A stretch of DNA of 64,000 nucleotides from Ginglymostoma cirratum (taxonomy: Eukaryota). Location: the NCBI GenBank assembly GCA_024137785.1, contig JAHRHZ010000051.1, forward strand, positions 434,001 through 498,000, written 5' to 3'. Positions within the stretch are counted from its first letter, which is position 1; each line of letters starts with the position of its first letter. The notes below the pieces were generated by a model. That model did no database searches, was not told where the DNA came from, and worked only from the letters and a program-made list of their open reading frames with translations. The position numbers and the translations under genes were made by a program. Below, piece after piece: positions 1-64,000 of this stretch.

Positions 1-784
1 TAGTGTTTGCCTCTTGGCCTCCTGGATGGAGTTTCAACTTATAATTGTACATGCTGAAAATAAGAGCCCACCACTGAATTTGACCAAAGCTATTGGCAGC
101 TTGTCTTCTTTAAGTCTTCCTAGCAAGGCTTTGTGGTCCGTTACTATTGCAAATTTACATCCGTTGATGTATTGGTGGAACTTTCTCACACCATAGATGA
201 ACGGCAAAACTTCTTTCTCTATCTGGCTGTATTTGCGGCTGGGAAGCATACGCTATCAGGCGTTCCTCTCTGTTGGGTCACTGGTGAGCCAGCATTACCC
301 CATACTATATGGGGAGGCATCATGTATCAGCACTAACTCTCGCCTAGGCTCATAGCAGGCCTATACCCTAAATGACAGTAGCTGCGCTTTCACTTCTTTA
401 AAGGTTACTTCTTGGCTGAGCAACCGTTTTTAAGGCGGACCCTTTTTCAATAGCAGGTGTAAGGCTGCAAAGACAGAGGCCAGGTTATGTATAAATTTCC
501 TATAATAAGGAAAGACCTAAGCTCCAGTACATATGTGGGAGCCGGGGCTACTTTCATCACTCTCGCTTTATTTTCCAACAGGTGTAACCCGGTTTTGTTG
601 ACTCTGTAGCCTAAGTAGGTCACTTGGGGTGCCTAGATCACACATTTTTCCCTTCTAGGGTGTACGCACGCCTGGGAGAAACATGTAAACACTATGTCCA
701 AGTTCTCTAAGTGCTCTTAGATAACAAGGTGTGGGGCTGGATGAACACAGCAGGCCAATCAGCATCATCGGAGCAGGAAAACTT

Positions 785-812
785 GACGTTTCGGGCCTAG
801 ACCCTTCATCAG
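785..812 (-). ncRNA. Minimal type I hammerhead ribozyme core in the Penelope pLTR
   Basis: Minus strand reads CTGATGA-A-GGGTCTAGGCCC-GAAA-C-GTC: conserved CUGANGA and GAAA boxes, stem II GGG..CCC, GUC cleavage triplet. Confidence 0.65.
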
Positions 813-911
813 AAATGGGGGAGGGGAAGAGGGTTCTGAAATAAATAGGGAGAGAGGGGGAGGCGGATAGAGGAGAGGATAGGTGGAGAGGAGGCAGACA
901 AGTCGAAGAGG

Positions 912-1011
912 NNNNNNNNNNNNNNNNNNNNNNNNNNNNNNNNNNNNNNNNNNNNNNNNNNNNNNNNNNNNNNNNNNNNNNNNNNNNNNNNNNNNNNNNN
1001 NNNNNNNNNNN
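912..1011. other. Assembly gap (100 N)
   Basis: Run of exactly 100 n. Confidence 1.
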
Positions 1012-1691
1012 AGATAGGAGATGGGGGTGGGGCTTGAGGTGGGAGGAGGGGATAGGTGAGAGGAAAAACAGGTTAGGGAGGTGGAGATGAGCTGGGCTGA
1101 TTTTGGGATGCGGTTGGGGGAGGGGAGATTTTGAAGCTTGTGAAATCCACATTGATACCATTGGGCTGCAGGGTTCCCAGGCTGAATATGATTTGCTGTT
1201 CCTGCAGCCTTCAGGTGGCATCACTGTGGCATTGCAGGAGGCCCAGGATGGACATGTCGTCTGAGGAATGGGAGGGGGAGCTGAAATGGTTCGCGACTGG
1301 GAGGTGCAGTTGTTTGTTGCGAACTGAGCACAGGTGTTATGGATTTCACAAGCTTCAAAATCTCTCCTCCCCCAACCGCATCCCAAAACCAGCCCAGCAC
1401 ATTTCCACCTCCCTAACCTGTTTTTCCTCTCACCTATCCCCTCCTCCCACCTCAAGCCCCACCCCCATCTCCTATCTACTATCATCATCCTGCCCCCTTG
1501 ACCTGTTCGTCCTCCCTGAACTGACCTATCGCCTCCCTACTCCCCCCCCACCTACAATTGCCTTTACTGGCTCCATCCCCGCCTCTTCGACTTGTCTGCC
1601 TCCTCTCCACCTATCCTCTCCTCTATCCATCCTCTATCCGCCTCCCCCTCTCTCTCTATTTATTTCAGAACCCTCTTCCCCTCCCCCATTT

Positions 1692-1719
1692 CTGATGAAG
1701 GGTCCAGGCCCGAAACGTC
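1692..1719 (+). ncRNA. Minimal hammerhead ribozyme core in the Penelope pLTR (inverted partner of 785-812)
   Basis: CTGATGAAGGGTCCAGGCCCGAAACGTC. Confidence 0.62.
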
Positions 1720-2429
1720 AAGTTTTCCTGCTCCTATGATGCTGATTGGCCTGCTGTGTTCATCCAGCCCCACGCCTTGTCATCTCGGATTCTCCTGCAT
1801 CTGCAGTACCTTTTATCTCTAAGTGCTCTTTATTGGTCTTCCTGGTTGTTAGTACATCATCCAGATAAATGGCTACCTTGGGTAGCCTTTGTAAAATGTC
1901 CATTGTCTGCTGGAAAAGTGCATGGGCTGATGATATCCCAAAGGGCAATCTTGTATATTGGTACAAACCCTAGGTATTAATTGTGGCCTCCTTCTTGGAC
2001 CACTCATCTAGAGACAATTGTAGATAGGTTTGGCTCATGTCCAGCTTTACGAAAGACAGCACACCCACCAGTTTTGCACACAAGTCTTCTATACGAAGGA
2101 CTGGGTATTTATCCATTCGCGAGAAATGGCTTCCAGTTTGCATAAAACCCCTGCAAAGGTAAACCAAGCCATCAGGCTTCATAATTGGTACCACTGGTGT
2201 TGTTCATTCCGCAAACTACACACGTTTGACAATTCCTTTGCTTTCCAGCCTCCTGATTTCTGCATCTACTTTTGCCTGTAAAGTAAATGGCACTGGGCAC
2301 CCTTGCAAATCGTGAAATCGCTTCCTGGTCAACATGTGAAGGGGCCTTGGCCCCTTTGATAGTCCCTTGCCTTCCTGAAAATCTTTGATTAGACTTTCAC
2401 TCAGGCAGCCATTTTCTAATCGAAAAATT

Positions 2430-2800
2430 TGTGACTTGGAATGCAAATTTGAAGAACAACACCTTAACTTCTGCCTGGGCACCCTACAGCCCAAAGGATT
2501 CAACATTAAATTCTCCAATTTCAAATAACCTTATACACCCATCCCAGGGCTCCCTTTTCAGCCCCACCTCCTCCGTTCCATTCCATCTTCTGACCCTCTC
2601 TTCCAGACATCAACTGGATATATCTCTCCCATCAACCAACTACCAGTGCCCACCTATCACCACCATTCCATTACCATTCCTCCACCCCTGTATCTGCAGC
2701 TCCCCCCACCCCGAAGAAGGCTAATATCCGAAACGCTAACTGATCCTTTCCTCCAGATGCTGAGTGGTTTGCTGTGTTCCTCCAGCCTCCTGTTTGTATA
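2430..2800 (+). mobile_element. Old Penelope-like 3' fragment
   Basis: ..CKFEEQHLNFCLGTLQPKGFNIKF-like GIY-YIG C-terminus, pyrimidine-rich 3' region and a degenerate hammerhead/pLTR. Confidence 0.7.
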
Positions 2801-2902
2801 CATTGCTATGTATTGACTAGGGTAGATAACAGAGGCAATCCTCCAGCCTCCTGTTTGTATACATTGCTATGTATTGAGTAGGGTAGATAACAGAGGCAAT
2901 CC
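2778..2902. repeat. Tandem duplication, 61-bp unit x2
   Basis: tccagcctcctgtttgtatacattgctatgtattga(c/g)tagggtagataacagaggcaatcc repeated with one mismatch. Confidence 0.95.
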
Positions 2903-3587
2903 AACACTGTTGCAGATAAGAAACAGAGGTCTGGCATCCCCATAGGCAATGGAGTGCTCAGTGCAGACCTAAATTTGTGTGGTGCTTCTCTCCACTTGGT
3001 ATGAGCAGGTTTCAGGCTTTGGAGCTGAAAAACAGCACAGCCCAATGTTTAGCCCCTGGCATTCTGTGAATGTCAAACAGCCATTTAATATTTCTATCAA
3101 TATATGAGGACCAGCTAGAAAATAATCTAAAATTAATTTTACTCCAGAAATTCTGAAGCAACAACTTACTACTCTCTGTTTCATTCCCAAAGCGACTGTG
3201 AGACCATGGCTAACTAAACAAATTTCAGGTCAACCACTTCAGAACTAAGGATTTAATGGTTGCTAAAGAGGGATCAACTAGGAAAGTAGAACAGTGTAGA
3301 GATTTGGGAGTTCAAGTATACTAACATTACGTAGGATTATAAAGGTTATCAAGCACAGAAACAGACCATTTGGTCCAATCTAAGTATATCAGCATTTATA
3401 CCTGACTTGAGCCTTTCTCACATCTTCATGTCCTTGTCAAGCCTCCCCTTAAATGGCCTAATATGATTTGCTTCAAATACTCTCAATGGTTGCAAGTTCC
3501 ACATTCTCACCATTGTTTGGGTTAAAAAAAAAGTTTCATTTGAATTCACCATAGGATTACTGACAACTATATCAACGATTGATGGTG

Positions 3588-3745
3588 AGATAGCAAGAAC
3601 TGCAGATGCTGGAGTCAGAGACAACGAAGTGTGGAGCTGGAGGAACATAGCTTTTTCTGAAGGGTCCCGACCCGAAACATCAGCTTTCCTGTTCCTCTGA
3701 TGCTGCCTGGCCTGCAGTGTTCCTCCAGCTCAACACTTTGTTGTC
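3588..3745. mobile_element. Short fold-back Penelope pLTR insertion with TSD, inside a decayed CR1 3' fragment
   Basis: Inverted pLTR halves; tcaac(g/a)attgatggtg at 3572-3587 and 3744-3759. Confidence 0.8.
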
Positions 3746-4099
3746 AACAATTGATGGTGTCTGGTTATGTTCTTTCACACAAGTTGAAACATTCTCTCTG
3801 GATCCAAACTACCAAAATCTTTCATAATCTTTCAAACAAAAAGAGACTGGTAATCCTTTCTGAAGGGATATACCCACATCCTTGTAAATGTTCTCTGTTC
3901 CCTCTGTAGTGCTTCAATACCATTTTTTAAGATTTGATGAATAAATCTCTATGCAGGATGCTAATATGATCTGACAAAATTCAATTCTGGTTTAGCATAA
4001 TATGCCCACTTTTCAAGTCTACCTCTTGAGAAATGAAACCACTTGTTCTTAAATGGACTTCCTAGCTGTGAGACAAACTTTAATGATTTGTATTTTTTT

Positions 4100-5290
4100 T
4101 GTTCATTTTTTCTGAGTGCGTTGCTGACACATTATTGCATCTACATGACTGTCCTTGAGAAGGTAATAGCCAGTCACTTTCTTGAAATGCTTCAGGCCAT
4201 GTGGTATAGGTGAACCAACAGTGCTAAGTGGGAGTTCTAGGACTTTGTCCTAGTGATAGCAAAAAACAGCAATACACTCCAGTTCAGGATGATGCGTAAC
4301 TTGAAAGGGAACTTGCAGGAGGTGGTGTTCCCATTTGCCTAGTTCTCTCGACCTCCGGGTGGTAGAGATCACAAGTTTGGAAGGTGTCGTCGAAAGAACC
4401 TTGCCAAGTTGCTACAGTGGTTTTGTGAATGGCACTTACTGCTGCCAGTGTGTGTCAAAGGATAAAGTACTAAGTTTTTAAGGCTATGGACAGGTTGTCA
4501 ATCAATTGGGCCGATTTGCTTGAATCGTGTTGAGCTTCTTTAGGTTGCTGGAGCTGCAGTCATCTAGACAACAGTATTCCACAACATTCGTGTCTTGGGC
4601 CTTGCAGGTCGAGGACAGGCTTTGGGATTCAAGACATGAGCTGCTTGTTGTAGAAGTTACAACCTCTGACCTGCACTTGTAGAGTCAGCTTTTACAATAA
4701 CTCGTCCAGTTAAGTTTTTGGTTAATGGTAATTCTCAAACATGATGTTAATATGAGATTCAACAACGGTAATGCAATTGAATGTCCGAGGGACATGGTCA
4801 GATTCTTCCTGGTTACTGTCTGGCACTTATCTGAAACATTACTTGTCACTGACAACAGTCTAAATATTGTCCATATCTTGTTGTATTTTCACAGACTCCT
4901 TCAGTATTTGAGGAACTATAAATGGTACTGAAATCTGTTAAATCAGCACCGAGCAACTGTATTTCTGCTCCATCATGGAGGAAAGTCATTGATGAAGCAA
5001 TTGAAGATGGTTGGGCCTAGGACAGTAGGGAAGCCGGAGGAATTCCCTCAGTGAGATTTGGAGGCCTTCAATAATTCCAACCATTTTCTCTTATGTTAGG
5101 TATGACTCTAACTAGTGCAGATTTTTCCTCACTTCACATTGTCTTTAATTTTTTGGGTTCCTCGATATGATACTTGTCAAAAGCTATGTCAAGGGAAGTC
5201 ACTCTGACCTTACTACAGAAGTTCAGCTCCTCTGTCCAGGTTGAAACCAAGGCCTGAAGCAAAGTCAGGAGTGGAATGGCCCTGGCGTAT
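4100..5290 (-). mobile_element. Decayed LINE 3' portion (L2/CR1 superclade)
   Basis: RT remnant TWTEELN..VRVTSLDIAFDK; the 3' part is the reverse complement of the LINE tail at 15250-15700. Confidence 0.6.
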
Positions 5291-7989
5291 TTCCAGCTTT
5301 GCCTCTTAATCGTGAGCTGATTCAATGTTATCATTACAATGCTTTCTTTATTTCATTTTCACTGAACATTTCACTTTAATGTTTATGAAACACTGGAAAT
5401 GGGAGAACAGATTGCTGTTTGATTTGGTGGGGAGGGTGGAAGTAAAGTCATGAGATGAAAACTCCAAGAATATGTCTCATCAGAACATGCAACATTGCTT
5501 AACATTTACCATTAACTGCCATTATGACTAAAGTAAAATACACATTTCAGGGAATATAGATAAAAATTGAGCTTCATGAAGAATAGCTTGAAACAATTAG
5601 AAACAGCACCTATATTTGTATATAAAAATAAATTCATAGTAGTATTTAAATTTTCTCATTAAGATGACGAGGGCACTAAAATAGGACCATGGAATGGAAT
5701 TTTAAAAAAAAACTTGGAACATCATAGGCTGGATTTTCTTGGATTTGGGGAGATTCTGTGAAGGAGGTGGGGAAACATGCCATACAGGTTGGACCAGGTG
5801 CAAGTCCTGGAATATTTGTTCATGGGATCTCGGAAGATGGTTCCCTCATTCAAAGGCAGTTACTGTCTGTTTGCAAGACTTGCATTAGGGAGTAGGGGAA
5901 CAGCTGGAAGTTGCCCCCAGCCCCAGGCCTCACTGTAGATCCTACACCCCACTTTTCGATCCCACTTCTTTTCATGCAACTGGGGATTGAGTGGCTATGC
6001 TCAACCTTGCCGACTGTTTACTAGAATTGCCAGACTCTGAATGCCTGTTGGGCCATGTCTTTAACCCTGGGGTCTTTATTTCTGGTGCAAGTCTTGCCAC
6101 TAGCCTATCAAATCCAATAGGTACATCACTTTACTGAAAAGAGGCTTCACAGTGCTCTTGCAGGGTTCTCGCTGGTGGCTGTGAACTCAAGATTTTGCTG
6201 AATGTCTGAAAGAGCATTACAGTCAATTATTGTCTTGCAGGAAATGTGACAGCCAGCTTCTGCACGAAAACTTCTTCAAACAACAATGTGAAAAAGACCA
6301 GATAATCTATTCCTGTGATATTATTGAGGAATAAATATTGGTTAGGACAGAGGTAACACCATAATCTTGTTTGAAACAACAATAGCCTCTTCCTGTGCTG
6401 TAGACCTCCATGACTCTCTGGCTCCTGGAGCTATGATGACCTACTGATGACAACCAGGTCAATTGTGCTTTGTACCAATATTAACTCAGCGATTAGAGTG
6501 CTTTCCCTGGGCCAAATGACAAAGTTTTTTACAAGAGTTCTTTGATGTTTTACCTCATCCAATGATGCATTGATCTCAAGCATAGCAACTGTCCTCTCTT
6601 CTCTGACATTTAGCTATAATGTTCTTTTATGAATGCAGAGGTACAAAGGACAGAATGGTCTCCTTCAAGCTGTACATTTCCATTGTAATGAAGAGCAAGT
6701 AACAGTAAACAAAAGTTAATAATGATTGATTATGGCAATGATAGCATGTTTGAACAGGCTCAATGGCTAAAGGCTTACACCTGTTTCCAAGTTTTTGTGT
6801 GGTTATAAACATGTGATTCCTTGAATTTAACACAAAGAAGCGTAAACTAAATGTAATATCTTATTCAGATATCAAAAATATGATGGGGCTTTGGTGTAAG
6901 GGAGAGTTACTAGGAATTGTACCCTGTCTTCTTCAAGTATCACTGTGATCCATATGAACTACACAACAGCCATGTGGTGCCCTGATTAAATATTTCATTG
7001 AAAGTTAGATACCTAAAAGGTTCATCCCTCACATAGGATGAACCTGGTTTAAGACTCGCATTAAAACAGGCAGCTCACCACGACCTTCTCAAGGGCAACT
7101 AGGCATGGGCAAGAAACGCTGGCCAGCTAGCGACGCCCCGTATCCCACAAATGAATAAAAAAATGCACAATTTTCTGACTTACAGGCAAAATTGCTGCCA
7201 GCTAAGCCAAGATAATATTCAAAATCTGATTTAGTCTCATCTGTTCCAAAGTAGAGCAAATATGCCTAGTAAATCAATGACCATAAAGACAATGTCCACC
7301 ATTGTATCTAACCTTAGTGTTACCAAAAGTCTACAATAGTGACCTATTGTTCGGACTAAAACTTCATTTTAATATATGGAAAATCATGACGTGGTTGACA
7401 ATTCTCACTTAGTTTACAACATATTTGGCAGGTTACAGAGAGATTAAACTTTTAAGGTACTGAAATAAATACTATATAATGTCTGCAAGCCTCAGAATGG
7501 AAGAAAACACTGTACTTCAATTCAAAGTCCATATTAAAGGATGGATATTAGTTTTTTTTATTCACTCAGGGGACACAGGCATCACTAGCTGGCCAACATT
7601 TACTGCCTGTCCTGAGTTGTCCCTCATATTATCCCTCATATTTGAAATTATTTTGACTTCACCTGTAAAATGTTTGTTCACTTTTTTTTCCTTGTTACAC
7701 AAAAATAGTCACTTGGTCTTTTTTTTTCTCCTTTGCTCTCCATAAGGTGTTGGCTCCTTGCTAGACTTTTTTTCCTAATTAACCTGTTGAGTGATGTTAT
7801 GGCACATGACTGGAGCAGATGGTACTTGGAACCGGGGTCTGCTGGATGAGAGGTGGGGACACTATCACTGCACCACAAGTGTCCCTTCGGCTCTCTGCTA
7901 TAATGCGGTCTCATAAAAGACAACTCAGAAAATGAAGGAGGGTCTAGGCCTGAAACGTCAGCCTTCCTGTTCCTTTGATGCTGCTTGGC

Positions 7990-8990
7990 CTGCTGTGTTC
8001 ATCCAGCTCTACACCTTGTTATCTATGTATAAATGGGAGATCTCCAACTTTGAAACTGTGCCCTCTACTTCTAGATTCTTCCACAGAGTAAACATCCTCT
8101 CAGCACCTACCCTGTCAAATGCCCTCAGACTTTTTAAATCTTTCAATAAGATCACGCCTTTTTTTTTTTAAAAGTCCAACGAATGCAGGCTCAACCTTTC
8201 ATCATAACACAAGCCCTTCAGGAATTAATTCTCAGGAATTAACCTTCTCAACCATCTCCAAACTGCTTCCAATGCAATTATATTTCTCTTAGATAAGGAG
8301 ACAAAAACTGCACTCAGGACTCTAGGTGAGGTTTTACCAATGTTCTGTTAAGAGCTTTATCAAGCCCTACTTGCACTCCATATTCCATTCCTCCTTACAA
8401 TCAAGTCCAAGATTCTGTTTGCCTTTCTAATTACTTGCTGACCCGCATGCTAACATTTTGTGATTCACATACAAGGACATACAGATACTTTTGTATACAA
8501 TATTCTGTAATCTTTCTCCATTTAAGTAATATCTTGCTTTTGTATTCTGCCCATTAAATTGGGTAAATTTACAGTATACTCAATCTGCCATAATTTTGGC
8601 ACTTATTTAACCTTTCTTTAAACTTTTGTGAACTGTTTGTAAACATCTCACAACTTGTTTTCCTATCTTTGCATCATCTGCAAATTTGGCTATGCTACAG
8701 TTAGTGCCTCCATCCGAGTCATTAATATAGATCTTAAATAGTTGAGGTCCAGCATTGAGTCCTGCGACTGTCCATTAGTTACAGTTTGTTAACATGAAAG
8801 TGACCCATTTTTCCTGACTATAAGAGATAAAACGTTGTGGAGCTGGATGAACACAGCAGGCCAAGCAGAGGAGCAGGAAAGCTGACGTTTCGGGTCGAGA
8901 CCCTTCTTCTCTGCTTCCATTAGTTAGGCAATATACGATATCTGAACATCATGGCTTTTTATTTTTCGACATGGCACCTTCTGGAATTTC
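7990..8990 (-). mobile_element. Decayed CR1-type LINE 3' fragment with nested pLTR pieces
   Basis: Reverse complement of the CR1 RT C-terminus (gcatcatctgcaaattt = KFADD); similar to 35500-36300. Confidence 0.7.
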
Positions 8991-9755
8991 AAACAGACTA
9001 CACCTACATTGACTTAATACTACAGGCAGGAAAACACTAGCTACTTTCACCACCCACCACTGCGCACACCCCCCACACCCCCCACACCCCGGCCTCCATT
9101 GTTGCCTTAACTGAGATTAGCGAATTCACTACAGATCAAGAACAAATCTGGAGTTTTCCTGCATTATCCAGCATAGCTACTTGAACAGATAAATTCAAAG
9201 CATATGGGAAAGTTGCACCCTTATTGTTCTTGTATGGCCCTAATCAGGTTAAATCAATTATTTTGTACGTTGTATCTTCTGAACAAAGTGATGTAACCTA
9301 CTCTATACGTTTTCTCTTGGCTACTTATCATAACTGAAAGATTCACATGTCTTAGTCTCCAATCCATGACTGAATGTGTTGTCAGTAACAAAATAATCCT
9401 AGGAACTTGAAACCAAAAATGCTGGAGATCACAGCAGATCAGGCAGCATCTATGGAGAAAAAGCAAGCAAATGTTTCGAGTCTAGATGACACTTCATCAG
9501 AACTTGTTTCTGTTATGTACTGCCTATTATTAGCATATTTGAATACTTCAGTCCAATCCATGAGGACATTTAAAAACAAGGAAAAATAATCCTGCATCAT
9601 CCTTCTCCATATATTCCTGTACTCCTACAATCCTACACACTTTTCAGAATGACAGTGGAAAATTAGCTGTGAAAGGTCAGTTATGTTATCTATGTCATGA
9701 ACTCTGCCACTAACATTTAACCTGTTTTGATTTTTGATATCACACAGACACAGAG

Positions 9756-9757
<2 letters not shown>

Positions 9758-9789
<32 letters not shown>
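9758..9789. repeat. (GT)16 microsatellite, (CA)n in the RIMS2 pre-mRNA
   Basis: Perfect dinucleotide run. Confidence 0.98.
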
Positions 9790-9790
<1 letters not shown>

Positions 9791-10469
9791 GGCGGGGGGA
9801 GTGGTTGGGAATGTTTCTTGTTCTCAAATTTCACTTCCACTCTCATCAGAAACATTTATTATCTTAATAGTACAGCCATAAATTCCTGTGGGTGTAAGTT
9901 CAACCTGCTCAACTTTTCCCCATAAAAAAATTATGAAGATAATGTCACATCAGATAGTAAAGCACTTTGGGTGGTGTACTTCCCAATTATGAGGCACAAA
10001 TTATTCCACACAGTCATCTTTCAGTCTTTTCGAATGATTCAAAAACTCTTAGCCTAGGTAACTTAAAAACATCATAGTGAGAGTTGAAAATGTGGCTTCT
10101 TGCTTTGTGCTGAGAATTCCGTTGCCGGAAAATAAATTGATCAAAGTGCATGTTTATGACTGAATTTGTTTCTACAAATGCACTGGCTTATATAAATGAA
10201 TTCTGAACTTCTAGAACTTTAGCAACTAGATATCAAACAACATGCTTATCAAATCCTTATTTTTGGAAGCAAAAAGAATATCAACTGCTGCATGTCACTA
10301 CAAACAGGGAAGGCAAGAACAGCTAACAGGGACTCAGAATATGAAAATGATTCAAGTATCTAATTATCACACAGAGAAGGGAACTACCTAGGTCCACACA
10401 AACGAAGAGATAGGTTTTAAAATTAACTATCAGTGTCAGTCTGTATCAGAAGGATTGGGTAAATTTTAC

Positions 10470-10826
10470 CTGACATCATTTTCAGAATATCTCCTTTGTA
10501 AATCCTCATTTTCCCTTTGTCTTGCCCCTGTCTCTTCCTCACATTCCTCTTGATCACATTCTGCTTCCTTACATTCCTCTCGTTCACATTTCGCTTCCTC
10601 ATATTCCTCTTGCTCACATTCCTCTCGATCACATTCTTCTTCCTTTGGTTTGTCTTCTTCCCCTACTTCCTTATTTACCCCCTTTTCCTCATTTTGGGTT
10701 ATTTCTTCCCTCTCCCCTTCTTTTTCCTTCCCTTCTTCCTTTTCCCTCTGCTCCTCCTCTACCTCTGCCTCTTCCTCCTCCCCTTCTTCCCCTCCCTCTT
10801 TCTTTTCTTCTAATGCTTTTGACCTC
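10470..10826 (-). CDS. RIMS2: Candidate RIMS2 cassette exon, 357 nt, phase 2-2, Glu-rich with EEC repeats
   Basis: Acceptor TGTGACAG|G and donor AG|GTAAAA; length 119 codons; open in the frame set by the upstream exon ending ATC AG; branch point TAACTAAC and polypyrimidine tract upstream. Confidence 0.7.
10534..10640 (-). repeat. 15-bp coding minisatellite, about 7 units (GAG GAA TGT GAN NNA)
   Basis: Encodes EECDR EECEQ EEYEE AKCER EECKE AECDQ EECEE with no frameshifting indel. Confidence 0.9.
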
Positions 10827-10852
10827 CTGTCACAGCATAAAAGTGATGAAGG

Positions 10853-10886
10853 CATGCAAAAAAGAAAAGAATAACGAAGTTAGTTA
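10853..10886 (-). promoter_or_regulatory. Branch point (TAACTAAC, also a QKI-type motif) and RBFOX motif TGCATG upstream of the acidic exon
   Basis: Minus strand TAACTAAC (10886-10879), TTCGTTATTCTTTTCTTTTT, TGCATG (10858-10853); the first AG after the branch point is the acceptor at 10828-10827. Confidence 0.6.
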
Positions 10887-12008
10887 CAAATGAAAGAACA
10901 AAGAAATTGCTAAGCACAGTGAGAAGAATAGAAATAATCAGAAAACACAAATGCAGAAACATTGGCAAACATAAAATCACAAACAACAATTTAAGTTGTG
11001 TGACTGATTCTAAAGAGTCATAGTTATTTCTACACCTGATTTAACGAGAAAGCAAATCAGAAGTAAAATATTCTCAATTGTCACGTTTTATACATTTGTA
11101 TTACAACAGAAATGTGTGGAGTTATATGAACCAGATGGACGCTGCCAAAACATTTGAACTGGAGTTGAGTTCTAGATTCTCAATGGATTCTCATTTTTCA
11201 TTCATGCAAATGATTTTATTAGAGGTTATGCAATTTTCATTTCCTGTATATGAAGGTGAAGTTTTGAATGAGCTGAACTTTTTCTCCCACACAAAGAATC
11301 TGATTATTTAATGCACTAACTGAATTATAGACAAGCTATGTGCTCTTTTGCATTGAGAAGAAAATTTACTTCACTGACATTCAATTTCCAGTTTTGCTCT
11401 GATTCTTAAACATTTTTTACTTGTGTCTATTTTGCATACGACTGTTAATAATATTATAAAACAAGCTGTAAACAGTCACTAATTATCAATTTTAAAGATA
11501 TACCCATTATAAATAATTTTATACCATAAGTAAGCTTAAATTTGTTCAAGTAGCGACTGCCTGACAGCAAGTGGCAATGAAAGGAGGGCTGTTCCTTCAG
11601 ATCATCCCACTGATTAACAGTATTTCTAAATAAATAGTATAACCACTGGAATATGCTTACTAATGTTGAGACGTGGAAGGTACTTATGAGATGCTTTCAA
11701 CTTATTTTCTAACAATCCATTTAATATGTACAGTGCCTGAAAATTACAGTGTACTAGATTTGGTCAGGTATTATTACTGTGCTTAAAGACAAGCAGTTTA
11801 CTCAAATGTTTTTTAATGCTATTGATCTATCTGCTCTGTCCAGTGCAAAATCACATATGTTCCTTAAGAAGAATTACTACTCTCCCTAGCTTTTGGCAAA
11901 TTCTTCTCATCCTATTTCTTTCCAAGAAACTTCATGAGCATTTCTCAGTGGTGCAGAACACAGATGGAAGATAGGTGTCAGGGAAAAGAAAAAAGGAAGT
12001 ATTCTTAC

Positions 12009-12030
12009 TCTCATGGACTTCTCAATAATA
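12009..12030 (-). other. Candidate 22-nt frameshifting microexon
   Basis: TCTTTCTGTTACAG|TATTATTGAGAAGTCCATGAGA|GTAAGA. Confidence 0.3.
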
Positions 12031-12908
12031 CTGTAACAGAAAGATGTCACTTTTATAAATAGCTCTATCATTGTAGGTGTGAGGGAAAGATGATGTTTTC
12101 AGTTAGAATATATGAGAATCAGCCAACATTTTATTCTGCCAGCAGAAAGCTTTTGGAACGAATTGTGATGTTTATGCATGCTTAAAATCTGCAGCAATAG
12201 ATCATGCATTTTCATGGAAAATGCGCTGCTCCACTTTTTTTTGTTTTCCTAATGAAGACAGTGTCTGAAAGATTAGTTTGATTTATAAACTGCTTAATGA
12301 TTGATTGATATCTAAGAGGAAGAAACAGAAAATAGTGGAAATATATAGTAGAGTTTGCATTATCTGATAGAGAGATAAAGTATAATTTTTAAGAGGAAAT
12401 GCTTATTTGACACAACAAACAAATACCTGAGGTATTAAAACTGACCTTCCCTCTTTGAATGCATTTGTTCTATATTTCCAAATTTCCTTCACTTGCTTTT
12501 CAGGTGAAAACAGATAAATGTCAGGCATTGGTGTAGTATGTACAAGAATTCATATTCTAACCTGCCAGCGGTGTGGAGGGCTCATGCCACTGAAATAATT
12601 CACACTTCTTCTGTTATGTGCTACTGTCTGTATGCTCTCAACAGGAATAAGACCATGGCCTACTAAGCAACCTCATCATATGCCCTCAGCAACAGCATGT
12701 AGATTCACACTGAGCATTGATGGCATTATGTTGAGATCTTTATAAGGTTGAAATTTCAATGCTGTATAACATTGAACAGCTTTTTGAGCATATGTTCAGG
12801 TCCTCTCAGTTGGATCAAAAATTGATTTTGGTTGATTAATAGATTAAACTATTAAAGTGAAAACAGGATTATCAAATGGTGTTTTTGCTGCAAATCACTG
12901 GGTCTCAC

Positions 12909-13081
12909 CTGATCTTCCTGGTTGTCCGAGGATGCTCGGATTGTACAGACATGTAACTTGTGCTGCTCATTCGAGAAGCGCTGCTCGTCCTTGACACAGC
13001 AGACACATCACTTACATCACTGTCTGATGACTTGTTGGAGATATTGTCTGACCCTCGCTGAGAGTCCCGTCCCAGCCGATG
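12909..13081 (-). CDS. RIMS2: RIMS2 exon (173 nt, phase 0-2): HRLGRDSQRGSDNISNKSSDSDVSDVSAVSRTSSASRMSSTSYMSVQSEHPRTTRKI
   Basis: Matches the recalled RIM2 segment KSSDSDVSDVSAVSRTSSASRFSSTSYMSVQSERP..RKIS (RIM1 has SAISR and FMSEQSE); splice sites TTTTTCTTACAG| and AG|GTGAGA. Confidence 0.95.
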
Positions 13082-15249
13082 CTGTAAGAAAAAGCAGAAC
13101 AATTCCTTCAGTAAGTAAAAGTGCCCAAAGATAAAAGGGAAACGTATTTCAAAACAAAATATAAACATACATTTGACAAAAAGGCTGTTTAGAAAGCAAC
13201 TGAATCCTGTTCTTAAAACTTGTCCAAAGACTCAATAATTAATCAAAATCTTCACTAATTTTTTGATTGCTGTACATGAGCTTCTCACAATACTTTTGTT
13301 TTTAAGGCATACTACTTCAGGGGATTTTAATAAAGATCTGGATTGATGCAGCTTGAGGCTAAGCTGGGAAGGAAGTCTTTTGAACTTCTAAGAAGGTCAA
13401 GGAATGTTCCCAGATGTCTTCTATGTGTGACCTACCAAACCTGATGAGAAAGCTATCTGTGGACCAGAGGAAATCCAGTCCCACGAAACTAATGGACCAT
13501 TGGTTGATTGGAATAATAGAAGTCCATATTTATAATGGGGTGTGAAGAAGGTTCAGGATGGCATTATGTCCGGGAGTTACGGCTTGACTCTGATAAGTGC
13601 ATACTCAACTTTTCACATTCTACTCAGAGAAGTCATCATTCTGGCTCAAACAGGCTCAAAGACAACTAAAAGATATCAAAATAGTCACATCATTCTGGCC
13701 CTCACTGACACTGATTCCTCTTCCCGCAAGGAGATCAAATGATCTTATTGACTCAAGCTTCAGCTTGATACTGCAGTCAGGCTCCAATTGTTTTACTGCA
13801 TCCTATTCTGCATTTAAAGTAGGACCTGTTAATTCCTGCTCCCTAGCTAAGAAGAGCAATTCTAATAGTTTTTTTATGCACATGACACCTATTGAGGAAA
13901 AGTAAATCCACCCTCCATTCTTTCTCTACCATTGCTTGCATGCAACTTTCGCAAAGTTTTTCAGTAAAATTGTTTCGGAGATGAAAACCTATGAAATGAA
14001 ATCATTGCTGTCCAATGGCACCACTGGATCAGAGTAGCCCATTTTCTGAGAAAGGTCATGGACCCAAAATATTCACTCAGTTCCCCTCCCTGCAGATACT
14101 ATCTGTTCAGCCCAAGTGTTTTCAGCATTTCCTGATTCTAGTTCAGATCTCCAACATTTATAGTGTTTGCTTCCTTGCCTTCTTTTTAGTTATTCATCAC
14201 TTCTTGATTAATTTCCCTAATGATACCAAAATAGTCGGATATAAAAGTGGACCTCCAATGAGTCTGCAAGATTTAGCCCCTCAATAATTCACTTCCAACA
14301 CTCTTTCCTTGAAATGATGTGTGCACACCAATTGCCTGTTACAGTGGCAGCCATTTTGGAAGGTTTTTTCCTTTTTACTCTTTCATCTCCATTTATATCG
14401 AAGTCAGTTCCTTTATCGGTCATGGCAGAGGACACTTAAGAGCAAATCACGTTTGATGTGGGTCTGGAGTCACATGCTGGCCAGATCAGGTAAGGATAGC
14501 AGATTTACATCCCTGCAACAGTGAACTAAATAGGATTTTGCAAAAATTATTATTGTTGTCACCATTACATCAAAATTTGCATTATATTCCTGATTTATTC
14601 ATGTAATTCAAAATAATGCTAAAGTGGTATTTGAACTTTTATCCCCACAGCATAGCTTGGGACCCAGGATTAATCATCCAATGACATTCCTATAAACTAC
14701 CATCACCACAATAGATCTGAAACAGATGGAAGAGGTTGCAGCAGATCCAACTGAATCTTCAATGTCAATTGATGAGAAGTTATGAAGGCAATGAAGGCTA
14801 ACAGGCGGGAGTGGGTACTATGTAAGCATTTGCATACATTTTCCCTGACAATGATTCCTTTTAGGAGGGATCATTGAACCTGGCTTCTCAGCATTTCAGA
14901 TAACTTTTTTCAGGGGCTTACCATCATAAAAGATTAATATTTTAACACGTTTGATGCCCAAACATTTTTAAAACTTAGAAATTATAAATTACAGACATAC
15001 GACTTAAATATGGTTTCAAATTATCACTTGCCATATAGGTGATATCATTCAAGTACAGAAACATAATATTTTGAGTGTTAAGTAAGAGTTTGAGTTGTAA
15101 GTTGTTTTCTGAAGGCACACACAATGCTTGATTCCAGTGATGTGAATGACGAAAATTTCCTAAAGTTATGTCATAGCAAATGGCATTAAAACATTGTAAA
15201 TAAATCTGCTCTCATCTGGGATCCAAAATTCAGCCAACTCCTTTTGCTG

Positions 15250-15700
15250 GAACTTTGCCTAAAAAAACTCAAGAAGCTTGACACCATTCAGGACAAAGCA
15301 GCTGACTTGATTGCCACCACATTCACAAATGTCCACTTCCTCCACCACTAATGTCAGTAACAGCAGTGCACATCATCAACAGGGTATACTGCAAAAATTC
15401 ACCAAAGATACTTAGACAGCACCTTCCAAGCCCATGATCACTACCATCTAGAAGGACAAGGGCAGCAGACACATGGGAACACCACTACCTGCAACTTTCC
15501 CTACAAGTCCCATACCATTCCACTGTTTGGTCAAAATCCGGAAACTCCCTTCCCTAACTGCATTGTGAGTGCTCCTTCATCACATAGATAGCAGCAGTTC
15601 AAGAAGGCAGCTTACCACTACCTTCCTGAGAAATGGTTGATAAATGGTGGTGCAGATAAAGTTGCTTACATTGCATCTTGAAGAAAATAAATGTCACCCT
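15250..15700 (+). mobile_element. LINE 3' tail fragment (L2-like)
   Basis: ctcaagaagcttgacaccattcaggacaaagcagc...gcagcagttcaagaaggcagc; the same tail recurs at about 7060-7165. Confidence 0.6.
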
Positions 15701-15829
15701 GAAGGTTGTCTTATACTTTATTTGAAAGAGTACTGCAGAGAAAATTGTGAAAAGGTAACTATTTGCATATCTATTGAGGAAGAAAAGTTATGATATGTGG
15801 TCTGCAGACTTACGCAGCAAGACCTGGAC

Positions 15830-16875
15830 ATTTGGCTTTTGATAAGGAGTCACAAGGCAGACTGGTCAAGAAGCTAAATGCCCATGGGATCAGGGCAATT
15901 TAGATCCAAAATTGGCTTTGTTGCAGAAAGCAGATGGAGATGGCTGAAGAATGCTTTTGTGGCTGGAAACCTGTGTTCGGTGTTGTATCAAAGGGTTGGC
16001 TACTGGGTCCCTTGCTGTTTCTAGTTTGTATTAATGGTCTAGACATGAATGTAGGTTTGATTGGTAAACTCAAAAGGTACAAAAATTGGTGGTATATAAA
16101 ATAACGAGGAGGAAAACTTCTGGCAACAATAATAGACCATCTGGTCAGATGGACTAAACACTGGCAAATAGAATTTAATCCTGAAAAGTGTGAGGTGATG
16201 CATTTTAGGAGGACTAACAAGGAAAGGGAGTGATAAATGAATGATGGGACCCCAGGAAGTATAAAGGCTCAGGGGTACCTCAGTGTGCATGTCCACAGAT
16301 GCTTGAAGGTGGCAAGACAGGTTGATAAAGTGGTTAAGACAGTTTATGGGATATGCCTTTACTAGTTAAAGCATTGCATACTAGAGCAGGGAAGTTATGA
16401 TGGAGTTGTATGTAACATCAGTTACACCACAATTGGAGTACTGTGTGCAGTTCTGGTCCCCACACTACAGGAAGGATACGATTCACTAGAGACAGAGTGT
16501 ACAGGAGATTCACTAGGATGTTGCCTGGGTTAGAGTGTTTTAGCTACAAGGAGAGACTAGGTAAGCTGGGGTTGTTTACCTTAAATTGGTGGGGGGTGGG
16601 GGGGAAATCAGACTGAGGTATATAAAGTTTCGAGGGGCATTGATGTGATATATACAAAGAAAATTTTCCCCTCTGTTGAGGGGCCAATAACTAGGGACAT
16701 GGATTTAAGGGAAGGGGCAGGAGATTTAGAGGGGACTTAGGGAAGAATTTTTTTCATCCAGAGGGTGATGCGTATCCAGAACTCATTGTCTGAAAGAGTG
16801 ATAGAGGTTGGAAACATCATAACATTTACAAAGGATTTAAATGATAATTTGAAGTGCCATGGCTTACAAGGTTTC
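15830..16875 (+). mobile_element. Decayed CR1-type LINE RT 3' fragment
   Basis: Homologous to 35330-36370 (FDK.SQ..L, LGPLLF, KCEVMHF, EYCVQFWSP), many indels. Confidence 0.85.
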
Positions 16876-18488
16876 AGATGGCTCTTGTGGTGCAGTGGTA
16901 GTGAACTGCGTCTGAGTGAGGAGAGCCAGGTTAAAATCCTATCTGCTCCAGAGATGTGAAATTGTATTTCTGATTCATCAAATGCCCTTTTTCCATGCTG
17001 TAAAACTCTATGGCATTGCGACATCCAATATCATATTTATTTATGAAGATGTCAACCAATCAAAAACTCTCAACTATTGTTTGAGCAACATCTTCATAGT
17101 CCTACCAGACCATAAGGCTATTCCTCATTAGAAACAGAATCTACTTGTGGTGAATTAACCTGAGGGTCACCATGTCTCAAGTGAGCAGAGGGTTTGAGAT
17201 GGAGAGTCCTTCATGGTAACTGGCATGGGAATTGAACCCATGTTGTTGGCGTTATTCTGCAATACAAAACAGACATCCAGCCAACTGATCTAACTGACCT
17301 TCATTGTTCTAGTCGGCAGCATCGGGAAAAACAAAATATCCTCTTGAATTGTAGCTTCATCAATTTAACTCACACCTACCAAATGTAAGCTAACATGCTC
17401 TCCCTGTGGATTCTTCCACTTGCAGGAACAAACACTGCTTGTGAATGGCACGAACTTGTCCGTAATTCAGTATATCCCTTCTCCACCAGTTTAACTTCAG
17501 CATGGTGGAATTCTGGTGCCAATGGTGTAATTTCTGGGACAGCATTCTTTGTCCTGGTAATCCTGTCATTTTGCTCAGTCTTAGTTTGTAGTGGATGCAT
17601 TCTCCCCACAGAAAAAAATGACCAAAACTCAAAGTCTTTGGAATGGATAGAGTTCTGGTGTTTCCACCTTAATGCTCTAAATTTGAACCCTGCTATAAAT
17701 GTACTATTTTAATGCGAAACCTTAGCCTTTGTGAATTTTAGCTATTCTTCAGTTAAAATTCAATTTTTTCCAAATTATTTTAAAATAAATAACATGCCCC
17801 AATGAAGTCAGATCAAAGCAATACATTTGCTTGCAAGATGATAAATTGAGTTGCCAGTAATTCTCGTGGAGATTCTTCAGATCTTCTGCTGTTACTTTGG
17901 TAGAGTATGACCAGGAACCCAGAGAAACAGCGTGAACATTGGGGAATGCCATTCATCTTGGATTCTCAGTGATGGTGAGAGACTTGGGATTCGTTGTTTA
18001 CTTTTAAAGAGACTGAATTAAATCAGTAGTTTTTAAAAAAAATTTTATTCTTTTTCATGAGATGTTGTCCTGTCAAGGCCAGTATTTGATGTCTGCCCTT
18101 GAACTGACTGCCTTGCTGGGTCATTTCAGAGGATAGTTTTGAGGCAACCACATTGCCATGGATCCGAGACACATATAGGTCAGACCAGGTAAGAATGGAA
18201 AATTTTCTTCCTTAAAAGGACATTAATGAACCATATGAGTTTTACAACAATAGATTATAGTTTTTATGTTACCATCACTGAAGTTAAGTTTCAATTTTGG
18301 ATTTTATTCATTGAATTTATATTTCACTGGCTGCTTTGGTGGAATTTGAATTTTGCATCACTAGATTCACTGTTATTTTCTTCCCCAGGCCTAGTTAAAA
18401 TTCAATTTGGATACAAATGGTGAATTAAGGGGCTAATTCTCTTTAAAAGCTCCAAGACTAGATTAGCACACTTCGTTCATCAAATTTA

Positions 18489-18833
18489 TGGTGGCATCGT
18501 GACTGGCCATGCAGCCTCACAGTGCCATGGACCCATGTTTGATAGGTGATTGTCTGCGTGGAATTTGCATACTCTCCCTGTGTCTGCATGGGTTTCTACC
18601 GGGTGGTCTGGTTTCTGTTCAGAGTCCAACAACGTGCAGGTTAGGTGGGTTACCCATGCTAAATTGCCCCATAGTGTCCAGGGATGTGCAGCTTAAGTGG
18701 ATTGGCCACAGTAAATGTGGAGTTATGGGGACAGGGGAGGGCGCTGGGGCTGGGTCTGGGTGTGGTGCTCTTCGGAGGCTTGGTGCAGATTTGATATGCC
18801 AAATTACCTCTTTCTGCACTGTAGGGATTCTAT
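18489..18833 (+). mobile_element. HE1-type tRNA-derived V-SINE
   Basis: V-domain gtggaatttgcatactctccctgtgtctgcatgggtttc..ggttaggtgg..ccatgctaaattgccc; CR1-derived tail gtagggattctatg. Confidence 0.8.
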
Positions 18834-18917
18834 GATAAACCAATACTTTTTTTTCAAAAATCTGTACAAAATATTGAAGATATGAAATGTAAAATCTCTA
18901 AATCAACAAGAAGTTCT

Positions 18918-20006
18918 TTCTTGTCCCAAACATCCCAACCTCTTATTTCAAGGACCGCAACTTCCCCACTTCGGTGGTCGAGAATGCTCTCGCCTGCATC
19001 TCTTGCATTTCCCGCACCTCTGCCCTCACATCCCCTCCCCACAACAAAAACAAAGATAGAATCCCCCTTCTCCTCACGTATCACCCCACTAACCTCCGGA
19101 TTCAACGTATCATTCTCCGCCACTTCCGCCACCTGCAATCTGACAATACAACCAAAGACATATTTCCCTCCTCACCCCTATCTGTCTTCTGTAGGGACTG
19201 CTCTTTCCGCAACTCCCTTGTCCACTCCACACTCCCCACTAGCCTCACCTAACCCGGCAACCGCAGGAAGTGCTACACCTGCCCCTACACCTCCCCCACA
19301 TCTCCATCCAAGGAACTAAAAAAAACTTCCACATCAAACAGATGTTCACCTGCACATCCGCTAATGTGGTTTCCTGTATCCTCTGCTTCTGATGTGTCCT
19401 CCTCTACACCGGTGAGACCAAGCAGAGGCTTGGTGACCGCTTTGTAGAGCAACTGCGCTCTGTTCGCGACAAACCACAACACCTTCCAGTCGCGAACCAC
19501 TTCAACTCCCCCTCCCACTCCCTGGGTGATGTGTCCATCCTGGGCCTCCTCCAGTGTCACAATGACGCCACCCAGAAACTGGAGGAGCAGCATCTCATAT
19601 TCTGCCTGGGGAGCCCACAACCCAATGATCTCAATGTGGACTTAACTAGTTTCAAAATTTTCCCACCCCTGGCCTCATCCCATGACCAACCCTCCCTCTC
19701 ATCACTGCCTCCTTGACCTGACACAACTTGTCCATCTTCTCTCCCACCTATCCACCCCTCCCACCTCACGGACCAATCTCCACCACTGCCTACCTGCACT
19801 CACCTATCACCATTCCACCTACCTTCCCCAGCCCCACCCCTCATCTCTATTTATTTCAGAGCTCCCTTCCCCCTCCCCCATTTCTGAAGAAGGGTTCCAA
19901 CCCGAAACATCAGCTTCCCTGCTCCTCTGATGCTGCCAGACCTGCTGTGTTCCTCCAGCTCCACACTGTTATCTCTGACTCCAGCATCTGCAGTTCTCAC
20001 TATCTC
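18918..20006 (+). mobile_element. Penelope-like (Neptune-type) element 3' part: RT-EN linker, decayed GIY-YIG, pLTR
   Basis: KDRIPLLLTYHPTNLRIQRIILRHFRHLQSD, CNRRKCYTCP-like Zn motif, EEQHLIFCLGS.QPN.LNVD; hammerhead-like CTGAAGA..GAAAC at 19884-19911. Confidence 0.9.
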
Positions 20007-20509
20007 TGATATCAGACGGGATGCTTGCATTTGGTTCTTCCTCATTGTTCTGGTTAAGGAAGCTGATAAATCATTCCTGCTGCACAATCTCACTGGCTGG
20101 GATAAAAATAGTTAGGCCAAGAAAGGAAGGAATGCTTATGCCATGGTCTGTCAAAAATTTCACTGAGGTATGGATTTCTTTTTAACTTTTATATGATCCT
20201 CTAAAGCAAGAATGCAAAGATATGAAGACAACAAAAATGCTTTGCTGCGGTATCTTGATTATGAATCTTGCTGAAAAGACAGACAATGCTGCTGAAGCTT
20301 GTCTTTTTGCACTCATCAGGACAAATGCAAGAATGCCAAATTTCAAATGATCACAACACTTTATATCATGTCGGCTGGCTGGCAAGTCAACACTAATTGT
20401 TTTCTCCATGGTGATGTCTCAGCCAATGACGAACCATAAGCTCTCCAAGCTACAAAGTAATTCAAAACAGATGCAAGGCTTGAACATATTGCCTTCATCG
20501 CTTAGACCT

Positions 20510-21075
20510 TTGAATATCATATTTGGGACATCATGGTGCAGTTGTACAGGACTTTGGTGAGGCCTCTTCTGCAGTATTGTGTGCAGTTCTGGCCTCCCTG
20601 TAATAGGAATGTAAATTGGAGAGGATTCAGAGAAGATTTACCAGGATGTTGCCAGGAATGGAGGGTTTGAACTATAAAAATAGGCTGGGACTTACTTTAC
20701 TGGAGCATATGAGGTTGAAGAGTGACCTTATATAAAATCATGAAGGGCGCAGATGAGATAAATAGCAAGGGTCTTTTCACTAGGGTGGCGGACTTCAAAA
20801 TTAAGGGTACATTTTTAAGGTGAGACGAGAAAGGTTTAAAAAGGACAGGAGGGGAAACTTTTTTGCACAGAGAGTGGTTCATCTGTGGAATGAAATGCCA
20901 GACCAAGTCATGGATGCAGGTATAGTTACAACACTTAAAATAAAATTGAATAAGTACATGAATAGGAAAGATTTGGAGGTCAAATGCAGTTAAGTGGGAC
21001 TAATTTAGTTTGGGAACGTGGTCGGCTTGGACTAATTGGACAGAAGCGTCTGTTTCCACGCTGCATGACTCTGTG
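20510..21075 (+). mobile_element. CR1-type LINE 3' end fragment
   Basis: LVRPLLQYCVQFW..RRFTRMLPGM and ..ctgcatgactctgtgact tail. Confidence 0.85.
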
Positions 21076-23759
21076 ACTTTTTTCTGAAGAAGGGTCCTGA
21101 CCCAAAATGTCAACGTTCCTGCTCTTCTGATGCTGTCTGGCCCGCTGTGCTTCTCTAGCTCTGTGCTGTGTTTCTCTGACTGGCAGTTCTTACTGTCTGT
21201 CTTTGTGACTCTATATTCCTTTTGTTTGCAAAAGGTGGGCTTTAGCATATGAAGGTATGCTTGTTGCCTCTAGCAAATGCAAATGAGTCATGTTACGAAT
21301 ACTACTGATCTCCATAAATTGATTGTGGAGCAATTAGTGAACTCCGCATTGCTCAGCAAGTGCTGCTAAATCTAATGGCTACTGCACAGTAGCAGCATGA
21401 AATGGCATACATAACGTTTTGTTCAAATCTCTGAGATACATTCCCTTTCCAGAGTTAGATGAGGTGTACTTTTAGGGTGAGCACAATGGTTACGTAAATG
21501 GTATTTTCTAACGAGAAGATGCTGCAGTCAGTTCTCAGGGACATGTGGCCACTGCAGAATTGAGCAATATTGTATGTGAATTTCAGAGCCGATGGGATTC
21601 CAATATGTAGGCTGCATATCCCAATGATTAGCTCATTGAATCAAACAACATGCTCCTTCCATTTTCCATAGTAGATAGAGTATAGACTGCACTCAATGAG
21701 CCTACCCAGGATAGTCATTTTATCTGCAGCCAGGCAGAATACTTGCAGGCATTACTCCAGCTTTGGCCTAACATATTTCAGTTTCAGCGCAACCATCCTA
21801 CTCTTATGTTCCATGCTTCAGTTAATAATGGCAAGTATTGTATGCTTTCTTGACCACCTTATTTATGTATTCAGCCACTTCATTGAACTTACGACATGCA
21901 ACCTAAGATTCCAGTTCCTCTGGGAAAGTGAGGGGTAATGCACTTCGGCAAGAAGAACAGAGCAGCTGAATATTATTTAAAAGGAGAAAGACTGCAGAAA
22001 TCTATAAAACAGGGATTTGGGAGTGCTCATCTATAAATTATGAAAAGTTTGCAACTAAGGTCAGCAGGTAATAGGGAAGACAAATGGAATGTTAGACTTC
22101 ATTTCAAAGAAAATGTATAGAGTTTTGCTAAAACTATACAAGGCACTAGTTCGATCACAAATGGAATACTGTAAACAGATTTATGCCCTTTATCTAAAGG
22201 AAGATACACTGGCATTGGAACCAGTTTAGAAAGGTTCACTAGTCTGATAAAAACTAAAAGAACAGGGTACTGGAAATCAGAAACAAACACAGGAATTTGC
22301 TGGAAAACCATAGCAGGTCTAGCAGCATCTGTGGAGAAAGATCAGGGTCAATGTTTCGGGTCCGGTGACACTTCCTCAGAAACCCTTTCCAGAAAGAGCA
22401 ATGTGACAACCACCAGGTAATTTCCTTTTTGTGATGTTGATTGAGGGAACAATATCAGCCCAGACACCAGGGATAAGTCTCCTGCTGATCTTCAAAAAAG
22501 TGCCATGGAACCTTTCACATCCACTCGAGCAGGCAGGCAGAACCTGACTTTGATTTTTCTTATAAGAAATACTGCGCTGGGATGTGTCAACCTTGATTTT
22601 TGTGCTTAGCCTCTGGTGTAGGAGTTGAGGTGTGTGGACCATAGCTGGTACAGAATCAAAACACTGAGGAGTTAAGCCCTATCCTAGTGCTTAGGGGAAA
22701 CGTTGGTGTAGTGGTAATGTTAAGTAGTAGTCCAAACATGCAGGCCAATTCCCTCTGGACAGGGACTCAAATTATACCTCAGCAGCCTCTGGAATCTACA
22801 TTTCAAACAAAAATAACTGCAAAGTGAAAGCTGGTATCAGTGATGGTGACCATGAAACTAACATCGATTGCCATAAAAACCCACCTGTTTCATTAATGCC
22901 CTTTAGGGAAATAAATCTTTCATCCTTACTCTGTCTTACATGTCACTCTTAAACTGCCACTGGAAATGACTGAGCAGACCATTTAGTTCAAGGGCAATTA
23001 GGGATGGACAATAAATGCTGGCCTGCTACACCCCTCCCAAATCTGACAAAAACAACTTGCATTTGCGGAGCACCACAAATATAATACAGTAGTATGTCCC
23101 AATAGCATAATCAGACAAACATTAACTGTGAGCCAAAGAAGGGTGAGATGGCCAAATTCTCAGTTGAGGTAGCATGTAAAAATTGAGCTCAGCTATTGAG
23201 TGGGTGCTACATTATTTGGGAACCAAATAATGTCCACATCACAGAGACATCTATTATGAATTACACTGGATGCCATATTAGTGAAGACAATAGTAAATGT
23301 ACAGCTACATCTATACTAATGAAGACAGATCATGATGTCAAAGGGCACTCAACACTGATTTTGACACCACCACTGTCTATCCAACACTCCCTCTTCAACC
23401 TGCACAGTTATACATGCATTAAACAGAAAGAAGAGTCCATCGACTACTTACAGCCTAGTGATTGTTTTTATTTGGTTGTTCACACAAGTCCAAGAGTGCT
23501 TCCTGCTTTACACAGTTGTTTCAAGTTATAAAAGTCTACAGCAAATGGTGTGGCATGGTGTGCTAAAGGACATTTTGGTGACTTCATGGTTTCCACATAA
23601 ATGAATTGCTCTCAAAAGGGGGTGCACTAGTAAGGCCTGTTCTTATAACAGGGTGGCAAGTAAAGGCTGAGGTTATGCAGACCAGGTCAATTAGTTAGAA
23701 AGAAAAGGGGAAAGACTTTCGGCAGGAGATGAAAATTACTCAGGGTCAAATGAGTGAGA

Positions 23760-25900
23760 TATCTGCTTTGAACAGTTTCCCCACTGAAATTTGTCAATAA
23801 CTGCATCCTCAAAGGATGGCAAGGACAGCACTGCCAGAAACTGTGCCCATGAAGTTATATGCTTTTGGCTCCTTCCAAGCTGACAGTGGAAAGGCATCAG
23901 CAGCCCCTCACAGATTTTAATTATTGTCTCAGGAAGTTCACCAAGATTGTCTTTTCAAAGACAGCCGAACTAAGTTTCATTCTCTCATCCCAGACAGAAG
24001 CAGGTGGAGTGAATGTGATTGTTCTAAGGATGCAGCTTCACCTACAGTGCTGGGATCACCAGACACCTCATGTTAACTCTGTTGTACAGTAAAACCATTC
24101 CCAGGTGATGCGCGATATAGTGTGCCAATGTTTGGAATTCTGGCAGGTGCTAGGGTGCCTTTCATCTAAGATGGTAAGCTGGACCTGTTTCATTTCACCC
24201 AGTAGAGAAAAGCAAATGATGGTTCCTGGGGATAAGGGTTATCTGCAGTTAATGTGGCTCATGACTCTGGATCACAACTTACGCTCTTGTGCAGTGTGCA
24301 TCTCATAACTCCCATGCGGTCACATAAAAGTGGTAGAGCAGACCACTGGAATGCTTGACAAAAATCAATTCTGCTTCATGGACTGCTGCACGAGACTTGC
24401 TGAGTTCAGCAGAGTGAGTCTCAAACTTCTACAAATTTGCTGCATCCTACACGATGTTACTACCATAACGAGATAGCCCTTGCCATCAGCTGTCAGACAA
24501 GCAGGTGAAAAGTGGGATAGGAACAGGAGGAGGAAAAAGAAAGGTGCCAACCTGGACTACCCCTTTCTGTCCATGAAGAACTAATTTGAGTACACTCCCA
24601 AGGCTCCATTTACCAACAACTCCACATTCCTTAACCACCTGTCGCTGACCAAAACACTACCTTCTTTGGCTACAATATAGAAATAAAAGGGCCACCACAA
24701 ACAGATACGGCAAACAAAATTTTTGAGTGTTATCATGGTGTATTCTATTTATGTTTACGTTGCGCACCTTAGTTTCTGTCTCCCATATGATGTTTCCTGT
24801 CCTTCTACTTCTGCAAAATGCTTCCCACAGTGGCTGCAGAACAAGTGACAGGCTGCTAATTTTCAGTGGGGGAGATTACGGATGAAGCTGACCTCGTGCA
24901 GCTCTGGGCTTGGGGAGCTTGTTTCAGACAGACAGCAAGAGCAATTACAGAAGCAGGAATGCCATCATCCAGAGAGGTGGCAGTGAGTTTACATTGAAGC
25001 TACTGTTGCTCTTTTGGGAAAATATTCTCAGCCAGTGATCTCTTGGAAGACAGATTGTTGGACTGTTATGACAACGAGGAGTGCAGCATGTCTGTTTGCA
25101 TGACAGCAGTCTGGGTTTCTATTGTAGTCTGCAGACCCTGTGTTGAACCTGTGAAAGGACCTGCGCTGTAATGGCAGCTGCGACAACAACCATAGAATGC
25201 TGCATCGTGGAGCCAGAGGTGTGCTGTTCAAATTGCCATAATTTCCCAGAAACGAAGGGCTCCAGACTTGCGCAAATTGGTACTGGAGTCTTCCATGCTC
25301 CTTCACAATGAAGTCAAAAAGCATTTGGTGTGGTATATTGATGTGTCCTTGTAGCCCACCTTAGTGAGGTCCTCATGGAATCTTCTTCAGTAACAACAGG
25401 TGTTTCTCCTCTTCTGGTCTGCTACCACCACATTCTCTCCTTGCTCTCGTCTTGGGTGGAGTGCACTCATGGCTAGTGTTTCACCACAGACAGCTTCCAC
25501 CTCGATTCTGAAATAGGTGCACAACCACAACCAGGGCATGGGGGTTGGCTGCAAGTCTGAAATCAAGTGAGGTTGTAGGCCCATCATCAATCTCCACCTG
25601 GTTTTTGTCTTCCCAATTACCTGAGCAGAATACAATTCTCAAGTTTTGAAAGGTCAAAGTACTGGAGTAAGGTAGTGGTGTGGTGAGGGCACTGGAAGTA
25701 AGAGCTCATGTTAATACTCTGCAGTTTGTAAGCTAGAAGTGATTGTGAAAATGGGATGTGAGGAGGAGGTATGAGGATATCAGAATCAATGGTTTCAACC
25801 TACTCCTGGCCAAGAGCTTAGAAATAGCTAGTCCAATATTGGACAGTACACACTGTCTGAAGAGTGTGAAGCTTGTAAAAATTAATCACTGTTAGTGGGT
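23760..25900 (+). mobile_element. Decayed PIF/Harbinger DNA transposon remnant
   Basis: GDKGY (24229-24243), VVEQTTGML and CCILHD-like motifs of the HARBI1-type transposase; extent approximate. Confidence 0.55.
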
Positions 25901-26499
25901 GAAGGGACGCCGTTCATTGTCAGGAGTGATTTGTTTTGTGATTTGACTTTCTCTGGCTATTTGTTCCACAAAGCAACAACTGGACTTCAGGTACATTCCA
26001 CATTTCTGAAGGAGCTGGTGTCAGTAAAGTAAAAACTACACACATGGAACATGTCCTCAACAAAGATCCTGAACTTCCAATTGCCTGCTACTTCAACACA
26101 CCACTTTGTTCCTTGACCAACACCTCTGTCTCAGATTTGCTGCAGTGTTCCAGGAAGCTCAGCACAAGCTGGAAGAACAGCACCACATTTTCTGCTTTGA
26201 CACCGTGCAGCTTTCTGGGCTCAAAATCCAAATTCAATAACTTTAGGACTGGAGTTCTCCCATGTCCTTACCCCAACCCCCAAACATCAGGCCTTGTTAT
26301 CACATAGTCTGCTATTACACATAACCCGTTGTTAGCCACTGACAGTCCCCATTAATAGTATTCACCCTCCTAGCCAGATCGTTATTCATCCCTTTGTCTG
26401 TCCAACTGCTTTTCTCTCTCTTTGGGCTCTAACCCCACCTATCATTTACTCTCTAGCCCCTGCCCACACCCTGTCTCCTGGGGTCCTTGTGCGTGTTTT

Positions 26500-29400
26500 G
26501 CTGCTGCTGCTTGGGAGAGCATTAAACTAACTTGGCAGGAGTACGGGAACCAAGAGAGATTACTAAAGGAGATACCAGGGTTCACAAAATAACTGAAAAT
26601 GCAGCTGGCTATAGCCTAAACAATAGTAAATTTACAGATGAAGTGAGAGTAAGAGAGAAAAAAATGAAGTATAAATCAGGGTTACTGTGCATTTACATGA
26701 ATGTATGGAGTAAATAAGGTTGAAGCGTGGATTGTCATGTTGAAAGATGGCAACAACAGAAACCTGGTTCAAGGAAGAGCAAGGCAGGTGGTTAAATATT
26801 CCCGGCTACAAGTTTTAGAAAAGATAGAAACAGAAGGAACGGAGGAATTGTAGCAGTATTGGATAAGAAAGGCATTGCAGTGTTGGAGAAAGAGGATGTC
26901 TCAGAGGATAAAAGCAAGAACTGCAGATGCTGGAATCAGAGTCTGATGAAGGGTCTAGGCCCAAAATGTTAACTTTCCTACTCCTCTGATGCTGCCTGAG
27001 CTGCTGTGTTCCTCCAGCTCCACACTGTATCAGCTCTGTTTCAGAGAATCCATGGATGGAATCAATTTGACTCAAGCTAAGAAACAAAGGAGTTTTGTTA
27101 TATTTCCAGTAGACCACCGATCAGTGGAAAGGATGTAGAAAACAAATCTGCAAGGAAATTACAGCAAAATGCCAACATTATAGAGCACTTATAGTGGGGG
27201 ACTTCAATTACCCAAATATAGACTGGGATACTGTTAGTGTAAGAGGCAGTGAGAGGCAAATGTTCCTGGATTGTGTTCAGCAGGGTTTCCTACAGCAGTA
27301 TGTTCCCAGTCCAATAAGAAAAGATGCACTGTTAGACAGGTTCATGGAAATGAGGTGGGACAAGTAGATCAACTGTCAGTGGGGAGACGGTGATCTTTGT
27401 ATTGGAAGGTTCACGAGGATGGTGGAAATTGACATGCAACAAGCCAGAGAGAGAAAAATCGATTGATGCAGTCCCAACTTCGATGTGGCAAACATGGAGC
27501 TCGGCTGGAGAGACTTGGATTAGAGATTGGCAGGAAAAAACATTAAGTGAATAATGAGCTACTTTCAAAAAGGAGATGGTTTGGGTGCAGTTGTGGTACA
27601 TTCCATCAAAAGGAAGAGACAGGCAAACAAATCCAGAGCTCCCAGCGTAGCAAAGGAGATAGACAGAAATTAAGACAAAGAAGAAAAAAGTATACTAATG
27701 ACAGGCGTCAGTTAGAAAATAAAATTGAGAACCAAGAGGATTTTTGACAAATTCATTCACACAATGGGGTCATCACTGGCTGAGCCAACATTTGTTGCCT
27801 GTTCCTGGTTGTCCTGGAGAACATAAGAACATCATCTAGGAGCAGGAGTAGGCAATTCAGCCCCTTGAGCTTGCTCGGCCACTTGATTTGATAATGGCTG
27901 ATTTCATCTCAATCTCAACTCCACTTTCCTGCCTGCTCTCCATAACTTTTCAATGCATTACTAGTTAAAAATCTCACTATCTCCTCCTTAAATTTACTCA
28001 ATGTTGCAGCATCCACCTCATGCTGGGGTTGTGAACTCCACAGATTCATGGCCTTTTGAGATAAGTAATGTCTTCTCATTCCGTTTTATACCTGCTATTC
28101 CTTATTCTAAACCTATGAGCTCTCATTCTAGATTGCCCTGGTTAAGGAAATATCTTTTCTATGTGTATTTTGTCAATTTCTTTTCACATCTTATATATTC
28201 AATTAGATCTCCTCTCATTTTTCTAAAATCCAGAGAATATAGGCTGAAACTGTTCAAGCTCTCTTCATTTTTGGAATCAGCCTAGTGAACCTCCTCTGAA
28301 CTGCCTCCTATACAGTTGTATCCCTCCTCAAGTAAGGGAACCAAATTTGTATGCAATACTCTTGATGTGGTCTGACTAATGCCTTGTACAGTTACAGCAA
28401 CACTTCACAATAAATAGATAATGATGTTTAAACCCAGGTCCCTGGATCTATGAGGCAGTAGTGCTAACCATTGTGCTGCTGTTTTTAGCAGACTGTAAAT
28501 GATTGGTACCATGATGCTACCTAATATTTCTGTCTGTATGACACAGAAGTATACACAAGTGTGAAGTGTGTATAATAAAAATGCTTTAGTAGGCAGAAGG
28601 AAGAAAAATTCATACAACAGATGGACAACAATAAAAGACAGAAAAATCAGTGGTAGTGAAACTATTGGAAGCAATGCTGAAGACACAGAATTAATCTGCT
28701 TTAGAGAGTTAGGGATAAATCAAGGATAGTCAACATGGTTTTATTAAGTCAAGGTCACGTCTAATCAACTTGATTGAATTTTTCAAACAGGCGGCCAATT
28801 GTGTAGATGAGGACAATGCTTTTGATCAGATCCTGCATAGGAGACTTACAACAATGGTATGAGTCCATGGGATCCAAGGAAATTTGACAAAATGGACCCA
28901 CAGTTGGCTGAGTAGCAGGAAGCAGAATGTGATGGTTGGGGTTGTTTGCCTAACTGAAAGCATGTGTCCAGTGGGGTGGTTTAAAAAATGATGCAGATGA
29001 ATGTAGGAGGTTGATCAGTAGTTTGCAGGTGATACAAAAATTGGTGGGGTGGTAAATAGTGAGGAGGATAGCCTTATACTACAAGAGGATGCAGAAAGGT
29101 TGATCAGATGGGCTTGATCAGTGACAAATGAAATTCAATCCAGATAAATGTGAGGTGGTGTGCTTGGGCAGGACAAACAAGGCAAGGAAATACATGATAA
29201 ATAGTTGGACCCTGGGAAGCACAAAGGATGAGAGGGGCCATGGTGTGCGTGTATACTGGTCCCTTAAAGTAAATGGATAGGTGGATAAAGTGATTAAGAA
29301 GGTATATGTTAGAACTGCCTTAATTAGTCGAGGCATGGAGTTTAAGAGCAGAGAGTTTATGCTGGAAATTATAAAATGTTGGTTAGGCCACAGCTAGAGT

Positions 29401-29760
29401 TGGAGGGTTGTGATAGCACAGGAAGGTTGCAGAGGAGATTTACCAGGATGCCGCCTGAGCTGGAGAATTTCTGTTATGACAAGAGATTGGACAGACTGAG
29501 GTTGTTTTCTTTAAAGCTGAGGAGGTTGAGAGGGGAAATGATTGAGATGTTTAAAATTATGAAGGACAAAGGTAGGGTAGGGATCAATGACTAGGGGCAT
29601 AGATTTAAGGTAAGGGGCAGAAGGTTTAGAAATGCTGTGAGGAAAAATGTTTTCACCCAAAGGGTGATGGGAATCTTGGACTTGCTGCCTGCAAAGGTGG
29701 TAAAGGCAGAAACCCTAATAATATTTAAGAAGTGTTTAGATATGGCATACAAGGCCAAGG
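26500..29760 (+). mobile_element. Heavily decayed CR1 LINE ORF2 with nested insertions
   Basis: Endonuclease remnants (LLCIYMN, ETW, VGDFNYPNIDW) and RT remnants (SQHGF.KSRS.L, KCEV, RRFTRMPP); a pLTR insertion at 26907-27036 is flanked by tgt(c/t)tcagag. Confidence 0.8.
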
Positions 29761-32700
29761 GCTGCCAGAGGAAATGGCAAAGGCAGGTACAGTGACAACA
29801 TTTAAAAGATATTTGGACAGGTACATGAACAGGTAAGCTTTATAGGATTATGAGTCACATGCAGGCAAATGGGACTAAGTTTAGTTTGGGAAACTTGGTC
29901 GGCATGGACAAGTTGCGCTGAAGGGTCTTTTTCCGTGTTGTATGTCTCTGTGACTATAGGCCAAGAACAGGAAAATGGGAATAGAATAGTTAGGTGGTTT
30001 TTTTTGACCAGGGTGGACGTGATGGGCCATAGGGCCTATTTCTATGCTGTAGATCTCTCTATGACTCAATGAGAAGTCAGCAATTAAGACAAATAAATTT
30101 AACAGGATGTTGCCGGAAGGTTTGAGGTATAAGGAAAGACTGGATAGACTGGGACTTATTTCACGGGAGCATAGGAAGTTGAGAGATGTCCTGATAGAAG
30201 TCTATAAAATAATGAAATATCGTTGAGTTGATGGTAGTTGTCCTTTCCCTAGGATGGGGAATTTGGACTGTAGGGTCTGTCTCCGTGCTGTATAACTCTA
30301 TGACTACAAGCAATCAACAGTCATCATGATAATTACAGGTGAGGAAGGCCACCCGGCTCATCCATCCAGAGAGATCTTGGTGTCATGCTCTTGTTTTTGC
30401 AGTCTGAGGGTCATTAATCATGGCTTATGCAATGTTATCACCACATGGCAAGGCAAGGAGAAGTGCGTAATAATTGTTGTCATTCATACAGGGTTTCAAC
30501 ATATGTTATTGCTATTAGTCTCTCCCACATTCTAGCCGCCTTGCTAAATGAGTGCATCCATACCATCACCAAGTGCAACATCCAATTATTTTTCAAGTGA
30601 TTGTAGGTTCTTTTGCTTCCTTAGATCTGTATAGAGACTTCTTTAACATGTTGGCCATTCATGGTGCAAAGACAAAAATCCCAATATCTACTTTGAAAGT
30701 ATTTGCTACATTGAACCCTTAAGTGCTAGGTTACAGTTGAAGCTAAAAATGCTTCACAGTTCTATACTACATGTAGAAGTAGCAAAAATGCTGGCCTCTG
30801 TCCAAATCTCAAAAGTTACAAATCACTTGTCCTACTCAGTGGTATGTAATTTGCAGAGCTTGCACACAGTCATTTAACTGCAGCTGTTGACAGCTTCCTT
30901 GAATTCAGTAACAGACACAGCTTAGTTCTTAAATATTCTACAACAGAACGTACAGGAATGCCCAAACATTTTCATCTTTCTGGATCACTGGAGACTGAGG
31001 GTACAATGGAAGATGAGTGTCAGGACTCTGTGGAAGTCCTGATGCTGGGGACCTAAGCGGGAATTACCCTGCAGTTTTAAACTTCAGATGGGCAATACCA
31101 GGAAATTTAAATTTCAGTTGGGCAATTTTCCTACAGCCTGGGACTCTTGCGCTAATGTCCCTGCCCTTGAGGTAGGATCAGAGACTTTGGACAGATTCCT
31201 ATGACTTACTTTGATAGCTAGTTTAAATCCTGGTTTTGTAACTGAGTAACTTCACAGCCACTTGTCCCCAGCCATTCCACTGATCATTCAAAAAACCCCT
31301 TAATACTCGACTACTCCTTTAGACGATACAACCATCCCAGGAACACCCAACTAACACCTCAAACATCCAACTGTCCCGAACTTTGATTACCCACTGACTT
31401 ACCTGCCTGACCACCTCATCACCCACTCATCCACTTCTCATTTACTCAGTAACCTACTCAAAAACTGGACCTTTAAACCTACCTGAACACAAGACTAGGG
31501 CCATTCATAGGGGACATATCCTCTCTTCCCTCAATGCTCCAATGCAGTTTTATGGTAAATGCTGCACTGTCCATTTCTACTGCATCTGGAATGGAAGACC
31601 AGGGACGAAATGGACTGCAGCATTTGGGTTGGGAAAATCTTCACGGACAGTGGCAACATGCAGGGAGAGCATGCCATTGACCAGGAGATGTGGACAAAAT
31701 TTTGACTATTTTCTTGTTCATCTGCAGTTTCTGGATGAAGACTGATTTGTGAGATAGTGACAAATTAGAATTGCCTGGGACAAGGGGACCCAAAGGTCAG
31801 TCATTCCTGCTGCAGTATTCCTGAAATTTTGCCCTTCGTGGATTAGTAGAGGAAATGCTGCATTCTCAGGTAGGTTACTGTGCATGTTAGCAGTTTTCTC
31901 ATATTTAATTATTACCGGACAGAAGTTCATCACAGCATAATTCAGTTAATTATAAAACTCAGGGAGTAATAATCCAGAAAATATGCACTTCACTAGGCCA
32001 AACTGAGAGTTTGAATTCAGGCGTTGAAAAAATTAACAAGAAAGAATTGGCATTAGTACATGAACTACAAAGCTATAGGTCGTTGTAAAGTCCCAGCTGG
32101 TTAACTAATTCCCACAGAGAAGTAAAATTGTCACTCTTGTCCTGTCTGCTCTACTTGGAATTCCAGCCCCATACTGAAGTGGTTAGCTTTTACCGGCTGG
32201 AGAAGCGGCTTCTCCGAATGTCTTCTCAGAATGACGAATGGTGGAAAATGAATGTCATAAGCTCATCCTTAGAACGAATAATATTAATTCAAGATTGTTA
32301 TAAATAAGTATCAAAGCTGATTGCAAAGGTGTAGCAGAACTTTAGTAGGAGCAGAAGTAGGTCACATAGCCCATCGAATCTGCTCTGTCGTTCAATGAGA
32401 TCATGCCTGATAATCCTAAACTCCATTTTCCTGCCTTTCCCCCCAACCCTTGATTGATTCCCTTATTAAAAATCTCTCAGCCTCAGCTCCATAGAATTAA
32501 TTTCTTACTGTCTTGACTTTACTTTTTCTCCCCTCTCCAGTCTCTTGCCACCCTACATCATGAATCATCCTACATCCTCAGCTACATGAATGGTTTCTAG
32601 TTTCCTGGTTCTAATCATCTCCTTTTCACCATGGATGTCCAGTCCTTTATCCCAAACCAGAGTCTATGAACCTATCTGCCTCTGTGTCTTTTTTTAATTG

Positions 32701-32959
32701 AGGCCCAACTGCCTTTCTGAGAGATATTTGGAACATTCCGTATTTCGATCCTACAAAGGTCTCCTCCCTCACTTCTTGTTGCAGTACAAAGATTATTTTA
32801 TTGGTCATTGGCCACATCCTGCTCTTGTTTTGAACAAGAAGAATTTATCAGACTTTCTTCTTACAATTTTTACTCTACCCTCATAGTCCACTTCTGACTT
32901 GTCTTCAAATTTCCTATTTTCTATTTTTGGGCTTAGGCTGTCAACTGATATAGTCATTG

Positions 32960-35900
32960 GCTCATAGTTACCTTGATAGGGGGTTAGACAGTGTCCTTTG
33001 CAAGCAGGGTAGAGAATCTCGCATGGTGTGTTGCCTGCCCGGTGCCAGGGTGTGAGACATCTCTGACCGGCTTGAGAGGATACTAGAGAGGGAGGGGGGA
33101 GGATCCAGTTGTTGCGGTCCATGTAGGTACCAACAACATAGGCAGGACTAGGAAAAAAGACCTGTTTCGGGATTATGAAAAGCTAGGAACAAAATTTAAA
33201 AACAGGTCTTCAAGGGTCATAATCTCTGGATTGCTGCCCGAGCCACGTGCAAATTGGCATAGGGAGGAGACACACATGGCCAGAAGAGTGGTGTGGGAAA
33301 GAGGGTTTCCTTTTCATGGGGCACTGGCATCAGTTCCGAGACAGGAGGGATCTGTACCGCTGGGATGGACTCCACCTGAACAGGGCCGGGTCCAGTGTTC
33401 TGGCGAAAAGGGTAAATAGGGTGGTCAACAGGACTTTAAACTAGTAAGTAGTGGGAAAGGGAGGAGTGAGCATACAGGGAGTATAACAATTAATGTAAGG
33501 CAAAGCAGCAGGTTAGCAGGTGATGAGGAAGCTTCAACTCCATTGAAAATTAGGAAAAAAGTTAAACGGAAAGGGAACTCGAGAGATGTTAGTAATGGAG
33601 GTGATAGGACCCAACAAGAAGGTGCAAAAACTGGCATAAGGGCACTTTATCTGAATACTCGGAGCATTCAAAACAAGGTGGATGAGTTGACAACACAAAT
33701 CATGGCAAATGGGTATGATTTACTGGCCATTACAGAGACATGGTTGCAGGATGGTCATGACTGGGAGTTAAATATCCAGGGGTATCAAACTGTTCAGAAG
33801 GACAGACAGGAAGGTAAGGGTGGTGGTGTCGCTATGATTTTTAAAGATGATATCAGGACGGTAGTGAGAGATGATAATAGGTTCTACTGAACAAAAGGTT
33901 GAATCCATTTGGGTAGAAATTAGAAATAGCAGGGAGAAGAAGGCACTGATAGGTGTGGTCTATAGGCCACCAAATAATGACATCGTGGTGGGGCCGGCAA
34001 TAAACACAGAAATAGCTAATGTATGTAAAAATGGTACAGCAATTATCATAGGGGATTTTAATCTACATATCGATTGGTCAAACCAGGTCGGTCATGGCAG
34101 CCTTGAGGAGGGGTTCATAGAATGCATCTGCGATAATTTCCTTGAACAATATGTAATGGAACCTATGAGGGAGCAAGCTATCCGAGATCTAGTCCTGTGT
34201 AATGAGACGGAAATAATTAATGATCTCACGGTTAGGGACCACAATATGGTCGAATTTAAAATACAGATGAAGCGTGAGAAGGTTAAATCCAGTGCCAATG
34301 TCCTGTGTTTAAACAAAGGAGACTACGATGGGATGAGGGAGGAGTTAGGTAAGGTAAAATGGGAACAAAAACTTTATGGTGGGTCAAGTGAGGAACAGTG
34401 GAGGACTTTCAAAACGATTTTTCACAGTGCTCAGCAGAAGTATATTCCAGTGATAAGGAAGAGCTGTAAGAAAAGAAAAAGTCAGCCATGGATGTCTAAG
34501 GAAATAGAGGAAAGTATCAGATTAAAAAAAAATACATGCAAGAAGCAAAGATTAGTGGGAAACTAGTAGACTGGGAAATCTTTAAAGGCCAACAGAAAGC
34601 CACAAAAAAAGTTATAAAGAAAAATAAGACAGATAATGAGAGTAAACTAGCTCAAAATATAAGAACAGGCAGCAAATGTTTCTATAAATATGTAAATCAT
34701 AAAAGTGTGGTGAAGGTAACATTGGTCCTTTAGAGATGAAAAGACCAATTTAATAACTGAGAATGAGGAAATGGCCAAGGCATCAAACAGTTAATTTGTG
34801 TCAGTCTACACAGTGGAAGATACAAATAACATGCCGAAAACTGATGGCAAGAAGGTTATAGCAGGTGAGGACCTAGAAACTATCATTATCACGAAGGAGG
34901 CAGTGCTGGGCAAGCTAATGGGGTTAAAGGTAGACAAGTCTCCTGGCCCTGATGAAATGCATCCCAGGGTACTCAAAGAGGTGATGGGGGAAATGGCAAA
35001 TGCACTAGTAATTATTTACCAACATTCACTGGACTCTGGGGTGGTTCCCGCAGATTGGAAAACAGCCAATGTGACGCCACTGTTTAAAAAGGGAAGTAGA
35101 CAAAAAGCAGGTAACTATAGGCCAGTTAGCTTAACTTCGGTAGTGGGGAAAATGCTTGAATCTATCATTAAGGAAGAAATAGCAAGACATCTGGATATAA
35201 ATTCTCCCATTGGGAACACCCAACATGGGTTCATGAAGGGTAGGTCATGTTTAACTAATTTGGTGGAATTCTTTGAGGACATTATTTGCATGGTGGACAA
35301 TGGGGATCCTGTGGATGTGGTGTATCTGGATTTCCAGAAGGCATTTGACAAGGTGCCACACCAAAGGCTGCTACACAAGATAAAGTTGCACAATATTACA
35401 GGTAATGTATTGGCATGGATAGAGGATTGGTTGACGAGTAGAAAGCAAAGAGTAGGGGTAAATGGGTGTTTTTCTGGTTGGCGGTCAGTGGCTAGTGGTG
35501 TGCCTCAGGGATCAGTGTTGGGACCGCAATTGTTTACAATTTACATAGATGATTTGGAGTTGGGGACTAAGTGTGGTGTGTCAAAATTTGCAGATGACCC
35601 CAAGGTGAGTGGTAGAGCAAAATGTGCAGAAGACACTGAAGGTCGCCAGAGGGATATAGATAGTCTAAGTGAGTGGGCAAAGGTCTGGCAGATGGAGTAC
35701 AATGTTGATAAGTGTGAGGTCATCCATTTTGGTAGGAATAACAGCAAAATGGACCATGTTTTAATTGGTAAAAAAATTGCAGCACACTGTTGTGCTGCGG
35801 GACTTGGGTGTCCTTGTGCATGAATCACTGAAAGTAGGATTGCAGGTGCAGCAGGTAATTAAAAAGGCAAATGGAATTTTGTCTGTCATTGCTAGAGGGA

Positions 35901-36511
35901 TGGAGTTTAAAAACAGGGTGGCTATGCTGCAGCTGTATAGGGTCCTGGTGAGGCCACGCCTGGAGTACTGTGTGCAGTTTTGGTCTCCTTACTTGACAGG
36001 GGATATACTAGCACTGGAGGGGTTGCAGAGGAGATTCACTCAGTTGATTCCAGAGTTGAGAGGGTTGGATTATGAGGAGAGGCTGAGTAGGCTGGGACTA
36101 TACGCAGTGGAATTCAGAAGAATGAGGGGAGATCTTATAGAAACGTATGAGATTATGAAGGGAATAGAGAAGGTGGAGGCAGGGAGGTTGTTTCCACTAG
36201 CAGGTGAAACTAGGAACGGGGGCATAACCTCAAAATAAAGGGAAGCAGATGTCGGACTGAGGTCAGGAGGAACTTCTTCACCCAAAGGGTTGTAAATCTG
36301 TGGAATTCCCTGCCCAGTGAAGCGGTTGAAGCTACCTCGCTGAATGTGTTTAAGGCAAGGCTAGATAAATTTTTGAACAGTAAAGGAATTAAAGGTTATG
36401 GTGAGTGGGTGGGTAAGTGGAGCTGAGTCTCAAAAAGATCAGCCATGATCTTATTGAATGGTGGGGCAGGCTCGAGGGGCCGGATGGCCTACTCCTGCTC
36501 CTAGTTCTTAT
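32960..36511 (+). mobile_element. 5'-truncated CR1 (HER1-like) LINE: ORF1 SGNH-esterase end plus frameshifted ORF2 (APE endonuclease and RT)
   Basis: ORF1 VHVGTNN..DGLHLN; ORF2 LYLNTRSI..AITETW, GVVYRPP, GDFN, NYRPVSLTS, YLDFQKAFDKVPH, GVPQGSVLGP, FADD; several frameshifts. Confidence 0.95.
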
Positions 36512-36824
36512 TACACTCTTCAGATGGACTCTATTTCATTCTCCTGGCTTCTCTGTCACTACCACATCTGTTCTAACGATACCACCTTTCACACTAGCAC
36601 TTTTAATATGTCTTATATTGTCCTCAACTATGATTGACCAGGTTCTCCCGCACGTCTGTTCCGTTGTCCCAATTCTTCATTCTTCTATGATCCTCATCTT
36701 CTACCTGAACAGCTTCCATATTGAGCTGACTGTTCTACATTATTTCTATCTCCAATAGCATAGGCCAACACCAAACATATCTGTCCTCCATCGCCTCTCT
36801 TTCAGCACTATAAATGAACTGTTC

Positions 36825-39800
36825 ATAGAACATAGAACAGTACAGGCCCTTCGGCCCACGATGTTGTGCCAACCGATTATCCTACTAAGATCAACCTACC
36901 CTGCATACCCTACATTTTTCTATCCTCCATGTGCCTATCCAAAAGTTGCTTAAATGTCTCTAAAGTATCTGACTCCACTACCACTGCTGACAGTGCATTC
37001 CACACGCCCACCACACTCTGTGTAAAGAACCTACCTCTGATATCTCCCCTATACTTCCCTCCAATCACCTTAAAATTATGCCCCCTCATAATAGTCATTT
37101 CCACCCTGGGAAAAAGTCTCTGACTATCCAGTCTATCTATACCTCTCATCATCTTGTACATCTTTATCAAGTCACCTCTCATCCTTCTTCGCTCCAATGA
37201 GAAAAGCCCGAGCTCCCTCAACTTTTCCTCATAAGACTTGCCCTCCAGTCCAGGCAGCATCCTGGTAAATCTCCTCTGCACCCTCTCTAAAGCTTCCACA
37301 TCTTTGTTAGAACTGAACACAATATTTCAAGTGTGGTCTAACCAGGGTTTTATAGATCTGCAGCATAACCTCACAGCTCTTAAACTCAATTGCCCTGCCA
37401 ATGAAAGCCAACACACCATACACCTTCCTTATAACCCTATCAACTTGGGTAACAACTTCGACAGATCGACAGATGTGGACCCCAAGATCCCTCTGTTTCT
37501 CCACACTGCTGAGAATCTGCCATTAACCCTGTATTCTGCATTCAAATTTGACCTTCCAAAGTGAATCACTTCATACTTTTCTGGGGTGAATTCCATCTGC
37601 CATTTCTTTGCCCAGCTCTGCATCCTGTCAATGACCCGTTGCAACTTACAACAGCCCTCCACGCTGACCACAACTCCACTAACCTTCATGTCATCAGCAA
37701 ACATACTAACCCACCTTTCCACTTCCTCATCCAAGTCATTTATAAAGATCACAAAGAGCAGAGGCCCCAGAACAGATCCCTGTGGAACACCAAAGGTCAT
37801 CGAGCTCCAGGCTGGATACTTTCCATCTACTACCGCCCTCTGTCTTCTATTGGACAGCCAGTATTGTATCCAGACAGACAAATTTCCCTGAATCCCATGC
37901 CTCCTTACTTTCTGAATGAGCCTACCATGTGGAACCTTAACAAATGCCTTGCTAACATCCATATACAGCACATCCATTGCTCTACCTTCATCAATGTGTT
38001 TTGTCAAATCCTCAAAGAAGTCAATAAAGCTTGTGAGGCATGACCTGCCACTCACAAAGCCATGCTGACTATTTCTAATCAAACTGTCATAAATACTATC
38101 TCTCAGAATCCTCTCCAATAATTTGTCCACCACAGAAGTAAAACTGACCAGTCTGTAATTTCCAGGATTATCCCTCTTCTCTTTCTTGAACAAGGGAATA
38201 ACATTTGCCACCCTCCAATCTTCTGGTACTACTCCAGTGGACAGTGAGGACACAAAGTGGCAGCAATCTCTTCCCTCACTTCCTGTAGAAACCTTGGGTA
38301 TATCCCTTTTGGCCCAGGGGATTATCTATCCTCATGTTTTTCAAAATTTTTCACAGATCCTCCTTCCTAACATGAACCTGTTCGAGCATATCTGCCTGTT
38401 TCATGCTGTCCTCACAAATGTTAAGGTCCCTCTCACTGGTGAATACTGAAGCAAAGTATTCATTAAGGACCTTCCCAACGTCCTATGACTCTGCACACAA
38501 GTTCCCTCCGTTATCGCTGATCGGCCCTACCCTCACTCTGGCCATCCTCTTTTTCCTCACATAAGCATAGAAAGCCTTGGGGTTTTCCTTTATCCTACCT
38601 GTCAAGGTTTCTTCAGTGATAATCGGTACTGCAGATGCTGGAGAATCCGAGATAACAAGGTTATCTCCACATCTCCACACCTCCACACCCCACACCTCCT
38701 CCCTCACCACAATCCCAGGCCCCAAGAAGACTTTCCACATCAAGCAGATGTTCACCTGCACATCTGCCAATGTGGTATACTGCATCCGCTGTACCCGTTG
38801 TGGCTTCCTCTACATCGGGGAAACCAGGCGGAGGCTTGGGGACCGCTTTGCAGAACACCTGCGCTCAGTTCGCAACAAACAACTGCACCTCCCAGTCGTG
38901 AACCATTTCAACTCCCCCTCCCATTCCTCAGATGACATGTCCATCCTGGGCCTCCTGCAGTGCCACAATGATGCCACCCGAAGGCTGCAGGAACAGCAAA
39001 TCATATTCAGCCTGGGAACCCTGCAGCCCAACGGTATCACTGTGGATTTCACAAGCTTCAAAATCTCCCCTCCCCCAACCAGCATCCCAAAACCAGCCCA
39101 GCTCATCCCCGCTTCCCTAACCTGTCCTTCCTCTCTCCTATCCCCTCCTCCCACCTCAAGCCGCACCCCCATCTCCTATCTACTAACCTCATCCCGCCCT
39201 CTTGACCTGTCCGTCCTCCCTGGACTGACCTATCTCCTCCCTACCTCCCCACCTACACTCACCTTTACTGGCTCCATCCCCGCGTCTTTGACTTGTCTGT
39301 CTCCTCTCCACCTATCCTCTCCTCTATCCATCTTCTATCCGCCTCCCCCCTCTCCCTATTTATTTCAGAACCCTCTTCCCCTCCCCCATTTCTGATGAAG
39401 GGTCTAGGCCCGAAACATCAAGCTTTCCTGCTCCTACGATGCTGCTTGGCCTGCTGTGTTCATCCAGCTCCACACCTTATTATCAAGGTTTCTTCAGTTC
39501 CTTCCTGGCTACCTTGTAGCTCTCTAGAGCCCTGTCCGATCCTTGCTTCCTCAACCTTAAGTAAACTTCCTTCTTCTTCTTGACTAGATGTTCCACATGC
39601 CTGGTCATCCACTGTTCCTTCACCTTACCATCCTTTCCTTGCCTTGCCTCAGTGGGACAAACCTGTTCAGTACTTGTAGCAACTGCTCCCTAAACAACCT
39701 CCACATTTCTATCGTGCATTTTCCCAGAGAACATCTGATCCCAATTGGTGCTCCTTAGTTCTTGCCTAATAGCATTGTAATTCCCCCTCCCCCAATTAAA

Positions 39801-39965
39801 TACTATAGTCATGGAGAGGGATAGCAGCAGACAGAATGGGAAAGTAAAGGTCAGGGATTTGTGATCACTATCACCAAAATGCTCTCCCACCAAAAGTTCT
39901 GACACCTGTCCTGGTTGTTGCCAAGCACCAAATCCAATATGGCCTCCCCTCTAGTTGGCCTACCT
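36825..39965 (-). mobile_element. CR1 LINE ORF2 fragment (second subfamily), interrupted by a Penelope-like insertion
   Basis: PEDWRVANVIPLFKK, SQHGF, GVPQGSVLGPLLF, FADD, RRFTRMLPGL; tail repeat catagaacatagaac at 36825. Confidence 0.93.
38618..39484 (+). mobile_element. Penelope-like (Neptune-type) insertion with an open GIY-YIG endonuclease domain, short 5' inversion and 14-16-bp TSD
   Basis: NVVYCIRCTRCGFLYIGETRRRLGDRFAEH...RRLQEQQIIFSLGTLQPNG; tcaaggtttcttcagt at 38602-38617 and 39483-39498. Confidence 0.93.
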
Positions 39966-40714
39966 GCATACATGTTCCTTTCTACACTGCTTCAATCACG
40001 TGCAATACCCATGGCATCTCCCTGTGGCTCAGATATTCTGCTAGCTTGAATTTTCATTCTGCATCCCACGCCCGCTCTGGCTACATTGCTCTAATGAAGC
40101 TCAACAGATGCTTGAAGAACAGCATGTCATTTTTTATTGAAAAACTTTGTGAAGCTTCGGATACAACACTAACTTCAGAAACATAACCCCTACCCCTGTG
40201 TTTCCAGGCAAAGTGCTGATAGAACACTAGTTAGCTCAATTGCTAGAATGTGGAGCAGAATATCACGAATAGAGCAGGTTCGGACCTTCTATTGGCTGAA
40301 GATGTTTTCGGGGTTATGATATCATAACATTAGCCATAATTGGCAAACTTTAGTCATGACGATCACTGTTTTGTGGGAGCTGCTGAGAATGATTACTCTG
40401 TTACCATTTGTATCTCCTGTCAATATTAAAACAAAAATTGTCACATAATTATTCCATTTTGCCTTACAAATTCATTTCTCTGAATATTTCATCATTCCTA
40501 CCTTCCAACACATCACAGATTTTCCCTTTCCTTTTTTCCTACCCTTCCCAACTTGCTGTGCCTCAGTGCCTGCTTAAAGCTTATTACCTCTCAGACTTTT
40601 CCCAGTTCTGATGGAAGGTCAATGAAAGAAAACATTGACTGTTTCTCTTTCTACAGATGCCGCCTGGCCTGCTAAGTATTTGCAGTATTTTCTTCTTTCT
40701 ATTGTAATGAGTGT

Positions 40715-40875
40715 ATTTAAATAAAATTGCAACTTACATTTAAGTTAAAAAATCCACAATGTGGATCCACATTTAAATAAAATTGCAACTTACATTTAAG
40801 TTAAAAAATCCACATTGTGGATCCACATTTAAATAAAATTTCAACTTACATTTAAGTTAAAAAATCCACATTGTG
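40715..40875. repeat. 56-bp tandem repeat, about 2.9 copies, with internal palindromes
   Basis: atttaaataaaatt(g/t)caacttacatttaagttaaaaaatccaca(a/t)tgtggatccac starting at 40715, 40771 and 40827. Confidence 0.95.
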
Positions 40876-40907
40876 TTTTATGTGCACTTTTACATGCTTG
40901 CACTAAC

Positions 40908-41014
40908 CTTGGAATGGTACTCCTGTTCCAACCTTGAATCTGATGTTGCAACCTGTTTGTACTTGCTTATTTTCATTTTCATTTGGCGAGTCCTCTCTTC
41001 CACATCCATTGCAC
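40908..41014 (-). CDS. RIMS2: RIMS2 exon (107 nt, phase 1-0): (G/S)AMDVEERTRQMKMKISKYKQVATSDSRLEQEYHSK
   Basis: Matches recalled RIM2 AMDIEERNRQMK.NKYKQVAGSDPRLEQDYHSK; splice sites CTCTGTCCATAG| and AAG|GTTAGT; phase fits exon 12909-13081. Not shown in the ORF track. Confidence 0.95.
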
Positions 41015-43339
41015 CTATGGACAGAGTCAAGTTAAACAGTCAACTTGCAATTGTCAGTTACCTTTGACTATTACTATTGTTTCACCAGTACTGGTGAGTA
41101 TGTCCAATCAAAGTTCATTGTTGAATCTAAAATTGGGACTTGGGATTGGACAAAACTATATTTAAAAAATTCAATGGGCTCAAAGATTTTCTTTCAAACT
41201 ACAAGAGTTTTTGGCAGCATTAAAAATAGATTATTAACAAGATAAAGCAACAAAATGGTTTTGTCCCTTAAATGAAAAGAATTTAGATTGCACAGCTGAA
41301 GAAAGCCTCTCAAGGTATAAACTGCAAATGGGCCATTGAATTGGCATAGATACAACAGAATGGAGGTTGTATTTATTGGCCCTCTTAAGCAGATCATCCA
41401 AAATCTCAGTGGGAAAGCTCACGTAATTATTAAAGGAGACATTCCCTTTCTAACACAGTGCCACTGGGGCACCTGCATTGTCATCTCAGCACCTTGCCAC
41501 ACCATGGACTTACAGGTGACATAAGCTGGTGTGACTGAAGTCAGTTAAGCGTGAAAAGTTAGTGCAAAAGGATTTCCCTTACTTGCTTGACAGTCTGCAA
41601 ATAGCATTGGACCTCTCTTTAATTGAATGCCAATTGAACATCTAATTGTAGCTTCTACTTACACCTGAAACAATACCAAGTAACCAAAAACAGCGTACAG
41701 ACATGAATTTTGTAAGAATGCCCAGAATCTTGTCAGTCCCACCACCCTTGCCCACCTTCAAAGCAGGTTTTTAACACACTGCAGTGGCAGGCAAAAGGTG
41801 CCCCTCCAGTGGTTTATCTTCTTTAAGTGAGAGAAATGTGTCAACTTGCAATGAAATGAATTCTACTGCAAGTTCCTCCTTTTTTGCCATTGCATCTCAT
41901 TTCTGAAGCCAAGTACCCCATGCAATAGCTACGCTCCCACATCAATGGGACATCAATTTTAGGAACTTCTATAACATTAGACTCAGGTACAGTGTGCTCT
42001 TAAGTATGTGCTTTTGTGAATGCAGATTATTGCTGAGCCAAGCTGTTTTCTGGTAGCTGTGGAAACAAAATCAACACTCACCATTCTGCCTGAACAACAG
42101 AAATCAAAACAATTGCTGAACTAAACTGTATGGCTCATTACGAACTTATTACCATTACACTTAAACAAAGAAATTAACCTTAATGGTGAATTGGGAATGT
42201 AGGTTCAATAATTTTGTGTCCGCTCCACATCTTGCTTGTTCTGCAAACTGACCACATCTTAACTTTGGGCTGAAAATCATGACGTCATTTAGAATACGTA
42301 CAGTCAGGGCTGAGGAGAACATTTATGTACATAGGAAAGATTCTACAGACTTATGATTGAACTCTGTTATGGTTAATCATTTAAAAAGCCATCTTTTAGG
42401 AAGGCTATATTGATTTTGATGCTGACGATCCACATTACATTTGGATCCAAGGGTGTGATTTTCCCCTGTGTGGATGTGGTAGGGATGATGGGAAGAAGTG
42501 CAACTAATTAGGTGAGTTGGTCCTGAAGAGATACTCATCTCCTTAGCAATTATGGGTGAGAAACTCTATTGGGAACTTTCTTGACTTGTCTGTAATTAAG
42601 GTTATTGGGTGGTTAATTCATGGTCCGTTAAGGGCATCAGTGGCTGGTTTCCAAACTATAAAGCCTGTCTGCCTGGTTAGGGAAAGTTCCACTTGTCCGA
42701 GTCTGGGACAAATGGGACTGAGATAGCAGGCAAGGGAGTGGTCTCAAAAAGCCAATACCTCCCTTGCCAGCAACCTTTGAAGTACATGTTAGTGCAATCC
42801 TGCTCTGTGAGGAGCCAAAGAAAAGATTCACCTTTTTGCCATTGGGTTATCTGAAGACTGTCCTCAACCAATGGTCTTTAGGATCCAGAATTTGCTAGCC
42901 TCTAAATGACTGTCAGCTTCTGGTGAGCTGGGAGTCTACTGTCATGTTATGTGGTTGACCAAGCAACTTGCTCGCCTGCTCTGAACAAGCTATTTGGAGC
43001 CAATTCGATACGCTTCCTTGGTGGTGAGAGGCAGCGAGTTAGTTAATATTAAACACACGTGTCTCCAAAAGTAGACAGTAAGTTTATAATTATAACCCTA
43101 AAACTCATACGGTTAGAGAGGAGAGAAATATAAATTTCTGGTGGGAAGCCAGGAACTTTCGAGTGAGAACAAGCTATGGCCAAATCTGTGGCAACTATCT
43201 GGGAAAGGATGTTCTGGCTCTGGAGCGAGTGCAGCAAATGATCACTAGGACTAATGTATGAAGACAGACTGGATGAGTTAGGACCATATTCACTGGAGTT
43301 TAGAAGAATGAAAAGATATCTTATTTTTATAGAAACCTG

Positions 43340-43580
43340 GAGGCCTGGTATTCCAACCGGAACTCCATCAACAAACACATTGAATTGGACACTGTGTACA
43401 AATCACTGAGAAACAAAACTGAAAGTAATACCAGCCGCCCCGGCAAACCGAGATACATAACTAACAAGCGGGACAGAACATCGACGCTTCACTGGAGACG
43501 CACTGACGAAGTTACCTAGCAGGGTGACGAAACATTTTCAACCAAACCCACTGACTCGGCAAGCGTGTCTACAACCACAT
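43340..43580 (+). mobile_element. Penelope/Poseidon-type 3' fragment with hammerhead-like motif
   Basis: EAWYSNRNSINKHIELDTVYKSLR, then CTGACGA-A-GTTACCTAGCAGGGTGAC-GAAAC at about 43503-43533. Confidence 0.7.
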
Positions 43581-44825
43581 TAACTCTGTTTCTCTCACGA
43601 TACATGCTGCCAAACCTTCTGAAGTACAAACAAATTAGTCACAGAAAGAAATCAAAGAAAGAGTAGTGAAGAAAGGAATTTTTTAAAAAAAAGTTAAAAA
43701 TCTGGAGAACAATTTATCACCTGCAGCTCAGAAACTCAACAATCTCAACTGTTCACTCCCTGAGATGAAAAGGATTAATATTTTGAGGCCTATGGAAAAG
43801 TCAGAGAGTGTCTGACTTGGAGAGGTAAAGGAAGAGCTGTGGAAACCACCATTAGTAGTAAAGATCAGGATCCTAACAGTGCACCAGAACCTCCAGCAAG
43901 TGTAGATGATAGAGAAGACGGAAGGATTAGCCAAGGCTTGGAGGAGGAAGGCCTCTGGGGCAACAAAAAGGGACATAAAGCTACTACAGAGCTACCATCC
44001 TTTTTTTGGGAAATTGCGGACATTTAAATTGCTCCTAAGGGCCTTATCATCCACTTTTCACTTGACAATACTAAGGAGTAGCAGTCAGAAGGAAAACCAT
44101 GGGAAACCTAGGGCCTGCCTACAGTACTATTAAGGTACAGCAGTACAAGAAGGAACAAGACAGGACTTTGAGAATAGTGAGGTAGCAACAGGGTTCATTG
44201 TATGATTTGTCTAGTATTCTCTACCCACAATCTCATGGACTTCACCTGGGCTCATGAAAACAAAATAATTCTCCCCACTAACACAAGTAATTAGCAGTTT
44301 ACAGTTATTAGCAGGCTGGCGGAAGGAAGCTTCTGCCCAATCAACAAGATATCCCTCTCAGGATATGACACAAATGACTGAGATATAAAAGTTTAGTGCA
44401 CTCTTCATTTCCAGAGCCAATGATCTTCAGGCAGTCACTGGCCCATTGCTCACTTTGGTGAAACACGTCCTTATATTGTCCTTCCACTATGATATCCATT
44501 GAATTTTCCTAGTCTATAAATCAGAAGAGGGTAATATCATGTATGGGGCTGGTCAGCTTAGGTGGCTAGAGTGTAGGGTTTAGATTAACATCAAAACTGT
44601 GGAATCTACCAATGTTCTGCCTGGTGTAGACTGGGGAACTGCTTCCTTCTGCCACCCTCAAGAACAGAAAAGCAATGGCAAACAATCACTGACAAAAAAA
44701 AATGCAAACAAAAGACTCAAGGTGAAGTACCAATAGATAATGATCCAAGGACAGACTTTGGCAGAGTACATGTGAAAGACAGTAAATGTTCTATATCTAC
44801 AAATAATGTCTCACTATTAGGGGAG

Positions 44826-45143
44826 ATCATAGAATCATAGAAGTCCTACAGTGTGGAAACAGGCCCTTCGGCCCAAAAATCCACACCAACCCACCCAGAC
44901 CCATCCCCCTATAACCCAGCTAATCTACACGTCCCTGAACACTACGGGCAATTTAGCATGGCCAATCCACCTAGCCTGCACTTCTTTAGACTGTGGGAGG
45001 AAATCGGAGCACCCAGAGAAAACACATGCAGACATGGGAAGAATGTGCAAACTCTACACAGCCATTCACCCGAGGGTGGAATCAAACTCGGGTCCCTGGC
45101 ACTGTGAGGCAGCAGTGCTAACCACTGAGCCACCGTACCACCC
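44826..45143 (-). mobile_element. HE1-type V-SINE
   Basis: Minus strand ggtacggtggctcagtggttagcactgctgcctcacagtgccagggacccgagtttgattcc (A/B boxes), V-domain and CR1-like tail. Confidence 0.9.
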
Positions 45144-45147
45144 CCAA

Positions 45148-45456
45148 GATGATGGCCTTGTGGTATTATCACTGGACTGTTAATCCAGAGGTCCAGGTAA
45201 TGTTCTGAGGACATAGGTTCGAATCCTACAACGGCAGGTGGTGGAATTTGAATTCAATGAAAATCTGGAATTAAGAGTCTAAATGATTGTCGGAAAAACC
45301 CATCTCATTCACTAATGTCCATTAGGAAGGGAAACTGCCATCCCTTCCTGCTCTGACCCACAGCATGGTGGTTGACTCTTAAACTGCTCTCTGGGCAATT
45401 AGAGGTGGGCGATAAATGCTTAGCTAGTGACACCCTCGTTCTGTGAATGAATAAAA
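45148..45456 (+). mobile_element. tRNA-derived SINE with L2-like tail (SacSINE/Deu-SINE-like, tentative)
   Basis: tggccttgtggtatt..ggttcgaatcc box; same family as 61884-62230; ends in tgaatgaataaa. Confidence 0.75.
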
Positions 45457-46076
45457 ATGCCATCCTCTACCTTGCATTGATCCCCCTCCTTCATTTCACA
45501 TAGGTGCAATAAATACCTATTGCGAATCTAATATTTGATATTAAGACCCTCTAACTAAAGATGGAGGAACGAACTTTCCAGTATTCATAGTCCAAGAGAC
45601 AAAGCTTTGGAAACTCTCATCAAGTCCAACAATTTCCTGTGGAAGTTTCTACTGGTTCCACATGCTCTGTTCCAGCAGAATACTGGAATATTTAACTAAA
45701 AGTACTCAACTGAATTAGGCTATACAATTACTGGTTACCACTGAAATGAACAGAGCATAGTTTAACATTTGAATTCCTTAACACACGACGTCCAGCTTGT
45801 GGCATCAAACTCTAGCAAAATGTTCCTTAAAAAGCATAGAAGTCACACCAGTTTGAATTAATGCTTGTATTCAGTTGTTCCAGTCCTGTAGCCTGAAAAT
45901 TTTGGTTAAGGGCATTTTTAGTCACTGCTGATCTGTTCATATACTTGACAAGTATACAAATTAATGTACAAGGAAGTAAACTTCAATGACGTCCTGAATG
46001 TTCACAATATGCACTTACATGGTGCACAAAGAAAACAGCTTGGACAGCCATGCTGTAGAACAAATGTTTGCTTCCT

Positions 46077-46165
46077 TGCAACTGAGCTACTCTTAAGCAG
46101 TATAAATATAACTGTATAAGGTACTTAAACAGCAAAGTCTGTTGTTCAATTTATTTTTTTTCACT
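46077..46165. repeat. Dispersed direct duplication, copy 1 of about 88 bp
   Basis: ttaagcagtataaatataactgta..aacagcaaagtctgttgttcaatttattt, also present at 47400-47488. Confidence 0.9.
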
Positions 46166-47399
46166 TGTGTGCCAAAGAAAATGTCGCAAAACTGTTCCAT
46201 CTGTCGGATTACAGCATTGTTTGATCATATCATATTTCATCATAGAGATCAAACATTGACAACACATCCAAGCAAACAGGTTAAAATCAAACTGAAGACC
46301 ACTCCATGCAACAATAAACAAAAAAAATTAGATACCAGAAATACAAAAAACATTAGATACTACAAATCTGAAACAAAAACACAAAACGTTGAAAAATTTG
46401 GCAGGTCAGGTTGTTTTTGTGAAGAGATTTGAATCCTTCCTAAACCTGGCATAGGTGTTTTGTTCATTTTGCGTGCTCAACAGTAGCATTGTCAACTTAC
46501 AATATCTAAGTAAATATTTACCTGACTTGTTGAGTATACCCAGCATTTTCTATTTTTGTTCCAGATGATATAATTAGCTTCATGAAGTATGTTTTGCATT
46601 TTATATCTTAACGCTGTTAGAGTTGAGACAGCATTGAGAGGAAAGTAAAAACCTTTCAGGGAATCATCAGAAAAGCTACTGAGTAATACCTATTTAATTA
46701 ATACATGATATTCTGAGTAAACTGTTAACAATATGGTTACTTAGTCAATATGCTGTATACATACACTGAAAAGAGCTGGTGGGTTTCATTCAGAACCGCT
46801 CATGCTATAACCACATCTAACTGATAACTTTGCTGCTAGTGGGCTGCTAGGTACAATATAATGTCAAATCTTCACTGTATGACTTCTATTGATGCTTACA
46901 ACTCAGTCATTGATCAATTCATGTTTATCTATAAGAAAAGGCAAGTGGGAATAGGAATTCATCATCGGGAACAAGTTTTTCAATTAGATGGTCTAAACAG
47001 GTAATATCCTTTTACATCTTTTTACAGCAGGGCGTAATATCTGAAAACTCTATTACTCACATTCCTGATGAAAGATAGCTCTTTATCCTAAAATACCATA
47101 ATTTAGCACAAGGAGCAATAAACTTTGATAATTTTGTTTCAAGCAATCACATAAAATATGAGCAACATACCAAATGCTCACAAGTTGCGAGTCTAAAACC
47201 CTGTAAAAATCTGTTTATCAATGTTGAAGGCTTTATATCTGGAGCTTATCTAAACAGGTCAAATAACTCGATTATCACAGCTTGTTAAAGTTGATAATGT
47301 TTCCCAAAATCTGTGTCTTTAGATCTCAAACCACTAATCCATTTGGTTTGACATACTGATGCCACTGCCAGTAGACTTGGCTTTTCTTGGATATACAAC

Positions 47400-47488
47400 T
47401 GCAATTGAGATGCTTTTAAGCAGTATAAATATAACTGTACAAGGCACTTAAACAGCAAAGTCTGTTGTTCAATTTATTTCCTTTCACT
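47400..47488. repeat. Dispersed direct duplication, copy 2
   Basis: Near-identical to 46077-46165. Confidence 0.9.
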
Positions 47489-47699
47489 CATCAATAGCGC
47501 ATAACAGGCTTACAATTTCAATTTGTTCCGAACATAACAAGGGCTGTTACTAACCACTTTGCTTTATTTGAAGCAAAATCTTTGCCCACTCCAATCAAGG
47601 TCACTTATGTCAGAAAGATTGTACACAAGGAAGGGAGGAAGACACCTTGGCTGATAATTTTCCAGCACACTAGTATGTATGGTAAGAGTGGGTATACCC

Positions 47700-48780
47700 A
47701 CAAGACCATAAAATGTAGGAGCAGAAACAGGCCATTCACCCCACAAGTCTGCTCTGCCATTCAATGATATCCTGGTTGATCTGATAATCCTCAACTCCAC
47801 ATTCCTGCCTTTTCCCCTTAACTCTTGATTCCCATAATGATTAAAATTCTGTCTATCTCAGTCTTGAATATACTTAATGACCTACCCTTGATAGCCATCT
47901 GTGATAAAGAGTCCCACAGATATTCGACCCTCATGGCAGACTAGCACAAAAGGTGGTATCAGGGGTGAGCTGGCAAGATGGATACAGAACTGGCTTAGCC
48001 ATAGGAGACAGAGGGTAGCAGTAGAAGGATGCTTTTCAGAATGGCGGGTTGTGACGAGTGTGTTCTAGAGGGATTAGTGCTTGGACCTGCTTGCTGTTTG
48101 TGGTCAACATAAATAATTTGGAGGAAAATGTGGCTGGTTTGTTTTCGCTGGAATGCAGGAGATTGAGAGGTAACCTGATAGAAGTTTAAAAGATTGTGAA
48201 TGGCATGGATAGAGTGAAAAGTATGAGGCTTTTTCCCAGGGTGAAGGGGACACAGGTTCGAGCTGTGGGTTGAGGGGCAAAGTTTAAAAGAGATGTATGA
48301 GGCAAGTTTTTCACAAAAACGGTGGTGAGTGCCTGGAACGTCCTCCCAGAGGTGGTGGTGAAAGCAGATACAATAGCAGGATTCAAGAAGCACCCGGACG
48401 GATACATGAATAGGAAGGGAATCGAGAGATACAGATCCTGTAAGTGAAGACAGTTTTAGCGGGGAAGGGCTAAATGTGTCGGCCCAGGCTTGGAGGGCCA
48501 AAGGGCCTGTTCCCGTGCTGTTTTGTTCCTTGCTGTTAGAGAAGAAATTCCTCCTTATCTCAATCTTAAACGTGTGAACCTTTATTCTGAGATTATGCTC
48601 GCTAGACTCTCCCAAAGGAGAAACAACCTCTCGACATCTACCCTGTCAATTCTCCTAAATGTTTTGTATGATTCAAAAAGGCTTCCTTTCATTCTTCCAA
48701 ATTTCGAGTATATGCCCAATCGACACAACCTGTCCTCATAAGACAATCCTCCCCATACCTGGTATCAGCTTAGGTATGAA
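47700..48780. mobile_element. Nested CR1 3' fragments (plus-strand copy at about 47930-48530 inside a minus-strand copy)
   Basis: Typical CR1 tails in both orientations. Confidence 0.75.
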
Positions 48781-51599
48781 GGCACTTAGTTAGACATTCC
48801 AGATAGATGTAATTCTCTTCAAGTATCTAAGACCTAGATCTGTTTCACAGAGGGGAAACAGACAAACGCTTTCTATTTTCTATTCTGCTCCGTTACCATG
48901 TTCTTCCCCCAACAGCATTGTTTCTAGCAAATAAAAGCACACACCTGAGATGCATTCCTAATAGTATGAAACCCCACCAGACGCATGGAGATGTGATATC
49001 CAACTTGGACCTGTACTTCATATAGGAGCACAGTCAGGGGCCAAAGCTGACACTAGGAATAAGATCAGTACTTACACTAAAACTTGTGGGGTCATCATTT
49101 TTTAAAGCCACTTTTTAAATAAGTGCACGAATAATACCCATTTCACAAACTTTCCCATGCATACAATAAAAGATCGCATGTGGACTAGAGTATAACAGAA
49201 TTCTTTAGAATTCTTACAGAATTGTAGGAGAATCAGAACCATTTTGGTCAGAGGGGTTGGAACATGTTGAGCTATCAAAGGCTAACTGAGAAGGTAGCAA
49301 CTCATTTGCTTTCAAATACTCAGAGCCATGATTTAGTTTCAGTACTCCTACACTGACACTGAACACTTTGAAATCTATAATTGTGTTGGGTGTCATCAGT
49401 CTCCTCATGGAACTAACAGAAGTTTTTCTTGTGCCTGTGGAAGATGTAACCATTGTCAATGCTCAGATAGCCGGTTCCAACAGCATCTGTATCAAGAAAT
49501 GCAGAGTTAAAGGTACTGATCTTCTCCAAGTCCGGCCGATTTGGCAGTTTTTCAAAAATGACAAATTTCAGGATTACTGCTCCAAATCGAACTTACAGCA
49601 AATTTTGTTGGTACATTTACAGGTGCAGGCAGTTATCACATATGCAGCACTCCCCCTTGCTGGCTTCCTTGCAGGAACAGGCAATTTAAAACCCTGCCAC
49701 AGCTCATGTTAGGCTATGTAGGCACTGCGGAACTGGCTCGCATGGCAATTAAATAAACCTAGTTTAGGGGTGGGGGGGTGGTGGTTGCATGGAGGTGCTA
49801 GAAGCCTTGACAAGGGCATTCCCTCTGCCAATTAGGAACTTTACTCCGTCCATCAGGGCACCCACAGATCAGGTCAGGAAGGGTGCAATAAAATGTTGTA
49901 GCAGACGACAGGACATCACATTACACACAAAATTCTGCCCAGAAACTGTTTTTCTCTCTATAGATTCCAGCCAGACTTGCTTAGTATTTCTAGTGCTCTC
50001 TGTTTTTATTGGTATAGAGTTAATGGGCTGAATAGCCTGTTTTTGTGGTGTAACATTCTATCTAAATTATGCCGAGAAACTACATATATAGTGACAACAC
50101 CAGAAAGTGTTTCTAAGTAGAACTAAACAAAGCATTTGTAAGCTTTGAACTCCAATATGGAAAGGTTTTCAGAGTAATCAATGCCATTTCACTGTTTGTG
50201 AAGAAAAACAAGTTGCAAAAATGTGAGGTTGAAAAAAAACAAATCTTTGGGGTTCTTTTAATTAAGATTAAATACTGTATTGACCACCATTTCGTCCTGG
50301 TTTATTTTAAAGTGCTTTTTTAATATGATTATTCCAGGATCAAAACAAAATCTGACAACATTTCTTGCATATTTTAAAGGCATATCCATACAATACTGCT
50401 TCTTTTGTACCATCCTTGTTCAATTAGAATGCTGAGAGACTGGGATCCATTAAGCCGACTCCTTGCGTTTGGCCATTTAATGCACCTCATTGGGCCTGGC
50501 TGAAGACTCACTGGACTGAGACTTCAGTATTTTCATTAAATGCAAGTTGCATTTAATTTTTTGGAGGTTTTCTCAGTGTGAGGCCTAGTGAGACTTTTCT
50601 CTGTATCTAACCAAACTCATTTCATTAACAACCCACCCTTGGCGTCCGTCACATCTAATTCCATCCTTCATTTTACCATACACTGTTTCTGGAACAACTT
50701 GCCAGTTACTGGATATCTTCTGAGAGATTGGCATCTCGTGCCCGTTCCATCTAACAAAGGCCACTACGGACCCAGACAAGAGTTACTGAACTAGTGTTGC
50801 CCCTCACCAGCAACCTACTGGCACAGCAGCCACAAAGCCATACTACTCACAGCTACATTGCATCTAAACTGCCTTCCCAGGTCACTGCTACTCTGTCCTC
50901 AATGCCCGCTTAAAAACCTGAATCTTGTTATTGTCCAGTTGGGGTACATCACATACAGCTGAACAATTCCAAATATGTGCTTTTATTTAGTCATCAAAAG
51001 TGAACACAAACAAAACAAATAGAGGTTGTAGTTCAGACCAACCAAATGATGACATTATTACCAATGTCTACGTCACAGGCACATTGGCTTCCTGATCCCA
51101 CTTTCCATCTCCTGGAACCAGATGTCAAATGAAGAGCTATCTGGCTTGTAGCACCTGAGGCAGCTAAGCATGCACAAGGAGAGCTTCTTCCTCCCCAGTG
51201 AACTCATCATCCTCCTTAAAAGATTGCTCCCATTCCCCAATTCATCAGCATCCAGCACAGTACCTTGTTACCTGCTCCAATTGTACAGAGCAGAGCCCAC
51301 CAGGACGATACATCACAGTCTGTCTGGACAACATTTTGTATTTTTGTACTTATCCTTTATTTTCCTAGTTTAAATTATGAAAGACTTTCATGTAAACTAT
51401 TACTTATTTCTTTAGTTTTCTACTATTCTATGAAGTAATGTTTAACTGTTTAAACTCTCATTTCTCTTACTACTTTGTCCCTAAGGTTTTTGTACTTAGG
51501 TATCTTGATACCTAATGGTACCGTGTGTGACAACATTATACACTTTGCACTGTACTCCCATACTTGAGTACACGTGACAATAAAATCTAAAAATCTAAA

Positions 51600-54560
51600 T
51601 CTACTTGAGAGCCATCACCCCCACCAGTCCAAACAGGAGAACAACATCTTCAACTGTTCCATCAGTACAGGTGTTATGAGATGATGTCATGAGCCATGGT
51701 GGTAGTGGGTATCCCTTGTCCACCAGTCAGCAGCTTTGCAAGGAACCTAGACCTGCAAATCCACCAAGTACATGAGAATGCTCCAAGATTCAGGAGTTAT
51801 GGCAGCTGCCAGAGTACCAGGAACACTCCTCCAGGAAGTGGTAATGGATCACATGGACATTAATAGAATAGAATCCCTTCTTGTTGATGAATTCTGCAGT
51901 GTTGTGACAGGGCTTTCTCAGGGCTGCACATGTACAGTCAGAAGCATCCTGCATTTGGGGGATAACAAGGTGCAGAGCTGGATGGACACAGCAGGCCAAG
52001 CAGCATCGGAGGAGCAGGAAAGCTGACGTTTTGGATCTGGATCCTTCTTCAGATTTCTGATGCTGCTTGGGCCTGCTGTGTTCATCCAGCTCTACAGCTT
52101 GTTATCTCAGATTCTCCAGCATTGGCAGTTCCTACTATCTCTGCATTTGGGGGAACCAGCTAAGTTCCCGAATCACATTGCCCAGGCTGTATCACCAATC
52201 TCGTTGTGGGGAAACAAAAGAAACCGGTGTGACCAATGTTACTGGTTACTCCTGATGCATTGTGGTGTACGCTGAGAGGTCTGACACAGATCACTCATTA
52301 CTCCTTGGAAGAAGCTAGCTATATAGAAATTCAAAGCAGCTGTCACCTTCAAGTCACTGGGAAAGGATTGCCTCGCAGTTCTGCAGCCCTCAGTTCAGAT
52401 TTAGCATCCGGCACAGTTGCATCAGTGTCCTGGGACATAGAGTCTGCACTGACACTATGTCTCACTCATCCCCAGAAAAATGAACTGGAGGCAGAAAACT
52501 CTGCAGTATTCCTATTACAAGGGTCATGTGTCCATCGTTTATTCTGTTTCACCCTCAGCACGGTCTACAACTTGGCAAAAGTGTCATGCCAGTTGACTGG
52601 CCAAAACATTCTCTCAGCAGGGAGGGTGTGCTGCACTCCAAACACCTTCCCATTCCCAGACCGACATCAATCATTCAACTCTGCTCCCACATGGATAATC
52701 CCAAGTTATATGGGGGAAGAGGGAATAGCGTACAGCTATTCCCTCTGTATAAGGCATGGTAACCAACTCCTTCATGTTTTTGTCCCTTCAACGTTCTCAA
52801 ATCTACCAGACATGCTTTCGCCCTTCGAACTGAGACTGATTCTGTCCACTCTGGTTTTTTGTCCATGTAATTTTCCAGCTGCAGCTAGTGTCTAGGGAAC
52901 AGTAAGTGATGGCAGGGAACATCACTCACAGTCAGCATTGAGCTGTGCCTGATTATCAGTAACCTCCGCCCTTCCCAACAGGGCCTCTAAGTCTACATTT
53001 ATTTCAGGCTACATCAAAAGGCTATTACCACCTATTCTGGCCCACTGTGCCCCCCATACTGTAGTGACCCACCAAATTGAATTTTGCCTTCAACTATCCT
53101 CCCAGTCAACAAACTGTGACATTACACATCAATGATGCCTACCCTGCGCCTCTATGCTCCCTATGTGGAGACCACAGGCACTGACCCCTCGATCACTTTC
53201 CCTGCTGTAGCCTATCATGTTCTCCAATGCTGTTGCACATACCTCCCTATCTCCCATATATCTGTAGGATCCCCCCCATGTCCCCACCATCATCGGCCAT
53301 GTCCCACTTCTACACATGCCTTTGCTTCCCACTCCCAAGCCTGGACACCCCCTCCCCTTTCTGCTTGTATCCTCCTCAATGATTCATGAGGACGATACAA
53401 TCATGGAGCAGCTGGATGTATTTGCTCAGACATCTGGCCTCTGACCAACTTCGATGTGTAGCTGCTAGACACAACTGACCAGAACCAAGACAGCTGTGTT
53501 TACTGCTGATGCTAAAGAACTGACCGTTATCCACTCCCCAAACTGTAGTTGAATACATCTGACTATGCCAGTTCTGCGTGAATGGCTGACTGTAGACAAT
53601 GTCCTCAACATTGTGTGCAGATTGAGTCCGTAACTGACAGTACCAGGACCTGCCTGACAGCGACACTACCTTGACTGGACTGAGAACTAGCCCCCATCCT
53701 GTTCCTGACAAGGCTATATGGTTGAATTATTGTGCAGTGAGTTTGCTGTGTAGGCAGCTAGCACATGCTGCAGACATTAGATTGATGTCTCGCTTGTTGC
53801 TGTACAGCAATGTGTCCCCGTCCCCAGTCAAACCCCTATCAACAAGCTGCCTGTCTGTGTGTCTACACAAAAGAGCACCTTAATACTGATAGCCTTTAGC
53901 CTCTGGCTGAACCACCAATTCACTAACTGGAACAGCATGACAATGCAAAGCCAGGCAAGGATGTAGGTAGGTGCGAAATGAGCGAGTGCTAAGAGAGCAT
54001 GTGAGCAGCCCTGAGGTGCAGCCAGGTCTAACCTGTGAACTGGTGTTTTTCCCAGTGTGCAAAGTGTCCTTGCTGCAGCCTTTCAATGCTAGTTGCTGAT
54101 GCAGCCTGCAATTCAGGTCTGTATTTACTAAGTGTTCTGCAAGTATATTGGAGAGATCTTATGATGCTCACAAGGGGTTGGCAACTATTAGATACCAATG
54201 TCTGTGGATGAGGATTATGTGTGACTGATTCCCATGGATTAGGCTTGAGATGCAGTTTGGTGGTCAGCAACATGGAGGGTCTTCGCAGCCAGTGGTGAGC
54301 TGAAGTATCCATTCTGACTTTCATGCCAAGAATTCTTGATGTCTATTTTGTTCAGCATGTTTGGTAAAATAGAAAGCTGAATATTAAAGTGCTGAACCAT
54401 GGCACTAATGCGATATCCACCAAGGTATAATCTCCCTTAATTGATAACTCGCCCGTCAGCAAAAGTATAATAGATGTAGCAAGATGCTCCCATTGTTGAG
54501 ATAGGCCTTGCTGGACTTCTCATTTGATTTTGTCACAAACCTTGCCATATCTCATGTTGC
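51600..54560 (-). mobile_element. Decayed PIF/Harbinger DNA transposon (transposase remnant at about 51620-52500)
   Basis: Minus-strand GFPQMQDASDCT, FINKKGFYSINV, GSCHNS and DKGYPL match the HARBI1-type DDE motifs GAIDCTH, NRKG.HS.N, PGS.HD and DxGYP; distal boundary approximate. Confidence 0.7.
51961..52141. mobile_element. Short fold-back Penelope pLTR insertion with TSD
   Basis: Inverted pLTR halves; ctgcatttgggg at 51949-51960 and 52141-52152. Confidence 0.85.
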
Positions 54561-54689
54561 ACAGACTCCTATAAGATACTACCCATTGATTTTGCTTTCT
54601 GTGGATCGTGGCACTGGGACGTGGCAGAAGCATTTCGCATTGTGCAAACCTGGAGATTACACAGACATGGTGCTCTGAAATCCCAATTA

Positions 54690-55110
54690 AAATAACTGCT
54701 TAAATATATTTAAATTATGCAGTTTAGAAAGGTAATAGGCAACTTGACTGAAACACGCAAGATCCTGAGCTGTCTCAACAGAGCAGATGTGAACCAAATG
54801 TTTCTTGTTGTGGGAGAATCTGGAATGAAAGAAGACTGTTTCAAAGTAAGGGTCACCAATTTAAGACAGAAATGAGGGGGATATTTTTTCTCACACGAGG
54901 GTTGAGTGTCTTTGGAACTCTCTTTTTCCAAAAGGTGGAGGAAGCAGGGTCCTTGAGTATTTTTAAGACAAAGGTGAATGGAGTCTTGATAAGCAGAGGA
55001 TGAAAGGTTATTAAGGGTAATATGGAGTGATCAGAGGAGTCACATATTATTGAATGGTGGACTAGCCTCGAGGGGCTGAGTGGCCTACACGTACTCCTAA
55101 TTCATTTGTA
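54690..55110 (+). mobile_element. CR1 3' end fragment
   Basis: Similar to 36100-36510 (ctcgaggggctgagtggcctac..tcctaattc). Confidence 0.75.
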
Positions 55111-56001
55111 AAATATAAAGTCAGTTTGATGTCCAGTTTAAAATCCAGATTGTAGTCCATCTGTAAAATGTTATGGGTCTGCCAATGATTTAAACACACA
55201 GCTCGCAATCCAGCTCATCCTACCTGATTCCCAGATCTCTGCTTCTGCATCATTTTCCTCTAAATGTTAAAAAGACAGAAGGTGGGGGGAGAAAGAATAA
55301 AGAACGTACATGGAATGTTGCTGCATAAATTAAAATAATAAATAAAATTAGTATCTAACAAATGATGAGCAGGATAAGCATGGCACAAAACATTGTAACA
55401 AGGGTTAAAGCTAACATCAGGGAACAAGGGCCATATGAAAACTTAGCCAAAGAGACTACTTCCCTGCAGCAATATTTCTCTAATTTTATTATTAATTTCA
55501 GAAGTCTCTTGTCTGCGGTGCTGATTAACTCAGTTGGCTGTAAGAAGTATCGGTTGGATCATATTAATGCCAAATGCATGGGCTTTGATCTTTATTCTGG
55601 CCGAGGTAAACTCTTGGGCTTGCCCTTCATCTTACCAGTAATAAAAGATTGACATGTTTCAGTTGTCAGCCAAAAGAGTTGCCTTCAGAAAGGGAATCCA
55701 AGAAGAAGACAATGTTATTTACGTACTGTGATATTATGTCTTCTACTGTAAGTTTGCTTCCAAGTAACTCCCGCCATGCTTATGCTGTGATGTTAAACAG
55801 AACGTGAAAGAATGCTAGATCAAAATAGACGCTCCGTGAAGTGTTTGACTAAACATTTTGCTTTCTTTAAAACATCTTGTGTTTGAAAGAGAAAGGGGAA
55901 GCACACATGAAAAAAAGACACATACAATAAACAGCACAGATAAAAATTCCATTCATATGAACGCAACAGACAATAGAAAATTAGGAATTAAAGAGACAGA
56001 C

Positions 56002-56034
56002 CTGAGTTCCTCCTTTTGGGTGATTCCAATTCTT
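56002..56034 (-). CDS. RIMS2: RIMS2 33-nt microexon (phase 1-1): (K)ELESPKRRNS(G)
   Basis: Long polypyrimidine tract, then ATCACAG|AA GAA TTG GAA TCA CCC AAA AGG AGG AAC TCA G|GTCTGT; joins 41014 to give RRNSGAMDVEER, like the recalled vertebrate RIM2 isoform ..STRKRNSGAMDIEER. Confidence 0.8.
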
Positions 56035-57406
56035 CTGTGATCACAAAATGGCAAGACATAGACAAAGAAGATGAGTGTGAGCGAATGCTTTCAGGTGATG
56101 AAACTGAGTGATGAAAACAGACTTAATCAGATTCAATGTGACATTCAGCAGATTGTCAATTTTCGGGAAGCAGGCATCAGTTACACCTGTTATAGCACAT
56201 GGGCAGGAAGGCTAAAAGGATTAAAAGATAATTTGACTCACAAGCAAAGAAACAGTAAGTGACTTTTTTGTGTATGCTGCAGACAGCATCACATCTTCTA
56301 ATGCAAATAATAAGTCAGAAATAGTGCTAAAATGGATGAAGTAAAACTGTTATTACAGAAGGAGAATAATTCATATCCTGCAGATATTTCCTTTTACCTT
56401 AATTCATAAAGAGTTCTGCTATGATGTTTTATTTGTCAAGTATTCATGAGCATTCGGTCAATGAAAGGAAGCTTCACAAAATTAGTAAATTTAAAAGTGC
56501 AAGCGTTCACTTAGATTTGATTACATTTTTATTCAAAGTAATTGATTTTAAAAAGTGCATAGGTTCCATGCCTTGGATACCACATCAAACTGAATTATCA
56601 GTGCATTATTGTTCAGAATTGAAATTTGATCCAAGTTTTGAGGAGCTCAGTTTTGATTCACGACTTTGGCTTTCAATGTAGCTTTATAAATCTCAAAAGT
56701 GTTGATGAAAATGCTGAAATATAGGATCTAGGAAAAATAATCTAATCAATCATAGCTGAAAATTGCAATGGAGAAAACAAAAACCATCCGAGTTGCAACT
56801 GATGTCTACGTCTTATCACCAAAAAGTACTCAATTTCATATGGTGCATATTCAGGATGCTTATTATGTCCATCTCACAAGGTCTGTTAAATTTAAGCCGT
56901 GCAGCTAAGTGTGGACATCCCTTCACTAGATGACACCCAGAAACAAACATTTTGTTACCCAAATTGATCTTATATTTCTTGAAACACTAGAAGATTAAAT
57001 GATAATTCAGCAATATTCAGCTCACAATTATGTAATTATTTTGCCACAGTTTATGATTTTTTTCTAAATAACATTAATAATTGCAAATCTGATTTGAGTA
57101 TTTGTTTAATACAGCCATGCTACAACAATATTGCTGTTTGTGGCTTTCATCAAAAACTGATCAAACTTTAAATTGTAAAGAAGCAAATTAAAGAAATCCC
57201 AATAAAACACAGTTAATTTTATACTGGTTGGTTCAGAATGCCTCAGAACAACTTGAAGCACTGAAAGTGAACTTTCATTTTAGGGATTTGTAATGTAATT
57301 GAAAACAGAATCACATCTATCGAACAGAATTCTAGTGATCCAGACACCTTTCCTGATCCCGCATTAGGACACATACGCATGTTTTAGGCAAAGCAAAACA
57401 ACTTAC

Positions 57407-57445
57407 TTGCTTGATACACTGCACCAATTTAGTCTGATGATTGCA
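57407..57445 (-). other. Candidate microexon with a consensus donor; acceptor lies inside a palindrome
   Basis: TTTCCTGTATTTTGATGATTGCACAG|39 nt|GTAAGT; alternative inner acceptor GTGCAG| gives 12 nt (57407-57418). Confidence 0.3.
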
Positions 57446-58148
57446 CTGTGCAATCATCAAAATACAGGAAATAGTTGTTACCGATATTTGGTAAAAGATG
57501 ATAATGAGTCTTTCTGCCTTTTAATTGCCCAACAAAATAATTAATTCTAATTGTGTTGCATTACTTTATCCCTTGTTACAGACTAAGACAAGTGGCTGGA
57601 ACTGTTAGGAATACTGAATCAGCTGGGTTGATTGGCCAAATGTGCACAACCTTCTCTGCAAGAACTGTTGGTTTCAGAATGCTGAGAAAAGTTTTGTTTG
57701 AGACACCGTTGGTTGAGAGTCATTTATTGAATTTGACTATGATTGTAATTACGGTTTACTGTAATTATGAATATATTTGACACAGCTATACCTTCAAGCT
57801 ATATTGCATATATTATATTTTGCTTAAAAATTTAATTGGGTATCTTATGATAGGCATCATCGATTACATAGATCCACCATTATTTGCTAGCACTGGGGTG
57901 TGTTACGTATGTAGTTATGTATGTATGTGCTACCCCTTTAAGAGGGCTGGTCAGGTGACCCCAGGGGTGGAGCTTGAGTCCAATCAGACCCAGCTGTGAA
58001 GGGTGAGCATCGTTAACAAAGCATTCAGATTTACCATTTGTCTACCTGCAATAAAATTCTTGGTTCTAAAGGAAGCAGCAACATGGATGGGATCGAGCTC
58101 ATGAACTCTGTGCACAACTTTTTAATTGCGCATGCTGTAAATTAGGGG

Positions 58149-58338
58149 AAAAAACAGAAGTTGCTGGAAAAACTCAGCAGGTCTGGCAACATCTGTGAAG
58201 AAAAATCAATCAGAGTTAATGTTTCGAGTTTGGTGACTCTTCCTCAGAATGGTCACCGGACCCAAAACGTTAACTCTGATTGTTCTTCACAGATGCTGCC
58301 AGGCCTGCTGAGCTTTTCCAGTAACTTCTGTTTTTTTT
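58149..58338. mobile_element. Fold-back Penelope pLTR insertion (another subfamily), arms about 90 bp
   Basis: aaaacagaagttgctggaaaaactcagcagg..catctgtgaagaa is inverted with ttcttcacagatg..cctgctgagcttttccagtaacttctgtttt. Confidence 0.8.
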
Positions 58339-59157
58339 CTCTGATGGAGACATCGTCTCAACTTAAGGAACAGCGCGAAGGGTAATGTCGATGAAAAAGG
58401 TCATGACGTGACACGTACTGTGGTTGATGCCAGGAAAGAAAGCACTCACCAGTGAAAGGGCCCAGAGCAGAAGTTGTGAGGGGACTTGGGCTGGTGGTTA
58501 AAGTTGAGATAACGTACCTGCAATTTACCGAAGTAATCATGATGAGCAGTCACGAGGGGACTCGAGCTGTGGGCGATGCTAGGGAGGAAGAGTACGCTAA
58601 CACAATCGGTCAGGGAGTGGCTGACATAGGATCACTCACTGAGGGGACTCAGGTTGTAAACGTCTTTAGACTGGAATGGTGGGAAAAATTCCCACCAGCA
58701 GGAAAACAAAGAAGCGGGCCAATTTGGGAAGTTGGAACCATTTGATGAAGAGTCAGAAAATTGGACTTTGTATATGGAATGCTTTAATTCGTTCTTAAAG
58801 TTGAATGAAGTGGCTGAGGACATCATGGTACTTTTTTTTAAAAGTACCATCAGGAGCAAGGCCTTCACAACTAAGAGTAGTCTTGTACAATCAGAGAACC
58901 CTGCGAGGGAGACATTCAAAGAGCTATGCGACGTGTTAGGAAATGATCTCGTGCCCAAGCTGTAACAGTTGTGGAACATTTCTGCATTTACAAACAGCTA
59001 CAGCACAAAGAGGAGTCCATTGTCCAATTCATTGCCACCTTAGAGAGGTTAAAAGAACACTGCGAGTTTGGAGGTTCTTCCAAGATCCCTTGCAGGACCA
59101 TTTGTTCAATAGCATACGATACCTACAGTGCAGAAGGAGATAATTCTGTGAAGAGCC

Positions 59158-59363
59158 TGCACGTCCCTGAACATTATGGGGTAATTTACTATGGCAATCC
59201 ATATAACTTGCACATCTTTGGACTGTGGGAGGAAACCAGAGTACCCAGAGAAAACCCATGCAGACATAGGGAGAACATGCAAACTCCATGCAGAAAATCA
59301 CCCAAGGCTGGAATCAAACCTGGCTCCCTACTCCTGTGAGGCAACGGTGCTAACCACTGCGCA
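59158..59363 (-). mobile_element. HE1-type V-SINE inserted in Gypsy gag
   Basis: Minus strand gcgcagtggttagcaccgttgcctcac.. plus V-domain. Confidence 0.85.
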
Positions 59364-61883
59364 AACTTGTCGGCTTGTGGCATCTGAAATGAAGCCATCT
59401 GACAGAAACTACTAACAAGCAGAAGCCTAGATTTCAAGACAGGTTTTTAAATTGCTACCTCAATGGAGTTGATAGCCAGCACAGTGACCTAATTGCTAAC
59501 AACGCCCAGGTGCAACAAGTAGTGGAAATACCACCCATAGAATACCATTGATATGGTAAGAGTGGCCACAAGGAATCAACGTGTTGGAGTTGAGAAGCCC
59601 AGTGACACAGGTGTAAGCATTTGGGTTACATTGATCAAAATTGCCAGCTGCAATCCAAACTAGAGAAGGGAAGTCAGAAAGAAACAACACTGAGGATAAG
59701 ACATAAGGTACACGTCACCAACCAAGGAGTAGACAGGGAGTCGGTGAGGTCTGCAGAAGAAGCAGATGGCCCAGAGTCAGCAGAGTTTCAGTCAAACACA
59801 TTGTCAATATGGGGTAAAACTAATTTTTTCTGGGTTCTGCCCAAAGTAGAGGGGAAGACAATAAAGATGGAATGGGATGTAGGTGCAGTGGTGTCCCTGA
59901 TTCTCGAATCAATCAGTCTATGCGGAGAAGCTAGGGGAACTATCAGTGAAGCCTGCTAAGATTATACTGTGGACATACATGGAACAGGTGGTGCCACTGA
60001 AGGGCTATGTATTAGTGAAAGTACAGTTAAGGGACCAGTATGTGGAATTGCCACCCTGCATTAGTCAGACTTTCCTGATTACAAAAATTACAGTTGAACT
60101 GGGGCATGGTTAATAGGCAGGCGAACTCAAACATGAGTTTGCAAGCAATCCTGGTCAGGTACAAAGGTGTCTTCAAAAGAATCTCATGGGAAATGAAAGG
60201 AATCAAAACTAAATTACAGCTGAAGGCAGAGGCTCATCCTATGAGTCTGAAGGTGCATCTAGTACCACATGCCATCCGGCCTAAAGTGAAGTTGGAACTG
60301 GAATGGCTGGTGGTCCTGGGAGCATTGGAACCAGTAACCACCAATGAACAGGCCACTTCCATCATTCTGGTTTTAAAAATAAATGGTGCAGTGAGGATTT
60401 GTGGTGAGTTTAAGATCACAGGCAACCCAGCCCTGAATATGGATCAATACCCCTTCCACTCATAGAAGACCTATTCAGTGGACTGGTACGAGGAAAGAAA
60501 TTTTCTGAAACGGATCGGTCGCAGGTCTACAGAGGGGGATAGCTAAGGTGTCTCAGCTGCTGCTGATGATAGTGACACACAGTGGACTTTTCCACAATAA
60601 GCAACTGCCTTTTGGCATCACATCATGAAGACCTCTCGATCACAGAATGTGTCTCTACTTAGATTGTTCTTGGGACTTATCGATTACTATGGCAAGTTTG
60701 TGTCTGATGTGGCAACCATACCAAAATCCCTGCATCAGCTGCTAGGAATGGTGGACCCATGGAAATGTTCTCAAATGTGAGGTGGCTGACTGAGAGGTGA
60801 AGCAAAAGGTTGGAACTGTTCGTGCACTTTGACCCAAAGTTTTCATTTGCCTTATGGAGTTTGCACATCTTACCAAACGGTGAGGAAAATCCCATTGCTT
60901 TCACATTGAGGTCACTGTTGAAGATGGAGGAGAATTATGCTCAAGTTGAAAAAGTAGGATTGAGCATCATATTTGGAATTAAGAAGTTCAACCATTTCCT
61001 TTACAGAAGGCACTTTGTGCTATTGACCAACCAAAGACCTCTAACCTCCATTTTTGGCCTATATACAGGTATACTATCAATGGCGGCAGCACACATGCAA
61101 AGATCGGCACTGGCTTTGTCAGTCAATTCATATAAGATCAAATACCAACAGGCAAAGAAGCATGGCAATACACATGCTTTGTCAAGGTTATCACTAGTGG
61201 AGAATAAAGATGTTCCCAACTGGAACCTCAAAATTATGTACTTTTCTCAGAGTGATAAGATGCTGGTGTCAATGAATTGGGGCAGAACGCTACTAGAAAC
61301 AACCTGGCTTTGAGCTGAGTTGAGGACTTTGTTCTGAAAGGGTAGACCAATCACGGAAACCACCTAGAATTACACCCTGAATTAAAGAGGCAGGAATTGT
61401 CCATATTGGATGGGTGTTTAATGTGGGGAATGAAAGTTGTTATTCCTCCCCAGTTAAGAGGAAAAGTGCTGGAAAAAGGGCAGCCAGGGTACCCCAGCAT
61501 GGTGCAAATGGAGGAGACAGCCAGGAGGTACTTCGGTGGCTGAAAGTAGACACCCAGACTGAGGAGAAAGTGGGATCATATGAATCCTCTGCATTATTAA
61601 GAAAGGTGCTGCCATTATTGTCCCTTCACCCAGGGGAATGGTCAACGGGGAAAGTTCCTCAGTACACCGAGCTGGTCCAGATGGGACCAGGGACGTTGAC
61701 CATGTCATGTGTTTCCAAGCCAGGTTGGCCATACCCAGGAAGGAGATAACAGCACTGTCAGAGCAACAACAGCCAGAGGGGGTCATACCTGCAGAACAAC
61801 AGGAGCTTGCTGAGACTCACAGACTGTACTAGAAAAGATTCCTGAGAGCAGGAAAGTCTTCAAGGAATTATCATCCCACTGAG

Positions 61884-62230
61884 AGAGAGGCGATGGCCTA
61901 GTGATATTATTGCTGGACTGTTAATCCAGAGACCCAGATAACGTTCTGGGGACCCGGGTTCGAATCCTACCATGGCAGATGGTGGAATTTGAATTCAATA
62001 AAATGTCTGAAATTAAGAATCTAATGATGACCATGAGTTGATTGTTGAAAAAACCCATCTGGTTCACTAATGTCCTTCAGGGAAGGAAACTGCCATCCTT
62101 ATCTGGTCTGGTCTACATGTGACTCCAGATCCACAGCAATGTGGTTGACTCTTAACTGCTCTCTGGGCAATTAGGGATGGGCAATAAATGCTGCCTGGCC
62201 AGCGACGCCCTCATCCCATGAATGAATTTA
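61884..62230 (+). mobile_element. tRNA-derived SINE with L2-like tail, well preserved
   Basis: A box tggcctagtga, B box gggttcgaatcc, tail gggcaattagggatgggcaataaatgc..catcccatgaatgaat. Confidence 0.85.
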
Positions 62231-64000
62231 AAAAAAAGACTGATCATGTCAATGCAAACTTTAAAGCGCTGTTTTCTTTTTTGTTTATTTTTGTATATAT
62301 GTCTGATGACTTGTGTATGTTAGCTACAATGTTTGTTTTATATGTTGTATATATGTTTATTAACAGGAGTTTTAAAATTAAGGGAGAGGAGTGATATGTA
62401 TGTAGCTCAAGGTGCTGCCCCATCAAGATAGCTGATTAAGTAACTGGGAGGGGCAGAGTTTGGGTCCAGTCCAGGACTGGCTGTGGAAGTGTGACTATTA
62501 TCAGAGTATCCTTGTTCAGATTTAGCACTTGTCTACTTGGTATGTAATTCCTGTTTCCAAAGGAAGCACCTTGATGACAGTGAAGTTGAGGATGTATATT
62601 TCAGTCATCATTACAGGCCTTGTACAGTAGACTCTCGGTTACCTGGTACTACAAGAAATATTGCTTTATCAGCCAATGTACAGTGTATTAAAAAAACTAA
62701 GCTTTAGTGGTTTCTTACAACAAAATGCATTGTTTATTTATGTTCAGCTGGATTTTCATAATCTAGGCAGGTACACAGAGTCAGGAAAAGCTCACCCACC
62801 TTGGGGACGGGTGCCCACTAAGATGGGATTTTATTCTTAGACCGAAGAGGGTGGGTGCAATGAGAGTGTGTGTGTTCAGTTGTGGGGACCCAAGGAGGCT
62901 GATTTAGTCTGCAGTTGGACCAGCAGACCTGTGAAAGAATTCAAAGGTGGCAGAGTCCAGATATTTAAAAGACCAGCCACAGTGCTGAGAGACTTTATAC
63001 CTTCTCTAACAGGGTAAGTTCTGCTAGCCCTCAACCCTCTTACAATCTCCATGGCCCATGCACATCATTTCATCCTCTCCACCCAGCTCCACGGTGCTTT
63101 ACATCCTCTATGCCAAGCTATATTCCCTACACACACCTCTACCCTTTCCGCAAAAAGCCCTCCATGCCAAACTAGGCCCCACACACACTCCAACAGCCCC
63201 ACATACCCTCTATGACAAGCTATGGCATTTCCATATCCATTCACCCATTGTGTAGAATCAATTAATCATGTGGTGCTAATAGGATATGTTAAAAATGTTC
63301 AACAAAGTTGATTCATTCTGTAGTGATTGTAACAAGGTCAGCCAGATGGATCTTTCCCTGAAATGGAGTTGGTGAGGTTATGTCTGGTCAGGAATGCAGG
63401 GTTTGACCCAAACAGCCTATACTCTTAACTGATCCTGGTGAAAATTGGGAAACCCAGAAACAAGTTTCTGAATCCTGAAATCAAGTCCGGGCTTTCATTT
63501 TCACAGAGTCTCCACAACTCCATTCAGATCCAGCTCATGATGATACATTAAGATAAATGATCTCATGATAGTTCAAGGTGGTGTCGAAACATGGCGACTC
63601 TTTGCGAACTCTCTACAGCAGATCTTCCATATCTTAGAATTGAGTTTTAGAAGAGCAGAATGATTAGAAGTCTGTTAAAATTATTAATAATGTTCTGTAT
63701 CAACCTACTTGCAGGTCTGAAGAATCTACGAGTGACTAGGCCTGATTTCCATGCCCACAAGCAAAGAGTGAACAGAAACCTACCAGCTTCCCTCGGGCCT
63801 GAACTTCCTCACCCCAAGGAAACCCGCAACAGGGGCCCAACCAATCCAGGAATGAAACCTGACCCTGCAGAGACCCGACCCTGAGGAGGCCCACACCAAT
63901 GCCAAGGATGCCTGACCAGCCCACGAATGACACCTGGCCTTGAGGGGACCAGACAATGTGGAGGCCCGATGGGCCCATCAAGTGCACACTGTTATCTCTT

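Follow-up and report, generated by a model that had tools for sequence, protein, structure and literature searches.

RPGR-ORF15 carries a photoreceptor-associated, Glu-rich segment of low complexity that arises by alternative splicing. GARP2/CNGB1, in the accounts available of it, is likewise photoreceptor-associated, of low complexity, rich in Glu and a product of alternative splicing. The acidic insert of RIM2 described here resembles both, and only a resemblance is meant: their place of action is the outer segment or cilium, whereas the RIM2 insert belongs to a presynaptic scaffold, and no homology is implied. Photoreceptor variants of RIM2 were reportedly the subject of a study by Lohner et al. 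in 2017, which may describe this very insert.

RIM2 is located at the ribbon's base together with Cav1.4 (PMC11536687), and RIM2/Cav1.4 clusters at this position depend on illumination, as stated in the available portion of PMC7136232. RIM is also described as forming condensates with RIM-BP, with its C2B domain binding channel beta subunits (PMC10169678, available sections). Complete loss of RIM2 is described as having only mild effects on the mouse retina (PMC11536687); loss of RIMS2 leads to a congenital cone-rod synaptic disorder (PMC7273530).

The closest described exon is found in mouse Rims2. Murphy et al. 2016 (PMC4991804, S3 Table) place a 252-nt exon at chr15:39586534-39586785 (mm10; the start is also given as 39586533), between exons of 173 nt and 242 nt, with junction counts for both its inclusion and its skipping. 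Its PSI in the same source is 0.77-0.81 in wild-type retina versus 0.35-0.41 in the photoreceptor-less Aipl1-/- retina (FDR 0). Since a PSI near 0.39 persists without photoreceptors, the 252-nt exon is not rod-only within the retina, and some other retinal cells would include it as well. In Supplementary Data 1 of ASCOT, which covers cell-type-specific exons (PMC6952364), the PSI of the same exon reaches 86.5 for rods and at most 9.3 for any other cell type or tissue: it is 5.6 for DRG, 1.05 for Atoh1+ cochlear hair cells, 0.04 for islet and 0 for brain as well as for those cortical, hippocampal, motor and olfactory neurons that have data. Among the six ASCOT files searched, Rims2 appeared in the mouse table only.

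The acidic cassette exon and its counterparts

The window, by which we mean the whole stretch of 64,000 nucleotides from Ginglymostoma cirratum that was analysed, is rich in repeats and contains several RIMS2 exons on its minus strand:

10470..10826, minus strand: 357-nt RIMS2 cassette exon for the acidic insert, phase 2/2, adding 119 aa; orthologous inserts occur in relatives
12909..13081, minus strand: upstream RIMS2 exon (KSSDSDVS), 173 nt, end phase 2, equal in length to the mouse exon that precedes the 252-nt exon
40908..41014, minus strand: 107-nt RIMS2 exon (AMDVEE...), which corresponds to an exon of 101 nt and the same phase in mouse
55259-55224, minus strand: small RIMS2 alternative exon, 36 nt
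56034/56031-56002, minus strand: small alternative exon of RIMS2, 33 or 30 nt according to which of two tandem acceptors is used, like the 33/30-nt exon of mouse
57517/57513-57482, minus strand: small RIMS2 alternative exon, 36 or 32 nt

The acidic exon (10826>10470) is bordered by ...GACAG upstream and GTAAAA downstream, a canonical AG/GT pair, and is separated from the upstream exon by an intron of 2,082 nt (12909>10826). These borders confirm an earlier sequence-only reading, which had proposed a stop-free 357-nt AG/GT segment 2.1 kb past the KSSDSDVS exon. When the 173-nt and 357-nt exons are joined, the product contains no stop and ends in phase 2; canonical splice sites, a preserved frame and the absence of stops are features expected of a cassette exon. 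Translation reproduced the proposed composition, with 49 Glu and 6 Cys over 118 whole codons and a net gain of 119 aa. The encoded segment is 45% acidic and of low complexity, and its net charge of -32 bears out the strongly acidic stretch that had been proposed ahead of C2B. Searches of Pfam and PDB with the exon translation gave no match.

The purine fraction of the exon is 0.84, in line with the purine-rich body noted earlier and the highest on the minus strand of the window, where other 357-nt stretches have a median of 0.50 and reach at most 0.77. When the exon was shuffled 20,000 times by mononucleotide, just 0.08% of the products were stop-free in its frame, a rarity that is overstated, as this lenient control ignores GAA-type periodicity. 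Tandem acceptors of the NAGNAG type at 10826 and 10823 yield exons of 357 or 354 nt, both of them in frame. Several reptile models have an insert that begins a few residues later, which is consistent with nearby alternative acceptors. Within the 64-kb window no exon was found downstream of 10470, and the next RIMS2 exon lies beyond it. Assignment of the gene as RIMS2 is supported by the upstream exon, with 93-100% identity to chondrichthyan RIMS2 models; in addition, the exon-bearing protein of the whale shark contains RIM2a_ZnF, PDZ and two C2 domains. A few short isoforms carry the automatic names RIMS1 or RIMS4 and share contigs and sequence with the RIMS2 models.

To describe the exon among cartilaginous fishes, we used 149 junction-spanning proteins of 20 species, all of them computed gene models rather than reads, which came from a search with the exon translation, from cluster members and from a search with the upstream exon; nine members without the region were excluded. 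The exon is present in 40 of the 149 proteins and in nine of the 20 species, the chimaera Callorhinchus among them, while 107 models skip it and two have another insert at this place. Exon-included and exon-skipped models coexist in six of the 20 species, as the proposal of a RIMS2 cassette exon had implied, and 11 species had no exon-bearing model in this sample. Over aligned columns, the window exon is 95% identical to that of the whale shark and 90% identical to that of the bamboo shark. The same exon with identical ends is found in XP_048451759.1 (Rhincodon typus), relative to which the window copy is 9 aa shorter via two in-frame gaps, and in XP_043544358.1 (Chiloscyllium plagiosum), XP_038665923.1 (Scyliorhinus canicula) and XP_055490876.1 (Leucoraja erinacea). 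Chondrichthyan inserts combine conserved ends with a variable middle; in length they span 92-153 aa, with the frame kept in every case. Two models of the electric ray Narcine bancroftii (P0078 and P0133) have a non-acidic insert of 46 aa at the same junction, which may be mis-modelled or a lineage-specific exon.

The search with the upstream exon returned chondrichthyan proteins for 119 of the best 120 matches listed and so does not address bony vertebrates, which were reached with the chimaera region as query. This query, the chimaera insert with short flanks, gave 955 matches among 8,000 candidates, and the best 120 of the 955 were examined. In each of the 119 non-self matches listed, an acidic insert occupies this same junction; together they represent 48 bony-vertebrate taxa: two sturgeons, two bichirs, two turtles, one crocodile, six squamates and 35 mammals. 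Ranking by the chimaera insert favours insert-bearing proteins, and the result therefore shows presence, not frequency; teleost, bird, amphibian, mouse and human sequences did not appear among these best 120 of 955. The bony-vertebrate inserts measure 81-97 aa, with 84 aa (equal to 252 nt) in 28 of the 35 mammalian taxa listed, and the rodents among them (squirrels, marmots, gopher) have the 84 aa form.

The last 12 residues of each insert were compared with the last 12 of the window insert, taking the best window in each of 1,000 composition-preserving shuffles of that insert; in 48 of 48 taxa the real score was reached by 0 of the 1,000 shuffles. Over aligned columns, the window insert is 42-62% identical to those of baboon, squirrel, turtle and sturgeon. 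At the level of sequence, these comparisons show that the shark and bony-vertebrate inserts are homologous beyond their composition and that, from chimaera to mammals, they occupy one and the same junction. The sequence-only reading had assumed that mammalian RIM2 runs RKIS-VFTSK without such an exon. With a same-junction insert modelled in the 35 mammalian taxa listed, that premise is wrong, and the commonly cited mammalian brain isoforms would be those that skip the exon.

The mouse exon series of 33/30, 101, 173, 252 and 242 nt, as tabulated in PMC4991804, is collinear with the 33/30, 107, 173 and 357 nt of the window, and the phases agree; an 81-residue span of the downstream exon fits the mouse 242 nt. 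The match is one of gene, exon size, order and phase rather than of sequence, and on these grounds the mouse 252-nt exon is very probably this exon. It lies in the same gene at the same place, its length is a multiple of three and it equals in size the 84 aa insert of 28 of the 35 mammalian taxa. The window exon differs in its 357 nt and Glu/Cys repeat, in a net charge of -32 against about -10, and in an upstream intron of 2,082 nt against 771 nt. We consider it highly likely that the window exon is the shark orthologue of an ancient RIMS2 cassette exon common to jawed vertebrates at large. The likely counterpart in mouse is included in rods and some other retinal cells and left out of the transcript in islets, hair cells and the neurons of the brain.

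The exon is already known, through public annotations across jawed vertebrates and, for its likely mouse counterpart, through two splicing catalogues. Broad annotation across vertebrates had been named in advance as the finding that would remove the novelty of the exon, and it is what we found. In the literature searched, which comprised few subscription papers and none of the original ones on RIM gene structure, we found no paper on the exon's protein product or on its conservation to sharks. The RetLONG sheets of Ciampi et al. 2022 (PMC9303857) include RIMS2 for chicken only, not for human or mouse, with a 236-nt exon at PSI 45 in retina and 0.27 in neural samples. This chicken exon was not counted as an orthologue, because 236 is not divisible by three and the comparison included no bird sequence.

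The insert in the C2A-C2B linker

The insert falls in the linker between C2A and C2B, 158-166 aa ahead of C2B, and is flanked by basic segments. Its inclusion shifts the net charge of the linker from +5 to -36 in the whale shark and from +25 to +17 in the baboon; the inserts of mammals are no more than mildly acidic, with a net charge of -2 to -14, and charge reversal is therefore not general. Across all inserts, length drifts from 81 to 153 aa, net charge from -2 to -48 and the number of Cys from 0 to 8, while the ends are conserved. The C-terminal end contains the following feature:

10472..10507, minus strand: conserved C-terminal motif EDLQRRYSENDV, a putative basophilic kinase-like site

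The consensus of PKA is RRxS, and that of the CaMK group is hydrophobic-x-R-x-x-S. From chimaera to mammals, the E and the Q of the motif are present in 58 of 58 taxa and the S in 57 of 58; the pattern [LMI]x[RK]xxS occurs in 56 of the 58 and RRxS in 46, all of which are inflated values, as the taxa were ranked by their likeness to the chimaera insert. In the literature searched, we found no report of in vivo phosphorylation of the motif serine.

In our best reading, the exon adds a photoreceptor-enriched acidic spacer with a short regulatory motif to the C2A-C2B linker of RIM2. The insert would be disordered and acidic, a spacer whose length is unconstrained; it would make the net charge of the basic linker lower and display one conserved short motif before C2B, either a basophilic kinase site or a docking site. 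The motif may then tune the clustering of RIM2 and the holding of Cav1.4 at the ribbon base for tonic release. As a mechanism, the tuning of RIM2 clustering and Cav1.4 coupling by an acidic spacer with a kinase or docking motif is the one we favour, while giving it somewhat less than an even chance. A more specific form of this proposal, which we put forward tentatively and consider rather doubtful, is a phospho-switch encoded by this RIM2 exon from chimaera and shark to mammal, with a kinase-type motif on an acidic tether whose light- or cAMP-dependent phosphorylation tunes RIM2/Cav1.4 clustering at ribbons. In elasmobranchs, the tether of such a switch would be amplified, coupled to a shorter acceptor and possibly used in electroreceptor ribbons too.

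The freely varying middle of the insert (81-153 aa, net charge -2 to -48, 0-8 Cys) would suit another view, in which the photoreceptor splicing programme tolerates the exon as an in-frame passenger and the insert has no specific role beyond keeping the frame. The lack of a Pfam or PDB match and of any functional study in the literature searched is consistent with such a passenger, and part of the retention of the motif could reflect a splice-signal constraint near the donor. Nevertheless, without selection it is difficult to account for the retention of E and Q in 58 of 58 taxa and of S in 57 of 58, and we regard the passenger explanation as unlikely.

The spacer with its proposed regulatory motif offers a testable lead, namely a photoreceptor isoform of a disease gene with a little-studied insert whose sole conserved part is a 12-residue kinase-like motif. 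The comparison of shark with mammal singles out this motif and marks length, charge and cysteines as dispensable, which guides the choice of mutations.

Probable photoreceptor inclusion and candidate splicing signals

Photoreceptors are described as lacking RBFOX and NOVA and as using Musashi on downstream UAG clusters (PMC4991804, PMC6952364 and PMC10987577, in the available parts). The introns on either side of the window exon contain the following elements:

10827..10885, minus strand: 3' splice region with a CTAAC branch-point match, a pyrimidine tract, TGCATG at -32, two YCAY at -23 and -20, the AG acceptor and a NAG 3 nt downstream
10170..10469, minus strand: donor GT and proximal downstream intron, with nine UAG in 300 nt and three (A/G)U1-3AGU Musashi-type sites

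The CTAAC match places the branch-point A at -54 (10880), in agreement with the branch point noted earlier for this exon. The stretch from -84 to -3 is free of AG, and pyrimidines make up a fraction of 0.74 at -50..-4. Downstream, the nine UAG in 300 nt compare with 4.0 expected. Four motif tests were made on tiles of the window, and their fractions are uncorrected: the three Musashi-type sites in the 200 nt downstream are reached by 1.1% of tiles, the Rbfox-type TGCATG at -32 by 1.7%, and the six plain UAG in 200 nt by 7.8%, which is marginal, while YCAY at 22.7% is not enriched. The window exon is like photoreceptor-enriched, Musashi-activated exons in its downstream UAG sites, its upstream UGCAUG, its synaptic gene and its rod-enriched mouse counterpart, and its motif layout, as read from the letters, fits the photoreceptor splicing code. 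We judge it evenly balanced whether inclusion follows this code, in which Musashi would activate from the UAGs downstream and Rbfox/Nova would, in ordinary neurons, repress from the upstream side. The 252-nt exon is not among the six Rims2 rows in the down, up and unchanged sets of the Msi1/Msi2 knockout (PMC9509328, available tables), and Rims2 is absent from the four supplements of PMC13175383 that were searched.

By analogy with mouse, the shark exon is probably photoreceptor-enriched as well. The sequence-only reading had suggested ribbon synapses of the retina as a site of use, and the tabulated mouse values fit this guess (PSI 86.5 in rods; 0.79 versus 0.39 without photoreceptors). A different possibility is that sharks use the exon less in photoreceptors than elsewhere, either chiefly in electroreceptors or hair cells or in neurons at large. 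Ampullary organs and neuromasts of paddlefish express Rims2, a result at gene level in the portion available of PMC5429088; exon inclusion survives in the photoreceptor-less mouse retina, as tabulated; and low Rbfox/Nova is described as common to sensory cells (PMC10987577, in part). However, the mouse catalogue gives about 1% in hair cells and 0 in olfactory neurons and brain, and the exon is retained in amniotes, which have no ampullary organs. The value for Atoh1+ cochlear hair cells (PSI 1.05; PMC6952364, Supplementary Data 1) also speaks against the use in hair cells that had been suggested, and we hold predominant use outside photoreceptors to be improbable.

Elasmobranch repeat, acceptor choice and neighbouring features

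One part of the exon is confined to elasmobranchs:

10532..10641, minus strand: 15-nt tandem repeat, 7.3 copies, encoding a Glu/Cys pentapeptide block; elasmobranchs only, absent from chimaera and bony vertebrates

This repeat lengthens the elasmobranch exon to 119-153 aa. The block has 6-8 Cys in sharks and skates (the window and six species), 1-2 in stingrays and none in the chimaera. Evenly spaced cysteines in an acidic context, 6-8 of them in the window and six shark or skate species, could suggest a shark-specific module that binds metal or Ca2+. Stingrays, however, retain the long acidic exon with just 1-2 Cys and the chimaera has 0, copy number differs among close relatives, and the block sits in a 15-nt DNA tandem repeat, all of which makes a binding module very unlikely. 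We take the Glu/Cys repeat instead to have expanded in frame within elasmobranchs, none of its cysteines being required. An origin of the shark Cys repeat as an outgrowth of the single Cys of bony vertebrates was rejected, as the alignment puts that Cys upstream of the repeat.

Both junctions of the exon had been proposed to lie in phase 2 and to lead into S/VFTSK. The phase stands, and the partner does not: the short acceptor S-KQM is joined in 39 of 39 exon-bearing elasmobranch models (eight species). The longer S-VF form, whose acceptor lies 24 nt upstream, is used in 99 of the 107 exon-skipping chondrichthyan models, and exon and longer S-VF form occur together in the chimaera model and in 47 of 48 bony taxa among the matches listed. 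It is possible that exon inclusion in sharks and rays is coupled to the shorter downstream acceptor; the counts come from isoform models (P0002-P0159) that are not independent inside one species, and the acceptor itself lies outside the window.

The search with the exon translation found ten proteins, all modelled at the RIMS2 locus and belonging to bamboo shark, catshark and skate, and one match among 50% representatives; low complexity accounts for the restriction of this exon-alone query to sharks and skates, which is no evidence for lineage specificity. The idea of a new or chondrichthyan-specific exon, absent from mammals, could draw on those ten matches and one match and on the longer window version (119 aa) with its elasmobranch-limited repeat, but it is refuted by the junction, phase logic and termini common to the 48 bony-vertebrate taxa listed, 35 of them mammals, and by the 42-62% identity reported above. 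The lineage specificity proposed earlier is not supported, the same insert being found in mammals, turtles, crocodile, squamates, sturgeons and bichirs.

The three small exons of the window (36/32, 33/30 and 36 nt) are part of a second acidic cassette cluster in the shark models. Chicken retina-specific RIMS2 exons of 51, 45 and 90 nt, listed upstream of the 236-nt one in the available sheets of PMC9303857, may be counterparts of these small exons. In two short catshark isoforms (P0004 and P0005), 56034-56002 and 55257-55224 (minus strand) are read in another frame and give an alternative N-terminus. The catshark models suggest internal starts that produce short, exon-bearing C2B proteins of 530-670 aa.

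The remaining features are repeats and a gap. Fragmented open reading frames on both strands of a RIMS2 intron at 33400-38450 resemble endonuclease and reverse transcriptase, and we take them to be of non-LTR retrotransposon type; more repeat fragments lie near 650-1750, 18800-19700 and 38500-39400. An assembly gap of 100 N at 912-1011 falls in the intron downstream of the acidic exon, and a 56-nt tandem repeat at 40715-40875 (2.9 copies, 98% match) lies directly downstream of the 107-nt RIMS2 exon.
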